A stretch of 64,000 bases of DNA from Dictyostelium discoideum (Eukaryota). Where the stretch lies: the NCBI GenBank assembly GCA_000004695.1, contig CM000151.3, positions 8,096,001 to 8,160,000 of the forward strand, given 5' to 3'. Shown here piece after piece: positions 1 through 64,000 of the stretch; positions within the stretch are counted from its first letter, which is position 1; each line of letters starts with the position of its first letter. The position numbers and the translations under genes were made by a program. A model generated the notes under the pieces. That model made no database searches, was not told the DNA's origin, and worked only from the letters and a program-made list of their open reading frames with translations.

Positions 1-118
1 TTACACATAATGGTGTTGGGTGCCAGATAGGGCACTTTTTAAAATAATTTAATTTTAAAAAAAAAAATAAAATAAAAAAATAAAAAAAATATATTATATT
101 CGACTTCAAAAAATTTCA

Positions 119-161
<43 letters not shown>

Positions 162-396
162 CATTATATTTCATAACCCTCATAAATAATATTTATTAAT
201 ACAAATCTTCTTTTTTTATTTTAATTAATTATTTAATAACTTGTAAAATATTATATATATTTTTTTATTTTAAATTTATTTATTTTTTAATTTTTTATTA
301 ATTTTAATAACCCACTCCACAAAAACCCGTTTAATAATTTCACAAAAAAAAAAAAAAAAAAAAAAAAAATATTTTATTGTGTTTGCATATAAACAA

Positions 397-427
<31 letters not shown>

Positions 428-570
428 AAAAAAAAACAATAATATTTAAGATATTTATAAAAAAAAAAAGAAAAAAAAAAACCTTCCGAATTTTATATAA
501 AGAAAAAAAAAACAATAATATTTAGATATTTATAAAAAAAAAAAAAAAAAAAACAAATAAATTAAAGAAA

Positions 571-1513
571 ATGTATAATCCACCACCACCATCCGGTTCA
601 CAAGGTAACAATAATTATTATAGACAACCATCATCCACACCCGGTGTTTCTAACCCAAATCCACAAGCTAATCAATTTTTACCACCTCCACCTTCTAATA
701 CACAAGCTCCAAGACCAGGATTTCCACCAAGTGCTCCACCACCAAGTGCCCCAGCAGGACAATACAGTATGCCACCACCACCACAACAACAGCAACAAGC
801 AGGACAATATGGTATGCCACCACCACCATCAGGTTCAGGTATAGGTACAGGTGTTTCATTAGTAAAAGATCAACAAATTTCATTAAGTAAAGAGGATCCA
901 TATCTTAGAAAATTAACAGTAGGTTTAGGTTGGGATGTAAATACAACACCAAGTGCACCATTTGATTTGGATGCAGTAGTTTTTATGTTGGGTGCAAATG
1001 GTATGGTTCGTCAACCAGCAGATTTTATTTTTTATAATAACAAACAATCTAGGGATGGTTCAATCTTTCATCATGGTGATAATTTAACAGGTGCAGGTGA
1101 TGGAGACGATGAAGTCGTATCTGTAAACTTACAAGCAGTTTCACCTGACGTTACTCGTTTGGTTTTCGCCGTCACCATTCATCAACCTGAATTAAGAAGA
1201 CAAAATTTCGGTATGGTTCCAAGAGCTTTCATTCGTATTGCAAACCAAGAAACAACTAGAAATATATGTAGATACGATCTAACCAATGAAGGTGGTACAA
1301 ATACTGCTATGATTGTTGGTGAAGTTTATCGTGATCCTCAAAATCCTCAAAATTGGTCATTTATTGCTGTTGGTAAATCTTTCCCTGGTGGTTTACAATT
1401 CCTTTGTCAAATCTTTGGTGTAAGTTATATTTATTAATTAATTTTTTTTTTTTTTTTTAATTTTATTAACAATTATTTTTTTTTTATTTATTATATAGGT
1501 AAATGCGTCATAA
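571..1513 (+). CDS. TerD-domain protein, CABP1-like (cAMP-binding protein / tellurium-resistance TerD family); exons 571..1419 and 1499..1513
   Basis: 288-aa ORF with a Pro/Gln/Gly-rich N-terminus ([18 protein letters not shown] repeats) followed by a TerD-like core ([13 protein letters not shown]...[19 protein letters not shown]...[12 protein letters not shown]). In-frame GTAAGT donor at 1420 and tatatag acceptor ending at 1498 give a C-terminus ...QIFG-VNAS*. The Dictyostelium CABP1 family is known to be TerD-related. Confidence 0.8.
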
Positions 1514-2023
1514 ATTTTTTAATTTTAATTTTTTCTTAGGCATTTTTGGCAAATTAGTTGGTTGGAATTTTCACTCATAATTTTGTATACAGATATTTTT
1601 TTTTATTCCACATAACACAATAAACAATCACTTTTTTTGTTCTAAAATTACACTTTTATTTTTTATTTTTTTATTTTTGTTTAACCCAATTTTTAACCTA
1701 CTCGTTAACGTGGGAAGATTTTTTTTTTCCCAAGTTTCCAATTGTTTTTAAAATTTTATTTTTTTATTTTTTATTTTTTTATTGATGCCCTTTCAACTCT
1801 AAACGATTTTTTTTAAAAATTCAAACAAATTTTAAATTGCCGAATCGTTTTTTCAAGATCTGATTAGGCAAGTTTTTTCCACCAAAAGAATAAAAAAAAT
1901 TTTTAAAAAGTTGGGCTAAAGATATTTTAAAATATTTTTTTTTTTTTTTTTTGCAGTTTTAATTTTTTATTATAATTTTATTTTATTATATATATTTTTC
2001 AAAGAGTATACCACTAAATTAAA

Positions 2024-2948
2024 ATGTTAAAATTTATTCAAAAAATTTCAAAATCAAGGTGTAATTTTTTATATATATTTTTAATTTTAATTTTAATTAA
2101 TTTTTCAAATCCAAAAGTAAATTCTCAAACATTAAATAAAAATGAATATGATTGTTTAAAGAGTTTGTTAACCAATTTGGGATCAATCAATAAAGTTAAA
2201 ATTAATGCAACATCTTTAGAATATTTATTTTGTGGTACAATGGAATTTTCATCACCAAATGTTCAAATATTTTGTAATGAAGGTTCAATTTCAAAACTAA
2301 ATGTAGGACAAGCTAATTTCACATATACAGTAACTGATGATTTTTCATGTTTTAAAAATATGACTGAATTATCAGTGGATGATATTGTTTATGATAAAGA
2401 TAAATTTTATAATTAATATCCTCCAAATGCAAAAGAATTTTCATTTGATGGCACTGATTTAGTTTATGGAACTATTTCACCAATTATTAAAAAATATAAC
2501 TCAATGTCAATACAAAAAATACCAACAATAATTAAATTTTCTTGGTATTTAAATACAACTAAAATGTAGGTATAAAATAAATTATTATTATAATTAAAAT
2601 TATTTTTTTTTTAATCATTTTTATTTTCCTATTTAAAAAAAAAAAAAAAGTCATATAGAACTCTTTAGTACCTTTTAAAGGATATTTTTTAGTTTCATTT
2701 GATAATGATCTTGATGGTTCAAAAATTTGGGATTGTTCTATTTTAATTCATTCTCTAAATGTTCCATCATTAAATTTTATTACAGGCGATATTTCTTTAA
2801 ATCTAATGTTAGATTACGATCAATCATCATGGGGAAATATTACAACTTTTGGAGGAATGAGATATATGTCTCTAAGAGCTTCAGATTTATCATCTTTTCC
2901 ATTAGAGTTTTCAAATTTAAGATCTGAAGTTTTAAAATCTATGTATGT

Positions 2949-2992
<44 letters not shown>

Positions 2993-5621
2993 GACAAAAA
3001 AAAAAAAAAAAAAAGATATATTGAAATACCATTTTTAGCAGTATCTTCAAAGATTGATTTATCATTAATAGGAAAATCATTAGAATCATTATCTTTTTTT
3101 CATCCAAATAATTTTACATTTGGCGGCTTATTTCCAATAATTTTACCATCCAATGAAGCATTTAAAAAATTGGAATTTGTTAATGGAAATATTGAAACAT
3201 TTGATTTTTCATTATTTACAAATGTTGAAACATTATCATTAGAAAGTAATTTAATGTCAAATGATTTTCCTTCAAGTTTCAATAGAACAATTCATAGAAA
3301 ATTAAAACACCTTGATATAAGTAATAATAAAATGACAGGTACAATTGATGATTCATTTTGTCAATTAGAAATCATTGTTACAAATAATTCAATGACAGGT
3401 TTAATTCCAACTTGTTTTACATGTTTCTTTGGATTACCAGAAATAAATTTAGAAAGATATTTTATTGGAAATAATTTTATAAATTTAAATACACCTTCTT
3501 CACCATGTAAGTGTTTTATTTTTTATTTTTTATTTTTTATTTTTTATTTTTTATTTTTTTTTTTTAATTTGTTTTTTTTTACTAATTCCATTTATGATAT
3601 ATATATATATTTGTATTTAAGCAATTATCATTCCAAATATAGTTTTTAATAATACTTCAATTATTGAGGGTATTCCAATAGTTTTTTATGAATATTTAAT
3701 ATTTGGTGAAAATTTAGGTGGTAGTTGGGTTCCATTTACAGCTGTCTCTGATTCTGTAGGAACACCAATGATTTTTTCAATGATTGAGTCAAATAGTTTA
3801 TTTAAAGTATTTTGCTATGGAGAGCCCAAGTTTCCTTTAAACTTATCATACAGTAAGTCTAACCCAAACTATACATTTACTTTATCATTGGGAATACCAC
3901 CAATATTAAATTTAGTAGATTGGCAATCAAGTACAACTGATTTAGTAATAGATGGTTCATTCTTTACATATAATGGTTCTATAATTAATATTACAATTGG
4001 TAATGAAAATTGTTTCGTTACAAATACAAATTTTTATCAAATTAAATGTAAACTTTCAAATGTTATAGATCAATCATTAGAGGATATTATATCATATATT
4101 ACAATTGGTAATTTTAAAACTCAATTCACTTTAAATCCAGGTGTAATAAATACAATTTTAAATTGTACTGAAAATTATAATGATTGTAATGGTAATGGTA
4201 ATTGTTTATCTGATATTGGTAAATGTAAATGTGATTCAACTCATCAAGGTGATGATTGCTCAATCCCATATATAGAATGTTTAAATGATTGTAATAATGT
4301 TGGTCAATGTAATAATCAAACTGGTATTTGTTCATGCCCAATCACTCCTTACGAATGGATTGGTATTGATTGTTCAATTCCATTACATACAATATCAGCA
4401 GTTTCACCAAGTGATACCAATGGTGGTAGTGCTTCGATTTATGGTTGGTTTAGTAATAATCATACTGATCCACAAGTTTTCATTGGTAATAAACAATGTA
4501 TACCAATTTTTAGTATATCTGAAAGTGAAATTATTTGTAAAGCACCACCAGGTACAGGTTTAAAATCAGTAAGTGTAATTCAAAATTCAATCAATGTAAC
4601 ATCAAAAGATATTTATCAATATTATTCAAATGATAAACAATGTCCAAATCATTGTACATCGACATCAAATGGTATTTGTAATACAACAACTGGATATTGT
4701 AATTGTATCGGGAGATGGAGCGGTTATGATTGTAGTTTATATTCAAATCCAAGTGGTGGCGATAATAATAGTGGAATACCAGGATCAAATACAACAATAG
4801 ATGGTAATACTGGTAATACAAACATTACAAATCAACAAACAAATTATCAAATTTTAATTACAAAATTAATAGAGATAGATTTCAATGGTAATCAAATCAA
4901 TGAATATCTTTTATTAAATAAATGGTCAATAATTTCAAATATTAGTAAAACAGTTTACACATTCATTCAATCAATTCAAAATGATATATGTAATATTACA
5001 TATACAATTGAAGAAGTTAATAAAGATAGAGATGTATCATTTGCAGGTATTAATTTTAAATTAACAAGTGGATCAGTTAAAATGACAGTATCAATTGAAA
5101 ATTATCAATATTCAAGTAATTTAAATACATTACAATTACAAATGAAATCAAGTGTAAATGAAATTCAAACAAATAATGAAATGAATGATTGTAACGATGA
5201 TCAAATTGAAATTGATAGTACACCGAACCAAGATAATTCATTAAATTATATAACAATTAAAAAAGATGCAAAAGTTTTAAATGGTAGATTTATAGACAGA
5301 ATCGAAAGTGATGGTATATCAACATTTATGCAAACTGTGTTAGTATCAAAATCAAATGATTCAATTACAGTTGGTATGAATTTACCTCATTGTACAAAGA
5401 AATGTTTATTAGATCCTGACTTCTCTGTATTGATTAGTCCTGAATTCATTGATGAATGTGATGATAATAATCGTGAGTCATGGTTTTTACCAGTTGTGAT
5501 CGCTGTTCCAGTTGGAGGTCTAGCTGCAATTATTGCTATTGTTTTCATAATTTACAAAAAAAGATTTGTTGAAGCCCCATTAAAAAGAAAATTAAAATCA
5601 CTTAGAAATTATAAAAATTAA
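2024..5621 (+). pseudogene. Paralog A of an LRR / EGF-like / IPT-TIG single-pass membrane protein family; apparently disrupted; exons approx 2024..2565, ~2659/2693..2942, 3016..3506, 3622..5621
   Basis: Same four-exon architecture as the intact paralog C at 10401..13993, with near-identical nucleotide sequence in exons 1-4. TCA->TAA in exon 1 (2414..2416; C has aattCatatcc, A has aattAatatcc). A 1-nt insertion just after the predicted exon-2 acceptor creates an in-frame TAG (2656..2658). Exons 3-4 are fully open: signal peptide, LRR-like NxL repeats, CxCDSTHQGDDCS EGF-like, ISAVSPSDTNGGSASIYGWF IPT/TIG, TM LPVVIAVPVGGLAAIIAIVFIIY. Confidence 0.5.
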
Positions 5622-5941
5622 AATTGAAAATAAAAAAAGAAATAAAAAATAAAAATATCTAACCCAGGCATCTATAAAGTATAAAAAAAAAAAAAATAGT
5701 GGAAATAAAAAAAAAAAAAAAAAAAAGGTTTATATTAGAACAGATCCGAGCTGTGTTTAAAAAAAAAAAACTTTTTAATATTCAAAAGGTTTTAAAAAAA
5801 AAAAAATGGAAAAAATCAAAAAAAAAAAGAAAAAACAATGATGATTTTTTGTTTAAAAAAAAAAAACGTCTTTCCCAAACATAGATTTGTTTTCCAATAA
5901 ATTTCAAAACTAAAAAACAAAAACCCGAAAAGACACTCTTA

Positions 5942-6019
5942 TTTTTTTTATTTAATATCTTTTAAATTTTTATTCATTACGTAATGAATAAAAATTTAAA
6001 AGATATTAAATAAAAAAAA
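5942..6019. repeat. Perfect 78-bp palindrome (two 39-bp inverted arms, centre tac|gta at 5980/5981)
   Basis: Left arm 5942..5980 is the exact reverse complement of 5981..6019 (...ttaatatcttttaaatttttattcattacgtaatgaataaaaatttaaaagatattaa...). Flanked by a second imperfect inverted pair (aaacgtctttc at 5866 / gaaaagacgttt at 6046). Confidence 0.9.
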
Positions 6020-6197
6020 ATACGTAATTCAAATAAAATTTTGAAAAGACGTTTTTTTTTTTTTATTTTTGATCAATTAAATATATCATAATAATAATAA
6101 TAATAATAATATTAAATAATATTAAAAATAAATAAATAAAAATATAAAATAAAAAAAAAATAATTTTAAAAATAGTTAATTATTAAAAAAAAAGTAA

Positions 6198-7156
6198 ATG
6201 AAAAAATCTAAATCATTGATTTTTTATTTTTTTTTTATTTTTTTTTTATCTATTCAAGTAAATTCAAATGAATTAAATAAAAAAGAATATGATTGTTTGG
6301 TAAACTTTTTAACAAATTTGGGAAAAATATCAAATGTTGGTAAAAATGAAAAAACATTTGAATATGAATTTTGTAATCCCTTTTTTGTTTCATTACCAAC
6401 CGAAATAAAATGTAATCAAGGTTCAATCACTTATTTAGATACTGTTCAGTCAAATATTAGCTATATAATTAAAGATGAATTATTATGTTTTGATAATATT
6501 AATTATTTTTTACTTTCAAATATTAATTATGATAGTGCCATATTTTTCAATTCTTTCCCAAAGAGTTTAAATAAAGTTATTTTGACTGGAACGAATTTAC
6601 AATTTTCCAAAGTTACAAAAGATCTTCAAACGTTATCGATATCAATTATTTCTCAAAAAATTCCAACTACATTAAAATTTTCTTGGTTTTATAAAACTAC
6701 TCAATTGTATGTATTTATTAAATTTTTAAAAAGTTAAAAATTTGTATTAATTAAATATTAAATTGTTTTTTTGAAAAAAAAAAAAAATAAAAATAAAAAA
6801 AAAAAATAAAAAAAAAAAAAAAAATAAAAAAAAAAAAAAAAAAAAAAAATTAGTATTTTATCATCTACAAGTTTTTCAAGCAATAAAACACATTCAATAG
6901 CATTTGAAAATGATCTTAAAGATTCTGAAATTTGGGAAACTAATTACTTTAATATTATTTCATTAAATTTGCCAAAATTTAATAATGTTAAAGGATTTGT
7001 TCAAATCGAGTTAATAGAAGGATATAATCAAACTTCGTGGTCTAATATTAAAGAGATTGGGAATGTAACAAATATCTATATTAGAACAAATGATTTAACA
7101 GAATTTCCAAATGATCATCTATCAAATATCAGGTCTGATTCGATAGAGAAAATGTA

Positions 7157-7195
<39 letters not shown>

Positions 7196-9854
7196 ATATT
7201 AAATTAAACATTTAATTTTTTTTATTACTTAGAAATTTTGAAGTTCCGTTTAAATCTGTTAAAAAAATGTGCGATTTATCATCAATAGGTAAATCAATTC
7301 AAATTATTTCCTTTTCAAAATGTGGTAGAGATTTTTCATTTAATGGTTTAATGCCAATAATTTTACCAAATAACCAAGATTTTCAATATTTTTTTTTAAT
7401 TGGTGGCTATATTAAGAATTTTGATATTTTGCAATATAAAAGTGCTGAATATATTACATTAAGCAATAATTTGATGTCTGGTACCTTACCTTCAATTAAT
7501 AGTTTTAAATTCGGTAAATTAAAATATATTGATATTGGTTTTAATTTAATAACAGGTGAATTGGATGACTCATATTGTGAATTTGATATTATTGTAAACA
7601 ATAACTCAATGACTGGATTAATTCCAACCTGTTTTACATGTTTCTTTGGACTAACTGAATTAAATTTAAAATCGAGATTCATTGGTAATAATTTTACAAA
7701 TTTAGATCAACCTTCATCTCCATGTAAGTTGAAGTAGTATTTTTTAACTTTTTTTTAAAATTAAAAAGATTGAATAAATTTGAAAAAAAATTACTGACTA
7801 TATTTTATTTATAATAATAAAGCAATTATTTCACCAAATTTGATTTTCTCAAATATTGAAATATTTCAAGGTCAACCTCATTATAAATATTATATCTTTG
7901 GTGAAAATTTAGGTGGGGCTTGGATTGATGAATCAAATGCAGAGATTATTGGCTTTGATGTGAAATTTAGGGTAATAAAACCAAATAAACTAATATCACT
8001 TTACTCTCTTTCATCATTTTCTAGTATTGTAACATTTTCATATAGTAGAATAAATTCAAATTATAGATTTACTTTATCAGCAGATTTAATAACACCAAAA
8101 TTAATAAAGGTTGAATGGGTTAGTAATTCTCAAGATTTAGCTTTTGAAGGTTTTTATTTTTCCTATAATAAATCAATAATTAACATTTCAATTGGTGATG
8201 TTAATTGTCAAGTTACAAGTAGTACTTTTTATAATATTAACTGTACTCTTTTGGCACCAATAGATCTTACTTTAATTGATATTGTATCATTTATAACAGT
8301 TGGTAATTTAACAACTCAGTTCACTTTAAATCCAGGTGTTACAAATAATTTACTATATTGTATTAATGGATGTGGTGGAAATGGAATTTGTTTTTCCGAT
8401 ATTGGTAAATGTAAATGTGATTCGACTCATCAAGGTGATGATTGTTCATTACCATATATTGAATGTCCAATTAATTGTACCAATTTAAGTGTATGTAATA
8501 ATGTAACTGGTGAATGTTCATGTCCATCATTCTTAATTTGGAGCGGTATTGATTGCTCATTTCCATTACATACAATATCTGCAGTTTCACCAAGTGATAT
8601 CAATGGTGGTAGTGCTTCAATTTATGGTTGGTTTGGTAATATTCATAATGACCCACAAGTTTTCATTGGTACTAAACAATGTATACCAATTTATAATATA
8701 TCTGAAAGTGAAATTATTTGTAAAGCACCACCAGGTACAGGTTTAAAATCAGTAAGTGTAATTCAAAATTCAATCAATGTGACATCAAAAGATATTTATC
8801 AATATTATTCAAATGATAAACAATGTCCAAATCATTGTACATCGACATCAAATGGCATTTGTAATACAACAACTGGATATTGTAATTGTATTGGAAGATG
8901 GAGCGGTTATGATTGTAGTTTATATTCTAATCCAAGTGGCGGTGGCGATAATAGTGGTGGATTACCAGGATCTAATACAACAATAGATGGTAATACTGGT
9001 AATACAAATATTACACTGGTAATACAAATATTACAAATCAACACACAAATTATCAAATTTTAATTACAAAATTAATAGAGATAGATTTCAATGGTAATCA
9101 AATCAATGAATATCTATTATTAAATAAATGGTCAATAATTTCGAATATTAGTAAAACAGTTTACACATTCAATCAATCAATTCAAAATGATAAATGTAAT
9201 ATCACATATACAATTGAAGAAGTTAATAAAGATAGAGATGTATCATTTGCGGGTATTAATTTTAAATTAACAAGTGGATCAGTTAAAATGACAGTATCAA
9301 TTGAAAATTATCAATATTCAAGTAATTTAAATACATTACAATTACAAATGAAATCAAGTGTAAATGAAATTCAAATAAATCATGAAATGAATGATTGTAA
9401 CAATGATCAAATTGAAATCAATAATACACCAAATCAATATAATTCATTAAATTATATAACAATTAAAAAAGATGCAAAAGTTTTAAATGGTAGATTTATA
9501 GACAGAATCGAAAGTGATGGTATATCAACATTTATGCAAACTGTATTAGTATCAAAATCAAATGACTCAATTACAGTTGGTATGAATTTACCTCATTGTA
9601 CAAAGAAATGTTTATTAGATCCTGATTTCTCTGTATTGGTTAGTCCTGAATTCGTTGATGAATGTGATAATGATCGAAAATCCTTTTTTTTACCAGTTGT
9701 TATAGTGGTTCCTATTGTTTTTTTAATTTTAATAATTATTTTTGTAGTTATTACTATAAAAAAAAGATATGTTGAGATGTATTTATTTAAATCAAAAATA
9801 AAACAATTGGCAAACTTAAAAAATATTAAAATAAATAAAAAAACAGAATTATAA
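6198..9854 (+). pseudogene. Paralog B of the LRR/EGF/IPT-TIG membrane protein family; frameshifted in exon 4; exons approx 6198..6706, 6854..7153, 7233..7723, 7823..9854
   Basis: Exon junctions are phase-consistent (TT|GTATGT...ag|T; AT|GTAAGT...ag|A; T|GTAAGT...ag|CA). A 20-bp tandem duplication (ACTGGTAATACAAATATTAC x2 at 8995..9034), absent from paralogs A and C, shifts the frame so translation terminates at 9061..9063. The downstream 9064..9854 (IPT/TIG, TM, tail) remains open only in the +2 frame. The N-terminal exons are much more diverged from A/C than A and C are from each other. Confidence 0.55.
8995..9034 (+). repeat. 20-bp x2 tandem duplication causing the frameshift in paralog B
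   Basis: ACTGGTAATACAAATATTAC occurs twice consecutively here, but once at the homologous positions in paralogs A (~4803) and C (~13177). Confidence 0.85.
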
Positions 9855-10400
9855 TAAATAAAAATTTGATTAACAGGATTCATTTTAAAAAATTTTTAAA
9901 TATCTTCCAAACAAATCCAAATATCCATTTTCTTTTTTTTAAAAACAAATCAACACTGAAAATTCTTAAGTTTGTACGGCCGTACACAAAGTAATTTTAT
10001 GCACACCTATTTTACCTTTATTTTCCCTTTATTTTTACATTTTTTTTTTTTTGGTGAATTTTTTAGAAAAAAAAAAAAAAGAAATAAAAAAAACGAAAAA
10101 AAAAAATCAAACACCGCAATTACCTTCCGGCAAAACATTAAAATAAAAAAATAAAAATAAGATATTTTTTTTTAATATTTTCATTTTTGTGTCTGTTCGG
10201 TGTTTCAACCAAAATTTTAATCTATTAATCGTTTTGTTTAAAAAAAAAAAAAATGTTAAAATGTTGGGAAAAAGTTTTTTTTTTTTTTTTTTTAATTTTA
10301 ATTTATTTTATTTTATAATAATTTTATTTATTTTATTTATTTTATTTAATTTTAATTAATTTTATTTTATTTATTTTTCAAAATATATCTCCAAATTAAA

Positions 10401-11337
10401 ATGTTGAATTTTATTCAAAAAATTTCAAAATCTGGGTGTAATTTTTTTTATTTATTTTTAATTTTAATTTTAATTAATTTTTCAAATCCAAAAGTAAATT
10501 CTCAAACATTAAATAAAAATGAATATGATTGTTTAAAGAGTTTGTTAACAAATTTGGGATCAATCAATAAAGTTAAAATTAATACAACATCTTTAGAATA
10601 TTTATTTTGTGGTACATTGGAATTTCTATCACCAAATGTTAAAATATTTTGTAATGAAGGTTCAATTTCAAAATTAAGTGTAGGACAAGCTAATTTCACA
10701 TATACAGTAACTGATGATTTTTCATGTTTTAAAAATATGACTAATTTATCTGTTGATAATATTGTTTATGATAAAGATAAATTTTATAATTCATATCCTC
10801 CAAATGCAAAAGAATTTTCATTTGATGGCACTGATTTAGTTTATGGAACTATTTCACCAATTATTAAAATTTTTGACTCAATGTCAATACAAAATATACC
10901 AACAATAATTAAATTTTCTTGGTATTTAAATACAACTAAAATGTAAGTTTAAAATTAATTATTATTATTATTATTTTAATGAATACTAATAAAATTTTTT
11001 TTTTTATCATTTTTATTTTTCCTATTTAAAAAAAAAAAAGTGTAATAGCCTCTTTCGTACCTTTTAAAGGATATTTTTTAGTTTCATTTGATAATGATCT
11101 TGATGGTTCAAAAATTTGGGATTGTTCTATTTTAATTCATTCTCTAAATGTTCCATCATTAAATTTTATTACAGGTGAAATTACTTTAAATCTAATGTTA
11201 GATTACGATCAATCATCATGGGGAAATATTACAACTTTTGGAGGAATGAGATATATGTCTCTAATATCTTCAAATTTATCATATTTTCCATTAGAATTTT
11301 CAAATTTAAGATCTGAAGTTTTAAAATCTATGTATGT

Positions 11338-11380
<43 letters not shown>

Positions 11381-13993
11381 CAAAAAAAAAAAAAAAAGAT
11401 TTATTGAAATACCATTTTTAGCAGTATCTTCAAAAATTGATTTATCATTAATAGGAAAATCATTAGAATCATTATATTTTTTTCATCCAAATAATTTTAC
11501 ATTTGGTGGTTTATTTCCAATAATTTTACCATCAAATGAAGCATTTAAAAAATTGGAATTTGTTTATGGAAATATTGAAATATTAGATCTTTCATTATTT
11601 ACAAATGTTGAAACATTATCATTAAAATGTAATTTAATGTCCAATGGTTTTCCTTCAAGTTTCAATAGAACAATTCATAGAAAATTAAAACACATTGATA
11701 TAAGCAATAATAGTATTACAGGTACAATTGATGATTCATTTTGTCAATTGGAAATCATTGTTACAAATAATTCAATGACAGGTTTAATTCCAACTTGTTT
11801 TACATGTTTCTTTGGATTACCAGAAATAAATTTAGAAAGATATTTTATTGGAAATAATTTTATAAATTTAAATACACCTTCTTCACCATGTAAGTGTTTT
11901 ATTTTTTATTTTTTATTTTTTATTTTTTTATTTTAATTTGTTTTTTTTTACTAATTCCATTTATGATATATATATATATTTGTATTTAAGCAATTATCAT
12001 TCCAAATATAGTTTTTAATAATACTTCAATTATTGAGGGTTCAATAGTTTTTTATGAATATTTAATATTTGGTGAAAATTTAGGTGGTAGTTGGGTTCCA
12101 TTTACAGCTGTCTCTGATTCTGTAGGAACACCAATGATTATTTCAATGATTGAGCCAAATAGTTTATTTAAATTATTTTGCAATGGAGAGCCCAAGTTTC
12201 CTTTAAACTTATCATACAGTAAGTCTAACCCAAACTATACATTTACTTTATCATTGGGAATACCACCAATATTAAATTTAGTAGATTGGCAATCAAGTAC
12301 AACTGATTTAGTAATAGATGGTTCATTCTTTACATATAATAGTTCTATAATTAATATTACAATTGGTAATGAAAATTGTTTGGTTACAAATACAAATTTT
12401 TATCAAATTAAATGTACACTTTCAAATGTTATAGATCAATCATTAGAGGATATTATATCATATATTACAAATGGTAATTTAATAACTCAATTCACTTTAA
12501 ATCCAGGTGTAATAAATACAATTTTAAATTGTACTGAAAATTATAATGATTGTAATGGTAATGGATATTGTTTATCTGATATTGGTAAATGTAAATGTGA
12601 TCCAACCCATCAAGGTGGTGATTGCTCTTTGCCATATATAGAATGTTTAAATGATTGTAATAATGTTGGTCAATGTAATAATCAAACTGGTATTTGCTCG
12701 TGTCCAATCTCTCCTTATGAATGGAGTGGTATTGATTGTTCAATTCCATTACATACAATATCTGCAGTTTCACCAAGTGATACCAATGGTGGTAGCGCTT
12801 CAATTTATGGTTGGTTTAGTAATAATCATACTTATCTACAAGTTTTCATTGGTAATAAACAATGTATACCAATTTATAATATATCTAAAAGTGAAATTAT
12901 TTGTAAAGCACCACCAAGTACAGGTTTAAAATCAGTTAGTGTAATTCAAAATTCAATCAATGTAACATCAAAAGATATTTATCAATATTATTCAAATGAT
13001 AAACAATGTCCAAATCATTGTACATCGACATCAAATGGCATTTGTAATACAACAACTGGATATTGTAATTGTATTGGAAGATGGAGCGGTTATGATTGTA
13101 GTTTATATTCAAATCCAAGTGGTGGTGGCGATAATAGTGGTGGATTACCAGGATCAAATACAACAATAGATGGTAATACTGGTAATACAAATATTACAAA
13201 TCAACAAACAAATTATCAAATTTTAATTACAAAATTAATAGAGATAGATTTCAATGGTAATCAAATCAATGAATATCTATTATTAAATAAATGGTCAATA
13301 ATTTCAAATATTAGTAAAACAGTTTACACATTCATTCAATCAATTCAAAATGATAAATGTAATATCACATATACAATTGATGAAATTAATAAAGATAGAG
13401 ACACAACTTTCGCAGGTATTAATTTTAAATTAACAAGTGGATCAGTTAAAATGACAGTATCAATTGAAAACTATCAATATTCAAGTAATTTAAATACATT
13501 ACAATTACAAATGAAATCAAGTGTAAATGAAATTCAAACAAATAATGAAAATGATTGTAACAATGATCAAATTGAAATCAATAATACACCAAATCAAGAT
13601 AATTCATTAAATTATATGACAATTAAAAAAGATGCAAAAGTTTTAAATGGTAGATTTATAGACAGAATCGAAAGTGATGGTATATCAACATTTATGCAAA
13701 CTGTGTTAGTATCAAAATCAAATGATTCAATTACAGTTGGTATGAATTTACCTCATTGTACAAAGAAATGTTTATTAGATCCTGATTTCTCTGTATTGGT
13801 TAGTCCTGAATTCGTTGATGAATGTGGTGGTGATAATGATCGAAAATCCTGGTTTTTACCAGTTGTTATAGTGGTTCCTATTGTTTTTTTAACCTTAATA
13901 ATTATTTTTGTAGTTATTACTATAAAAAAAAGATTTGTTGAGATGTATTTATTTAAATCAAAAATAAAACAATTGGCAAACTTAAATAAATAA
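10401..13993 (+). CDS. Paralog C (intact) of the LRR / EGF-like / IPT-TIG type-I membrane protein family; exons 10401..10942, 11041..11331, 11399..11889, 11991..13993
   Basis: Signal peptide (MLNFIQKISKSGCNFFYLFLILILINFSNPKVNSQ). Cys-containing N-terminal domain. LRR-like repeats (LSLKCNLMSNGFPSSFNRTIHRKLKHIDISNNSITGTIDDSFCQLEIIVTNNSMTGLIPTCF). Two EGF-like modules (CNGNGYCLSDIGKCKCDPTHQGGDCSLPYIECLNDCNNVGQCNNQTGICSCP). IPT/TIG-like module (ISAVSPSDTNGGSASIYGWF...ICKAPPSTGLKSVSV). C-terminal TM (LPVVIVVPIVFLTLIIIFVVITI) and short basic tail. Donors ATG|GTAAGT, AT|GTATGT, T|GTAAGT with phase-consistent acceptors. Confidence 0.7.
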
Positions 13994-14956
13994 AAACAAA
14001 AAACAGAATTACAAATAAAAGTAAAAAAAAAAAAAAAAAAAATTTTTAATTAAATTGTTTATTTTATTGACATAAAAGGTTAAATCACATAAATATTTAT
14101 TCTCTTTTTATTTGTGTTGATTTTGTAAAGCAATCTTCAAAAAATGCATTGAAAATAGGTAAAAAATGATGTTTTCGAAATGATGTTGTGTCCAATTGGG
14201 TTGGGTGATAATTTAAATTTGCATACAAAAAAAAAAAAAAAAAAAAAAAAGAAAAAAAAAATTGCAACACCTGATTTGTAATTTACCAACAAAATAAGTA
14301 GTCAAAAACCTGGAAAATAGAAAAGAAGGAGGAAATAAAATAAAAAAATAAATAAAAAAAAAAAATAAAAAAATAAAAAAATAAAAAGGCATGAAACAGT
14401 GCAGTGGTTTGAAAATAATTTCTTTTTTTTTAATTTTATTTTTTCAAAACAGTAAAATTTTTATTTTTTTTTTTATTTTTTTTTAATAAAACGCTTAACA
14501 AAAAAAAAAAAAAAATCAAGCATTGTTTTTTTTTTATCCCCACCAACACATCATCAAAAAAACACATAAAACTGATATAAAAAATTTTAAAAAAAAAAAA
14601 ATTATTTTTAATATTTACACCGCACAACTATTTATAGTTCACATTAAACAAAAATAAAAAAATAAATAAAAATAAAAATAAAAAAATAAAAATAAAAAAA
14701 ATAAAAAACAAAAAAAAATAAAAAAATAAATTAAAAAAAAAAAAAAAGAAAAAAAAAACACACAGATAACCCGGGGTCTTTTATTTTTTCTTTTTTTCTG
14801 TTGTCAATCATAATTTGTAAAAAATAAAAAATAAAAATAAACACACACACACAACGAATTTTATTAATCATATAAATTATTTATAACAAAAAAAAAGCTT
14901 TTTTTTTTTTTTTTTTTTTATCAAACAATAATAAATTAATAAAACAATAATAAAAA

Positions 14957-15113
14957 ATGGATCCATTGTCAATATCAATGGAGAGTAAAGTTGTATTATT
15001 AGGTAGTTCAGATGTTGGGAAAACTGCTCTATCACTTCGTTATGTTGATGGAATATTTCCTAAACGTTTAACTTCAACAATAGGAGCATCCTTTTTAACG
15101 CGGACAATGTATG

Positions 15114-15172
<59 letters not shown>

Positions 15173-16037
15173 ATATTCTCAACACTGTTTTGAAAATAAA
15201 AATAAAAAATAAAAAATAAAAAATAAAAAATCTCATTACTTACAATTGTCACACACAATAATTTTTAAAAAAAAAATAATAATAATCATAATAATGTGAA
15301 AATACTTTTAGAAATATAGAAGGAAATAAAATTAAATATCTAATATGGGATAGTGCTGGACAAGATAGATTTCGAAGTTTAGCTACACTTTATTATCGTG
15401 GTGCATGTGTTGCAATTTTAGTATTTGATATAACTCAACAAAAAACATTTGATATAGTTAAAGGATGGGTTGAAGAATTAAAAGCAAATATTCAAGAAGA
15501 AATTAGTAAGTATATATAATGTATATATATTAATGTATATATATATATTAATTATTTATACTTTATAATTTTTTTTTTTTTTTTTTTTCAAAAATTAATT
15601 AATTAATAATAGTAATGGTATTATGTGGAAATAAAATTGATTTAGAACAAAATAGACAAGTTAAAAGTGAGACAGCAAAATTATATGCAGATGAAATTAA
15701 TGCAATGTATGTTGAAACCTCTGCAAAAGAGAATGAAGGTGTTGAAGGAATGTTTTTAGAGATTGGAAAGAAATTAATATTAAATAAACATAATGAATAC
15801 TTTAAACAATTTCAACAACAACAAAAACTTCATAAACAATTCCAACAACAAAATCAAAGCTTATATCAATATCATATACAACAACAAAAACATCAACAAC
15901 AACAACAACAACAACAACAACAAATTTTTAAAAATCAACAATTTTATAATAATGGTCATCTTCAAGGCAGTATAAATGGTCATAATAATCAAAATTCAAC
16001 AAATTATAGTGATAATAGTGATCAATGTTGTGGTTAA
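14957..16037 (+). CDS. Rab-family small GTPase with a poly-Gln C-terminal extension; exons 14957..15108, 15312..15505, 15613..16037
   Basis: G1 GSSDVGKT, switch II WDSAGQDRF, YYRGA, G4 GNKIDL, G5 ETSAK. C-terminus ...DQCCG* (double-Cys prenylation-type tail). Introns AT|GTATGT...tttag|A and A|GTAAGT...aatag|TA. Q-rich insert ([10 protein letters not shown]) before the tail. Confidence 0.85.
15113..15175. repeat. (AAAT)n microsatellite (about 15 units) inside Rab intron 1
   Basis: aaataaataaataaat... run directly visible in the sequence. Confidence 0.9.
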
Positions 16038-16402
16038 CTTTTAGATATATTAAAAAACAAAAAAAACAAAAAAACTAAAACAAAAAACAAAAAACAAAAA
16101 CAAAAACAAAAACAAAAAACAAAAAGGGTGATATTAAAATAAACATGTATAAAAAAAGAAAAAACTTGTAAAAAAAAAGAAATAATATTATATTTTAATT
16201 TATTATTTATATGGAAATGCGTATTAAAACTACTAATTTAGATTTAATTTTAATTTCAAACACTTTTACAAATACGGAAGGAAATAAAATATTTAAGATT
16301 TGGAAAAGAAAATTTCCAAGTTTTCAAAAACTTTCTTTTTTTTTTTTTTAAAAAATTTTTTCTTTATTTTTTTTTATTTTTTTTTTATTATTATAATTTA
16401 AT

Positions 16403-16426
<24 letters not shown>

Positions 16427-16434
<8 letters not shown>

Positions 16435-17998
16435 AAAAATCATGACTATTAATAACAGATGAATAATGATTTTCATTACCTTGAAGTGAGATATTATGAT
16501 AAGCGAATTCACCATGTTCGACGAGATCGAGACCTAATTCTTCTTCAGATTCATCGATTTTAACACCGATAGTGGCATCGATAATCTTTAAGAGGACCCA
16601 AGTCCAAGCGGCAGCCCAAACAGCGACAGAAACGACACCGAGTAATTGAGTACCAATTAATTTTGGATTACCATAGAAAGCACCATTTGCACCATTTGGA
16701 TTAACAGAGAGTTCAGCACAGAAACCAATTGCCAATGAACCAATAATACCAGTTAAACCATGTACAGAGCTAACGTCTAAAGCATCATCGATGTGAAGTT
16801 TATGTTTTAATAATACAACGGAATAGTAAGAAGCTAAACCTAAACAAATACCCAACCCAATTGAATATTGACTATTGATATAACCAGATGCTGGTGTGAT
16901 ACCTGCTAAACCTGCAATAACACCATTGATAACCGATACAGTATTTGGTTTTCCTTTGGCGGCAGAAAGGATGATCCAAACAATAGCTGAAAAACTACCA
17001 CCAATTTGTGTGCTTGCTACTGCTGATGTTGCAATATTACCTGCTGCTAATGCACTACCTGCATTAAAACCAAACCAACCCATCCATAATAATGCTGCTC
17101 CAATTGTTGCTAATGGTAAATTTGATGGTGGGAATTCACCACCATATTTTTCAAAATCTTTTCTTCTACCAACATCTAAAATAATTAATAATAATAAATA
17201 ATATATTAATATTTATTTATTTTATTTATTTATTTATTTATTTATTATAAAATAATAATAACTTACATAATGCAATAACTAAAGCACTAACACCAGCACT
17301 TGTATGAATAACAATACCACCAGCAAAATCTAAAACACCAAAATATTTATGTAACCAACCACCACCCCAAATCCAATGAGCAACTGGATAGAAAACAATA
17401 ATTTCCCAAGCAACGGTGAGTGCGATGAATGCTTTGAATTTAACTCTTTCTGCGAATGCACCAGTCATCAATAATGGTGTAATATTTGCAAACATCATCA
17501 TAAAGAATGCATAAGCTGCTGCTGGAATATTTGGTGCATTTGGTGAACAATCGTCATATGAAACATTAATTAAAAATGCATGATCTAAATTACCAATAAT
17601 ACCTTTCTATAAATTTTAAAATAAAATAAAATATAAAAAGTTAATAAAATTAGATAAAATAATATAAAAACAATTATATATATATAAATACATACTTGAT
17701 CTGGGCCAAAAGTTAATGAATAACCAAATGCTTGCCACATGACAGTTAAAACTACAATACCAGACATAATTTGTGTGATAATTGAAAGTGTATTTTTACT
17801 TCTTAAGAGACCTGCTTCAAAGAATGCGAGTGCAGGCATCATACCTAATACTAAAATAGTTGAAAGTAAAACCCATGTTGTATTACCTGGATCTGGTGCT
17901 ACTTGATTTGCACAATCAAGATATTTTTGAACAACTGATGATGATGAACCGTTTGTTATTTCGGCTGCAACACCTTTTATTATTTCTCCTGCTACCAT
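16427..17998 (-). CDS. Ammonium transporter (Amt/MEP/Rh family); exons (minus strand) 17998..17696, 17606..17267, 17175..16427
   Basis: Amt signatures DFAGGIVIHTSAGVSALV and LLWMGWFGFNAGSALAA, with about 11 predicted TM helices. Donors Q|GTATGT (phase 0) and TTAT|GTAAGT (phase 1), with acceptors tttatag|AAAGGT and ttattttag|AT, restore ...IALYVGRRKDFEKYGGEFPPSN. About 463 aa in total. Confidence 0.85.
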
Positions 17999-18404
17999 TA
18001 TTATATTACTTATTACTTATTATTATTGGTCTTTTTTTTTTTTTTTTGTTTTTTTTCTAAAATTTTTTATTTTATTTTTTTTATTTTATTTTTTTATTTT
18101 ATTTTTTTATTTTATTTTTTATTTATATATTTATATATACACCCTAAGTTCTATTTTAAAAATAAAAAAAATAAAAAAAATAAAAAAATAAAAATAAATA
18201 GATTTAAATCTTTTTAGGCCTAAAAAAGTATAATTAAATTTTTATTTTTTATTTTTTTTTTTTTGTTTGGGGTGTCGAAAAAAAAAAAAACAAAACAAAA
18301 AAAAAAAAAAAAATTAAAAAAATTAAAATTGTTATCCCTGGGTGTTTTTTTTTTAAACAGGGTAAGGAGGGGGATATTTTGAAAACAACAATTTTTTTTT
18401 TTGT

Positions 18405-18560
18405 TTTTTTTTTTAATTTATTTTTATTTTTGTTTTTTTTTTTTTTGAATTGGTACCAAATTATTCCGTCAAAAATGATATCGCCCACCATACTGCCGAA
18501 TTTTGAATGAAAAAAAAAAAATATCTTCATTTTAATTACAACAAAAAAATACACACCAAA
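18405..18560. repeat. About 155-bp non-coding element, copy 1 (homologous to 24325..24480)
   Basis: tttttaatttatttttatttttgtttttttttttttgaattggtaccaaattattcc... is about 75-80% identical to 24331.. tttaattttatttttatttttgttttttttcgaattggtgccaaattattttt..., continuing through a shared ...aaaaatgata/aaaattgatg ... atcttc/atcttt segment. Confidence 0.6.
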
Positions 18561-18748
18561 ACAAAAAAAAAATGTTATAACTAATAGTTAATTTATTATT
18601 ATAATAATTATTATAAATTTTTTATTTTTTTTTAATTTTATTAATAAAATCAAAAATTTCTTGGGGAAATGAACCAAAAAAAAAAAAAAAAAAAAAAAAT
18701 ATAAAAATAAATTAATAAATAAAAAAAAGAGACTCTTTTCGCATCTTT

Positions 18749-19443
18749 TTGATAAACAAAATGAAATTTTTTTTTTTTTTATTCATCAAAATTTCATTTC
18801 ACAAATCTCAAAACATGAAAGATATAAGTTTACCAAAATATTTACACATTGATATTTTAAAACCAATAATTGATTATTTATTAACAAATAATAATAAAAT
18901 AAATTATGATAATAATAATAATAATAACAATAAATACATAATTAAAAACTATTATTTATATATAAATGAAATAATTAAATTATCATTAGTATCAAATCAT
19001 TGGTATCAAATAATATCAAATTTAATAATATCAAATTTAATATCAAATAATATTTTAGAGGAATGGTTCGATTTATATAGTGATTATTTACCAGAGGAGG
19101 AGAATGTTAATAAAGGAATTAATTTTATAGCATATGATTTTAATAAAATTTATGATGTTTATTTAACTCAATCAAATTTTAAAATGAAAGTTAATCAACA
19201 ATATTCAATTATCAAAATTAATCAATCAGTTATTGAAGATTATTTCAGAAATCAAGTACTATGTATTTATGATTTAACATATGAAAAATTATTACAACTC
19301 AGTAAATTAGAAACAGAAGGTAATTTAAAGTATAGAAAGATTATATCAAAAAATCCCTACTCTAAAGATGGTTTTAAAAATTTATTTTTAGAGGGTGGAA
19401 TTGCAAAAGGTATTGAAAAGAATGGTTTACTTGATATATCATC

Positions 19444-19540
<97 letters not shown>

Positions 19541-20806
19541 AATAATAATAATAATATTGTAGAATTAAATGTTTATGATTTTCTATTGGAAAATAATGCA
19601 GAAGAAGGTTTTTATAATTTATTACCAAAGGAAGAAGATGAATATGACATTTATAAAGATCCCCAACCAATACTCTATTTAAACACTATTGATTATGAAG
19701 GATCTCAAGATGATTATAATGAAAAAACATTTAGAATTTTGAAATACTTAAAATCAAAAAATATAATATTTAGATCAAATTATAATGAGAATGTTCATGC
19801 AGATTTTTCATTAATGTTTAACAATAAAATCAACAATCAAGTCGAGTCAATTAGAATAGATTCAGATTTTGTAGAACCAATCGATTTGCAAAATGTATAT
19901 GAACTTACAAATTTACATACACTTTCAATTCCATTACATTTTCATCAAATGATTCTATTACAATTGGGTATTGGAAAATTACATTGTAGGGGTGGTGATT
20001 TACTTGAACATAAAGATAATGTAATGCAAGATTGGGATAAAATGATTCGATCATTATTAGCAAGTAAATCAATTAAAAATTTTAAAATTTCTAATAAATG
20101 TTATACATATGAATGTATTAATAAAAGCATCAACTCTTATAATAATGAAAATTACAGTGCGGCCAGTAGACATGTTAAAAAAATATTCTCAAATGGTATC
20201 AAACAACTTTTATCATCATCAACATTTAAATATTTTAAATTTTCAAATATGTACGATATCATTAGTATTGATACATTTTCAGAATTAAAAAATAATAAAA
20301 CTCTTAAAAAATTGGTATATAAAGAAAAGTTTCATTATGGTTATAGGCTCTTCTTTACTACATCTGAAGAGGTTGCAGAATATCAATTTAATATTATAAA
20401 TTATTTAATTGAAAATATTTTTTCAAATGGCACCAGTGGTGGCAGTATGCTTAGTAATAATATCAAACATTTTAAATTTTCATTAGAATTTCCATATAAA
20501 TTAAAATTAATATTTGAATCATTATTTAAGCATTATAATTATTTTCAACTATATTCTATTACTATTGTAATATATGACACACTTTATGAAGAACTTTTAA
20601 ATGAAATTATTAATTTATCAAATAAAATTTCAAAAGTTCAACAACAGCAACAACAACAACAACAATCAATTAAAGAATTTAAAATTGTTATTGAGAAAAA
20701 CTTTAGTGACAATAAACATTTTCAATCAATATTAAATGATAGAAATATTAATGGTGATAATGGTTTATTTGTAATTACAGTTTCAAATAAAAAAAGACTC
20801 TGCTAA
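18749..20806 (+). CDS. Hypothetical protein, paralog 1 of a tandem pair; F-box-like N-terminus; contains a long poly-Asn tract. The conserved start may be the ATG at 18815 (MKDISLPKY...)
   Basis: 685-aa ORF. The N-terminal [19 protein letters not shown]...[13 protein letters not shown] resembles an F-box (LPxEIL...L..VSKxW) with an Asn-rich insertion. About 80% identical at the protein level to the ORF at 21341..23332. (AAC)n encodes about 37 consecutive Asn. Confidence 0.65.
19445..19555 (+). repeat. (AAC)n then (AAT)n coding trinucleotide repeat (about 37 Asn) in paralog 1; only about 9 Asn at the homologous site of paralog 2
   Basis: caacaacaac... run of about 95 bp followed by aataataat. 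Confidence 0.9.
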
Positions 20807-20925
20807 AATATTAATTTCTTACCCCTTTTCAAAATAAATAAATAAATTAATAAACAAATAAAAATTAATAGTATTTAAATGTAAAAATGTTTATTTAAAA
20901 GATATTAAAATCAAAAACTTTAGAG

Positions 20926-21049
<124 letters not shown>

Positions 21050-21340
21050 TGGTTGTAGATTGTGTTGATGCATCCCTTGATTCAAATTAATGTTATAGTT
21101 ATTGTTATTATTATTGGTAGTTGGTGTAAAGTTGACATAATTATTACTATTACTTGATGTTGGAATCGAGTATTTCCCCACAAAGGTTGTTTGGGTGTGG
21201 AAAAAAAAAAAAAATAAAAATGAAATATAAAAAAAAAAAAAAAAAATTTTTCAATTTTTTATATTTGTTGGACCTTTTTTATTCGATTACAAACAAATTA
21301 AAAATATAATAGTCATAATAATAAAAAAAAAAGAGTATTT

Positions 21341-23332
21341 TTGTCAAATGGTTTCATGAAAGACAAGACGAAATTTTTTTTTTTAATTTATCAAAATTTT
21401 ATTTCACAACCTCAAAACATGAAAGATATAAGTTTACCAAAATATTTACACATTGATATTTTAAAACCAATAATTGATTATTTATTAACAAATAATAATA
21501 AAATAAATTATGATAATAATAATAATAATAACAATAAATACATAATTAAAAACTATTATTTATATATAAATGAAATAATTAAATTATCATTAGTATCAAA
21601 TCATTGGTATCAAATAATATCAAATTTAATAATATCAAATTTAATATCAAATAATATTTTAGAGGAATGGTTCAATTTATTTGAAGAGGATTTACAGGAG
21701 GAGGAGGAGGAGGATTTTAATAAAAGAATTAATTTTATATTATATAGGTTTAATAAAATTTATGATGTTTGTTTAACTCATTCATATTTTAAAATGAAAG
21801 TTAATCAAAAATATTCAATTATCAAAATTAATCAATCAATTATTAAAGATTATTTTAGAAATCAAGTACTATGTATTTATGATTTAACATATGAAAAATT
21901 ATTACAACTCAGTAAATTAGAAACAGAAGGTAATTTAAAGTATAGAAAGATTATATCAAAAATTTTCTACACTAAAGATGTTTTTAAAAATTTATTTTTA
22001 GAAGGTGGAATTGCAAAAGGTATTGAAAAGAATGGTTTACTTGATATATCATCAAATAAAAACAACAACAACAACAATAATAATAATATTGTAGAATTAA
22101 TTGTTTATGATTTTCTATTGGAAAATGATGCTGAAGAAGGTTTTTATAATTTATTACCAAAGGAAGATGATGAATATGGTATTTATAAAGATCTCCAACC
22201 AATACTCTATTTAAACACTATTGATTATGAAGGATCTCAAGATGATTATAATGAAAAAACATTTAGAATTTTGGAATACTTAAAATCAAAAAATATAAAA
22301 TTTAGAACAACTAGTGTTAAAAATGTTCATGCAGATTTTTCATTAATGTTTAACAATAAAATCAACAATCAAGTCGAGTCAATTAGAATAGATTCAGATT
22401 TTGTAGAACCAATCGATTTGCAAAATGTATATGAACTTACAAATTTACATACACTTTCAATTCCATTACATTTTCATCAAATGATTCTATTACAATTGGG
22501 TATTGAGGAATTACATTGTAGGGGTGGTGATTTACTTGAACATACAGATAATGTAATGCAAGATTGGGATAAAATGATTCAATCATTATTGGCAAGTAAA
22601 TCAATTAAAAATTTTAAAATTTTTAATAAATGTTATTTAGGTGAATGTATCAATCAAAGCATCAAATCTTATAATAATGAAAATTACAGTGCAGCCAGTA
22701 GACAAGTTAAAAAATTATTTTCAGATGGTATCAAACAACTTTTATCATCATCAACATTTAAATATTTTAAAATTTATAATATGCACGATATCATTAGTAT
22801 TGATACATTTTCAGAATTAAAAAATAATAAAACTCTTAAAAAATTGGTATATAAAGAAAGGTTTCTATATAATTATTGCCTACGTAATAAAGAAGAGGTT
22901 GCAGAACATCAATTTAATATTATAAATTATTTAATTGAAAATGTTTTTTCAAATGGTGCTAGTGGTAGTGGTATGCTTAGTAATAATATCAAACATTTTA
23001 AATTTTCATTGGAATTTCCAAATAAATTAAAATTAATATTTGAATCATTATTTAAGCATTATAATTATTTTCAACTATATTCTATTACTATTGTAATATA
23101 TGAAACACTTTATGAAGAACTTTTAAATGAAATTATTAATCTATCAAATAAAATTTCAAAAGTTCAACAACAGCAGCAACAACAACAACAACAATCAATT
23201 AAAGAATTTAAAATTGTTATCAATAAAAAAATTAACAATAAACATTTTCAAACAATATTAAATGATAGAAATATTAATGGTGATAATGGTTTATTTGTAA
23301 TTACAGTTTCAAATAAAAAAAGACTCTGCTAA
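21341..23332 (+). CDS. Hypothetical protein, paralog 2 of the tandem pair (F-box-like N-terminus). The conserved start may be the ATG at 21419
   Basis: 663-aa ORF collinear with 18749..20806. Shares [30 protein letters not shown], the C-terminal poly-Gln and ...[14 protein letters not shown]. Acidic insert [10 protein letters not shown] in place of paralog 1's PEEENVNK. Confidence 0.65.
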   Translation: [663 protein letters not shown]

Positions 23333-23361
23333 AATATTAATTTGTTACCCCCTTTTCAAAA

Positions 23362-23392
<31 letters not shown>

Positions 23393-23455
23393 AATTAATA
23401 CTATTTTAAATGTAAAAGTGTTTATTTAAAAGATATTAAAATCAAAAACTTTGGA

Positions 23456-23457
<2 letters not shown>

Positions 23458-23518
<61 letters not shown>

Positions 23519-23531
23519 ATTATTATTATTG
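23458..23531. repeat. (ATT)n microsatellite downstream of paralog 2 (homologous position to 20928..21049)
   Basis: attattatt... run. Confidence 0.9.
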
Positions 23532-24324
23532 TTAATACTGTTGGTTGTAGATTGCGTTGATGTACACCTTGATTTAAATTAATGTTATGGTTTGCTTTTG
23601 AGACTATTGAGTGGATGGTGAACAAATGAACAAAATTCACTATTATTATTACTATTTGGTTGCTGGTTGTTTGTTTGTTTGTTGGTGTTAGTGTTACATT
23701 CCGAGGTTTATCGATGGTATTATTACAACTTGAAAAAGAGGAAGAGTTATTTGACTTTTTCAAGTTGTAATAATAATAATACCATCGAACAATAAGAAGA
23801 GGAAGTTGATATATTTAAGTTGTTAAATGATGATGCTAAATTGCTCCCCTTATTATTTATATGGCTATTATATGATGATGTTTGTTGTGGATTTGAATTA
23901 AAATAGCCACCACTATTATTCATACAGCTTCTATTGTTATTATTTACCAAATGAGTACTACTATTCACTGATGCTCATAAATTTTGATTAGATGTTGATA
24001 CAAAACTTTCAAATTCAGAACATCATTACAAAATGTGAAAGAATTTTCGCTATTATTATTATTATTTCTTTTTTTTTTCACACCCAAACAACCAATACCA
24101 CTGCCACTATTATTCATAGCATTTTTATTACTTTTAAAATTAAATTATCATGAAGAATTTAATGAATCACCACTTATATTTGTATTGAATGCTCCAAAAT
24201 TTTGATTAGATGTTGTTGGTGATACAAAACTTTCAAGTTCAAAATCATTATCAATGTAAAAGAACCACCTCCTATCCTGGTTTAAAAAACAACCAGTGAT
24301 AACACAATAATTTTTTTTTTTTTT

Positions 24325-24480
24325 TTTTTTTTTAATTTTATTTTTATTTTTGTTTTTTTTCGAATTGGTGCCAAATTATTTTTCACCAAAATTGATGGGA
24401 TTACTAAATTTTCAACAAAAAAAAAAAATAAAACATCTTTTTTATTATTATGATAACAAAAAAAAAAAAATACCTTTATT
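24325..24480. repeat. About 155-bp non-coding element, copy 2 (homologous to 18405..18560)
   Basis: See copy 1. It lies downstream of the duplicated gene pair, whereas copy 1 lies upstream of it. Confidence 0.6.
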
Positions 24481-25119
24481 ATTAATAAAGAAAAAAAAAA
24501 ATTAAATAAATAAATAATAGTTAATTAATTATTATTATTTTATTTTATTTTTTTTTTTTTTATTTATCCATTTTATTTTTTTTTTTTTTTTTTTTTTGTT
24601 GAAAAAGTTCCAAACAAAAAAATTAAAAAATAAAAAAATCATGCGAAAAAAAAAAAAAACAGGTGAAAAATTTTGATTAGTTGAAACGGGTTTTAAATTT
24701 CTAACCCACCAAGTTATCACAAAAAAAAAAAAAAAAAAAAAAAACGATTTTTTTTATATTTTAAACTTTTTTTTTAAAAATATTTTACAATATTAAAATT
24801 TTTTTGTTTTTTTTTTATTTATTATTAAATAAAATACATACACACACACACACACACAATACACATAAATAATATTTTATTACAATAAAATAAAATAATA
24901 ATTTTACATTCAAATTTTGTTTAATAAACTAAAAAAAAAAAAAAAAAAAACAACAACAAACCCTCATAGCTTTTCGTTGTATCAACAAAAACACTTTGAT
25001 ACAACTGTATATATATTAGAAACAATTCCGTTAATTACCAATTTTTCAAACAATCGGAGTAACTACACACTCCAACAATTATCACCAGCAAAACAAAAAA
25101 AAAAAAGAAACAAAATTAA

Positions 25120-25152
<33 letters not shown>

Positions 25153-25318
25153 AAAAATCTTTTATATATATAAAAATAAATATTTATTTATATATATAAA
25201 AAAAAAAAAAAAAAAAAAAAAACACAAATATCAATATTTTATAATTTATACTCTCTTCTTTTATTATCAAATCCAATTTTTTAAAAAAATAAAAAAAAAA
25301 AAAAAAAAATAAAAAAAA

Positions 25319-26789
25319 ATGACAACAACAATTTCAAGTAATTTACCAAGTCAATTAGAAATTTCACCAACCAAATTATTAATTACTAAACAACCAATTA
25401 AATTAAGAGAATCCACAGAATCACCATTTAAATCAATGATGGATACTTTTAAGAATACAATAATTTCAACATCACCAACAGAATGTGAAGAATCATCATC
25501 ATCGACTATTACAACACCAAGTGAAGAATCCTTATCATCAGGTGAAGAGTCATCATCAATTTCAGATAGTGAATCAAAAATAATAACAATAGCAACTTTA
25601 TTGAAACCATCAAATAGTGTACAAGATTTTACACCATTATGTAACGGTGCACAAGAGACTGAAATCGTTAAAATTTCAAACTCAATCAATTTATCGAATT
25701 TCATAATTAAACATTTAGTTGGTAAAGGTGGATTTGGTAAAGTTTTTCAAGTGGTTCATGTCGATACTCAAAAGGTGTATGCACTAAAAGTCATTAAAAA
25801 GAATCATATCATCGCCAAGAAAAGTGTAGTAAATACATTAGCTGAAAAAGATATTCTAAAGAAGATTTCACATCCATTCATTGTCAATCTTCATTATGCA
25901 TTCCAAAATGAAAAGAAACTTTATTTAGTAATGGATTTCGTTAATGGCGGTCAATTATTTTATCATCTTCAAAAAGAAGCAATCTTCTCCGAAGATCAAG
26001 TTAGATTCTACATGGCTGAATTAATTTTAGCATTGGAACATCTTCATGACTCAAATATAGTTCATCGTGATTTAAAACCTGAAAATATCCTATTAGATTC
26101 TCAAGGTCATTGCATTCTAACTGATTTCGGTCTTGCAAAATTAGAAGTTAAAACAAATAATGAAACATTTAGTTTTGCTGGTACTTTAGAGTAAGTAAAT
26201 TTAAATATATAAAAAAAAAAAAAAAAAAGAAACACAAACATATTAACTTTTTTTTCTTTTTTTTTTTATTTTTTTTTTTTTTTTTATTAGATATATGGCA
26301 CCAGAAATGATTCAACATGCAACATGTGGTAAAGCAGTTGATTGGTGGAGTATTGGTATTTTAATGTATGATATGATGATTGGTAAACCACCATTTGAAC
26401 ATAAGAATCGTGCATTAATGCAAGAGAAAATCATTAGTGAGAAAGCAAAATTTCCAAAATTCGTTTCATCATCTGCTCGTTCATTAATTAATGGTTTACT
26501 CACTAAAGATCCAACTAAAAGATTAGGTGCAAATGGTGCAATTGAAATTAAAAGACATCCATTCTTTAAATCAATTCAATGGAGAAAGATTGAAAATAAA
26601 GAAATTACACCACCATTCGTCCCATCAACTAAAGGTATCGATGATATTAGTAATTTCGATCACGCATCTTTAAAAGCTCATCAAAGAGATTCTTTTTCAA
26701 CTTCCCCAACTTTATCATCTTCTCAACAAGCTTATTTTGATGGTTTTAGTTTTGTAAGAACTCCAGTTTTATTAGAATCTCAAAAATAA
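25319..26789 (+). CDS. AGC-family Ser/Thr protein kinase (PKB/SGK/S6K-like, no PH domain) with AGC C-terminal hydrophobic motif; exons 25319..26190, 26291..26789
   Basis: GKGGFGKV, VYALKVIKK, HRDLKPENILLD, DFGLAK, FAGTLE|YMAPE (intron GA|GTAAGT...ttattag|A splits the APE motif). AGC tail with FDGFSFV hydrophobic motif. Ser-rich, non-catalytic N-terminal 130 aa. Confidence 0.85.
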
Positions 26790-27071
26790 TTTCATATTTA
26801 ATAATAATTATAATTAATTATTTAATAAATTATTATTAATATCATTCCAATTTAAATTAATTAAAAATGTGTTATTATTATTTTTTTTTTTTTTTTTTTT
26901 TAATTAAATTATTATTGATATCATTCCAACTAAAATTAATTAAAAAATGTGTTGTTATTATTATTATTTTTTTTTTTTTTTTTTAATCATTTTTTATTTT
27001 TTAATTTTTTTTTATTATTATATTATTATTATTATTATTTATTAATTAATCTCTTTTTTTTTTTTTTTATT

Positions 27072-27762
27072 TTAAACAATTGGTTGATTTTTTAAACGAA
27101 TTAAAATTTCTCTCATTCTTGAAGTATCTTTATTGGCTGGATTTGGTTTTGCTTGTAAATCGATCATTGAGACAACAGATTCCCAAGTGTGAGTAGTGTT
27201 ACCACTGGTTGAATCAGTTTCTAATGATTTATTATGATCCCTATTGTTTTTTAATGCTGTCTTTTTCTTTGCTTCACGTTCACTATAAAAATTATCTAAT
27301 GATTGTTTAGCTTCTGCAATCTTTTTTTGACGTTTTTCTTCAGATTTCTTTTTCTTTTCTTGCATTTCTTTTTCATGTTTTTCCAAATATTCTCTGTATG
27401 TTTTTACAAAATTGAGAAAAAAAAAAAAAAAAAAATTAATAAAAGAACAAATATTTTTTTTTTTTTTTTTCCTCTTTTTCTAAGTTTTAAAAAACATACC
27501 TCATTGCTGGTGCAGTTTCTTTTGGTTTCATGTCACCATCAACTGAGGATAAATCACCATCGAATCCACTATTATAGCTATTATTGTTATGGTTATTATT
27601 GTTATTGTTGTTGTTTGAGTTGTCAAATGTTGTGGTTTCAAATGAAATACCATTACCATCAACATATTCTACATTTCCATCGATTAAATCATTTTCATTG
27701 ATATCTCCTTCAACAAATTCTTCTGTGATTTCAACATTTTCTTCACCAAATGGATCTGACAT
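27072..27762 (-). CDS. clc: Clathrin light chain; exons (minus) 27762..27500, 27393..27072
   Basis: Acidic N-terminus, then heavy-chain-binding/C-terminal consensus. KDTSRMREILIRLKNQPIV* matches the clathrin light chain C-terminal signature (KDVSRMRSVLISLKQ in metazoan CLCs). EKKKKSEEKRQKKIAEAKQSLDNFY coiled-coil region. Intron ATGAG|GTATGT...catacag|A. Confidence 0.75.
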
Positions 27763-28192
27763 TTTTTAAGTGTATATTATATAATTTATAAAAATTTAAA
27801 GTTGAAAAAAAAAAAAAAAAAAAAAAAAACTAAATAATATAAAAAAAAAAATTTAAAAAAAAAAAAATTAAAAAAAAAATATAAAAAAAAATAAAATTTT
27901 TTATTTTGAAAAAAAAATAATAAAAAAAAAAATAAAATTGAACTGCCACCTAAAAAACTTCTTTTTTAAACAAAAATATTTAATTTGTTTGAAGAGTTGA
28001 TATTTATTTGGTATATATAGACATTGTTTTTTTTTTTTATCTTAAATCTTTTTTTTTTTTTTTTTTACTTTTTAATTTTACTTTTTCTTATAAACATTTT
28101 ATTTAATTTTTTAAATCAAATTAATTTTTATTTTATTTTTTTTTTTTTTTTTATTTTTTTTTATTTTTATTTTTTTTTTTTTTTAATTTAAT

Positions 28193-28236
<44 letters not shown>

Positions 28237-28261
28237 CAAAATTTTTTATTTCCAAATTACA

Positions 28262-29395
28262 ATGAAAAGATTTATTTCAACAACAAGTTTACGTGTTTTA
28301 TCAAATTTAAATAAAAACAATAACAATAACAACAAGTTTAACAAATCAATTGTTGGAGTATTCAATAGAGAATTCTCAAGTTCAAATGAAGGATTAAATA
28401 AAGTTAATTTTGGTGAAAATAATAACTCATCCACCACTGAACCAACTAAAGTATTATTTAACGATTCACAATTTTATCAAGAGGATAAATATCAAGGTAT
28501 TTCAAAAGAACCATTTAGTAAAGAGATTGTTGATACTTTATTAGCAGATTTAAATCCAGACGATATTGAAATCAAACCAGATGGTTTAATTTATTTACCA
28601 GAGATCAAATATAGACGTATTTTAAATCAAGCATTCGGACCAGGAGGTTGGGCATTAAAACCATTCGGACCACCAGTTGTCGAGGGTAAAACATTGATTA
28701 GACCTTATGCACTCTATTGTTTAGGTAGATATGTAGCCGAATCCATTGGTGAGCAACAATACGTTCCAAATTCATTCATTTCATTTGCCACCGCCACTGA
28801 ATCTGCTAAATCCAATGCATTGGTTCGTTGTTGTAAAGATTTAGGTATTGGCTCAAGTCTTTGGGATCCAATTTTCATTCGTCAATGGAAATCTGAATAT
28901 GCCACAGAGAGATGGTGTGAAAATTCAAAAACAAAAGAAAGACGTTTGTTTTGGTTCCTTTCAAATCGTTCAGAAAATCAACTTCCATATCCATGGAAAG
29001 AATCTGATTTTAATCAAGTACCATCAAATTCATCATATTCATCATCATCATCATCAATAAATAACAATAGTAATAGTAGTAATAATAATAATAATAATAG
29101 TGATTCATCATCTTCAATAAATCAACCACAACAAGAAACAATTTCATATCATCAAGATGATTCATCTTCACCATCATCAAAAATTACAGAACAACAAGAT
29201 GATTCAGAAGATATTGATATCGATGATGTAGTACCACCACAATTAAAGAAATATGCAGGTAAAACATGGAGACAACTTGTTGCTGATCCAAAAGGTCTTA
29301 GTTATTTACAATGGGCTTCTTCATCATTCGATAATGCCCCCAAAATTAAAAGTCAAGCAACTGCAATTTTAGAATTTATCAATAAAAGTCAATAA
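28262..29395 (+). CDS. mgm101: Mitochondrial genome maintenance protein Mgm101 homologue (Rad52-like ssDNA annealing protein)
   Basis: [33 protein letters not shown] and [21 protein letters not shown] are near-identical to the yeast Mgm101 core ([54 protein letters not shown]). N-terminal [11 protein letters not shown] is presequence-like. Ser/Asn-rich C-terminal extension. Confidence 0.9.
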   Translation: [377 protein letters not shown]

Positions 29396-29464
29396 ATTAT
29401 TAAAATTTTAAAAAAAATAAAATTACTTTTTTATTTTTATTTTATTTTTCTCCATTATCGATTT

Positions 29465-31574
<2,110 letters not shown>

Positions 31575-31822
31575 TATTATTTTTATGAATTAATATTCGG
31601 AATTTCATAAAATTAAAAATTACTAATAAATTAAAAATTAAAAAATTAAATTCTAAAATTATTTATCTAAAATTATAATTATTTTATTTTTGAAATAATT
31701 ATAATTATATTTATAAATATTTATAAATAAATTTATTATATATATATATATATAAATTATATAAAGATCTTTAATTGGAGGGTGTGAAAATAAATAATTA
31801 GGTTGTTAAAGAAGAAAAGTAA

Positions 31823-31860
<38 letters not shown>

Positions 31861-32316
31861 TTTAAAAACATATATTAATAAAATAAATATTTAAAATTGA
31901 CAAATAAATAAAAATAATTTAATAAATTAAAATAGTTATGTTTATTAATTTTTTTTTTGTAGTTTACCAGTTGAGTATGTGTTGTTTGTGTGTGTGTGTC
32001 ATAAGTGTGGTTAAGCTTGTATTTATATTTTTTATTTTTATTTTTATTTTTTTTTATTTTTTTTTTTTAGATCGAAAAGATAATTTTCATAATTGTTTTT
32101 TTTTTATTTTTTTTTTATTTTTTTTTTTTATTTTTATTTTATTAACTGTTTCATTTCAATGGTAATTTGTTGAATATTTAATTAATTTATCTAAATAGAT
32201 ATACAGAGAAACGATCCTTTCTTCATGGTAACTTGAAAAATTGTTTAACACTGTGTGTTTTTTTTTTTTTTTTTTTTTTTTTACCTAAAACCCCATTAAA
32301 TTATAATTTTTTCCAT

Positions 32317-34866
<2,550 letters not shown>

Positions 34867-35040
34867 TGACCCTTTTTTATGGAAAAAAAAAAAAATAATA
34901 TTTTTTTATTTTTTTTTTTATTTTTTTTTTTATTTTTTTTTTTTTTGAAAATTTTCATCAGAATCAGAGACCTTTTTTTTTTTTTTTTTTTTTTTTTTTC
35001 GATAGTAATATAAATTGTAAATTAAAATTAATAAATAAAA

Positions 35041-35208
35041 ATGAATCGTTTAACCTTTTATGGATTATGTTTATCAGGCGCAGTTGGTATGGGTTTATTA
35101 GTAGGTTCACCAATGTATGTGTTATTATTTTAAAATAATAAATTATTATTATATTTTTTACTATTGACGCCACCACCCATCAATATTATAATATTAACCA
35201 ACAACAAA

Positions 35209-35253
<45 letters not shown>

Positions 35254-35430
35254 AACAGTTGTAGACCAGTTTTTGGTGAATTATTAGGTGCAAATAGGGA
35301 TCAAGAAAAACGTGAAAAAGAAATTAAAATTTTAATGGCTGGTGGTACAATTGACCCACACCACAACCACCACGATGATCACCATGATAGTCATGGACAT
35401 GGTCACGGTAAAATAAAAGGACACCATTAA
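35041..35430 (+). CDS. Small single-pass membrane protein with a His-rich C-terminus (hypothetical); exons 35041..35114, 35259 (or 35265)..35430
   Basis: MNRLTFYGLCLSGAVGMGLLVGSP-AT|GTATGT donor, intron containing (AAAT)n, acceptor ...aaaacag|T. Second exon CRPVFGELLGANRDQEKREKEIKILMAGGTIDPHHNHHDDHHDSHGHGHGKIKGHH*. Confidence 0.4.
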
Positions 35431-35743
35431 TACAAAATTTTAAATATCAATATATATAAAGAAATAAAAAAAAAAAAAAAATGAAAAAAAAAAAATGAAA
35501 AATATCAATAATATGTATGTCGAACATATATAAAGAAGAAATAAAATAAAACTAAAAAATGGAAAAAAAAGAAGAAATAAAGATAGTATAATATTATAAA
35601 AAATATTTAAGTATTGTTAGCAATAGCTATAATATGTGTGTGAGTGTAAAATCTTTTTGTTTTTTTTTTTTTATTATTATGAAGATAAGATATAGATAGA
35701 ATGTACAATTTTATTATTTATTATTTATTATTTATTATTATTT

Positions 35744-36149
35744 TTATAAATCTTTTGATTTTGATTCTAAATCAGTTATTATACTATCCCAATATGCGAA
35801 TCTATTTGAAATTTCTTGAATGATGTCATTGTATGATTGTACTTTTTCTTCTAATTTCTTATTCAATTGAATTGCAATCACTTCTTGTTCAAAGTGAATA
35901 TTTTCTAATGGTTTTAAAGCTTCATTTAATTTTGGAATTGATTGAGTTGAACTTGAATTTATAAATTTCTCCAATTCTCCCAACTTTTGTAAATTCCTAG
36001 CTGTACTATAAATTTCATCCTCTGCTGATAATATAATCGCTAATTTTTCAACACTATTCAATAATGATTCATTATCAACTATTTTATTAAATAATGTTTC
36101 ATTTGATTTATCTTTATATTTTTAAAATTTAAAATTAAAATTAAAATTT

Positions 36150-36193
<44 letters not shown>

Positions 36194-36569
36194 TATATAT
36201 AAAAAGTTTAAAAAACAACATACATATTAACATGAAATTATTAATTGATTCATTTTCAGATTTAATTTTATTTAAAACAGTTTTAAATTTTTCTAAAGAG
36301 TCTGTAATTGGTTCTTGTTGTTGTTGTTGTTGTAATTGTGATGTTGATATACTTGATGCTCTTGTTCTACCACCTGATGATTGAATTTGGTTTTGTTGTG
36401 ATTGTTTTTGAGCAGATGTAATTTGATTGAATGTTGGTAATGGTATTCTTAATAATGAATCTGTTGATGTTGATTGACAACCTAATAATAAAAATTCTAA
36501 TTTATTAACTCTATCTTCTAATTCATCAATTGATATATTAATTGATTCTTCACCACTGCTACTACTCAT
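35744..36569 (-). CDS. Coiled-coil protein, dynactin subunit 3 (p24)-like; exons (minus) 36569..36224, 36111..35744
   Basis: N-terminal LEDRVNKLEFLLLG resembles DCTN3 LQARVEELERWVYG. C-terminal NDIIQEISNRFAYWDSIITDLES resembles DCTN3 ...SKQFVQWDELLCQLEA. Intron ATAT|GTATGT...tataaag|AT is phase-consistent. Confidence 0.55.
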
Positions 36570-36654
36570 TATTATTATTATTATTATTCGTTATATTTGA
36601 AAATAAATAAAGATATTATTTAAAAATGGAGTTGTTGTGTTTGTTCAAAATGAA

Positions 36655-36685
<31 letters not shown>

Positions 36686-36945
36686 TTTTGACCAAACCCC
36701 AAAAAGTTTTCCTTTTCACTTTTTTTTTTTTTTTTTTTTTCATTTTGACAAACACTAAACTATTTTTAACTTTAAAAAAAATAAATAAATAAATATTTAT
36801 TTATTTATTTTGGAATTTAATTTTAAATAGATAAAAAAAAAAAAAAAGTAATTTAAATTGATAATATTATCAAAGACTGAGTAGATAGATAATTTTGAAA
36901 TTATAAATGATTTCTTTTTTATTTTTATTTTTATTTTTATTTTTA

Positions 36946-38724
36946 TTAAATATTAATTGATATCCAAGTAAAATTATAAATTTGTGGCATATATTGATGA
37001 GAGATTAAACTCCAATCATTCCAATTAAATGGTGGACAATCAGAAGTTACAGTTGGACCATTACGAGCAACAGCAGTAAAAGAATTTACCATATCATAAT
37101 TAATTGCTTTTCCATCGATACCACCATGAGTACCATGATAAAACCAAGAGTAAATTGGATTACCACTTGGTAAAGAACCACCTTTGATATCGAATCTAGC
37201 ATTGATTGAATTACCAGGATAACCCATACTAAATGGGTCAGTTTTATATTGATTATAATCGATGATATTCATCATATCTTGTAAAGTTTCAAGTTTTGAA
37301 TGATCTCTACGGAAAATATTAGCACGTGGATTATATTCATAGGTGAAGAGGTCACCAAATTTCTCGACATAGTATGGGTAACCAAGGATATCAAACACCT
37401 CTTCAAAGTAAGGTCTATTATAACTTGGCCAATAACCTTGCTCCCAAAGTGTGAGTGTTACATCGGCAGCTTGATAACCACCTGGATATTGTTCAACGAT
37501 CCAAAGTAAATCCGATTGTAATTCAGTTGAATAAGGTGTAAACAATTTATAATCCAATACTACAAATTGAATATTATTTGTACCACTATTATTCTCAACA
37601 AATATTGATACCCATTGGAAACCATTGTTTGCCAATCTATTAGCCACTAAGTTTCTAACCCAATACATAAATGATTGTGCATTAATTTGTTGATATAAAG
37701 TTTGATTTAAAATTGTATTTAATGTTTCAGTTAAATGTAATTTCGATGGTCTAATTTGATAGAAATCATCAATTGATACCAATAAACCTGGATATGATGA
37801 GAATAAAGTTTCACTACCATAGGGTGTTGATGCAACTGGTATATTGATTCTCTTGTAAATTCTAATCATTACACTAAAATCTGCCCAACTTGTATGAGCT
37901 GACATTAAATCACTACAATTGTTTGTTAATTTAATAATTGATGTACAATGTCCAGTTGTTGCCATTAACTGTTCAACTTCTTTTCTATCCATTGGTATAA
38001 ATTCATTGTTTGGTGTGGTTGTTAATGTAACAATATCACCCATATCACCATAAAGATTAATCATATATATTTCAATAAAAGTTTTTTGATAATCTTCACC
38101 TGCTGCTGCATTGTAACCTTCATATAAACCAATTTGTTGACTCATTGCATTTCTAATTTGAATCCAATATGGATCTGTAGTTGATGATGAATTCACTCTC
38201 TCCATCATATATTCCCAATTATCAGATACAAATGTTAATGTCTCGGTTGGTATCTCCTTAATATTAGAGGTATTGAAAAAACTATTAAAATAATTTCCAG
38301 AGAATTTATAAATATATTCCCATGTTAAATAACCTTCAAGATATCCTGCTGCTTTAAATGCAATATTATCTGAAACTGTTGAAACTGTTTCAATTGATAA
38401 TTTACCCCAACCATCTTTATTCATTTCATCTTTAAAATATCCCTTTTTTTTTAATTAAAAAAAAAAAAAAAAATTAAAAATAAAAAAAATTAATATAAAT
38501 TATTTATTAATATTATTTTTTAAATTGGTCAAAAAAAAAAAAAAAAAAAGACATACCCATGCAATTGAACCTGGTATTTGTTTACCTTGGACAACTTGGA
38601 ATTGTGATGTAAGTGAATAATATTGAACATCTGAACCACTATCACTACTACTATCACTACTCGATAAAGAGTAGGAATTTGAAATTAAAAATACAATTAC
38701 AATTAATAAAATAAATAATTTCAT
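36946..38724 (-). CDS. Phospholipase B-like protein (LAMA/PLB family), secreted; exons (minus) 38724..38557 (signal peptide), 38442..36946
   Basis: Signal peptide MKLFILLIVIVFLISNSYS. Mature region GYFKDEMNKDGWGKL...HTSWADF...WxxY has a typical PLB-like (PLBD) fold signature and length (about 555 aa). Intron TGG|GTATGT...aaaaag|GG, phase 0. Confidence 0.75.
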
Positions 38725-38739
38725 TTTACATGTATGTTG

Positions 38740-38783
<44 letters not shown>

Positions 38784-39122
38784 CAGTAATATTTTATAAT
38801 ATTACTGCTCGGGTTTATGTGGTGCCCATGGGAAAATAAAAAAAAATTTTTTAAAAACAATTGAAAATATCTTGGTATGCCAATCAACCAGGCAAAAAAA
38901 AAAATAATGAAAAAAATAAAAAAATAAAAATTATAAAATCTAAAATAAAATAAAAATTATAAATTTTAAGATAAAATAAAAATAAAATAAAATAAAATAA
39001 AAAAAAATAATGAATTACAATTCCATATTATTAGATTATATTATTTTTAGTTTAATTATTTACAATTTTATTGATATATTTATTTTTTTTTAAATTATGA
39101 ATTATTATTTTTATTATTGATT

Positions 39123-39753
39123 TTATCTTTTTCCACCTCTACCACCACTTCTACCACCTCTACCACCACCTCTGCTACCACCTCTACCACCACCACCACC
39201 ACCTCTACTACTGCTTCCACCTCTATTATAACCTTTACTTTTACTTGAATATACGGTTTTAATATCATGTTTATTAATGTGTAATGTGCCATTTGAAAAT
39301 CTACCAATTTTGAGACCTGGTTCATCATCTTTATTATTATTACTATTTGATTTAATTGATTTCTTTATTGGTTTTTCACCTCTTAAAATACTCTTTTTTT
39401 TTTTTTTATAATAAAATAATAAATATTAGTAGGCTTTTAAAAATTGTTTAGAAAAAAAAAAGTTTTTATATGAAATTTACTTCTGTAATTAAATTTTCTT
39501 GTTTTTCTTTTTCAATTTTATTATTTATGATGGCTTTTTTAAAAGGTAAAAAAGTTTTTTTAACTTTTCTACCACTTTTTATTAAATCATCTTCAGCTGC
39601 ACTTCTTTTAACTCTTCTTGCTACAACTTTTAAACCTAAATTTCTAATCTCTTTTGATGCATCTTTAAAATATTGTCTTTGTTCATCACCAACTTGACCA
39701 CCGACTTTAAATGGTGTACTTTTATTACCACCTCTACCACTTTTGCTACTCAT
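39123..39753 (-). CDS. RGG-box (Gly/Arg-rich) probable RNA-binding protein, hypothetical; exons (minus) 39753..39481, 39392..39123
   Basis: N-terminal MSSKSGRGGNKSTPFKVGG and C-terminal GYNRGGSSSRGGGGGGRGGSRGGGRGGRSGGRGGKR* RGG repeats. Intron GAA|GTAAAT...aaaaag|AGT, phase 0. The 39095..39328 ORF in the track is an antisense-frame artefact of the RGG repeat. Confidence 0.5.
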
Positions 39754-39872
39754 ATTCCTAAATATATAAATTTGTGTGTTTTGTTTTTTTAAATGAAAAT
39801 TTCCATCGTTTTTTTTTTTTTTTTGATTTCCAAATTATTTTTATTTTTTTTTTTTTATTTTTTTTTTTTGTC

Positions 39873-39905
<33 letters not shown>

Positions 39906-40498
39906 CCAACTTTCTTTTTAATAAATTATTTAATTTATTAATTACTTAATGTTAATAAAAAAAATATTAATTAATTCTTACTTTTATGGTAATATCGAAT
40001 CTCTAAAATTAAATGGTGAGATTATTTTTTTTTTTTATTTTTATATATATTATTTTTTATTATTTTTATTTTTTTTATTTTTTTTTATTATTTTTTTATT
40101 TTTTTTATTTTTTTTGGAATGAAAAATAAAATTATTAAATTTGAAATTTATAGTTTTTTTTTAGGTTTTTTTTTTATTTATATTAAACTATATAAATTAT
40201 ATTATATTTTTAATAATTTTCTTATTTTATTTTTTAAGATCTCATTTTTTTGAAAAAAAAATACAAAACAAGATTGTGTTTGAAAAAAAAAAAAAAGGCA
40301 CATCTTCCAATTTTTATTCTTAGTAAAAAATAGGTCCAAAAAAAAAAAAAAAAAAAAAAACAAATTAAATAAAACAACACACAAATTAAAAAAAAAATTT
40401 TTATTTTATTTATTTATTTTTTAATTTGTATTTTTTTAATTCATTTTTTTTTTTAATTTATTTTTTATTTATTTAATAACATATAATTTTAAATAAAA

Positions 40499-40957
40499 AT
40501 GACAAGTAAATATTGTTGCCAACATGATGAATTTTCTTTAAGAAAGCTTAAAAAAAGTGAAGATTTCACTCTTTACCTTGATGAATTACTAGATCAAGAT
40601 GAGTTTCTAAAGATTCAGCCTGGTTACTGCACAGAGGAATGTAAACAAAAAATGAAGGAGATTTATAGAATTACATTCGAACGTTATATTGAGACTATAA
40701 ACAAATATTACAGTGACAGCAGAATTTTTGAATATAACTTGGGAAAAAATCCTCGAGGATGTGATATTTGGATGTATCGAGAATTTTTCAGTACTCCACC
40801 CCCTATCTCTCCCCAAGATGAATATGCTAGAATGGTCATAAAAGCAATGAAAGTTGGTATTAAAGATGGAAAGCCTGTTAGATTATGTGAATTGCCACCT
40901 GGTGTACAATGTGATTTTGATGCAAAAAACCTACCTGATTCTGAAGAAGATGAATAG
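40499..40957 (+). CDS. Hypothetical 152-aa protein with atypical codon usage (Cys-pair rich: CCQHDE...CTEEC...C..PPGVQC)
   Basis: Intact ATG..TAG ORF. Codons such as CAG CCT GGT TAC TGC ACA GAG and CGA GGA TGT are unusual for this genome. No family recognised by eye. Confidence 0.45.
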   Translation: MTSKYCCQHDEFSLRKLKKSEDFTLYLDELLDQDEFLKIQPGYCTEECKQKMKEIYRITFERYIETINKYYSDSRIFEYNLGKNPRGCDIWMYREFFSTPPPISPQDEYARMVIKAMKVGIKDGKPVRLCELPPGVQCDFDAKNLPDSEEDE

Positions 40958-41149
40958 AAAAATAAGTGTTAATTAAATAAAAAGAACTGTTTTAAATTTT
41001 TTTATTTTATTTTACTTTTATTTTTTTTTATAACTCTTATATAAGAGAAGTAGTTTATTTTTTTTTTAATTTTTAATATTTTTTTTTTATTTCTTTTAAT
41101 TATTTTTTTTTTTCTTTTTTTATTTCTTGCACCTCTTTTAGGTGCAAAG

Positions 41150-41365
41150 TTACCATATATATCGTTGAGCTTCTTGTGCAGTTGCAAAGGTTCTAATTAG
41201 CTCTTGTTTTTCTCTAAGTCTTTGCAATCGTCTTCTTTCACTTTCTTCTTGCATCAACCTTCTTCTTTCTTCTTGTTCAGCCAATCTTTGTTGTGTTTTT
41301 TTAATTTTTATTAATTTTACCGTTTCAGGGTCTGCTTCAATTTCTTTTTTTTGATGGGCACCCAT
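41150..41365 (-). CDS. Hypothetical 71-aa charged coiled-coil ORF (QRLAEQEERRRLMQEESERRRLQRLREKQELIR)
   Basis: GC-richer ORF within the island. No homology assignable. Confidence 0.25.
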   Translation of the reverse strand: MGAHQKKEIEADPETVKLIKIKKTQQRLAEQEERRRLMQEESERRRLQRLREKQELIRTFATAQEAQRYIW

Positions 41366-41399
41366 CGTTTTTTTTTAAAAAGTAAACCTAATGATTTAT

Positions 41400-41880
41400 A
41401 CATGTTTATATTTAATAATTGAGAATTTTTATTTTATGACATTGGTTTTGAATTATTTTTAAAAAAATCATTTTAAATTTTCTTTGATTCGTTACATTTT
41501 TGTTTCTATCTAATGATCATTTTCCAATGATTTTATATTAATGGTCATTGGAAAATCCTTTAGCTAGGAATTCTATAGAGAATCATTGAGTAAATAATGG
41601 TTTCTATAGGAAATCTTTAAACAACCATTAAAAATCGTTGATTTTTCTTTGGCTCAATTTTTAATAGTTTTCTATGTAATGGTCACATCTATACCGTTAT
41701 CAATCTAAAACCATTGGAAATAACAATATCTAATGATTTTCAATAAAGTTCAATAAAATTATAAAAAAATGAAAATAATGGATTTCATTAAAAGAATTTT
41801 TTTAAAATAAGATTAAAAATTTTATTTAAAGAATTTTTTTATTGATTTCCATAAGGAAACCATTATATGATTTTTTTTTT
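41400..41880. repeat. Array of degenerate about 20-bp repeats containing CCATTGG / AATGGTC cores
   Basis: tccaatgattttatattaatggtcattggaaaatcc; aatggtttctataggaaatc; aaccattaaaaatcgttgat; taatggtcacatctataccg; aaaccattggaaataac; ggaaaccattatatgat. Followed at 42037..42072 by (GAAATTAATAAC)3 flanked by gatttgatttct direct repeats. Confidence 0.5.
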
Positions 41881-43056
41881 TTGTTTTTTTTTTTTTTATA
41901 AAAATGAGAAAACTATTGGTACTTTATTATAATTAAAATAAAATAAATATTAATAAATGTAAAACTTTATAAAATAAATATTATTATAATAAAAGTAATA
42001 ATAAGGATAGATTGATTTGATTTCTTGAAATTAATAACGAAATTAATAACGAAATTAATAACGAAATTAATTTGATTTCTAAAAAATGTTTATTTTTTTT
42101 TCTATTTTTAGTGTAAAAAAGGGGGAAATAATTTAATTCATCAGTGAGCTGTCATTTTTAGTTTTGAACGTTTTGCATCATCAGATTCCAATGTTTGACT
42201 ATAAATATTTTCTTTACTTTTAATCTCTTGTTTAATTATTCTCTATCACGTTTTGGTTTCATTAGACCCTTGTTATATTCCAATGCCGATGATTCATTAA
42301 TACGGTCAAACTCTTTTTGAAAAGGTGTAGGTGGTACTTTCTTTAATTTTTCGGTGAACAAAACCGATGATGATTTATCACCAGTTATAGTTTTTGAAAG
42401 TTTTTTCCTATCGATTGGCATCTCCAATGTTGAACCTTTTTTTTATAATTTTCTTTTAAATCCATTCAAATTCATTTTTTTAAAAAAAATTATTCAATCA
42501 TTTTTTTAAAAAAAAAAAAATTTAAACATTAATTAAAATTATATTTTAGAAATAAAAAAGAAAAAAATGGAGCTTTTAATTCCATTAAGTTTATTGGGAT
42601 TATATTTATTTTCAGGGACAAGAGATTCAGTTCATAAGGGAGAAGTTAAAGATGACTTGAAAGAGAAACCTATAAAAGTTAATTTTAATTTAACTGACTC
42701 TACAAAAGTTGACCATAAAACTCATCTCAAACAGTACAGTTCATTAAAACCAGGTGACACATTGGAAATATTATAACAAAAACATTTAGATCACTCTACG
42801 AAAGATTTAAAACACCCAGTATCCATTATCAATGATAAGTCTGACAGTAAAATTCATCTTAAACGAACATACCGGAAAAGTTAAAGTTAAATTTATTGAT
42901 CATACAATTCGTAGTGATGTTAGACCAATCTCATTTGGAATTAATAAAAAATAATTTATTTTCTAAAAAAAAAAAAAAAATTCTCTTTATTATTTATTAT
43001 TTATTTTTAAAATTAGTTTTGTTTTTTTAAAAAAAAAAAAAAAAGAAAGAAAAAAA

Positions 43057-44300
43057 ATGGGTATCAGTGATCAAATCAATAGTAATTTATCAAGTCAATC
43101 TCCATTTACTGTAAGTACAAACCCAAGTGATTCAATGTTTCTTCCAACAAACAGAATTGCAAAAACAGCAGATTGGAAAGAGGAGAAAAAATATTACTAT
43201 CCAAAAGAATCGATTCAAAGTATTTATGAAGGTACAACAGTTCGTATCGTAATCGATAAACAAAATGGTAGACTTTATGGTTTGGAAATGGTAGTTGAAA
43301 TTGGACCATTGACTGCAAATGGTGCTACATTTACACGTCTCTGTAGGGATGTTGCTCATTCGATGGCCTATAGTGTTTCAATATGGAATGGTAATAATGA
43401 AATTCATAGACTTCATATGGATCATGAAAGAATTGAGATGGTTTTAACTAAATTAAAACATGAAAGGGACATGGAAGATAAGATGGCCGGTTACTATGAT
43501 GATGCGACACGTACTGCATTGGGTGCAACAAAACAAAAATTAATTTTTGATTTGAATTTCTTTCATACTGTCCACACTTCTGATGCACTCTATTTAAATG
43601 CCTGGCATTGAAATACACTTATCAAATTAAGATCAATCCTTTAAGAAGATGGGTAGAAACCGATGGTACTGATCCAAAAGCTAATGATTTCAAAGTTTAT
43701 CTTCGTGCTGATATTATTCATACACCACAGGATGAATATCGTATAGTTCATAATACTATCAACACTGGTACTGGTATTTTTTCACCAATTGAACATACAG
43801 AGATGAAAGAGCGTGTAGTACTCAACGTTGGTGAATCAAAACATTATGTTCAATTAACAAACATTATTGGTAATGGTCGTTCTTATTTTGTTGTTTTAAG
43901 AAGATTGGCAGACACTGAAAATCCAAAAGCACCAAGATATGATGATTTCATGCCATGGGAAAATATGCGTTTATTACATGCCGGTAATAAGGAAGTTCAT
44001 TTACCACATAATAATATGATGGATTGTTTTAAACATTTAAAGCATCGTTTTCATTTTGATGCATCCTACAATGATGATAAATCTCCAAACAGTATGAATA
44101 TTTATGGCTTCAGTTTTTCAGCTAATCCTATCGATGTCAAAAATCGAACAGGTTGTTTTTCATTCTCACAAGCAAACAATCTTCAATTGGAAGTAACAAC
44201 AAAAACTCTAACTGAACCATGGGTACTCGATTTTTATACAGCATCCACTCAAATCATTCAACAATCTGGTAACACAGCAAAAACAATTCTCCATTATTAA
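43057..44300 (+). pseudogene. NCLDV-type (double jelly-roll) major capsid protein homologue, split by a frameshift at about 43600..43611 (ORFs 43057..43611 and 43608..44300)
   Basis: ORF1 QNGRLYGLEMVVEIGPL..VSIWNGNNEIHRLHMDH..KLIFDLNFFHTVHTSDALYLNAWH* resembles PBCV-1/FV3 MCP R(N/S)GD(L/Y)I..(V/L)V..L / IGGQRIDKHYNDW / PLIFFF..GLALPLIALQYHEVK. ORF2 continues the motif (EIK)YTYQIKIN after a frame change. C-terminal IYGFSFSANPIDVKNRTGCFSFSQANNLQLEV resembles HLYAYAFSL..PSGSCNFSRIDNA.L.L of NCLDV capsids. Combined length about 414 aa. Confidence 0.7.
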
Positions 44301-44440
44301 AAAAAAAAATAAAAAAGTATAAAAATAAAATTTTTTTTTTTTTTTATTTAAAATTGATAAAGAATTTTTTTATTAAAAATTAAGTCTATCGTTTCGTCGT
44401 TATCTTCTTTATCTTCGTTATCGTTGTCGATGGCATTGGT

Positions 44441-45443
44441 CTATAGATTATCTACTGATTTTTTAAAGATTTTTTTCTTTAGTTTTTTCATTTCTTTCTT
44501 TTTAGTTTTTTCCTCCTGAATTAACCACCACCCAGGGCATACTGAATCAGTGGGTAATGAACCCCTCTTTATATCAAAACGAGGCAAATCTTTAAATTGA
44601 TGGTATAGATTCGTATACTCATAAGGAGTGTATCTAAAGATTTCAAATTCTTTAAAAGAACTACCGATAGTAGACTTGTGTTTGGATGATAAAAACAAAT
44701 TTTTAAATTCAAACCATTATCACCTGGCGATAAAACTTCATGAAGTAATAATGTTTCTTTAAATTCCCATAGAAATATGTGATGATTCCTATCATTTTCA
44801 TTACAAACTCTACAATTCATTAGCTCCCGTTTCCTTAGAAGATCGATTAAAACCTTCCAATGTTCATCAATTTTCTCAAGTTTATGATTAAGAAAAAAAG
44901 ATTCCAGAGCAATTTTTATATGATGTAGCCGATTATCAAATCTATAAAGATGTTCTCAAACTTAATACAGTAAAAATTGGAAAGGATTTGGATGGAAAAC
45001 AATGTTTTATTCATGAGTTTGGTTCTTATGGTGACCGTATGGTTGGAGCATTGGTTGGTAGTGATCTCTTGGGTGGTTATAGTACTTTCTTTGGAATAAT
45101 TGTTTCGGTTTTCATAAAGAATAAGGACATTTCATTAAAATAATTCCTTCCATTGGTTAAAATCGATAGAGATTATACTGTTCCTGAAATGTTTGTTCTT
45201 TACAAAGAACTTAGATCAACTGGTCAATTTGCAAAATCACCAAATCTTTACAAATTTTATTGTTCATTACTTTGGCTCTTGGTAAATATTCATGAACAAC
45301 TTAGTGACGATGGTAAAAATGGTTTCGAATCTCAAGCGATCAACTTACCTCTTTGCAATTATATATTGGTGAATCTAAACACAGCGATTCCTTCGAAATT
45401 CTTTATTTTTTTTTTTTTTTTAATAACATCGCTCAATTTATAA
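44441..45443. other. Decayed GC-richer ORF fragments on both strands between the MCP relic and the tRNA (44441..44820 minus, 44905..45140 plus, 45153..45443 plus)
   Basis: Overlapping frameshifted minus-strand ORFs (CRVCNENDRNHHIFLWEF... / ...YTPYEYTNLYHQFKDLPRFDIKRGSLPTDSVCPGWWLIQEE). Plus-strand fragment ...GKQCFIHEFGSYGDRMVGALVGSDLLGG, reminiscent of a minimal nucleotidyltransferase hG[GS]..G....SD motif but with the second Asp missing. Followed by KIDRDYTVPEMFVLYKELRSTGQFAKSPNLYKFYCSLLWLLVNIHEQL. Confidence 0.3.
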
Positions 45444-45486
45444 AATTCTTTATTATGTTTGGTTAAAATTGAAAAAAATTATCAAA

Positions 45487-45559
45487 GGGGATGTAGCTCA
45501 GATGGTAGAGCGCTCGCTTAGCATGCGAGAGGTAAAGGGATCGATACCCTTCTTCTCCA
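45487..45559 (+). tRNA. tRNA-Ala (anticodon AGC), 73 nt, with a non-canonical T-loop
   Basis: GGGGATG acceptor with G3:U70. A box TAGCTCAGATGG. Anticodon arm CTCGC-TTAGCAT-GCGAG. T-arm AAGGG-ATCGATA-CCCTT (A54; B box GGGATCGATACC deviates from GGTTCGANTCC). 3' acceptor CTTCTCC (T6.T67 mismatch) plus discriminator A. T6 terminator follows immediately at 45560..45565. Confidence 0.8.
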
Positions 45560-45587
45560 TTTTTTGGGCCGACGATATGAGATCGCA

Positions 45588-45598
45588 GGTTCGATTCC
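45588..45598 (+). promoter_or_regulatory. Extragenic B box (ex-B) downstream of the tRNA gene
   Basis: Perfect GGTTCGATTCC about 29 bp downstream of the tRNA 3' end. Dictyostelium tRNA genes frequently carry such an external B box, which is also used for TRE3 targeting. Confidence 0.55.
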
Positions 45599-45831
45599 TA
45601 ATTTTATTATCAACAAATTTGAAATGTTTATAAATTTAACTTTACTCGAAAAGAGTTCAATTCAAACTTTAATAATATATGATTTGTAATAATAGTATAT
45701 TTAAATTATCTACTAAAAATTTCAATTTTTATTCATTAAAGACTATTTTAGTACCAATTAATAATATTACTTTTATTAGTTCATTAGATCAAGCATTTTA
45801 TAAATTTCAAAAATAAATAAAAAATAATAAT

Positions 45832-45873
<42 letters not shown>

Positions 45874-46775
45874 ATTTCAATTAAGATCTTTAGATGTGAT
45901 TCAAATACTTTGATATCAAAAAATTTACTACAATCAATTAAAATAAATTAATAATTAAATAAATAAAAAAAAGAGGTAAAAAAAAAAACTTAATATAGTT
46001 TATTTGTTTGAGTTTATTTTTTTTTTTTTTTTGTTTATGTATTTTTTACCGATATTTTTTTTTTTTCTGTCTCTCACTCTCTTACTTGAACATGTTGTTT
46101 TCAAGTATAAAAAAAAAATAAAAAAAAAAAACAAAAATAAAAATTGGTGGGTTGATTTTATTTATTTATCATTTTTAATTCCAAATCGGGTGTGATATTT
46201 GCTGGAAAAAAAAAATTATTTTTGTTTTTTTTTTTTTTTATTTTTTTTTTTTTAATTTTATTTTTCTAATAATATTAAAACTCATTAAAAAAAAAATAAT
46301 AATAATATTTCAATTCATTGTTCATTAAGCTTTATATATGTGATTAAAAAAAAATTAAAAAAAAAAAAAAAAAAAAATATAAAAAAAATAATTTATAACA
46401 CACACTCACAAATTTATACACTCACACAACACACCCTCACAAGTATAATATTTAAAATTCATATCAAATTTCAATTTTTTTTAACAACACACATATATAT
46501 AAATTCATAAAAATTATAATAAACAACCTCATTCATCAAATATTTGTAATTATTATTTTTTTTTTTTTTAATTTTATTTTTTTTTTATTTTTTTTATTTT
46601 TTTTTTTTTTTCTTTTAAAAGAAATAAAAAAAATAAAAAAAAGCTGTTTCTGTATAAAAAAAAAACAAAAAAAAAAAAAATTTATCTTCTTTTTATTAAT
46701 TTAAAACAATTTCAAATACCAAAAAATTTTTTTTTTTTTTAATTAAATAGTATACATACAATTAAAAATATTAAA

Positions 46776-47417
46776 ATGGATAATATCATTACAAATAGTA
46801 ATACCAGTGAAGTTGAAAATAATAGCAAACTCGATCTTTTGCAATCAACATTCCAATCAGCACCACAACAACAAATTCAACATAATCAAAAAAATCAACA
46901 ACAACAACAACAACAAAATTTAAAAAATATAAATAATTATCAAAATCATAATAATAAATTCAAAAGATGGAATGGATATTCCCCATCATTAAATAATTTC
47001 AATAATAATAATATCAATAATAATAATAATAATAGTTTTAATAATAATATTAGAAATTATAGTGATCAAGATTTAAAAAAAGAATTAGAATTAAGATCAT
47101 TAGAATTAATGAAAAAAGAAGAAGAGATAATGAAACTTCGTTCAAAATTAACAACACTTAGTGAACAATATACTCAAGAACTTGCAATATGTTGTCATTA
47201 TTCTAATAGCCTTTCCAATTTAAGAAAAGAAGTATATCAAATGAAAAATCAATTTTTGTCTAAAGAAGAACAAGTAAGTAAACTATTTTTTTTTTTTTTT
47301 TTTTTTTTTTATTCCATATATTAATATTATTTTAATTATTAGTATAAAAAACAAATCCAAGATCTTCAATATAAATTATACTGCGAATATCAACCAATTG
47401 GAAAGCTTAGAATTTAA
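46776..47417 (+). CDS. Poly-Gln/Asn-rich coiled-coil protein (hypothetical); exons 46776..47273, 47343..47417
   Basis: ORF MDNIITNSNTSEVENNSK...LKKELELRSLELMKKEEEIMKLRSKLTTLSEQYTQELAICCHYSNSLSNLRKEVYQMKNQFLSKEEQ|GTAAGT. Intron with T24. Acceptor ttattag|TATAAAAAACAAATCCAAGATCTTCAATATAAATTATACTGCGAATATCAACCAATTGGAAAGCTTAGAATTTAA. Confidence 0.5.
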
Positions 47418-47566
47418 TTTTAAAATATAAAGAATAAAATAATTAAAAAAAAAAAAGATAAATTAAAATTGTTTTATTTTTTATTTTTAAAAAAAAATTG
47501 GAATAATTAATAAACCACCTTTCCAGTCTTTATTTTTATTTTTATTTTTATTTTTATTTTTATTTT

Positions 47567-48624
47567 TTAAATATTTAATAAATTATTATAACATCTAATG
47601 ATTGAATCTCTGGAAGTTAAATAAGCTTGATTTCCAACGATATTAAAAGAAGTTACAACATCAGTATCAATACCAGATAAAGAGGTTATGATTTGATTTT
47701 TATCTAAATCCAACAAGAAACAACAACCATCACCAGAGGTAACCCAAATTGAATTTGCAATCTTTGAATTGGATGAATTTGCCTTTATATGATGAATTGG
47801 TGAGTTTGTAAATTGTAATCTACAAAAAGGTGAATTTAAATTTCTCTTATCCCAAAAGTAAATGGAACCATTATGGTCACCACCAATTATATAATTCTTA
47901 TGTACATGACAAGCATTGAATGCAACTGATCTTGTACTCTTTTCACCAGATTGTACAACATTCATTTGTGATATCATATTCTTTGATCTCAAATCAATTG
48001 CTTGTAAAAACCCTTCTTCTGCCGCTATAATCAATGTTTTACCATCTGTACCCACTTCTCTTTCATCAACTTTATTATTATCATTACTATTTGTAGTGGT
48101 GGTAGTTGGAATTGAGTCAAGTAATGATGATGCTATAAAACTATCATTAATTGGTCTTGATAATTTTGTTAAATTTGAAATGATCGATGATGTTGGTATA
48201 TCCCATAATTTACTTGTACCATCACGTGAACATGATACTAAATTTCTACCACGATCAACCAATGATGCCGATGTTATACCACCGATGTGTCCGACCAATG
48301 TAGAGGCGCATGTGCCTTCTATAGCATCCCAAATCTTTAATCTACTATCAGAGGAACCACTTAGTATAACCCTACCACTTGGGAAAAACATTGCCAAATC
48401 AACATCACCAACATGACCATCTAATTTTCTTCTAATTTGACCATCACCAGTTTCAAATACTTCCAATGTACCATCAGTACTACCATATACACCCAACTCT
48501 CCTAAATGACTAACACCCATTGATGTTATTCTTTTCTTTCCACCTGAAACTTTTAACTGTTTCTCTGGTGCATATATTTCAATACTATATTTATCATTTT
48601 CAACTCTAATATTATTTTTATTTT

Positions 48625-48664
<40 letters not shown>

Positions 48665-49072
48665 AAAATAAATAAATTAATAAATGTTTTTTAAATTAAT
48701 AAATAAATAAATAAATAAATAATATTTTTTTTTTTTTTTTTTTTCCTAAATTACAAAATAAATATTTATATAATTACTTTATTTGGTGTTAATTTAAATC
48801 CATAATCAGATTCAAATTTAAAATTATTTTCATCAATTTTGGTAGAATGAACTGATCCATGAATTGTATTTTTTAAATCTATAGTATTATAATAAAAAGT
48901 TTTTTGAATTTAGTAAATTAAAGAAAATATATATTGAAATATATATTAAATTACCTTTTTGATATGCAACCCAACAATTATCTGAATCTTGTTTATATGC
49001 CAATTGCCAATCATATTGAATTCTTACATATGGTAAAAAATGATAGGGTATTTCAGTTGTATTGCTTGTCAT
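47567..49072 (-). CDS. WD40-repeat protein; exons (minus) 49072..48955, 48878..48778, 48625..47567
   Basis: Multiple WD repeats (GHVGDVDLAMFFPSGRVILSGSSDSRLKIWD; VSCSRDGTSKLWD; GGDHNGSIYFWD). Exon junctions AAAG|GTAATT...ctatag|AT and AAA|GTAATT...aaag|GAA are phase-consistent and extend the 317-aa ORF to about 425 aa. Confidence 0.7.
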
Positions 49073-49871
49073 CTTTGTTATTATTGTAAATTAATAATTT
49101 GAAATTAAAAAAATGAATTTTTTTTTATTTTTTTTATTTTTTTTTTTTTTAATTTTTATTTTTTTTTTTTTTTTTTTTATTTGTGAAGTGAATAGAAAAA
49201 TTATGGAAAAAATAAAAAACTACTAATAAAAACAAAATTTGAAATAGAACAATTTTTATTTTTTACTTTTACTTTTATTTTCATTTTTTTTTTATTATTT
49301 TATTTCTCTTTTCACCAGTTCATTTAAAGAATATTTATTTTTTTTTTTTTTTACTAATACCAAAATCATTTATTTTTTTTTTTTTTTGATTTCCACATTT
49401 CTTTAAAATTATTCTTTTTAATAATCATCGGAATAGTTTGGGTGGGAAATTATTGATTTTTTTTTTTTTAAAAAATAATTATGATGTAATTATTTTTTTT
49501 TTTTTTTTAAATAATTATGATGTAACAATTACAAATTAATAAATTTAATTAAATTTAATAATAAATAAAATCTAAAAAACCTTTTTTTTTTTTTTCAATG
49601 AAAAAAATATTGAAAATAAAATGGAAAGAAAATTCGATAATGTCCTAAACTAAAATAAAAAAAAAATCTATAAAAAGATATTTTTAAAAATAAGTTTTTA
49701 TTTTTTTTTATTTTTTTTTTTATTTTTTTTTATTTTTTTTTTTTTTTAACCAGGGTATTTTTTTCTGATCAAAAACTGATTTTTTTTTTTTTTTTTTTTC
49801 ATTCCATTTTCTTTTAAAACAATTACTATTTTTTTTATTTTTTTTTTAAAAAAAAATAAATAATAAAAAAA

Positions 49872-50735
49872 ATGATGAAAAAATATTTAAATATTTATTT
49901 CTTTATTATTTTAAATTTAATATTATCAATTAAAATTGTAAAATCATCATATTCAAATTCACCACCAGATTTTTCATTTTTAGAAACTACTGCAAAAACA
50001 TTTTTAAGTTATTCATATGTTACATATTGTGATATAGATGATATTAGTAATTGGACATGTACTACATGTAAACATTCAGATGTTGAAGCATTCACAATTG
50101 TAAATACAATTTATAATGATACAACCGATACTCAAGCATATGTTGGCTATATTGGAAATGAGGTAATTGTTGCATTTAGAGGTTCAATGGATATTCAAAG
50201 TTGGATTACAAATTTACAATTTTTACAAATTGTTTACCCATTATACCCATCAGCAAAAGTACATAGTGGTTTTTATGACAGTTGGTCAAGTGTTAGAGAA
50301 CAAGTGAAGAGTTCAATTGATTTAGCATTAAAGCAATGTGGTAAGCAATGCAATGAAATCAAAGTAACCGGTCATAGTTTAGGTGCTGCATTGGCAACAT
50401 TGGCAATTGCCGAAATTCAAGGTTGGTACTCAATTCCTTCAACAATGTATAATTTTGGGTCACCTCGTGTTGGTGATTCTGTATTTGCTGAATACTTTAA
50501 TTCAATTCAACCAAATGTAATAAGAGTAACTTATGAACAAGATTTAGTACCACATGTACCACCTGAAAATGTTTTAAATTATCATCATATCCCAACTGAA
50601 GTTTACTTTAATACAAATTCAACTTTTAAAACTTGTGATGATAGTGGTGAAGACCAAACATGCGCCGATTCAACTATTGGTTATAGTATTTATGACCATC
50701 TTACTTATTTTGGTATGCATTGTTGTTGTCGTTAA
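49872..50735 (+). CDS. Secreted class-3 lipase (fungal-type triacylglycerol lipase fold)
   Basis: Signal peptide. VAFRGSMDIQSWITNLQF. Nucleophile elbow VTGHSLGAALATLA. YNFGSPRVG. Catalytic Asp/His context DLVPHVPP...DHL. 287 aa, single exon. Confidence 0.85.
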   Translation: MMKKYLNIYFFIILNLILSIKIVKSSYSNSPPDFSFLETTAKTFLSYSYVTYCDIDDISNWTCTTCKHSDVEAFTIVNTIYNDTTDTQAYVGYIGNEVIVAFRGSMDIQSWITNLQFLQIVYPLYPSAKVHSGFYDSWSSVREQVKSSIDLALKQCGKQCNEIKVTGHSLGAALATLAIAEIQGWYSIPSTMYNFGSPRVGDSVFAEYFNSIQPNVIRVTYEQDLVPHVPPENVLNYHHIPTEVYFNTNSTFKTCDDSGEDQTCADSTIGYSIYDHLTYFGMHCCCR

Positions 50736-51735
50736 ATAAATTAATTTTAATATTAAAAAAAAAAAAAAAAAAAAAAAAAGTTTATTTGTTTATTTATTTC
50801 ATTTTTTTTTTTTTTTTTTTTTTTTGATAGTCAAAATCAGAGTTTAGGAAAAGAGTTGGTTAAAAATAATGAGAAACTACACGAAAATAGTCAAAAATTA
50901 AAAATAAATATAAAAATAAAAAAATAATAAATAAACTGAAACAAATCAAATCAAAATTAAAATTGGATTCCAAAAATTGTAAAGAAAAAAAAAAAAAAAA
51001 ACATTTTTATAATAATCAATTTTTAAAATAAAATAAAAATTTAGACCATCATTTTATCAGTTGGATTTAAAAAAAACTCGAGTTTTCAATTCAACTGATT
51101 AAATTACCACCTTTGTATTGTTTTGAGTAGAGGCGAATGATTTATTTGAAACTGTAAAAAATAATTTTCAAGATTTTTTTTATTTTCCAACTTCTTTTTT
51201 TTTTTTTTTCCACAAAATTATTTTTTTTTTTTTTTTTTTTTTTTTCACCAAACTTTTATTTTACTAACTAACTTTTTCTTAAAATTATTTTTAAAAAAAA
51301 AAAATATGATTAGGCCTAACTACCTCTTTTTTATAAAAAATCCCAATCAGATCAAATAACTTTATTTTTTATTTATTTTTATTTTATTTTTTTTATTTTG
51401 CACGGATTTTTTTTTTTTTTTTTTTTGTTTTTAAACAAAATAATAGTTTATTTTATTTTTTATTTTTTTTAATCATCCAATCTACCCTTCATCAACCAAT
51501 AATTTTATTTATTATTTATTTATTTACTATTTAATTTTTATTTATTTTAATAATTTTTTTTAGTTTTTTCAATTTTATTTATTTATTTATTAATTAATTT
51601 ATTTATTTATTTATTTATTTATTTATTCCATGTTTATTACTTTTTAGTATCATTACATTTGTAAAATTAATTATTGTATCATTACTTTAAAAAAAAAATT
51701 AAAAAATTAAAAAATAATAATAAAAATTTAATAAA

Positions 51736-53203
51736 ATGAATTTATATAAAAAATCTTTTTTACCAATAATATTATTATGCAACTTAATAATAAATGTTCA
51801 TTCATATGGTGAAGGTGATGGTAATGGTAAGTAATATTTTTTAAAAAAAGAAAATAATAATTTTAGATTATTAATTTTTTTTTTTTTTTTTTTTTTTAGG
51901 ATTACCAATTTGGCAAGAAAGAGAAAGTTTAAATTTATTGAATGCTGTACGTTTTGATCCAGTTGGATATAAAAATTATTTTATGTCAACTGGTTATAAT
52001 AATATGGGAAATGTATTTGCTAATAATATTTATCCAGCTACAAATCCAGTTTATTATAACTCTGTTTTAAATTCTCAAGCACGTTACCATTCAACTGATA
52101 TGGGTGTAAATAATTGTTTCTCACATTCAAATTGTGATGGTACTTCAATCACTGCAAGATTTAATGCATTCAATGCAAACTGTATGACTGGTTGGGGTGA
52201 AAATTTATCAGCTGGTTTTTCAAATGGTGTCCTAACTCAAAATTCTTTAATTTGTGAAACCCCACCATATTGTGTAAACGATGGTAATAATGATGGACAT
52301 AGATCAAATATGATGGTTTCAAGATGGGTCGCTGCAGGCGTTGGTTTTTATTATGCACCATCATCAACTTATAAATATTATTGGAGTCAAGATTACAAAG
52401 ATGCAACATGTGAACCACAAACCTCACCAATCTATTCAGGATCTCATAGTTTTTGGCCATCAGCATCAGTACCAATGTTCCATGCTTCATATTATAATAA
52501 AAAAGGTGAAAGTTTATCTTCAGCAAGAGTAGTATTTAGTTCTGGAGCATATGGTGATTTAAATTTAGCAATTGGTTCAACTAATAAAGGTTTTTATACC
52601 TTTTTTTTAAATGGTTATGTTATGTGTGATTCTTATATTTTTGAATTTGCTACAACCAATGGTAATGTTTACAGATATCCAGATAGTGGTTCATTATCAA
52701 TTGTAACTTCATCAGGTTCATGTTCAGCATGGTCATCAAATTATATTCAAGGTACAGTATCTCAAACAACAACTCAACCACCAGTTACTCAAACTCCAAC
52801 CCCTACCCCAACCCCAACTCAAACTCAAGCCCCAACTCAAACTCCTACTCAAACTCCTAGCCCAACTCAAACTCCTAGCCCAACTCAAACTCAAACTCAA
52901 ACTTCTACCCCAACACCAACTGAAACACCAACTGAAACACCAAATTCTAATGAAAACTCAAGTAGTTCATCTACTTTAATTGGTAATAGTTCAACCAATT
53001 CAGAATTACAAAGTAGTGAAAGTAATGATTCATCAACATCTGATAAATCTACTTCCTCAAACAACAATAATAACTCTGAACCAAATCTACCAGGTGGTAT
53101 TAATAAAAATTCCCAAAGTGAAGATTCAAATTCAAATCAAATATTACCAAATTTAATTGTACCATTCCTTCTTGGTCTTTTAATTAAAATATTATTATAC
53201 TAA
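51736..53203 (+). CDS. Secreted CAP (CRISP/PR-1-like) domain protein with Thr/Pro/Gln-rich mucin-like stalk and hydrophobic (GPI-anchor-like) C-terminus; exons 51736..51826, 51900..53203
   Basis: Signal peptide exon MNLYKKSFLPIILLCNLIINVHS...G|GTAAGT. Acceptor tttag|GA. CAP-like core (...NCMTGWGENLSAG...GHRSNMMVSRWVAAGVG...). (TQTPTPTPTPTQTQAPTQTPTQTPSPTQTPSPTQTQTQTSTPTPTETPTETP) repeat. C-terminal LPNLIVPFLLGLLIKILLY*. Confidence 0.55.
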
Positions 53204-53299
53204 TAATACATTTTAAAAATTAATAAATATAAAAAAAAAAAAAAAAAGTGTTTTTATAATATATATATTTAAATTGTTTATTTTATTTTATTTTATTTT

Positions 53300-54768
53300 T
53301 TAAAATTTATTTCTTGAAATCCAATCACCAGCAATTGGACCTAATCTTTGATGATCAAAACCTAAAGCATCAGTTAAAGATATTGAATAAGGAACAATTT
53401 CTTTACAAAGTTCTAAGATTTGAATTGAAATTGATTCAGATTGTTGAGGTGAGATGAATTGATATTTTAAGAACCAATTATCACGATCTATAATATTTAA
53501 TACATAGAGTGAAACTAAAAGTTTGAGAGCATTTCTAGTGTTTTCATCAGGATAATTGTTAACAGCGGCAATGAATTTATCGAGGATAGTTTTTTCAGTA
53601 TAAGCAACACCTAAACGAACGATATAGGTACCATTATCATTCCAAGCGTCCATAATTGCAGAACCTTCAGAGACGGAATCACTTAATTTCTCAGTTACAT
53701 ATTGAATGGTTTGATTTAATCTTGAATTTAAAGCTTCCAATAAGAAATCGAAAGATCTAATGTAATTTCTATCAGTTCTTTGTTTTTGTTCATTTGAAGG
53801 TTGTTGATAATCTGTTGGTGGATTCTTTCTAGATTCGGATAACATGAATTTGGCAACTTGTTGATATAATAGTATATTATCACCTTCGAAAGTTGTATAG
53901 ATTTCAGTCTCTGATTTGAAATTACCAATTAAATTCTCACTCAAGAACCCTTGACCACCACAAGCCTCTCTACACTCTTGAAGACAATCACGAGTTGACC
54001 AAGAACTATAAGCCTTTAAAGCCGATGCTAAAATATGAATTTCCTTCTCCTTTTTCTCTTTTTCAGACAATAAATCCAATAGATAATTATTTGAGAAATG
54101 GGTGGCGTAGGTGTTTGCCAAATGTGGAATTAAACGTTTTCTATGCGAGGAATAGGATATTAATTGTTTCTCGAATTTTGGATCTGAACCTTGGAATTGT
54201 TTTCTAGAGAATGAATATCTAATTGCCGTGGTCAAGCCAACTGAATTAAATGCAACTGACCCAATTGAAACAATGTAACGACCAAGTACCAATGCACCAA
54301 TGGTATTGGCAAAACGTTTATTTGCAGGATTAATTGGTGATGTGTAAATGCCTGCTTTGTTAACTCCACCAAATCTATTCAATAATTGGTCTCTTGGTAT
54401 ATGTAAATCTTTAAACATGATTCTACCATTATCAACACCATTCAAAGCCATCTTTACACCACAATCTCTAATATCAACACCCTTCACTAGACTACCATCA
54501 TCATTTCTAATTCTTGCAACAAATGCATGAACTCCTTCCATCTTACCACTAACTTTTAATTGTGCCATAATAATTGTATGTGTTGCATTCTTTGCTGATC
54601 CACCGATAAAATATTTTTGACTTGTAATAGTTGGTGAATTTATAATAAATTCTTCTTTATCATGATCATATTCTGCAATAGTTTCAATTGATTGTACATT
54701 TGATCCATGTCCTAATTCTGTTAATGAAAAACATCCAATAATTTCTAATTTTTCTACCTCTATATATA

Positions 54769-54823
<55 letters not shown>

Positions 54824-55585
54824 CAATAAATAAATAAATAAATAAATAATAATTGAAAAAATTACTTACTTTCAGTATATTTCTTTCTTTGTTCTTCTGA
54901 TCCTAAAAATACAATTGATGCACCAAATAATGAAAAGTGCACGCCCATTAAAGTTGTAACACTTGGGTTTTGGAATCTATAACCTTGTGTGAAAACTGCA
55001 ATTTTTTTGGGATTTCTGCAAATATTGATTGGGAAAAAAAAAAAAAAAATTTAAAAAAAAAAAAAAAAGATATTTTATTTTATTTTGAAAATCAGTAAAC
55101 TGCAAATTTTTTGGAAAAAAAAATGATAACTGGGAGAATTGGTGTTGATACCATCAAAAAAAAAAAAATGAAAAAAATAAAAAAAAAAAGGTGGTGTTTG
55201 GTGAAGGTGTTGAGAGGTTTGTTTTTTTTACTCTCTCTTTTAAAAAAAAAAAAAATTAATATTAAAAAATTTACCTTTCTAAATCAATTAAACCAAAATG
55301 TTTTGTTGCTAATTCCATTAATTTTTTAAATTGGTTAAATGTTAATTCTCTATCTTGTTCAAGTGAAAGACCAAAAGATGGTTGTAATAAAAAATTTTCA
55401 TTATTCCAAAAAGTTGATAAAGATTCTTTTAATTCTAGTTCATATGGAAATAAATATTTATTTAATAAATTGGCATCGAATGATTGTTTAATTTCCATAT
55501 ATTGTGGATCAATCTCTGATAAACAATCATTATTTGATAATAAATGTAGTGTATTAATTTGAATTCTTCTAATTGTTGATTCCAT
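53300..55585 (-). CDS. Acyl-CoA oxidase (peroxisomal ACOX family); exons (minus) 55585..55275, 55015..54870, 54759..53300
   Basis: ACOX motifs CFSLTELGHGSNVQSIET, VHFSLFGASIVFLGSEEQRKKY, and a C-terminal ACOX domain (...LYQQVAKFMLSE...). Junctions GAAAG|GTAAAT...atttgcag|A and GAAA|GTAAGT...tatatag|AG are phase-consistent. 638 aa. Confidence 0.85.
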
Positions 55586-56463
55586 TTTTTTTTTTTTTTT
55601 TTTTTTTTTTAACTATAATTTATTTATTTGTTTTTGTTTATTTTTAATTATTATTATTTTTAATTATTATTATTATTTAAATTATAAAAATTAGAAAATA
55701 TAAAAAAAAAAATAAAAAAACACACTTTAATTTATAGATGGGATTTATATTTAGAAGTTTTTATTTATATATATAAAAGGGGTGTCCAAGTAAGAAGTTT
55801 TTTAATGTAATGAAAAATAAAAAAAAAAAAAATTTTAAATAAAAAAATGTAACCAAAAAAAAAAAAAAAAAAATAGATGTGTGGGGATTAGAAAGAAATA
55901 AAAAAAAAAAAATAAAAAAAAATTAATTTTTATTTTTTTTTTGAAAATATCAATTTTTAATTTTTTTAATTTTTTTTTTGGATTTGAAATTAAAATTAAA
56001 ATTTTCAGATATATATAACAACATAATTTACCAAAAAAAAAAAAAAAAAAAATTATAATTTGGTTTTGGGGTGGATTTATAATAATGAATTTTCTTTTAC
56101 ATTATCTCGTGTTTTTGGAAATTAAATAAAAAAATTATAATTATAAAAAAAAAAAAAAAGAGAAAAAAAATAGAAAAAAAATAAATAAGATGACGAATAT
56201 TAATTTTTCGAAAAGTGTTTAAAAATAAAAAAATAAAAAATAAAAATAAAAAAAAACAAACTCATTCAATTTTAATCATTTTTAGAAATGAAACAAATAA
56301 ATAAACAAAAAAATAAAAAAAATTGGTTGAGCTTTTTAGCTTTTTACAAAAATAAATTAAAATAATAATTTAAAAAAAAAAAAAAAAAACCGAATAGTTT
56401 TTTTTTTTTTTTTTTTCAAAAAATATTTCATTTTAATTTTATTTTTTAAATAAGTAAATTACA

Positions 56464-58059
56464 ATGATTTCAATTTTTAAAATCCTATCATCACCAAAAC
56501 CAGCAACAACAACAACAAATATTATTAACCCAATAAATATAATAAATGGAATAAGATATTTTTCGAGTAATCAAGAAGATTATCCATTATTTAAAAAACC
56601 AGTATTTAATGGTAAAGTTTTGAGAGGTGGTAGAAAAGTTTTTAAAAATGATTTAATTTATTCAAAAAAAGAATCTCATTATAATAATAATAATAATAGT
56701 AATAATAATAGTAATAATAATAATAATAATAATAATAGTAATAATAGAAATAATAATAATTTCAGCAATAATAGAAATAATAATAATAATAGAAATAATA
56801 ATAATAATAATAGTAATAGAAATAATAATAATAGTAATGATAATAATTTTAGAAATAATAATAATAATAATAGAAGAACTGAATATTATAAAAATGATTT
56901 TGATAGTTCAAAATATATTTCAAATAAACCAGAGATTAGAATTTTTGATTTACATGAACAAGCAGTTTATGGTATAAATCCAGTTTGGGTTGCATTGTCA
57001 TCTGGAAATAGAACATTTAATGCATTATATGTTTGTGGTACATTATTACCAAAATTAAAAGAATTGGGTATTGATATTAAAAATATTGAAAATTCAAAAA
57101 GAGAATATATTTCTGATTTTGATCATAACTATGGTAGAGAAACAAACCAAATAGAGGATGAAAATCAAGATGAACAATATTCAAATCAACATGATGAACA
57201 AGAACAAAATGAATATGAGGAAGAACAAGAAGAAGAAAAAGTACAAGAAGAAGAAGAGGATAATAATAATAATAATAATATTAAAAAAACAACATTTAAT
57301 AGATACAATGATAGAAAGAATTTAGTAGCATTAAAAGAAATTGTTAAAAATTCATTTAAACTTAAAATACCAGTTAGATCAGTTAATAAGGGTACTTTGG
57401 ATTCATTTTCGAAGGGTAGACCACATCAAGGTATAATTTTAGATGCATCACCATTGACTTTATTAAATATCGACTTTTTAGAGAAATTCGATATAAATGA
57501 AAGAGTGAATAAAAGAATGAATGGTGGTGGTGGTGGTGGTGGTGGTGGTGGTGGTAATAAGATTAACAATGATAAATATCCATTATGGTTAGTATTGGAC
57601 GAATTATGGGATCCACAAAATGTAGGTGCAATAATTAGAAATTGTAGTTTCTTTAATATCGATGGTGTGGTAATTTCAAATAAGAATTCAAGTCCTATAA
57701 CACCGGCAGCTTCAAAATCAAGTTCTGGGGCATGTGAAAGTTTTGTAATTAATCGTACAGAGTCAATTGAAGGTTTCTTAAAATCAAGTCAAAGAAATGG
57801 TTGGAATGTAGTTGGTACATCTTTAGATGACTTGAATGAAAACCAACCATGTCTTGATATTAATCAAATTAAATTAGATCAACCAACAATCCTCATACTT
57901 GGTAATGAAGGTTTTGGTTTAAAACCTTCAGTTTTAGAAATTTGTAATAAAACTATAAAAATCGTTGGTGGTAATTATAAAATTGATTCTTTAAATGTTT
58001 CTGTAACTTCTGGTATTTTAATTCATACATTATTATCATCTGGAACATTACCAAAATAA
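56464..58059 (+). CDS. SpoU/TrmH-family 2'-O-ribose RNA methyltransferase, MRM1-like (mitochondrial rRNA methyltransferase)
   Basis: C-terminal SPOUT motifs [71 protein letters not shown]. Presequence-like N-terminus. Long Asn-rich linker and a Gly11 run. Confidence 0.75.
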   Translation: [531 protein letters not shown]

Positions 58060-58193
58060 ATAATAAAAATAAAAATAAAAAAATAGAAATATTAAATGAA
58101 TAAACTTTTCTTTATTTTTTTTATTTTTTTTTTTATTTTTTTTTTTTTGTAAAACTTATTATTTATTATTTTTTTTAAATTAATTTTTTTTTT

Positions 58194-59379
58194 TTAAGCA
58201 AAGAAAACAACAAATATTACAATAAATACAATTAAAACTAAAAATATTTTTAAAATTAAACTTCTATTTGAAGATACATTTAAAAGTGTTTGAATTAAAG
58301 AATCGTGACCTCTTGAAATGTTTGCTAAAGAATCATCCATATTTGAATCAATTCTTTCAATGACTTCACCTTGCATCGATACCAAATTTGCTAATTGTGT
58401 GAAAATACCTTCTAATTGATTAATGGTCGATGATATATTCTCTGCTGCTCTTAAACGACTTGATGAATAATCTGTTGTATGCATCATTAATTCTTGTGGC
58501 ATTAAAATTGAATGTTCATTTGAATTATCATCATCCTCCATTTCATATTTATATAATGCTGAATCTAAAATAAATAAAAATAAATAAAAATAATAAAAAA
58601 AAGTTAGTTTTAAAATTGTAAAGTTAAAAAAAAAAAAAAAAAAAAAAAAAGAAGCACAATAACACAACAAACACAAGATGGTTATATGAACGAATTTGAT
58701 ATATTGATATTGATATATTGATATTTTGATATTTTGATAATTGGATAGACAGAGAGGGAAGGGGATGTAGAGGTACACAACAACAATAATAATAAACAAA
58801 AATAACAAAAACAATAATTAATAATTATTAATAAACTCTCTCACTAACCATCTCTGTTTGTTGTGTTACGGTGCCTAATATCACTTTTAGAAGAAGAAGA
58901 AGAAACATTACTATTATTTCCTGATGGATGTTCGTGTGATGAACCTGGTGGTGATGAAAATGTATTTGAATAACCTGAAAAACTATCTTTTTTCTCTTGT
59001 TGTTGTTTTAAACTCTATAAATAATAATATTTATATAGATTAATATATATAACTAAATCTAAATCTAAATCTATATCTAATATATACCTCTGTTCTAACT
59101 TCTAAAATATCTTTAAAATCTTTTGTCGCATTTGATAATTTTAAATTTAAAAATCCAACTATAGTCTCTGAATGATCACCAGTTTGTTTGTTTGGTTGTC
59201 TTGATGATTTTACATATTGATCAAGTGATGATAAATCTTTATTTAATTTTTGAATATCTTGTTTTATAATAAATGTTAATTCTTCAATTTGTGCTGATGA
59301 ATCCATAAATAATTTTGTATTTTTTGCCACTACATTTCAATATATTAGATAGATAGATGTTAGTTCCTTAAATTATGAA

Positions 59380-59416
<37 letters not shown>

Positions 59417-59649
59417 GTATGTATTTAAATATTTAGGTATTTATTTAATTATTTACTATTTGTTAATTTTATTAATTTCTCAGAGGTTTCAAAAACACCT
59501 TTACTTATTTCCGCTGCTGCATATGAGAATTGTGATTTTTGAGAATGTTGTTTTTTCCCTTTATGTGATATTGTTCCATTTTGTTCTTGTTTCCTTCTTA
59601 AAGTTTCTGCTAAATTACCAAATTCTGATGTTCTATCTTTAAACACCAT
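58194..59649 (-). CDS. syn5: Syntaxin 5 (Sed5-type Golgi t-SNARE); exons (minus) 59649..59457, 59329..59088, 59014..58849, 58564..58194
   Basis: N-terminal MVFKDRTSEF (DRTxEF Sly1-binding motif). AKNTKLFMDSSAQIEELTFIIKQDIQKLNKDL matches the syntaxin-5 Habc region. Qa-SNARE motif RLRAAENISSTINQLEGIFTQLANLVSMQGEVIERIDSNMDDSLANISRG. C-terminal TM. Four phase-consistent exons, 323 aa. Confidence 0.8.
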
Positions 59650-59877
59650 TTTCTTTTTACTGTTTTTATATAAATATGTATATTATTATTATTCGTTGGT
59701 TTTTTTATTTTATTTTTTTATTTTATTTTTTTATTGTTATTTAATTATTATTATTATTATTATTATTGTTATAATTATTAAATTTTTAAAAGCTATATTA
59801 TACAAATATTTAAATTACACCAATATGTGTATTAAATAAAAACAAATTAAAAAAAAAAAAAAAAAATTTGAACCAAT

Positions 59878-59913
<36 letters not shown>

Positions 59914-61811
59914 AAAAATTAAAAACACCTCAAATTTTTATTTTTTTATTTTTAATTTTATTTTTTATTTTTATTTATTTATTTTTTTTTTTTTTTGGGA
60001 ATGAATATTCTGTTGATGTTCCATTTTCGTCAAAAATAATAATTTTATTTTAATCAAGATTGGTAATCGAGAATTTATAATATTTACAAATGAAGAGTAG
60101 GATTTACTAAAACAAATAAATATGAAACATTTTTTTATTAATTTAATAATCAAATTTAGGTTGATAAAGCTATCATTATATTCATAATTGAACTCTATAT
60201 ATGTTTTTAATATTATTTGGAATTTTAAAAGTTATTTTTTTTTTAAAAAAAAATAAAATAAAATAACAAAATAATCATACTTTAATAAAAACAATAAAAA
60301 CACATAAATCATGGAGAATTCAATAAAGAATATATAATAATGGTGTTTTCAATTTAAATATATCTTTTTTTTTAAATAATATATACTAATAATGATAATA
60401 GTAGTAATAATTTTAATAGTCCAAATAGTATTAAAAGTCATAAATCATTTTTAGAATGGAATAGAGAACGATACTTGGGGAGAATAAAACATAGAGAAGC
60501 AAGTGATGTTAAAATTTTATGCTTGGATGTTGATTTTATTTTGTTTATCTTTATTTTATTTTATTTTATTTTTTTTAAGTGGTAAAAAAAAAAGTTTTTC
60601 AAACAAATGCAATCAAATAAAAAAAAAAAAAAAATATAAAAATAAAAAAAAAAAAAAAAAAAATTATTTTCAAGATTTAAAGAATTGTTGCCACATCAAA
60701 AAAATATGTTTATAAAATAAAATCAATAAAATAATAAAATTAAAGAGTTAAATAAAAATAATACTATTTCAATGATTTGAAAAAAAAAAAATATTATTAC
60801 TGTTTTTTTATTTTTTTATTTTTTTTTTTTATTTTTAATTTTTTTAATTTTTATTTATTTATTATTTATAAATGTATTTAAAGAATAATACGTAGAAAGG
60901 GATACAGAAAGAGTTAAATATGTTGGAAGTTTTTTTTTTTTTTTAATGCCTTTCCCATTATTTTTTTTTTTTTTAAAAAAAAATAATAAATCTATTAATT
61001 GATTGGTCGACAGCAAAAAATATAAAAAAAAACAAAAGTGTTCCTGTATATGTTAATACCATTAAAATTTGGAATTTTATTTTAATTGCAAGGGTGTGGT
61101 GTTTATTATTTGTTTGTGTATATTAGATTTAAAAAAAAAAAAAAAAAAATAAAATAAAATAAAAAAAAAAAAAATAAATAAAAAATTTTATTTATTTGTA
61201 TCTTTTTATATATATTTAACACCCTAATATTGTATTAGCATACATACTTTTGTACTTTTATGTGATAAAAAAAATCATTCTTTTTTGATTTTTTTTTTTT
61301 TTTTTTCTTTTTTAATCATAATATTTACACTAAAAAATAAAAATTAATTTTATATTCTTTTATATATATAACTGTGTGATTGTTTTAATTTTTTTTTATT
61401 CTTATATTTTATTTTTATAAAAAAAACAAAACAAATGAAAATATATATACAAATATATACAAAATTATACATAAACACACACACTCTCTAATTTAAATTA
61501 ATTAAATTTTAAAATTGATTATTTTTTTTTTTATATATAAAAAAATTTTTTTATTTAATTTTTGATTTGACAAATAGATTTTTCTTTTTTTTTTTAAAAA
61601 AAATACACAATTATTTTATATTATATTGTTTTAGCACACTATAAATATATACTATTTATTTTTTATAATAATAAAAATAATAATAATAAAAATAAAAATA
61701 TTAATCATCAATAATCACATTAAAGAGTAATTTTAATAAACACAATCACACTAAATGTAACAGACCTAAATTAAAAAAAAAAAAAAAAAAAATTCAATCA
61801 CAATACAGTTA

Positions 61812-61851
<40 letters not shown>

Positions 61852-62068
61852 TATTACCAATAAATTTAAACCTATAAACTAAAAAAAAAGTTTAGGGTTT
61901 CCTTTTTTTTTTTCTTTTTTTTTTTCAAATTATTTAATTATTTATTTATTTTATTTTATTTTATTATATATATTTTTTTTTTTCCAAATAAAAAAAAAAA
62001 AAAAAAAAAAAAAAAATAATCGATTATATATATATATAAAATAAAAATCTAAAACAAAAAACAATAAA

Positions 62069-62371
62069 ATGATAATAAAAATAATAAAAAAAATATTTTT
62101 GTTGGTAATTTTATCTTTATTTTTTGGTAACAACAACAATAATAATAACATATATAATATAAATGGTATTGTTTTCGCACAATTACCAGGACTTCAAGGT
62201 GGAGGTGGAGTAACAAGTGGATTAATGGGATCATCATTATCAATGGGGGGGCCACGATCAAAATCATCAAGTATTACAAGTCCAGCAATAGATAGTTCAC
62301 TATTATCAACACCAATTGGTGGAAATTTATTCCCAATAAATAATAATAATAATAATAATAATAAAAATAAA

Positions 62372-62439
<68 letters not shown>

Positions 62440-64000
62440 TAATAATAATAATAAAGCAACAAATGGCTTATTAAATAATGATCTAACAACAGGTGGTTTA
62501 ATTTCTTCACCAATTCTAGCAACACCATCAAGTCAAAAATCAGATTTGACAACATCTTCAACATCTTCAACATCTTCAACATCTTCAACATCTTCAACAT
62601 CTTCAACATCTTCATCAACATCTTCAACATCATCATCCACAATATCAAATAGTATTATTCCATCTTTTACAACTACAACTACAACAACAACAACATCAAT
62701 ATCGACAATACCATTAAAAACAGCATCACCAACATTTTCCCCTGAACCAATTAATGAAATTGTAAATGATAAAAGTGATTCAAGTAATAGTATAGCACCA
62801 CCACAAAATACATTATTATCAAGAATACCAAAAACAACAATTTTAAAAAAGAAACCAGACCCAACTCCAAAACCAACAATAAATAATTTAAACTTAATAA
62901 ATGAAGATGAGGAGGAGGATGAGGGGGGAGAACAATTTTCAGAATCAGAATCAGATTATAATACATTACCAACTCAAATTATGGTTTGTGTTGGTAGTAT
63001 TTGTCCAAATGGTGCATGTATGGATGATTCACCAAATTGTGTTGGTCAATTAAATGATATTACTACAAGATGTCCATACGATACACCAGTTAGATGTCCA
63101 GATGGATCATGTAGTCAATCATTAGGTTTATGTCAATCATTAACTTTAAATTGTACACTTGGTATTTGCCCAAATGGTCAATGTGCACCATGTAATCAAT
63201 ATGATGGTTGTCCAATTGATATTCCATTTCAATGTCCAACTGGTGTTTGTTCAAAATTTGCATCACAATGTCAAAAATGTTTAAATGGTCATATGAAATG
63301 TTTTGATGGATCTTGTCAATCACCTTGTCCATATGTAAGTATATATTCACACAGTATAATAATTTATATATAAACTAAACTAATTTTAATTTTTTATTAA
63401 TTTTATATTTTAGCCACCATTTTATTATAAACCAATTACATTATCTAGAAATTTAATTAATGGTAAAAAAGATACAAAAGTAACAGTTAATAGTTATGAA
63501 CAACCATTGGATTATAATTCAAAACATATTAAAATATTGGATATTTATATTGAATCTGAAACAATACCAAGTAATACATTATTGAAAATTCAACCTGTAG
63601 CCGACTCTTCAGTTGAATTAATTAAAGGTGAGGAAAGTTGGCCTGATAATTATAATTACCAATTAGCATTATTATCACCAATCATTAATATAACTGCTTC
63701 TTATAATGGTACTTTATTAAAAAATTTTAAAAAAAAAATTAGATTTGAATTTAATTTAATTAATAATCCTGCATTTGTAAGTTTATTTTTTAATTATATA
63801 ATATTATTTTTATTAAAACAATTTAATATTAATATTAATAATAATTATTATATAATAAAAAAAAAATAAAGGATATTAATTTTATGTGTTTTGGATTTAT
63901 AAATGAAACAAGTGGTAAATGGGAAAAAGTTTCAAATGTTACAATTGAAAATTCAATGATGGTTGGTTATACTGATCATTTTACATCATTTGCAATGTTG
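62069..64000 (+). CDS. 5' part of a large secreted/membrane protein with Cys-rich repeats and a GPS (GPCR proteolysis site) motif, i.e. adhesion-GPCR/latrophilin-receptor-like; exons 62069..63334, 63414..63776, 63872..>64000 (continues beyond the window)
   Basis: Signal peptide MIIKIIKKIFLLVILSLFFG. Poly-N and (STS)n low complexity. Cys-rich modules CPNGACMDDSPNC...CPDGSCSQSLGLC...CPNGQCAPC...CPTGVCSKFASQC. Third exon ...MCFGFINETSGKWEKVSNVTIENSMMVGYTDHFTSFAML matches the GPS consensus C.C.HLTxFAVL. Donors TAT|GTAAGT and TTT|GTAAGT, phase 0. Confidence 0.55.

Follow-up and report, generated by a model that had tools for sequence, protein, structure and literature searches.

The window analysed here, a 64-kb stretch of chromosome 2 of Dictyostelium discoideum AX4 with a GC content of 22%, contains a virus-derived fragment of 3.3 kb (42130-45397) that lies among host genes coding for a phospholipase B, a DEAD helicase, a WD40 protein, and a lipase, and next to a eukaryote-type tRNA-Ala(AGC) gene. 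The same synteny is found in L008, a second and independent D. discoideum assembly, which is 99.7% identical to the window over 22.8 kb, almost all of the differences being indels (58 gap positions and 5 mismatches). The five genes of the fragment (Table 1) belong to a block with the order ~770-aa gene (-), 129-aa gene (+), 414-aa capsid gene (+), VLTF3-like gene (-), and ~365-aa gene (+).

Table 1. Features of the virus-derived fragment and of the frame break in its capsid gene. Positions refer to the window.
Feature	Position	Strand	Remarks
~770-aa gene remnant	42130..42475	-	First ~115 codons; homology to L001/L002/L006/L007/L003 begins abruptly at 42130
129-aa pseudogene	42567..42954	+	Four-way DNA alignment; upstream neighbour of the capsid gene in all intact copies
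ORF A	43057-43611	+	184 aa; identical with DDB_G0277465 and P0049; capsid residues 1-182, then out-of-frame W and H, then TGA
GT..AG stretch	43570-43631	+	62 nt; intron in the annotation of GCA_054883475.1; judged an annotation artefact
T_TTA_AAT heptamer	43593-43599	+	In the frame of ORF A; shape of a -1 slippery site; judged coincidental
1-nt deletion	43602/43603	+	Thr183 codon; alignment of deleted versus intact copies
ORF B	43608-44300	+	230 aa; -1 frame, opens at TTG 43608; capsid residues 184-414
VLTF3-like remnant	44348..44883	-	Residues ~293-470, C-terminal; tblastn, alignment, translations
364/366-aa gene remnant	44874..45397	+	Internal residues ~85-259; blastn, tblastn; cut again at ~45381-45397

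The capsid gene is represented by two long abutting ORFs in DNA of 22-33% GC and, to judge from their sequences, such a pair is not a chance event. ORF A ends with ...SDALYLNAWH and the stop codon TGA at 43609-43611, and ORF B follows in the -1 frame from its TTG, which bears out the two-ORF layout described in an earlier note on this DNA. Together the two ORFs make up a gene of 414 codons with one frame break, and each of them is 95-97% identical to one intact 414-aa protein. An uninterrupted full-length capsid frame is absent from the window gene, which is split into ORFs of 184 and 230 aa. Read in the frame of the intact homolog, the remainder of the gene is open, as had been stated before, with no further stop or indel across 1.24 kb.

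The frame break was located in an alignment of ten copies, of which five are frameshifted (the window, L008, and the Logan contigs L009-L011) and five retain the full codon for Thr183 (L001, L002, L006, L007, and L003); the two groups differ by one base within that codon. Intact copies read GCC ACA/ACG GCA TTG, whereas the window reads GCC -TG GCA TTG, and therefore one base of Thr183 was deleted. The ancestral codon ACG (ACA is also found among the live copies) has become TG, and the sequence across the lesion is GCCTGGCA where the deletion is present and would be GCCACNGCA in an uninterrupted counterpart. The earlier note had placed the lesion at the TGA/TTG overlap. The actual site is 6 nt upstream, after GCC at 43602/43603, so that ORF A has left the original frame by the time it reaches 'WH'; for the ancestral peptide, which had been proposed as ALYLNAWHE?KYTYQIKIN, the alignment instead gives ALYLNATALEYTYQIKIN. 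The site is not a homopolymer, in agreement with its previous description as homopolymer-poor. Among the intact copies, a single ORF of 414 codons is present in each of L001, L002, L006, and L007, and P0045 (414 aa) and P0005 (410 aa) represent full-length proteins. Exact-sequence searches of the contig collection with ORF A, ORF B, and DDB_G0277467 returned no matches, and the independent copies came via P0044 and P0046. L001 and L002 were also considered as orthologs of the window locus, which is ruled out by the abrupt ends of homology at 42130 and 45381 and by their different flanks. The intact copies are paralogs located elsewhere, and the comparison therefore shows the gene as it was before the lesion and not a strain polymorphism at this locus.

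That the gene encoded a capsid protein, as had been proposed from the window alone, is supported by the fold of an intact copy and by matches of the family profile. The intact paralog P0001 (95% identity with the repaired window gene) was modelled with AlphaFold2 at a pLDDT of 87.1 and a pTM of 0.84. In Foldseek comparisons this model matched the capsid proteins of EhV-201, PBCV-1, and SGIV with E values of 1e-24 to 1e-21 and TM scores of 0.71-0.76, and NCLDV capsid proteins in BFVD matched it at E 1e-25 and weaker. Among PDB sequences, the family profile matched the EhV-201 capsid protein at E 1.2e-27 and NCLDV capsids at E 1e-27 to 1e-12. Pfam Capsid_N scored 19.9 bits with ORF A and 23.6 bits with P0001 against a cut-off of 24, which was passed by P0014 (35.6) and P0020 (30.5). 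On the evidence of the modelled fold, the intact protein is a Nucleocytoviricota-type double jelly-roll capsid protein, and ORF B corresponds to the last strand of jelly roll 1 plus the whole of jelly roll 2. With the MCPs of the Nucleocytoviricota (PBCV-1 Vp54/MCPv1-5, EhV-201, SGIV; PF16903, PF04451) it shares the predicted double jelly roll and a 'PLVALSYHQMKLNF'-type motif, which is found here at the lesion site. Unlike them, it shows an identity of only 10-16%, its 414 aa are at the small end of the range, and the window copy is frameshifted and resides in a host chromosome rather than in a virus. The earlier claim that the break falls within the most conserved capsid motif holds in part. 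The lesion does lie in the NCLDV motif, and in the alignment the window segment DALYLNA[T]ALKYTYQIKI is matched by GLYMPLVALSYHQMKLNF of PBCV-1 MCPv1 and by the corresponding segment of EhV-201. However, although this motif is recognisable, the least-varying part of the protein lies elsewhere, the near-invariant columns in the small-capsid family being R152, G240, P358, and G366.

The decay extends over the whole fragment, and each of its five genes has been disabled by truncation, nonsense codons, or frameshifts. The ~770-aa gene, which is intact in L001 at 4008-5423(-), has acquired a nonsense codon at ~42449-42451, a 1-nt deletion at 42238/9, and an 8-nt deletion at 42152/3. In the 129-aa pseudogene AAA was changed to TAA at 42774-42776 and 2 nt were deleted after 42859; the intact product is encoded at 5514-5903 of L001, and tblastn finds the window copy split over two frames. 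In the VLTF3-like remnant 1 nt is missing at ~44677, and a nonsense codon interrupts the frame at 44441-44443. In addition, a deletion of ~1.5 kb (junction at 44879) removed its first ~292 codons and fused it to the remnant of the 364/366-aa gene, which in intact copies is arranged head-to-head with the VLTF3-like gene. The Logan contigs L009-L011 are colinear with the window there and therefore also lack the ~1.5 kb. The intact 470-aa VLTF3-like paralog scores 25.0 bits with Pfam Pox_VLTF3 (PF04947; cut-off 25, E 1.7e-5), and the match is confined to the last 70 profile positions. All three family members matched this profile at E <= 0.01, and the AlphaFold2 model of the protein (3 sequences) has a pLDDT of 38.5. 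As only residues ~293-470 are kept in the window, almost none of the Pox_VLTF3-matched region is left. For the ~770-aa, 129-aa, and ~365-aa block genes and the small neighbouring genes, no Pfam family was found. We regard 42130-45397 as very probably a truncated, dead, and partial copy of a multicopy virus-derived block among host genes, and the capsid gene as a pseudogene. The fragment may go back to a larger virus-derived element, of which a part was duplicated or inserted and then decayed.

The frameshift is, as far as the aligned copies tell, a real one-base deletion that killed the capsid gene and an ordinary pseudogene lesion. With one base of Thr183 lost, translation from the ATG would end two codons on at the TGA, and the other 231 codons, now in the -1 frame, would have no way of being read. 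The expected product, ORF A, would lack jelly roll 2 entirely as well as the final strand of jelly roll 1 and be non-functional, and probably no functional protein is made from this locus. The selection regimes of broken and intact copies differ. Intact copies have a dN/dS of 0.043-0.045 relative to D. dimigraforme (at a dS of 0.29), whereas the window and L009 differ with a dN/dS of 0.89 (7 nonsynonymous and 2 synonymous changes) and the dead lineage has 13N:7S versus 1N:6S in the live lineage (Fisher p = 0.033), an estimate of neutrality that is based on small counts (9 and 27 changes). The disabled copies are under relaxed selection, and the intact ones are under strong purifying selection between species. 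The suggestion of a 'very recent inactivation' is correct insofar as the gene is inactivated and the event is recent relative to the age of the gene. However, the inactivation is not private to the laboratory strain, because copies that are 1.2% diverged from the window also have the lesion.

Several other readings of the locus were weighed against that of a pseudogene. ORF A retains its ATG and an AT-rich upstream region and is annotated as a gene in AX4, and the 184-aa DDB_G0277465 might thus be a functional host protein that has been retained, for example as a dominant-negative capsid fragment, and in that event it would be wrong to call the locus simply dead. This is very unlikely in view of the nonsynonymous changes that have occurred within ORF A too (D57Y and Q117H on the shared stem, R94L and T171S in L009), the decay of all of its neighbouring genes, and the fact that the 184 residues stop short of the last strand of jelly roll 1.

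Alternatively, the lesion might be bypassed by splicing out a short intron (the GT..AG stretch in Table 1), resulting in a capsid-like protein of 393 aa that is shortened by 21 residues. The borders of this stretch are in place, its removal restores the frame, and the deposited model P0044 (GCA_054883475.1) has precisely this junction, with ...FFHT joined to INPLRRW.... However, the GC content of the putative intron (35.5%) is near that of coding sequence (33%) and unlike that of the flanking non-coding DNA (2-18%), and in the intact copies the stretch is translated coding sequence, where the 'donor' reads ATC and not GTC. Splice donors of Dictyostelium have the consensus GTAAGT. The putative donor, GTCCAC, is far from this motif, and none of the 23 GT..AG pairs that would restore the frame has a consensus-like donor. 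Furthermore, removal of the intron would delete the strand 187-193 of jelly roll 1, and the P0044 model continues into the remnants of the next gene and over the tRNA gene, as is typical of a forced prediction. A spliced product is hardly credible against this evidence.

The earlier note had also named ribosomal frameshifting as an option. Ribosomes would slip on U_UUA_AAU, read ...LYLN-CLALKYTYQ..., and produce a full-length capsid protein of 414 aa; the junction sequence expected of such a product is LYLNCLALKYTYQ. Programmed -1 frameshift sites consist of an X_XXY_YYZ heptamer and a downstream structure, the coronavirus U_UUA_AAC being an example. Like these sites, the window gene has an in-frame heptamer of the canonical shape just before the 0-frame stop and an open -1 frame beyond. 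The heptamer lies within the 27-nt overlap between the -1-frame stop at 43581-43583 and the 0-frame stop, and the predicted slip product would keep the capsid motif at its proper length and in register. Unlike known sites, however, this one lacks a stimulatory structure, conservation of the layout, and selection on the downstream frame. The 88 nt that follow (43603-43690) have a folding energy of -11.2 kcal/mol compared with a shuffle mean of -11.55 for pseudoknot-free folds (z = 0.13). The intact paralogs need no frameshifting, and the heptamer is unchanged in all of the intact single-ORF copies, where it encodes Y-L-N (identical in all ten sequences). The two-ORF layout thus arose secondarily, as a lesion, and is not a conserved design, and a two-frame architecture was not conserved among the homologs in which it was sought (L001, L002, L006, L007, P0045, and P0005). 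The frameshifted copies diverge neutrally from one another and have gained another deletion, of 6 nt, in L009; no purifying selection on the -1 frame after the shift was detected between the window and L009, a comparison of low power (7N:2S). Moreover, the four neighbouring genes in the fragment are all destroyed. TTTAAAT has 198 copies in the AT-rich window, fewer than in shuffles. A point against the pseudogene reading is that the heptamer, perfectly in frame, lies 3 nt upstream of the lesion, which that reading has to take as a coincidence of roughly 1-in-100 order. On balance, programmed frameshifting is exceedingly improbable.

An error in the reference sequence or its assembly, with the true gene being intact, would match the absence of one base from an otherwise open ORF of 1.24 kb, but this option, also raised previously, is practically negligible, because L008 and the window show 100% identity throughout the gene and share the gap, the Logan contigs from four sequencing runs (SRR28564543 and SRR26869266-8) are 98.8% identical and differ from the window at other positions yet share the same 1-nt deletion, and the change (ACG/ACA -> TG) combines a deletion with a substitution and lies outside any homopolymer. 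L008 may stem from the same laboratory lineage as AX4; it would then still argue against an assembly error but be silent on natural populations. The Logan read assemblies would cover this point, and the deletion is present both in the independent D. discoideum assembly and in the four-run contigs.

With the capsid gene read as a pseudogene, the two 'hypothetical proteins' DDB_G0277465 and DDB_G0277467 of AX4 would be the halves of one dead NCLDV-type capsid gene, and a Nucleocytoviricota-like virus would have left a fossil in the D. discoideum genome. The exons of DDB_G0277467 match the window with 100% identity. This AX4 model is chimeric and combines the C-terminal half of the capsid with remnants of the next gene and with sequence past the tRNA gene, and in the newer assembly the lesion is concealed behind an invented intron. 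No mention of DDB_G0277465 or DDB_G0277467 was found in the full-text literature, and our literature search retrieved no published description of a D. discoideum capsid relic.

Relatives of the fragment are found in wild Dictyostelium assemblies, in which the capsid-containing block is present in several copies, intact and identical (the strains with intact copies are represented by GCA_054859385.1 and GCA_054859205.1). A second, divergent element (L005/L013/L014) has counterparts of four of the five block genes in the same local order, plus dNK and YqaJ. This second, divergent set of capsid, VLTF3-like, ~770-aa, and ~365-aa genes, with dNK and YqaJ, is carried by a 58-kb contig of D. cf. discoideum (JBTAPH010000006.1) and by a read-assembled contig. 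Counterparts of two block genes occur on an environmental virus-like contig, and related environmental contigs of tens of kb carry a DUF5906 helicase and YqaJ. To our knowledge, no virus of D. discoideum or of other dictyostelids is known. The AX4 fragment could be a fossil left by viruses whose lineage has remained active in dictyostelids to this day or until very recently, a possibility that we put forward tentatively and consider rather doubtful. Counted in its favour were the identical intact copies, their dN/dS of 0.04, the independent decay of integrated copies, and the second divergent gene set. The alternative to an active virus lineage is that the multicopy capsid gene has been domesticated by the host. 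The intact, selected, and multicopy versions in close relatives are the place to seek either a Dictyostelium virus or a domesticated capsid.

Among known systems, the block resembles the Mriyaviruses (PMC11253617) and related PLV-sized groups (bioRxiv 10.64898/2026.06.19.733378), which are small relatives of giant viruses, in combining a small NCLDV-like capsid with a VLTF3-like gene. No gene for a packaging ATPase, an HUH endonuclease, or VLTF2, and none specific to Mriyaviruses, turned up in the block sequence examined. A previous study, which lists seven MCP copies in Acanthamoeba castellanii Neff, also scanned the annotated proteins of D. discoideum; it reported virus-related transfer to a limited extent only, and a capsid gene was not named (PMC5203793). 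Like the relics of the A. castellanii Neff type, the D. discoideum fragment has an MCP and a VLTF3-like gene among host genes, is multicopy, and has been eroded by truncation, nonsense, and frameshift lesions. Unlike these relics, it is split over two 'hypothetical protein' models and amounts to a fragment of only 3.3 kb.

The interrupted gene encodes a capsid protein, as the earlier note had proposed. With the two ORFs fused as query (ORF A and ORF B, see table), other Dictyostelium assemblies yielded intact 414-aa proteins of 95% identity (P0001, P0043, P0045), and an exhaustive HMMER scan retrieved 40 relatives, mostly of 400-430 aa, from dictyostelids (such as P0005 of D. cf. discoideum and P0006 of Acytostelium) and from metagenomic or read-assembled contigs. 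Matches to Pfam Capsid_N were weak, and part of them exceeded the threshold. A confident AlphaFold2 model of P0001, with the family alignment as input (pLDDT 87.1, pTM 0.84), matched in Foldseek the solved capsid proteins of EhV-201, PBCV-1, SGIV, faustovirus, and ASFV (E 2e-24 and weaker, TM ~0.75) as well as predicted NCLDV capsid proteins, and the family profile matched PDB capsid sequences with E 1.2e-27. In the profile alignment, the window segment DALYLNA[T]ALKYTYQIKI pairs with GLYMPLVALSYHQMKLNF of PBCV-1 MCPv1; the break thus does lie in a conserved capsid motif. A 390-aa protein of D. cf. discoideum (P0004, ACTFIY_000802), encoded on the same contig as the intact copies L001 and L002, is identical to the capsid protein over residues 1-52, the remainder being unrelated and Lys/Glu-rich. 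It may represent a gene with a captured capsid 5' end or a mis-model.

The two abutting ORFs with a change of frame, as described before, match the sequence; the frames overlap by 27 nt, the -1 frame being open from its stop at 43581-43583. Intact copies in D. cf. discoideum (L001, L002) and in D. discoideum GCA_054859385.1 (L006, L007) read TTA AAT GCC ACA GCA TTG GAA TAC where the window, in the DNA alignment, reads TTA AAT GCC -TG GCA TTG AAA TAC, and the Thr codon is ACG in D. dimigraforme (L003). With -TG facing ACA or ACG, the frame break is a one-nucleotide deletion plus a transition in the codon for Thr183, at 43602/43603. The break itself is thereby upheld and its site moves 6 nt upstream, while the restored peptide suggested earlier, ALYLNAWHE?KYTYQIKIN, gives way to ALYLNATALEYTYQIKIN, the ancestral peptide according to the intact copies. 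In the frame of the intact copies, no further indel or stop occurs in the window gene, so that the rest of it is indeed open.

Features at and around the frame break (window positions)
Feature	Position	Strand	Description
ORF A	43057-43611	+	ATG-initiated, 184 aa, ends ...SDALYLNAWH-TGA
ORF B	43608-44300	+	-1 frame, 230 aa, starts MKYTYQIKINPLRR...
T_TTA_AAT heptamer	43593-43599	+	in-frame, inside the 27-nt overlap; textbook -1 slippery-site shape
62-nt GT..AG stretch	43570-43631	+	annotated as "intron" in GCA_054883475.1
DDB_G0277467 model	43800-45816		capsid C-terminus, ~365-aa gene remnants, and exon past tRNA-Ala gene
~770-aa gene		-	first ~115 codons left; nonsense codon, 1-nt and 8-nt deletions
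129-aa gene		+	AAA to TAA at 42774-42776; 2-nt deletion after 42859
Capsid gene		+	1-nt deletion at 43602/3
VLTF3-like gene		-	residues ~293-470 left; 1-nt deletion and nonsense codon
~365-aa gene		+	residues ~85-259 left
tRNA-Ala(AGC)	45487-45559		~90-105 bp past right end of viral fragment
tRNA-like 3' fragment	~45575-45600		directly after tRNA-Ala(AGC); ...GCAGGTTCGATTCC...
152-aa ORF	40499-40957	+	intact, upstream of fragment
ComC-like tandem genes	3768-5621, 7840-9063, 12134-13993		EGF/TIG/ComC supersandwich domains
Pair of large ORFs	18749-20806, 21341-23332		second paralogous pair; no Pfam match

Inactivation, one of three options in the earlier note, is borne out by a lesion common to independent assemblies, by damage to all genes of the fragment, and by relaxed selection in the dead lineage. 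Homology between the intact copies and the window has a sharp left edge at 42130 and extends to ~45381-45397, with an internal deletion of ~1.5 kb at 44879 in the window. The intact copies are located elsewhere, in segmentally repeated blocks of at least 10 kb adjoining retrotransposons. They are paralogs, whereas the window contains a truncated partial copy in which each of the five genes is damaged. In an independent D. discoideum assembly (GCA_054883475.1), the locus L008 is syntenic with the window, with 99.7% identity over 22.8 kb and 100% across the capsid gene, gap included. Contigs from four sequencing runs (L009-L012; SRR28564543, SRR26869266-8) are 98.8% identical to the window and differ from it at other sites, including an additional 6-nt deletion; they contain the same one-base deletion and 4-nt ORF overlap and are colinear with the window over the downstream ~1.5-kb deletion.

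Between the intact copies and D. dimigraforme dN/dS is 0.043-0.045 (dS 0.29), so the capsid gene has evolved under strong constraint. Between the frameshifted copies of the window and L009 there are 7 nonsynonymous and 2 synonymous substitutions (dN/dS 0.89), and outgroup-polarised changes amount to 13N:7S in the dead versus 1N:6S in the live lineage (Fisher p = 0.033). Though small, these counts agree with what the lesions indicate. The copies in D. dimigraforme each have lesions of their own, a 129-bp deletion and a stop in L003 (6001-7116) and an altered C-terminus in P0047, with dN/dS against the intact copies still 0.04. This pattern fits decay of copies after insertion while the lineage remains under selection.

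Programmed -1 ribosomal frameshifting, the second option, deserved serious consideration because a slippery-shaped heptamer lies within the overlap. It is contradicted by the identical heptamer in all intact single-ORF copies, where it merely represents the Y-L-N codons; moreover, TTTAAAT occurs 198 times in the window, below shuffles, and the 88 nt 3' of the heptamer are predicted to fold no more stably than shuffled sequences (z = 0.13). Splicing is implied by P0044, the GCA_054883475.1 model, which crosses the lesion via the 62-nt "intron" and joins ...FFHT to INPLRRW.... Splicing is rejected as well: the stretch has a coding-like GC content (35.5% versus 2-18% in flanking non-coding DNA) and GTCCAC as donor, is translated in the intact copies, and includes strand 187-193 of jelly roll 1 in the P0001 model, which would be lost. 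A sequencing or assembly indel is excluded, as the deletion recurs in L008 and L009-L012. In a protein search, ORF A corresponds to DDB_G0277465 of D. discoideum AX4, and the first exon of DDB_G0277467 is the later part of ORF B, starting at an internal Met. DDB_G0277467 is a chimeric model with tRNA-Ala inside its "intron", and both this model and P0044 are artefacts.

In the intact copies, the 470-aa neighbour of the capsid scores 25.0 bits against Pfam Pox_VLTF3, which is just the threshold; both its relatives match as well. VLTF3 homologs are reported not to have been detected outside Nucleocytoviricota (PMC11253617). Of the five block genes, four recur in divergent form and in the same local arrangement on the 58-kb D. 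cf. discoideum contig JBTAPH010000006.1 (L005 1-21233, L013 1-19429) and on a 12.6-kb Logan contig (L014, ERR13950607). Identities are 31% for the capsid (P0005), 44-50% for the ~770-aa homolog, and 43% for the VLTF3-like proteins (P0052/P0051); the ~365-aa homolog is head-to-head with the VLTF3-like gene. Genes for a deoxynucleoside kinase (dNK) and the exonuclease YqaJ are also present, and the divergent set resembles a virus-like element of dictyostelids. On an environmental contig (L004, WUUC01053531.1; 18 kb at NCBI, 37 kb as a JGI contig with the same gene set), the gene of capsid P0020 (23% identity) is near a gene whose product is homologous to the N-terminal portion of the ~770-aa protein, which may thus belong to a virion or morphogenesis module. 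A 1047-aa DUF5906 helicase is encoded near P0020, and YqaJ on the 37-kb version. No packaging ATPase was found in the block and related contig sequence examined.

The window has a GC content of ~22%, poly-A/T intergenic tracts, and Asn/Gln-rich ORFs, which together with the tRNA-Ala(AGC) indicate Dictyostelium, and host genes of ordinary kinds (phospholipase B, DEAD-box helicase, WD40, lipase, acyl-CoA oxidase) flank the fragment. In Dictyostelium, tRNA genes are known landing sites of retrotransposons; several intact blocks adjoin retrotransposons (L002, L007). The 152-aa ORF is distantly related (30% identity) to a Cys-containing protein family of 110-180 aa with the motif G-C-[ST]-[EG]-E-C-K (e.g., L001 491-871 and 1060-1449), whose members abound near intact blocks as well as on the 58-kb contig. 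The ComC-like genes and the large-ORF pair are host gene-family expansions not related to the viral fragment.

The locus is a pseudogenised capsid gene inside a decayed endogenous viral fragment, and the frameshift itself is unremarkable. Of greater interest is what lies outside the window: in wild Dictyostelium assemblies the block is present in multiple intact copies under selection, and the 58-kb contig carries a divergent set of its genes. Our literature search found no paper mentioning DDB_G0277465, DDB_G0277467, or a D. discoideum capsid relic. Annotated D. discoideum proteins have been scanned before and no capsid gene was named (PMC5203793), an oversight that the split, mis-modelled gene would explain. 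Erosion of giant-virus genes in the chromosomes of protists is a well-known phenomenon, with the capsid gene copies of Acanthamoeba as one example (PMC5203793), and the locus adds another.

Follow-up and report, generated by a model that had tools for sequence, protein, structure and literature searches.

Eukaryotic tRNA-Ala(AGC) carries a described structural signature, in which A54/A58 always occur together with R15/A48, accompanied by an extra U17 and by purines at positions 16 and 60 (PMC7566577; Westhof et al. 2020, RNA 26:1519). The combination of A54/A58 with R15/A48 in tRNA-Ala was first seen in Bombyx in the 1970s (PMC7566577). In Dictyostelium, the extended B-box consensus is GTCnnnnGTTCRAnYC (PMC3159450), and an external B box (ex-B) is known from tRNA genes: it lies ~41 bp downstream of ~66% of the D. 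discoideum tRNA genes (PMC3159450) or, in a review, accompanies ~80% of the tRNA genes at ~100 bp from the internal box, where it is a landmark for TRE3 (PMC5911963). The primary sources cited there are Hofmann et al. (1991, J Mol Biol 222:537) and Siol et al. (2006, MCB 26:8242). B boxes outside the transcribed body of a tRNA gene are also found in the ETC sites of yeast and the chromosome-organizing clamps of fission yeast, which bind TFIIIC (PMC3159450, PMC5391098). The retrotransposon TRE5-A requires a functional B box and TFIIIC for its integration (PMC5391098, PMC3159450), and D. discoideum AX4 has 15 AlaAGC genes, each of 73 bp, of which AlaAGC-2, AlaAGC-3 and AlaAGC-4 are on chromosome 2 (PMC5391098 Table S2).

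We analyzed a tRNA gene of this family together with the 64-kb stretch of DNA in which it lies, referred to here as the window. Two of the window's ORFs are exact matches to the D. discoideum AX4 proteins DDB_G0277457 and DDB_G0277473, encoded on chromosome 2, and these flanking proteins, with a window GC content of ~22%, identify a dictyostelid host. The sole tRNA called by ARAGORN in the window was tRNA-Ala(AGC) at 45487-45559 on the plus strand, and the Rfam model RF00005 matched the same 73 nt end to end, with 58.1 bits where 29 is the gathering score. The following features were assigned.

45479-45486, plus strand: 5' flanking motif TTATCAAA, directly before +1, an instance of the recurrent (T)CATCAAA / CAACAAA motif.
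45487-45559, plus strand: tRNA-Ala(AGC) gene, 73 nt, intronless, without an encoded CCA (ARAGORN and Rfam RF00005).
45494-45505, plus strand: A box TAGCTCAGATGG, tRNA positions 8-19, with G15, A16 and the extra U17 (from the sequence and the signature in PMC7566577).
45538-45548, plus strand: internal B box GGATCGATACC, tRNA positions 52-62 (from the sequence).
45560-45565, plus strand: T6 run TTTTTT, the predicted Pol III terminator, directly 3' of A73 (from the sequence).
45580-45598, plus strand: external B box, with the core GGTTCGATTCC at 45588-45598 preceded by AGATCGCA (from the sequence, shuffles and a gene sample).

An earlier note, made from the letters alone, had described a tRNA-Ala with the G3:U70 identity pair, a good A box, an internal B box with A54 and two departures from the consensus, a T6.T67 mismatch and a perfect B box behind a T6 terminator. 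All of these sequence details held, with one small correction to the A box. ARAGORN, Rfam and the sequence itself agree on a cloverleaf with anticodon AGC and the alanine identity pair G3 (45489):U70 (45556), and the covariance score upholds the earlier parse; U6 (45492) stands opposite U67 (45553) in the acceptor stem, and the first base of the perfect GGTTCGATTCC is 29 nt beyond A73. The A box was accepted in part: TAGCTCAGATGG is present, but through A16 and the extra U17 it is one base off the stringent Dictyostelium consensus TRRYNNARYNG (PMC5391098). The reverse complement of the AlaAGC family primer (PMC5391098 Table S1) matches 45517-45540. As a chromosome 2 gene, the window copy is AlaAGC-2, AlaAGC-3 or AlaAGC-4, with AlaAGC-3 loosely favoured by the distance to the contig end in a related assembly. 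Since the 15 AlaAGC members are identical, tRNA-seq reads are not assignable to the window copy.

The T-loop, called aberrant in the earlier note, is the normal form for tRNA-Ala(AGC). The T-arm reads AAGGG-AUCGAUA-CCCUU, with A54-U55-C56-G57-A58-U59-A60 at 45540-45546, and the full published signature is present: G15 (45501), A16, U17, A48 (45534), A54 (45540), A58 (45544) and A60 (45546), with A16 and U17 supplied by the D-loop AGAUGGUA. In G3:U70, AGC, G15/A48, A54/A58, U17 and the purines at 16 and 60 the gene thus agrees with the class of Westhof et al., and it has the standard G30=C40, as does one of the Bombyx classes. The two differ in scope and in one feature: the survey covers plants, insects and vertebrates with amoebozoans unmentioned, and the U6.U67 of the window gene and its metagenomic relatives (see below) is not among the features listed there (PMC7566577). 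GGTAAAGGGATC is part of both the AlaAGC and the AlaUGC family primer of D. discoideum (PMC5391098), from which it follows that A54 is common to both Ala families.

These signature positions account for the imperfect internal B box. Compared with the generic consensus GGTTCGANTCC, GGATCGATACC differs at two positions, 54 (A for T) and 60 (A for Y), and a window-wide search for GGTTCGANTCC that tolerated one mismatch accordingly did not recover it. A48 stands for the C of the Dictyostelium GTC signature upstream of the box, which brings the departures from the extended consensus to three, at 48, 54 and 60. Because the B box spans tRNA positions 52-62 and its deviations fall on signature positions, the constraint on the RNA lowers the match to the consensus; the poor fit of the B box results from the structure of the tRNA and is not damage. 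Eukaryotic initiator tRNA-Met has A60 in its T-loop and is still transcribed by Pol III. It also has the A54/A58 pair (PMC7566577) and hence the same two B-box departures as the window gene, so that a B box of this kind is compatible with function. For 15 other D. discoideum tRNAs Rfam gave 55.6-68.0 bits, a range that includes the 58.1 bits of the window gene; its score is not depressed, as that of a pseudogene would be.

We then compared the gene with its paralog and with syntenic loci, which were obtained around exact or near-exact orthologs of the neighbouring lipase gene. A tRNA-Ala(AGC) gene occupies the same syntenic position in 6/6 other Dictyostelium assemblies representing four named taxa: an AX4-like D. 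discoideum, a divergent D. discoideum strain with ~91% identity in the flanks, D. citrinum, D. dimigraforme and two D. cf. discoideum strains. All six syntenic copies are identical to the window gene at 73/73 nt, U67 included, while their intergenic flanks are unalignable beyond ~12 nt upstream and the T-run. The AlaAGC paralog (locus L031, adjoining a GluCUC gene; its position matches AlaAGC-14) is identical at 85/85 nt, including 6 nt on each side, and has the same Rfam score of 58.1 bits. The comparison with another AlaAGC copy, proposed in the earlier note as a check and made with this one paralog, therefore revealed no difference and does not bear out decay. Part of the identity among the copies could be owed to gene conversion rather than to selection on each copy.

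A wider view of the U6.U67 mismatch came from a metagenome scan with the T-arm as the query. It recovered seven genes, six for tRNA-Ala(AGC) and one for tRNA-Ala(UGC), on contigs of 44-55% GC, a composition that means these genes cannot be dictyostelid; one contig has a ycf45-like gene, typical of plastid-bearing eukaryotes. Since an identical T-arm was the criterion by which these genes were picked, its invariance among them carries no weight. The acceptor stem is informative: position 6:67 is U.U in 4/4 distinct sequences, while 5:68 is either A:U or G:C and 7:66 either G:C or C:G. A mismatch that does not change although the pairs on both sides of it covary is being maintained, and by this sequence comparison U6.U67 is a fixed feature of this tRNA lineage rather than decay. 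The same T-arm scan of viral contigs gave no match. The tRNA-Ala(UGC) gene (locus L005, ~430-527, minus strand), which was missed by ARAGORN, has a 25-nt intron after position 37; its contig is 52% GC and carries the ycf45-like gene, and the tRNA has the A54 T-loop and U6.U67, as in the Dictyostelium gene.

The sequences around the gene are those of an ordinary Pol III unit. The (T)CATCAAA / CAACAAA motif ends exactly at -1 of many D. discoideum tRNA genes (loci L019, L020, L025, L029, L031 and L034), and a motif of the TTATCAAA type precedes the AlaAGC paralog as well as sampled Tyr, Ser-UGA, Gly-UCC and Glu genes; in the copies at the syntenic position, the one stretch of upstream sequence conserved throughout is ATCAAA or ACCAAA. 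The motif may have a role in Pol III initiation. It is probably the 5' 'consensus box' to which Hofmann et al. (1991) refer in their title. On the 3' side, T runs of at least 4 occur within a few bases of the other sampled Dictyostelium tRNA genes. A T run is the established terminator of Pol III, and because the T6 run directly follows the gene, the external B box lies outside the predicted primary transcript.

Occupancy of the family by Pol III factors is implied by its use as a retrotransposon target. De novo integrations of TRE5-A(bsr) were reported at 14/15 AlaAGC genes, including all three on chromosome 2, with mapped contigs of 4/1371/103 for AlaAGC-2, 29/852/36 for AlaAGC-3 and 8/6337/406 for AlaAGC-4 (PMC5391098 Table S2); AlaAGC-14 had 2030 and 359 contigs (PMC5391098). 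The AlaAGC gene family is thus a live Pol III target, which indirectly supports the view that the tRNA would be expressed, modified from A34 to inosine and charged with alanine.

Taken together, the locus is very probably a standard functional Pol III unit for cytosolic D. discoideum tRNA-Ala(AGC) with a generic ex-B. In such a unit, TFIIIC would bind the A and B boxes, TFIIIB would be placed upstream over the conserved ATCAAA region, and Pol III would start a few bases upstream of +1 and stop at the T6 run. The ex-B is a second potential TFIIIC (tauB-type) site, of a kind found behind most tRNA genes of this organism irrespective of how good their internal B box is, and it may contribute to expression.

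The ex-B itself is not a chance match. GGTTCGATTCC is the only match in the 64 kb on both strands with up to one mismatch allowed, no exact match arose in dinucleotide-preserving shuffles (0/100), and base composition predicts 0.005 exact matches per window and ~2.5e-6 for the 60 nt that follow the gene on its own strand. A relaxed B-box pattern has 7 occurrences in the window where 6.3 are expected, which is the chance level; one of them is a second permissive core, GTTCAATTC, at 45655-45663 (plus strand), 96 nt after the tRNA.

For a sample of gene surroundings, 19 loci around identical TRE5-A ORF1 copies were used, which contained 25 distinct further tRNA genes (24 of them non-Ala). GTTCRANNC was found 29-53 nt after the gene in 14 of the 25, and two more had one-base near-misses. 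The offset was 29-34 nt in 13/14 cases, mostly 30-32, and that of the window gene, where the G of GTTC is at 30, is the mode of the sample; the AGATCGCA prefix is common to several of these genes and the window. All 14 genes with an ex-B have a canonical internal B box. No ex-B-like box was found behind the non-dictyostelid tRNA-Ala genes from the metagenome. Behind one sampled tRNA-Val(AAC) gene (locus L030, 7200-7390, minus strand), there are three B-box cores, at +32, +66 and +120; the second is inside AGGTCGTGGGTTCGATTCC, which copies the T-arm of this tRNA and suggests that parts of the tRNA were duplicated downstream of the gene.

The window box therefore conforms to the published ex-B, as the earlier note had recognized: it is a GTTCRANNC core matching the B-box consensus that lies, on the strand of a D. 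discoideum tRNA gene, some tens of bp beyond the terminator. The published distances (~41 bp and ~100 bp) disagree with each other and with the 50 bp measured here from box to box, probably owing to different reference points. ETC sites differ from it in being isolated and lacking TFIIIB and Pol III, whereas the ex-B keeps a constant spacing from the active tRNA gene in front of it, and its TFIIIC binding is putative.

A B-box-like motif is also found at the same distance in 5/6 of the other assemblies, as GGTTCGATTCC, GGTTCGATTTCC, TGTTCGATTCC, GGTTCGAATCT and GGTTCAATTCC. Its retention despite the turnover of the flanks argues that the ex-B at this position is under some constraint, and the same presumably applies to ex-B elsewhere in the genome. 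The exception is the ortholog in the D. cf. discoideum assembly ACTFIZ, which has AGATCGCAGACTCCC in place of the ex-B and an intact tRNA.

In ACTFIZ, a TRE5-like element stands head-to-head with the orthologous tRNA-Ala gene, with the ORF1 start 108 bp upstream. This non-LTR retrotransposon (locus L014, 1-3051, minus strand) has an ORF1 of 460 aa, 68% identical to the AX4 copies, followed by a reverse-transcriptase (RVT_1) gene; in the tRNA copy beside it the ex-B is lost and the terminator is reduced to TTTATTT. Downstream of the tRNA in the window, megablast against TRE-bearing loci found no similarity to TRE3 or other retroelements. The space from ~100-130 bp downstream of the tRNA is taken up by a gene for an FNIP-repeat protein in D. 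citrinum and the two D. cf. discoideum strains (L012, 3836-5701; L014, 3423-5396; L035, 4015-5877), in the zone of reported TRE3 and Skipper-2 landing; in AX4 nothing is there.

Directly upstream of the tRNA is a block of ~5.4 kb (40116-45471) that ends ~15 bp before +1. It is present in the window and in a near-identical D. discoideum assembly, and absent from the syntenic position in the divergent D. discoideum strain, D. citrinum, D. dimigraforme and the two D. cf. discoideum strains. The block holds DDB_G0277457 (40499-40957) and DDB_G0277467. The idea of a tRNA-targeted mobile element found no support: there are no LTRs or long repeats, only low-complexity runs; it has no similarity to TRE-bearing loci, and blastn with the low-complexity filter off gave AT-rich noise only; and its one paralogous segment is not beside a tRNA. 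This segment, 40397-41917 (1.5 kb, with DDB_G0277457), has a 94% identical copy at L015 9902-11430 (DDB_G0268734), which adjoins an integrase-domain gene with no tRNA nearby.

The earlier note placed the tRNA next to a 'foreign island', a label that is not established. Two adjacent ORFs on the plus strand, 43057-43611 and 43608-44300, in different frames with a 4-nt overlap, are part of DDB_G0277467 and weakly resemble major capsid proteins of large DNA viruses (Pfam Capsid_N, E = 6e-4, below the cutoff; PDB 8h2i 'MCPv3', E = 0.021). Their homologues were found in Dictyostelium only, including one in D. dimigraforme that is 95% identical and located on a contig other than that of the tRNA-lipase locus.

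Three other readings of the locus have to be weighed. The one that survives best, although we regard it as unlikely, is specific compensation, also raised in the earlier note: the ex-B would be retained because the A54/A60 internal box binds TFIIIC poorly, and the downstream box would rescue recruitment. The departures of the internal box from both consensus sequences, the perfect 11-mer downstream, its persistence at the same distance in surroundings that are otherwise unalignable and the statement that positions 54/58 may affect transcription rates (Westhof et al., PMC7566577) are consistent with it. However, ex-B is equally common behind perfect internal boxes, in 14/24 of the sampled non-Ala genes and at the genome-wide frequencies of 66-80% given in PMC3159450 and PMC5911963. 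Moreover, the identical paralog has no B-box-like motif within 130 nt downstream, and the matching AlaAGC-14 is still a TRE5-A(bsr) target; the ACTFIZ ortholog likewise lacks the ex-B. Compensation of a weak internal box is therefore unsupported, but with three independent Ala loci compared, a quantitative dependence on the ex-B could still apply.

It is more doubtful still that the downstream GGTTCGATTCC is a T-arm relic of a second, degraded tRNA gene, or a chance occurrence, with no present role. Joined, AGATCGCA and GGTTCGATTCC give AGATCGCAGGTTCGATTCC, similar to a tRNA T-arm on its 3' side (ATC-N4-GTTCGATTC, to be compared with the internal signature GTC-N4-GTTCRANYC in PMC3159450); several ex-B copies at other genes can form T-arm-like hairpins, and we found no function for ex-B stated in the cited literature. 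Chance is excluded by the shuffles and by the expectation from base composition, and a one-off relic is unable to explain an offset of 29-34 nt in 13/14 ex-B genes of many isotypes. Furthermore, the motif persists at the locus across species with scrambled flanks, and no A box or acceptor-like sequence was found beside GGTTCGATTCC.

The reading as a decaying pseudogene beside a foreign insertion, with the A54 T-loop and U6.U67 as accumulated damage, can practically be dismissed: the two B-box departures, the unpaired acceptor position, an AX4-lineage-specific block close upstream and an MFE fold of the bare sequence that opens 6:67 and 7:66 (z = -0.87, no better than the shuffles, single-sequence MFE being uninformative for tRNAs) would fit it, but it is refuted by the identity of the gene with its paralog and the syntenic copies in six assemblies, and opposed by the occurrence of the same 'defects' in unrelated eukaryotes, where the pairs to either side of 6:67 have changed in a compensatory way, by the published A54 signature of tRNA-Ala(AGC) (PMC7566577), by an Rfam score in the middle of the range for the species and by de novo TRE5-A targeting of all three chromosome 2 AlaAGC genes (PMC5391098).

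We thus return to a standard, functional tRNA-Ala(AGC) gene with a generic ex-B. The A54 signature of tRNA-Ala and the ex-B arrangement have both been described already; a conserved U6.U67, and the persistence of this tRNA position and its ex-B across sister species, were not found in the cited literature. The position is conserved in D. discoideum, D. citrinum and D. dimigraforme, the surroundings turn over within a few hundred bases, and ex-B-like motifs persist. U6.U67, 3 bp below G3:U70, is kept from Dictyostelium to alga-like eukaryotes in a tRNA-Ala lineage that we did not find in the cited literature. These comparative points (position, persistence of the ex-B and U6.U67) leave the current understanding unchanged. 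That the AlaAGC and AlaUGC genes depend quantitatively on ex-B and that U6.U67 is a functional element of the tRNA-Ala lineage seems, for the two jointly, a slim prospect.

The locus is a calibration case: a tRNA gene can seem damaged when judged against the generic A-box, B-box and T-loop consensus and yet be canonical for its isoacceptor, and a perfect downstream B box in Dictyostelium is the rule and no special mark. If ex-B acts quantitatively, AlaAGC and AlaUGC, with their obligatory A54/A60, would depend on it more than other tRNA families, and copies with an ex-B, such as that in the window, would be highly transcribed, whereas copies without one, such as the L031 paralog, would be weak.
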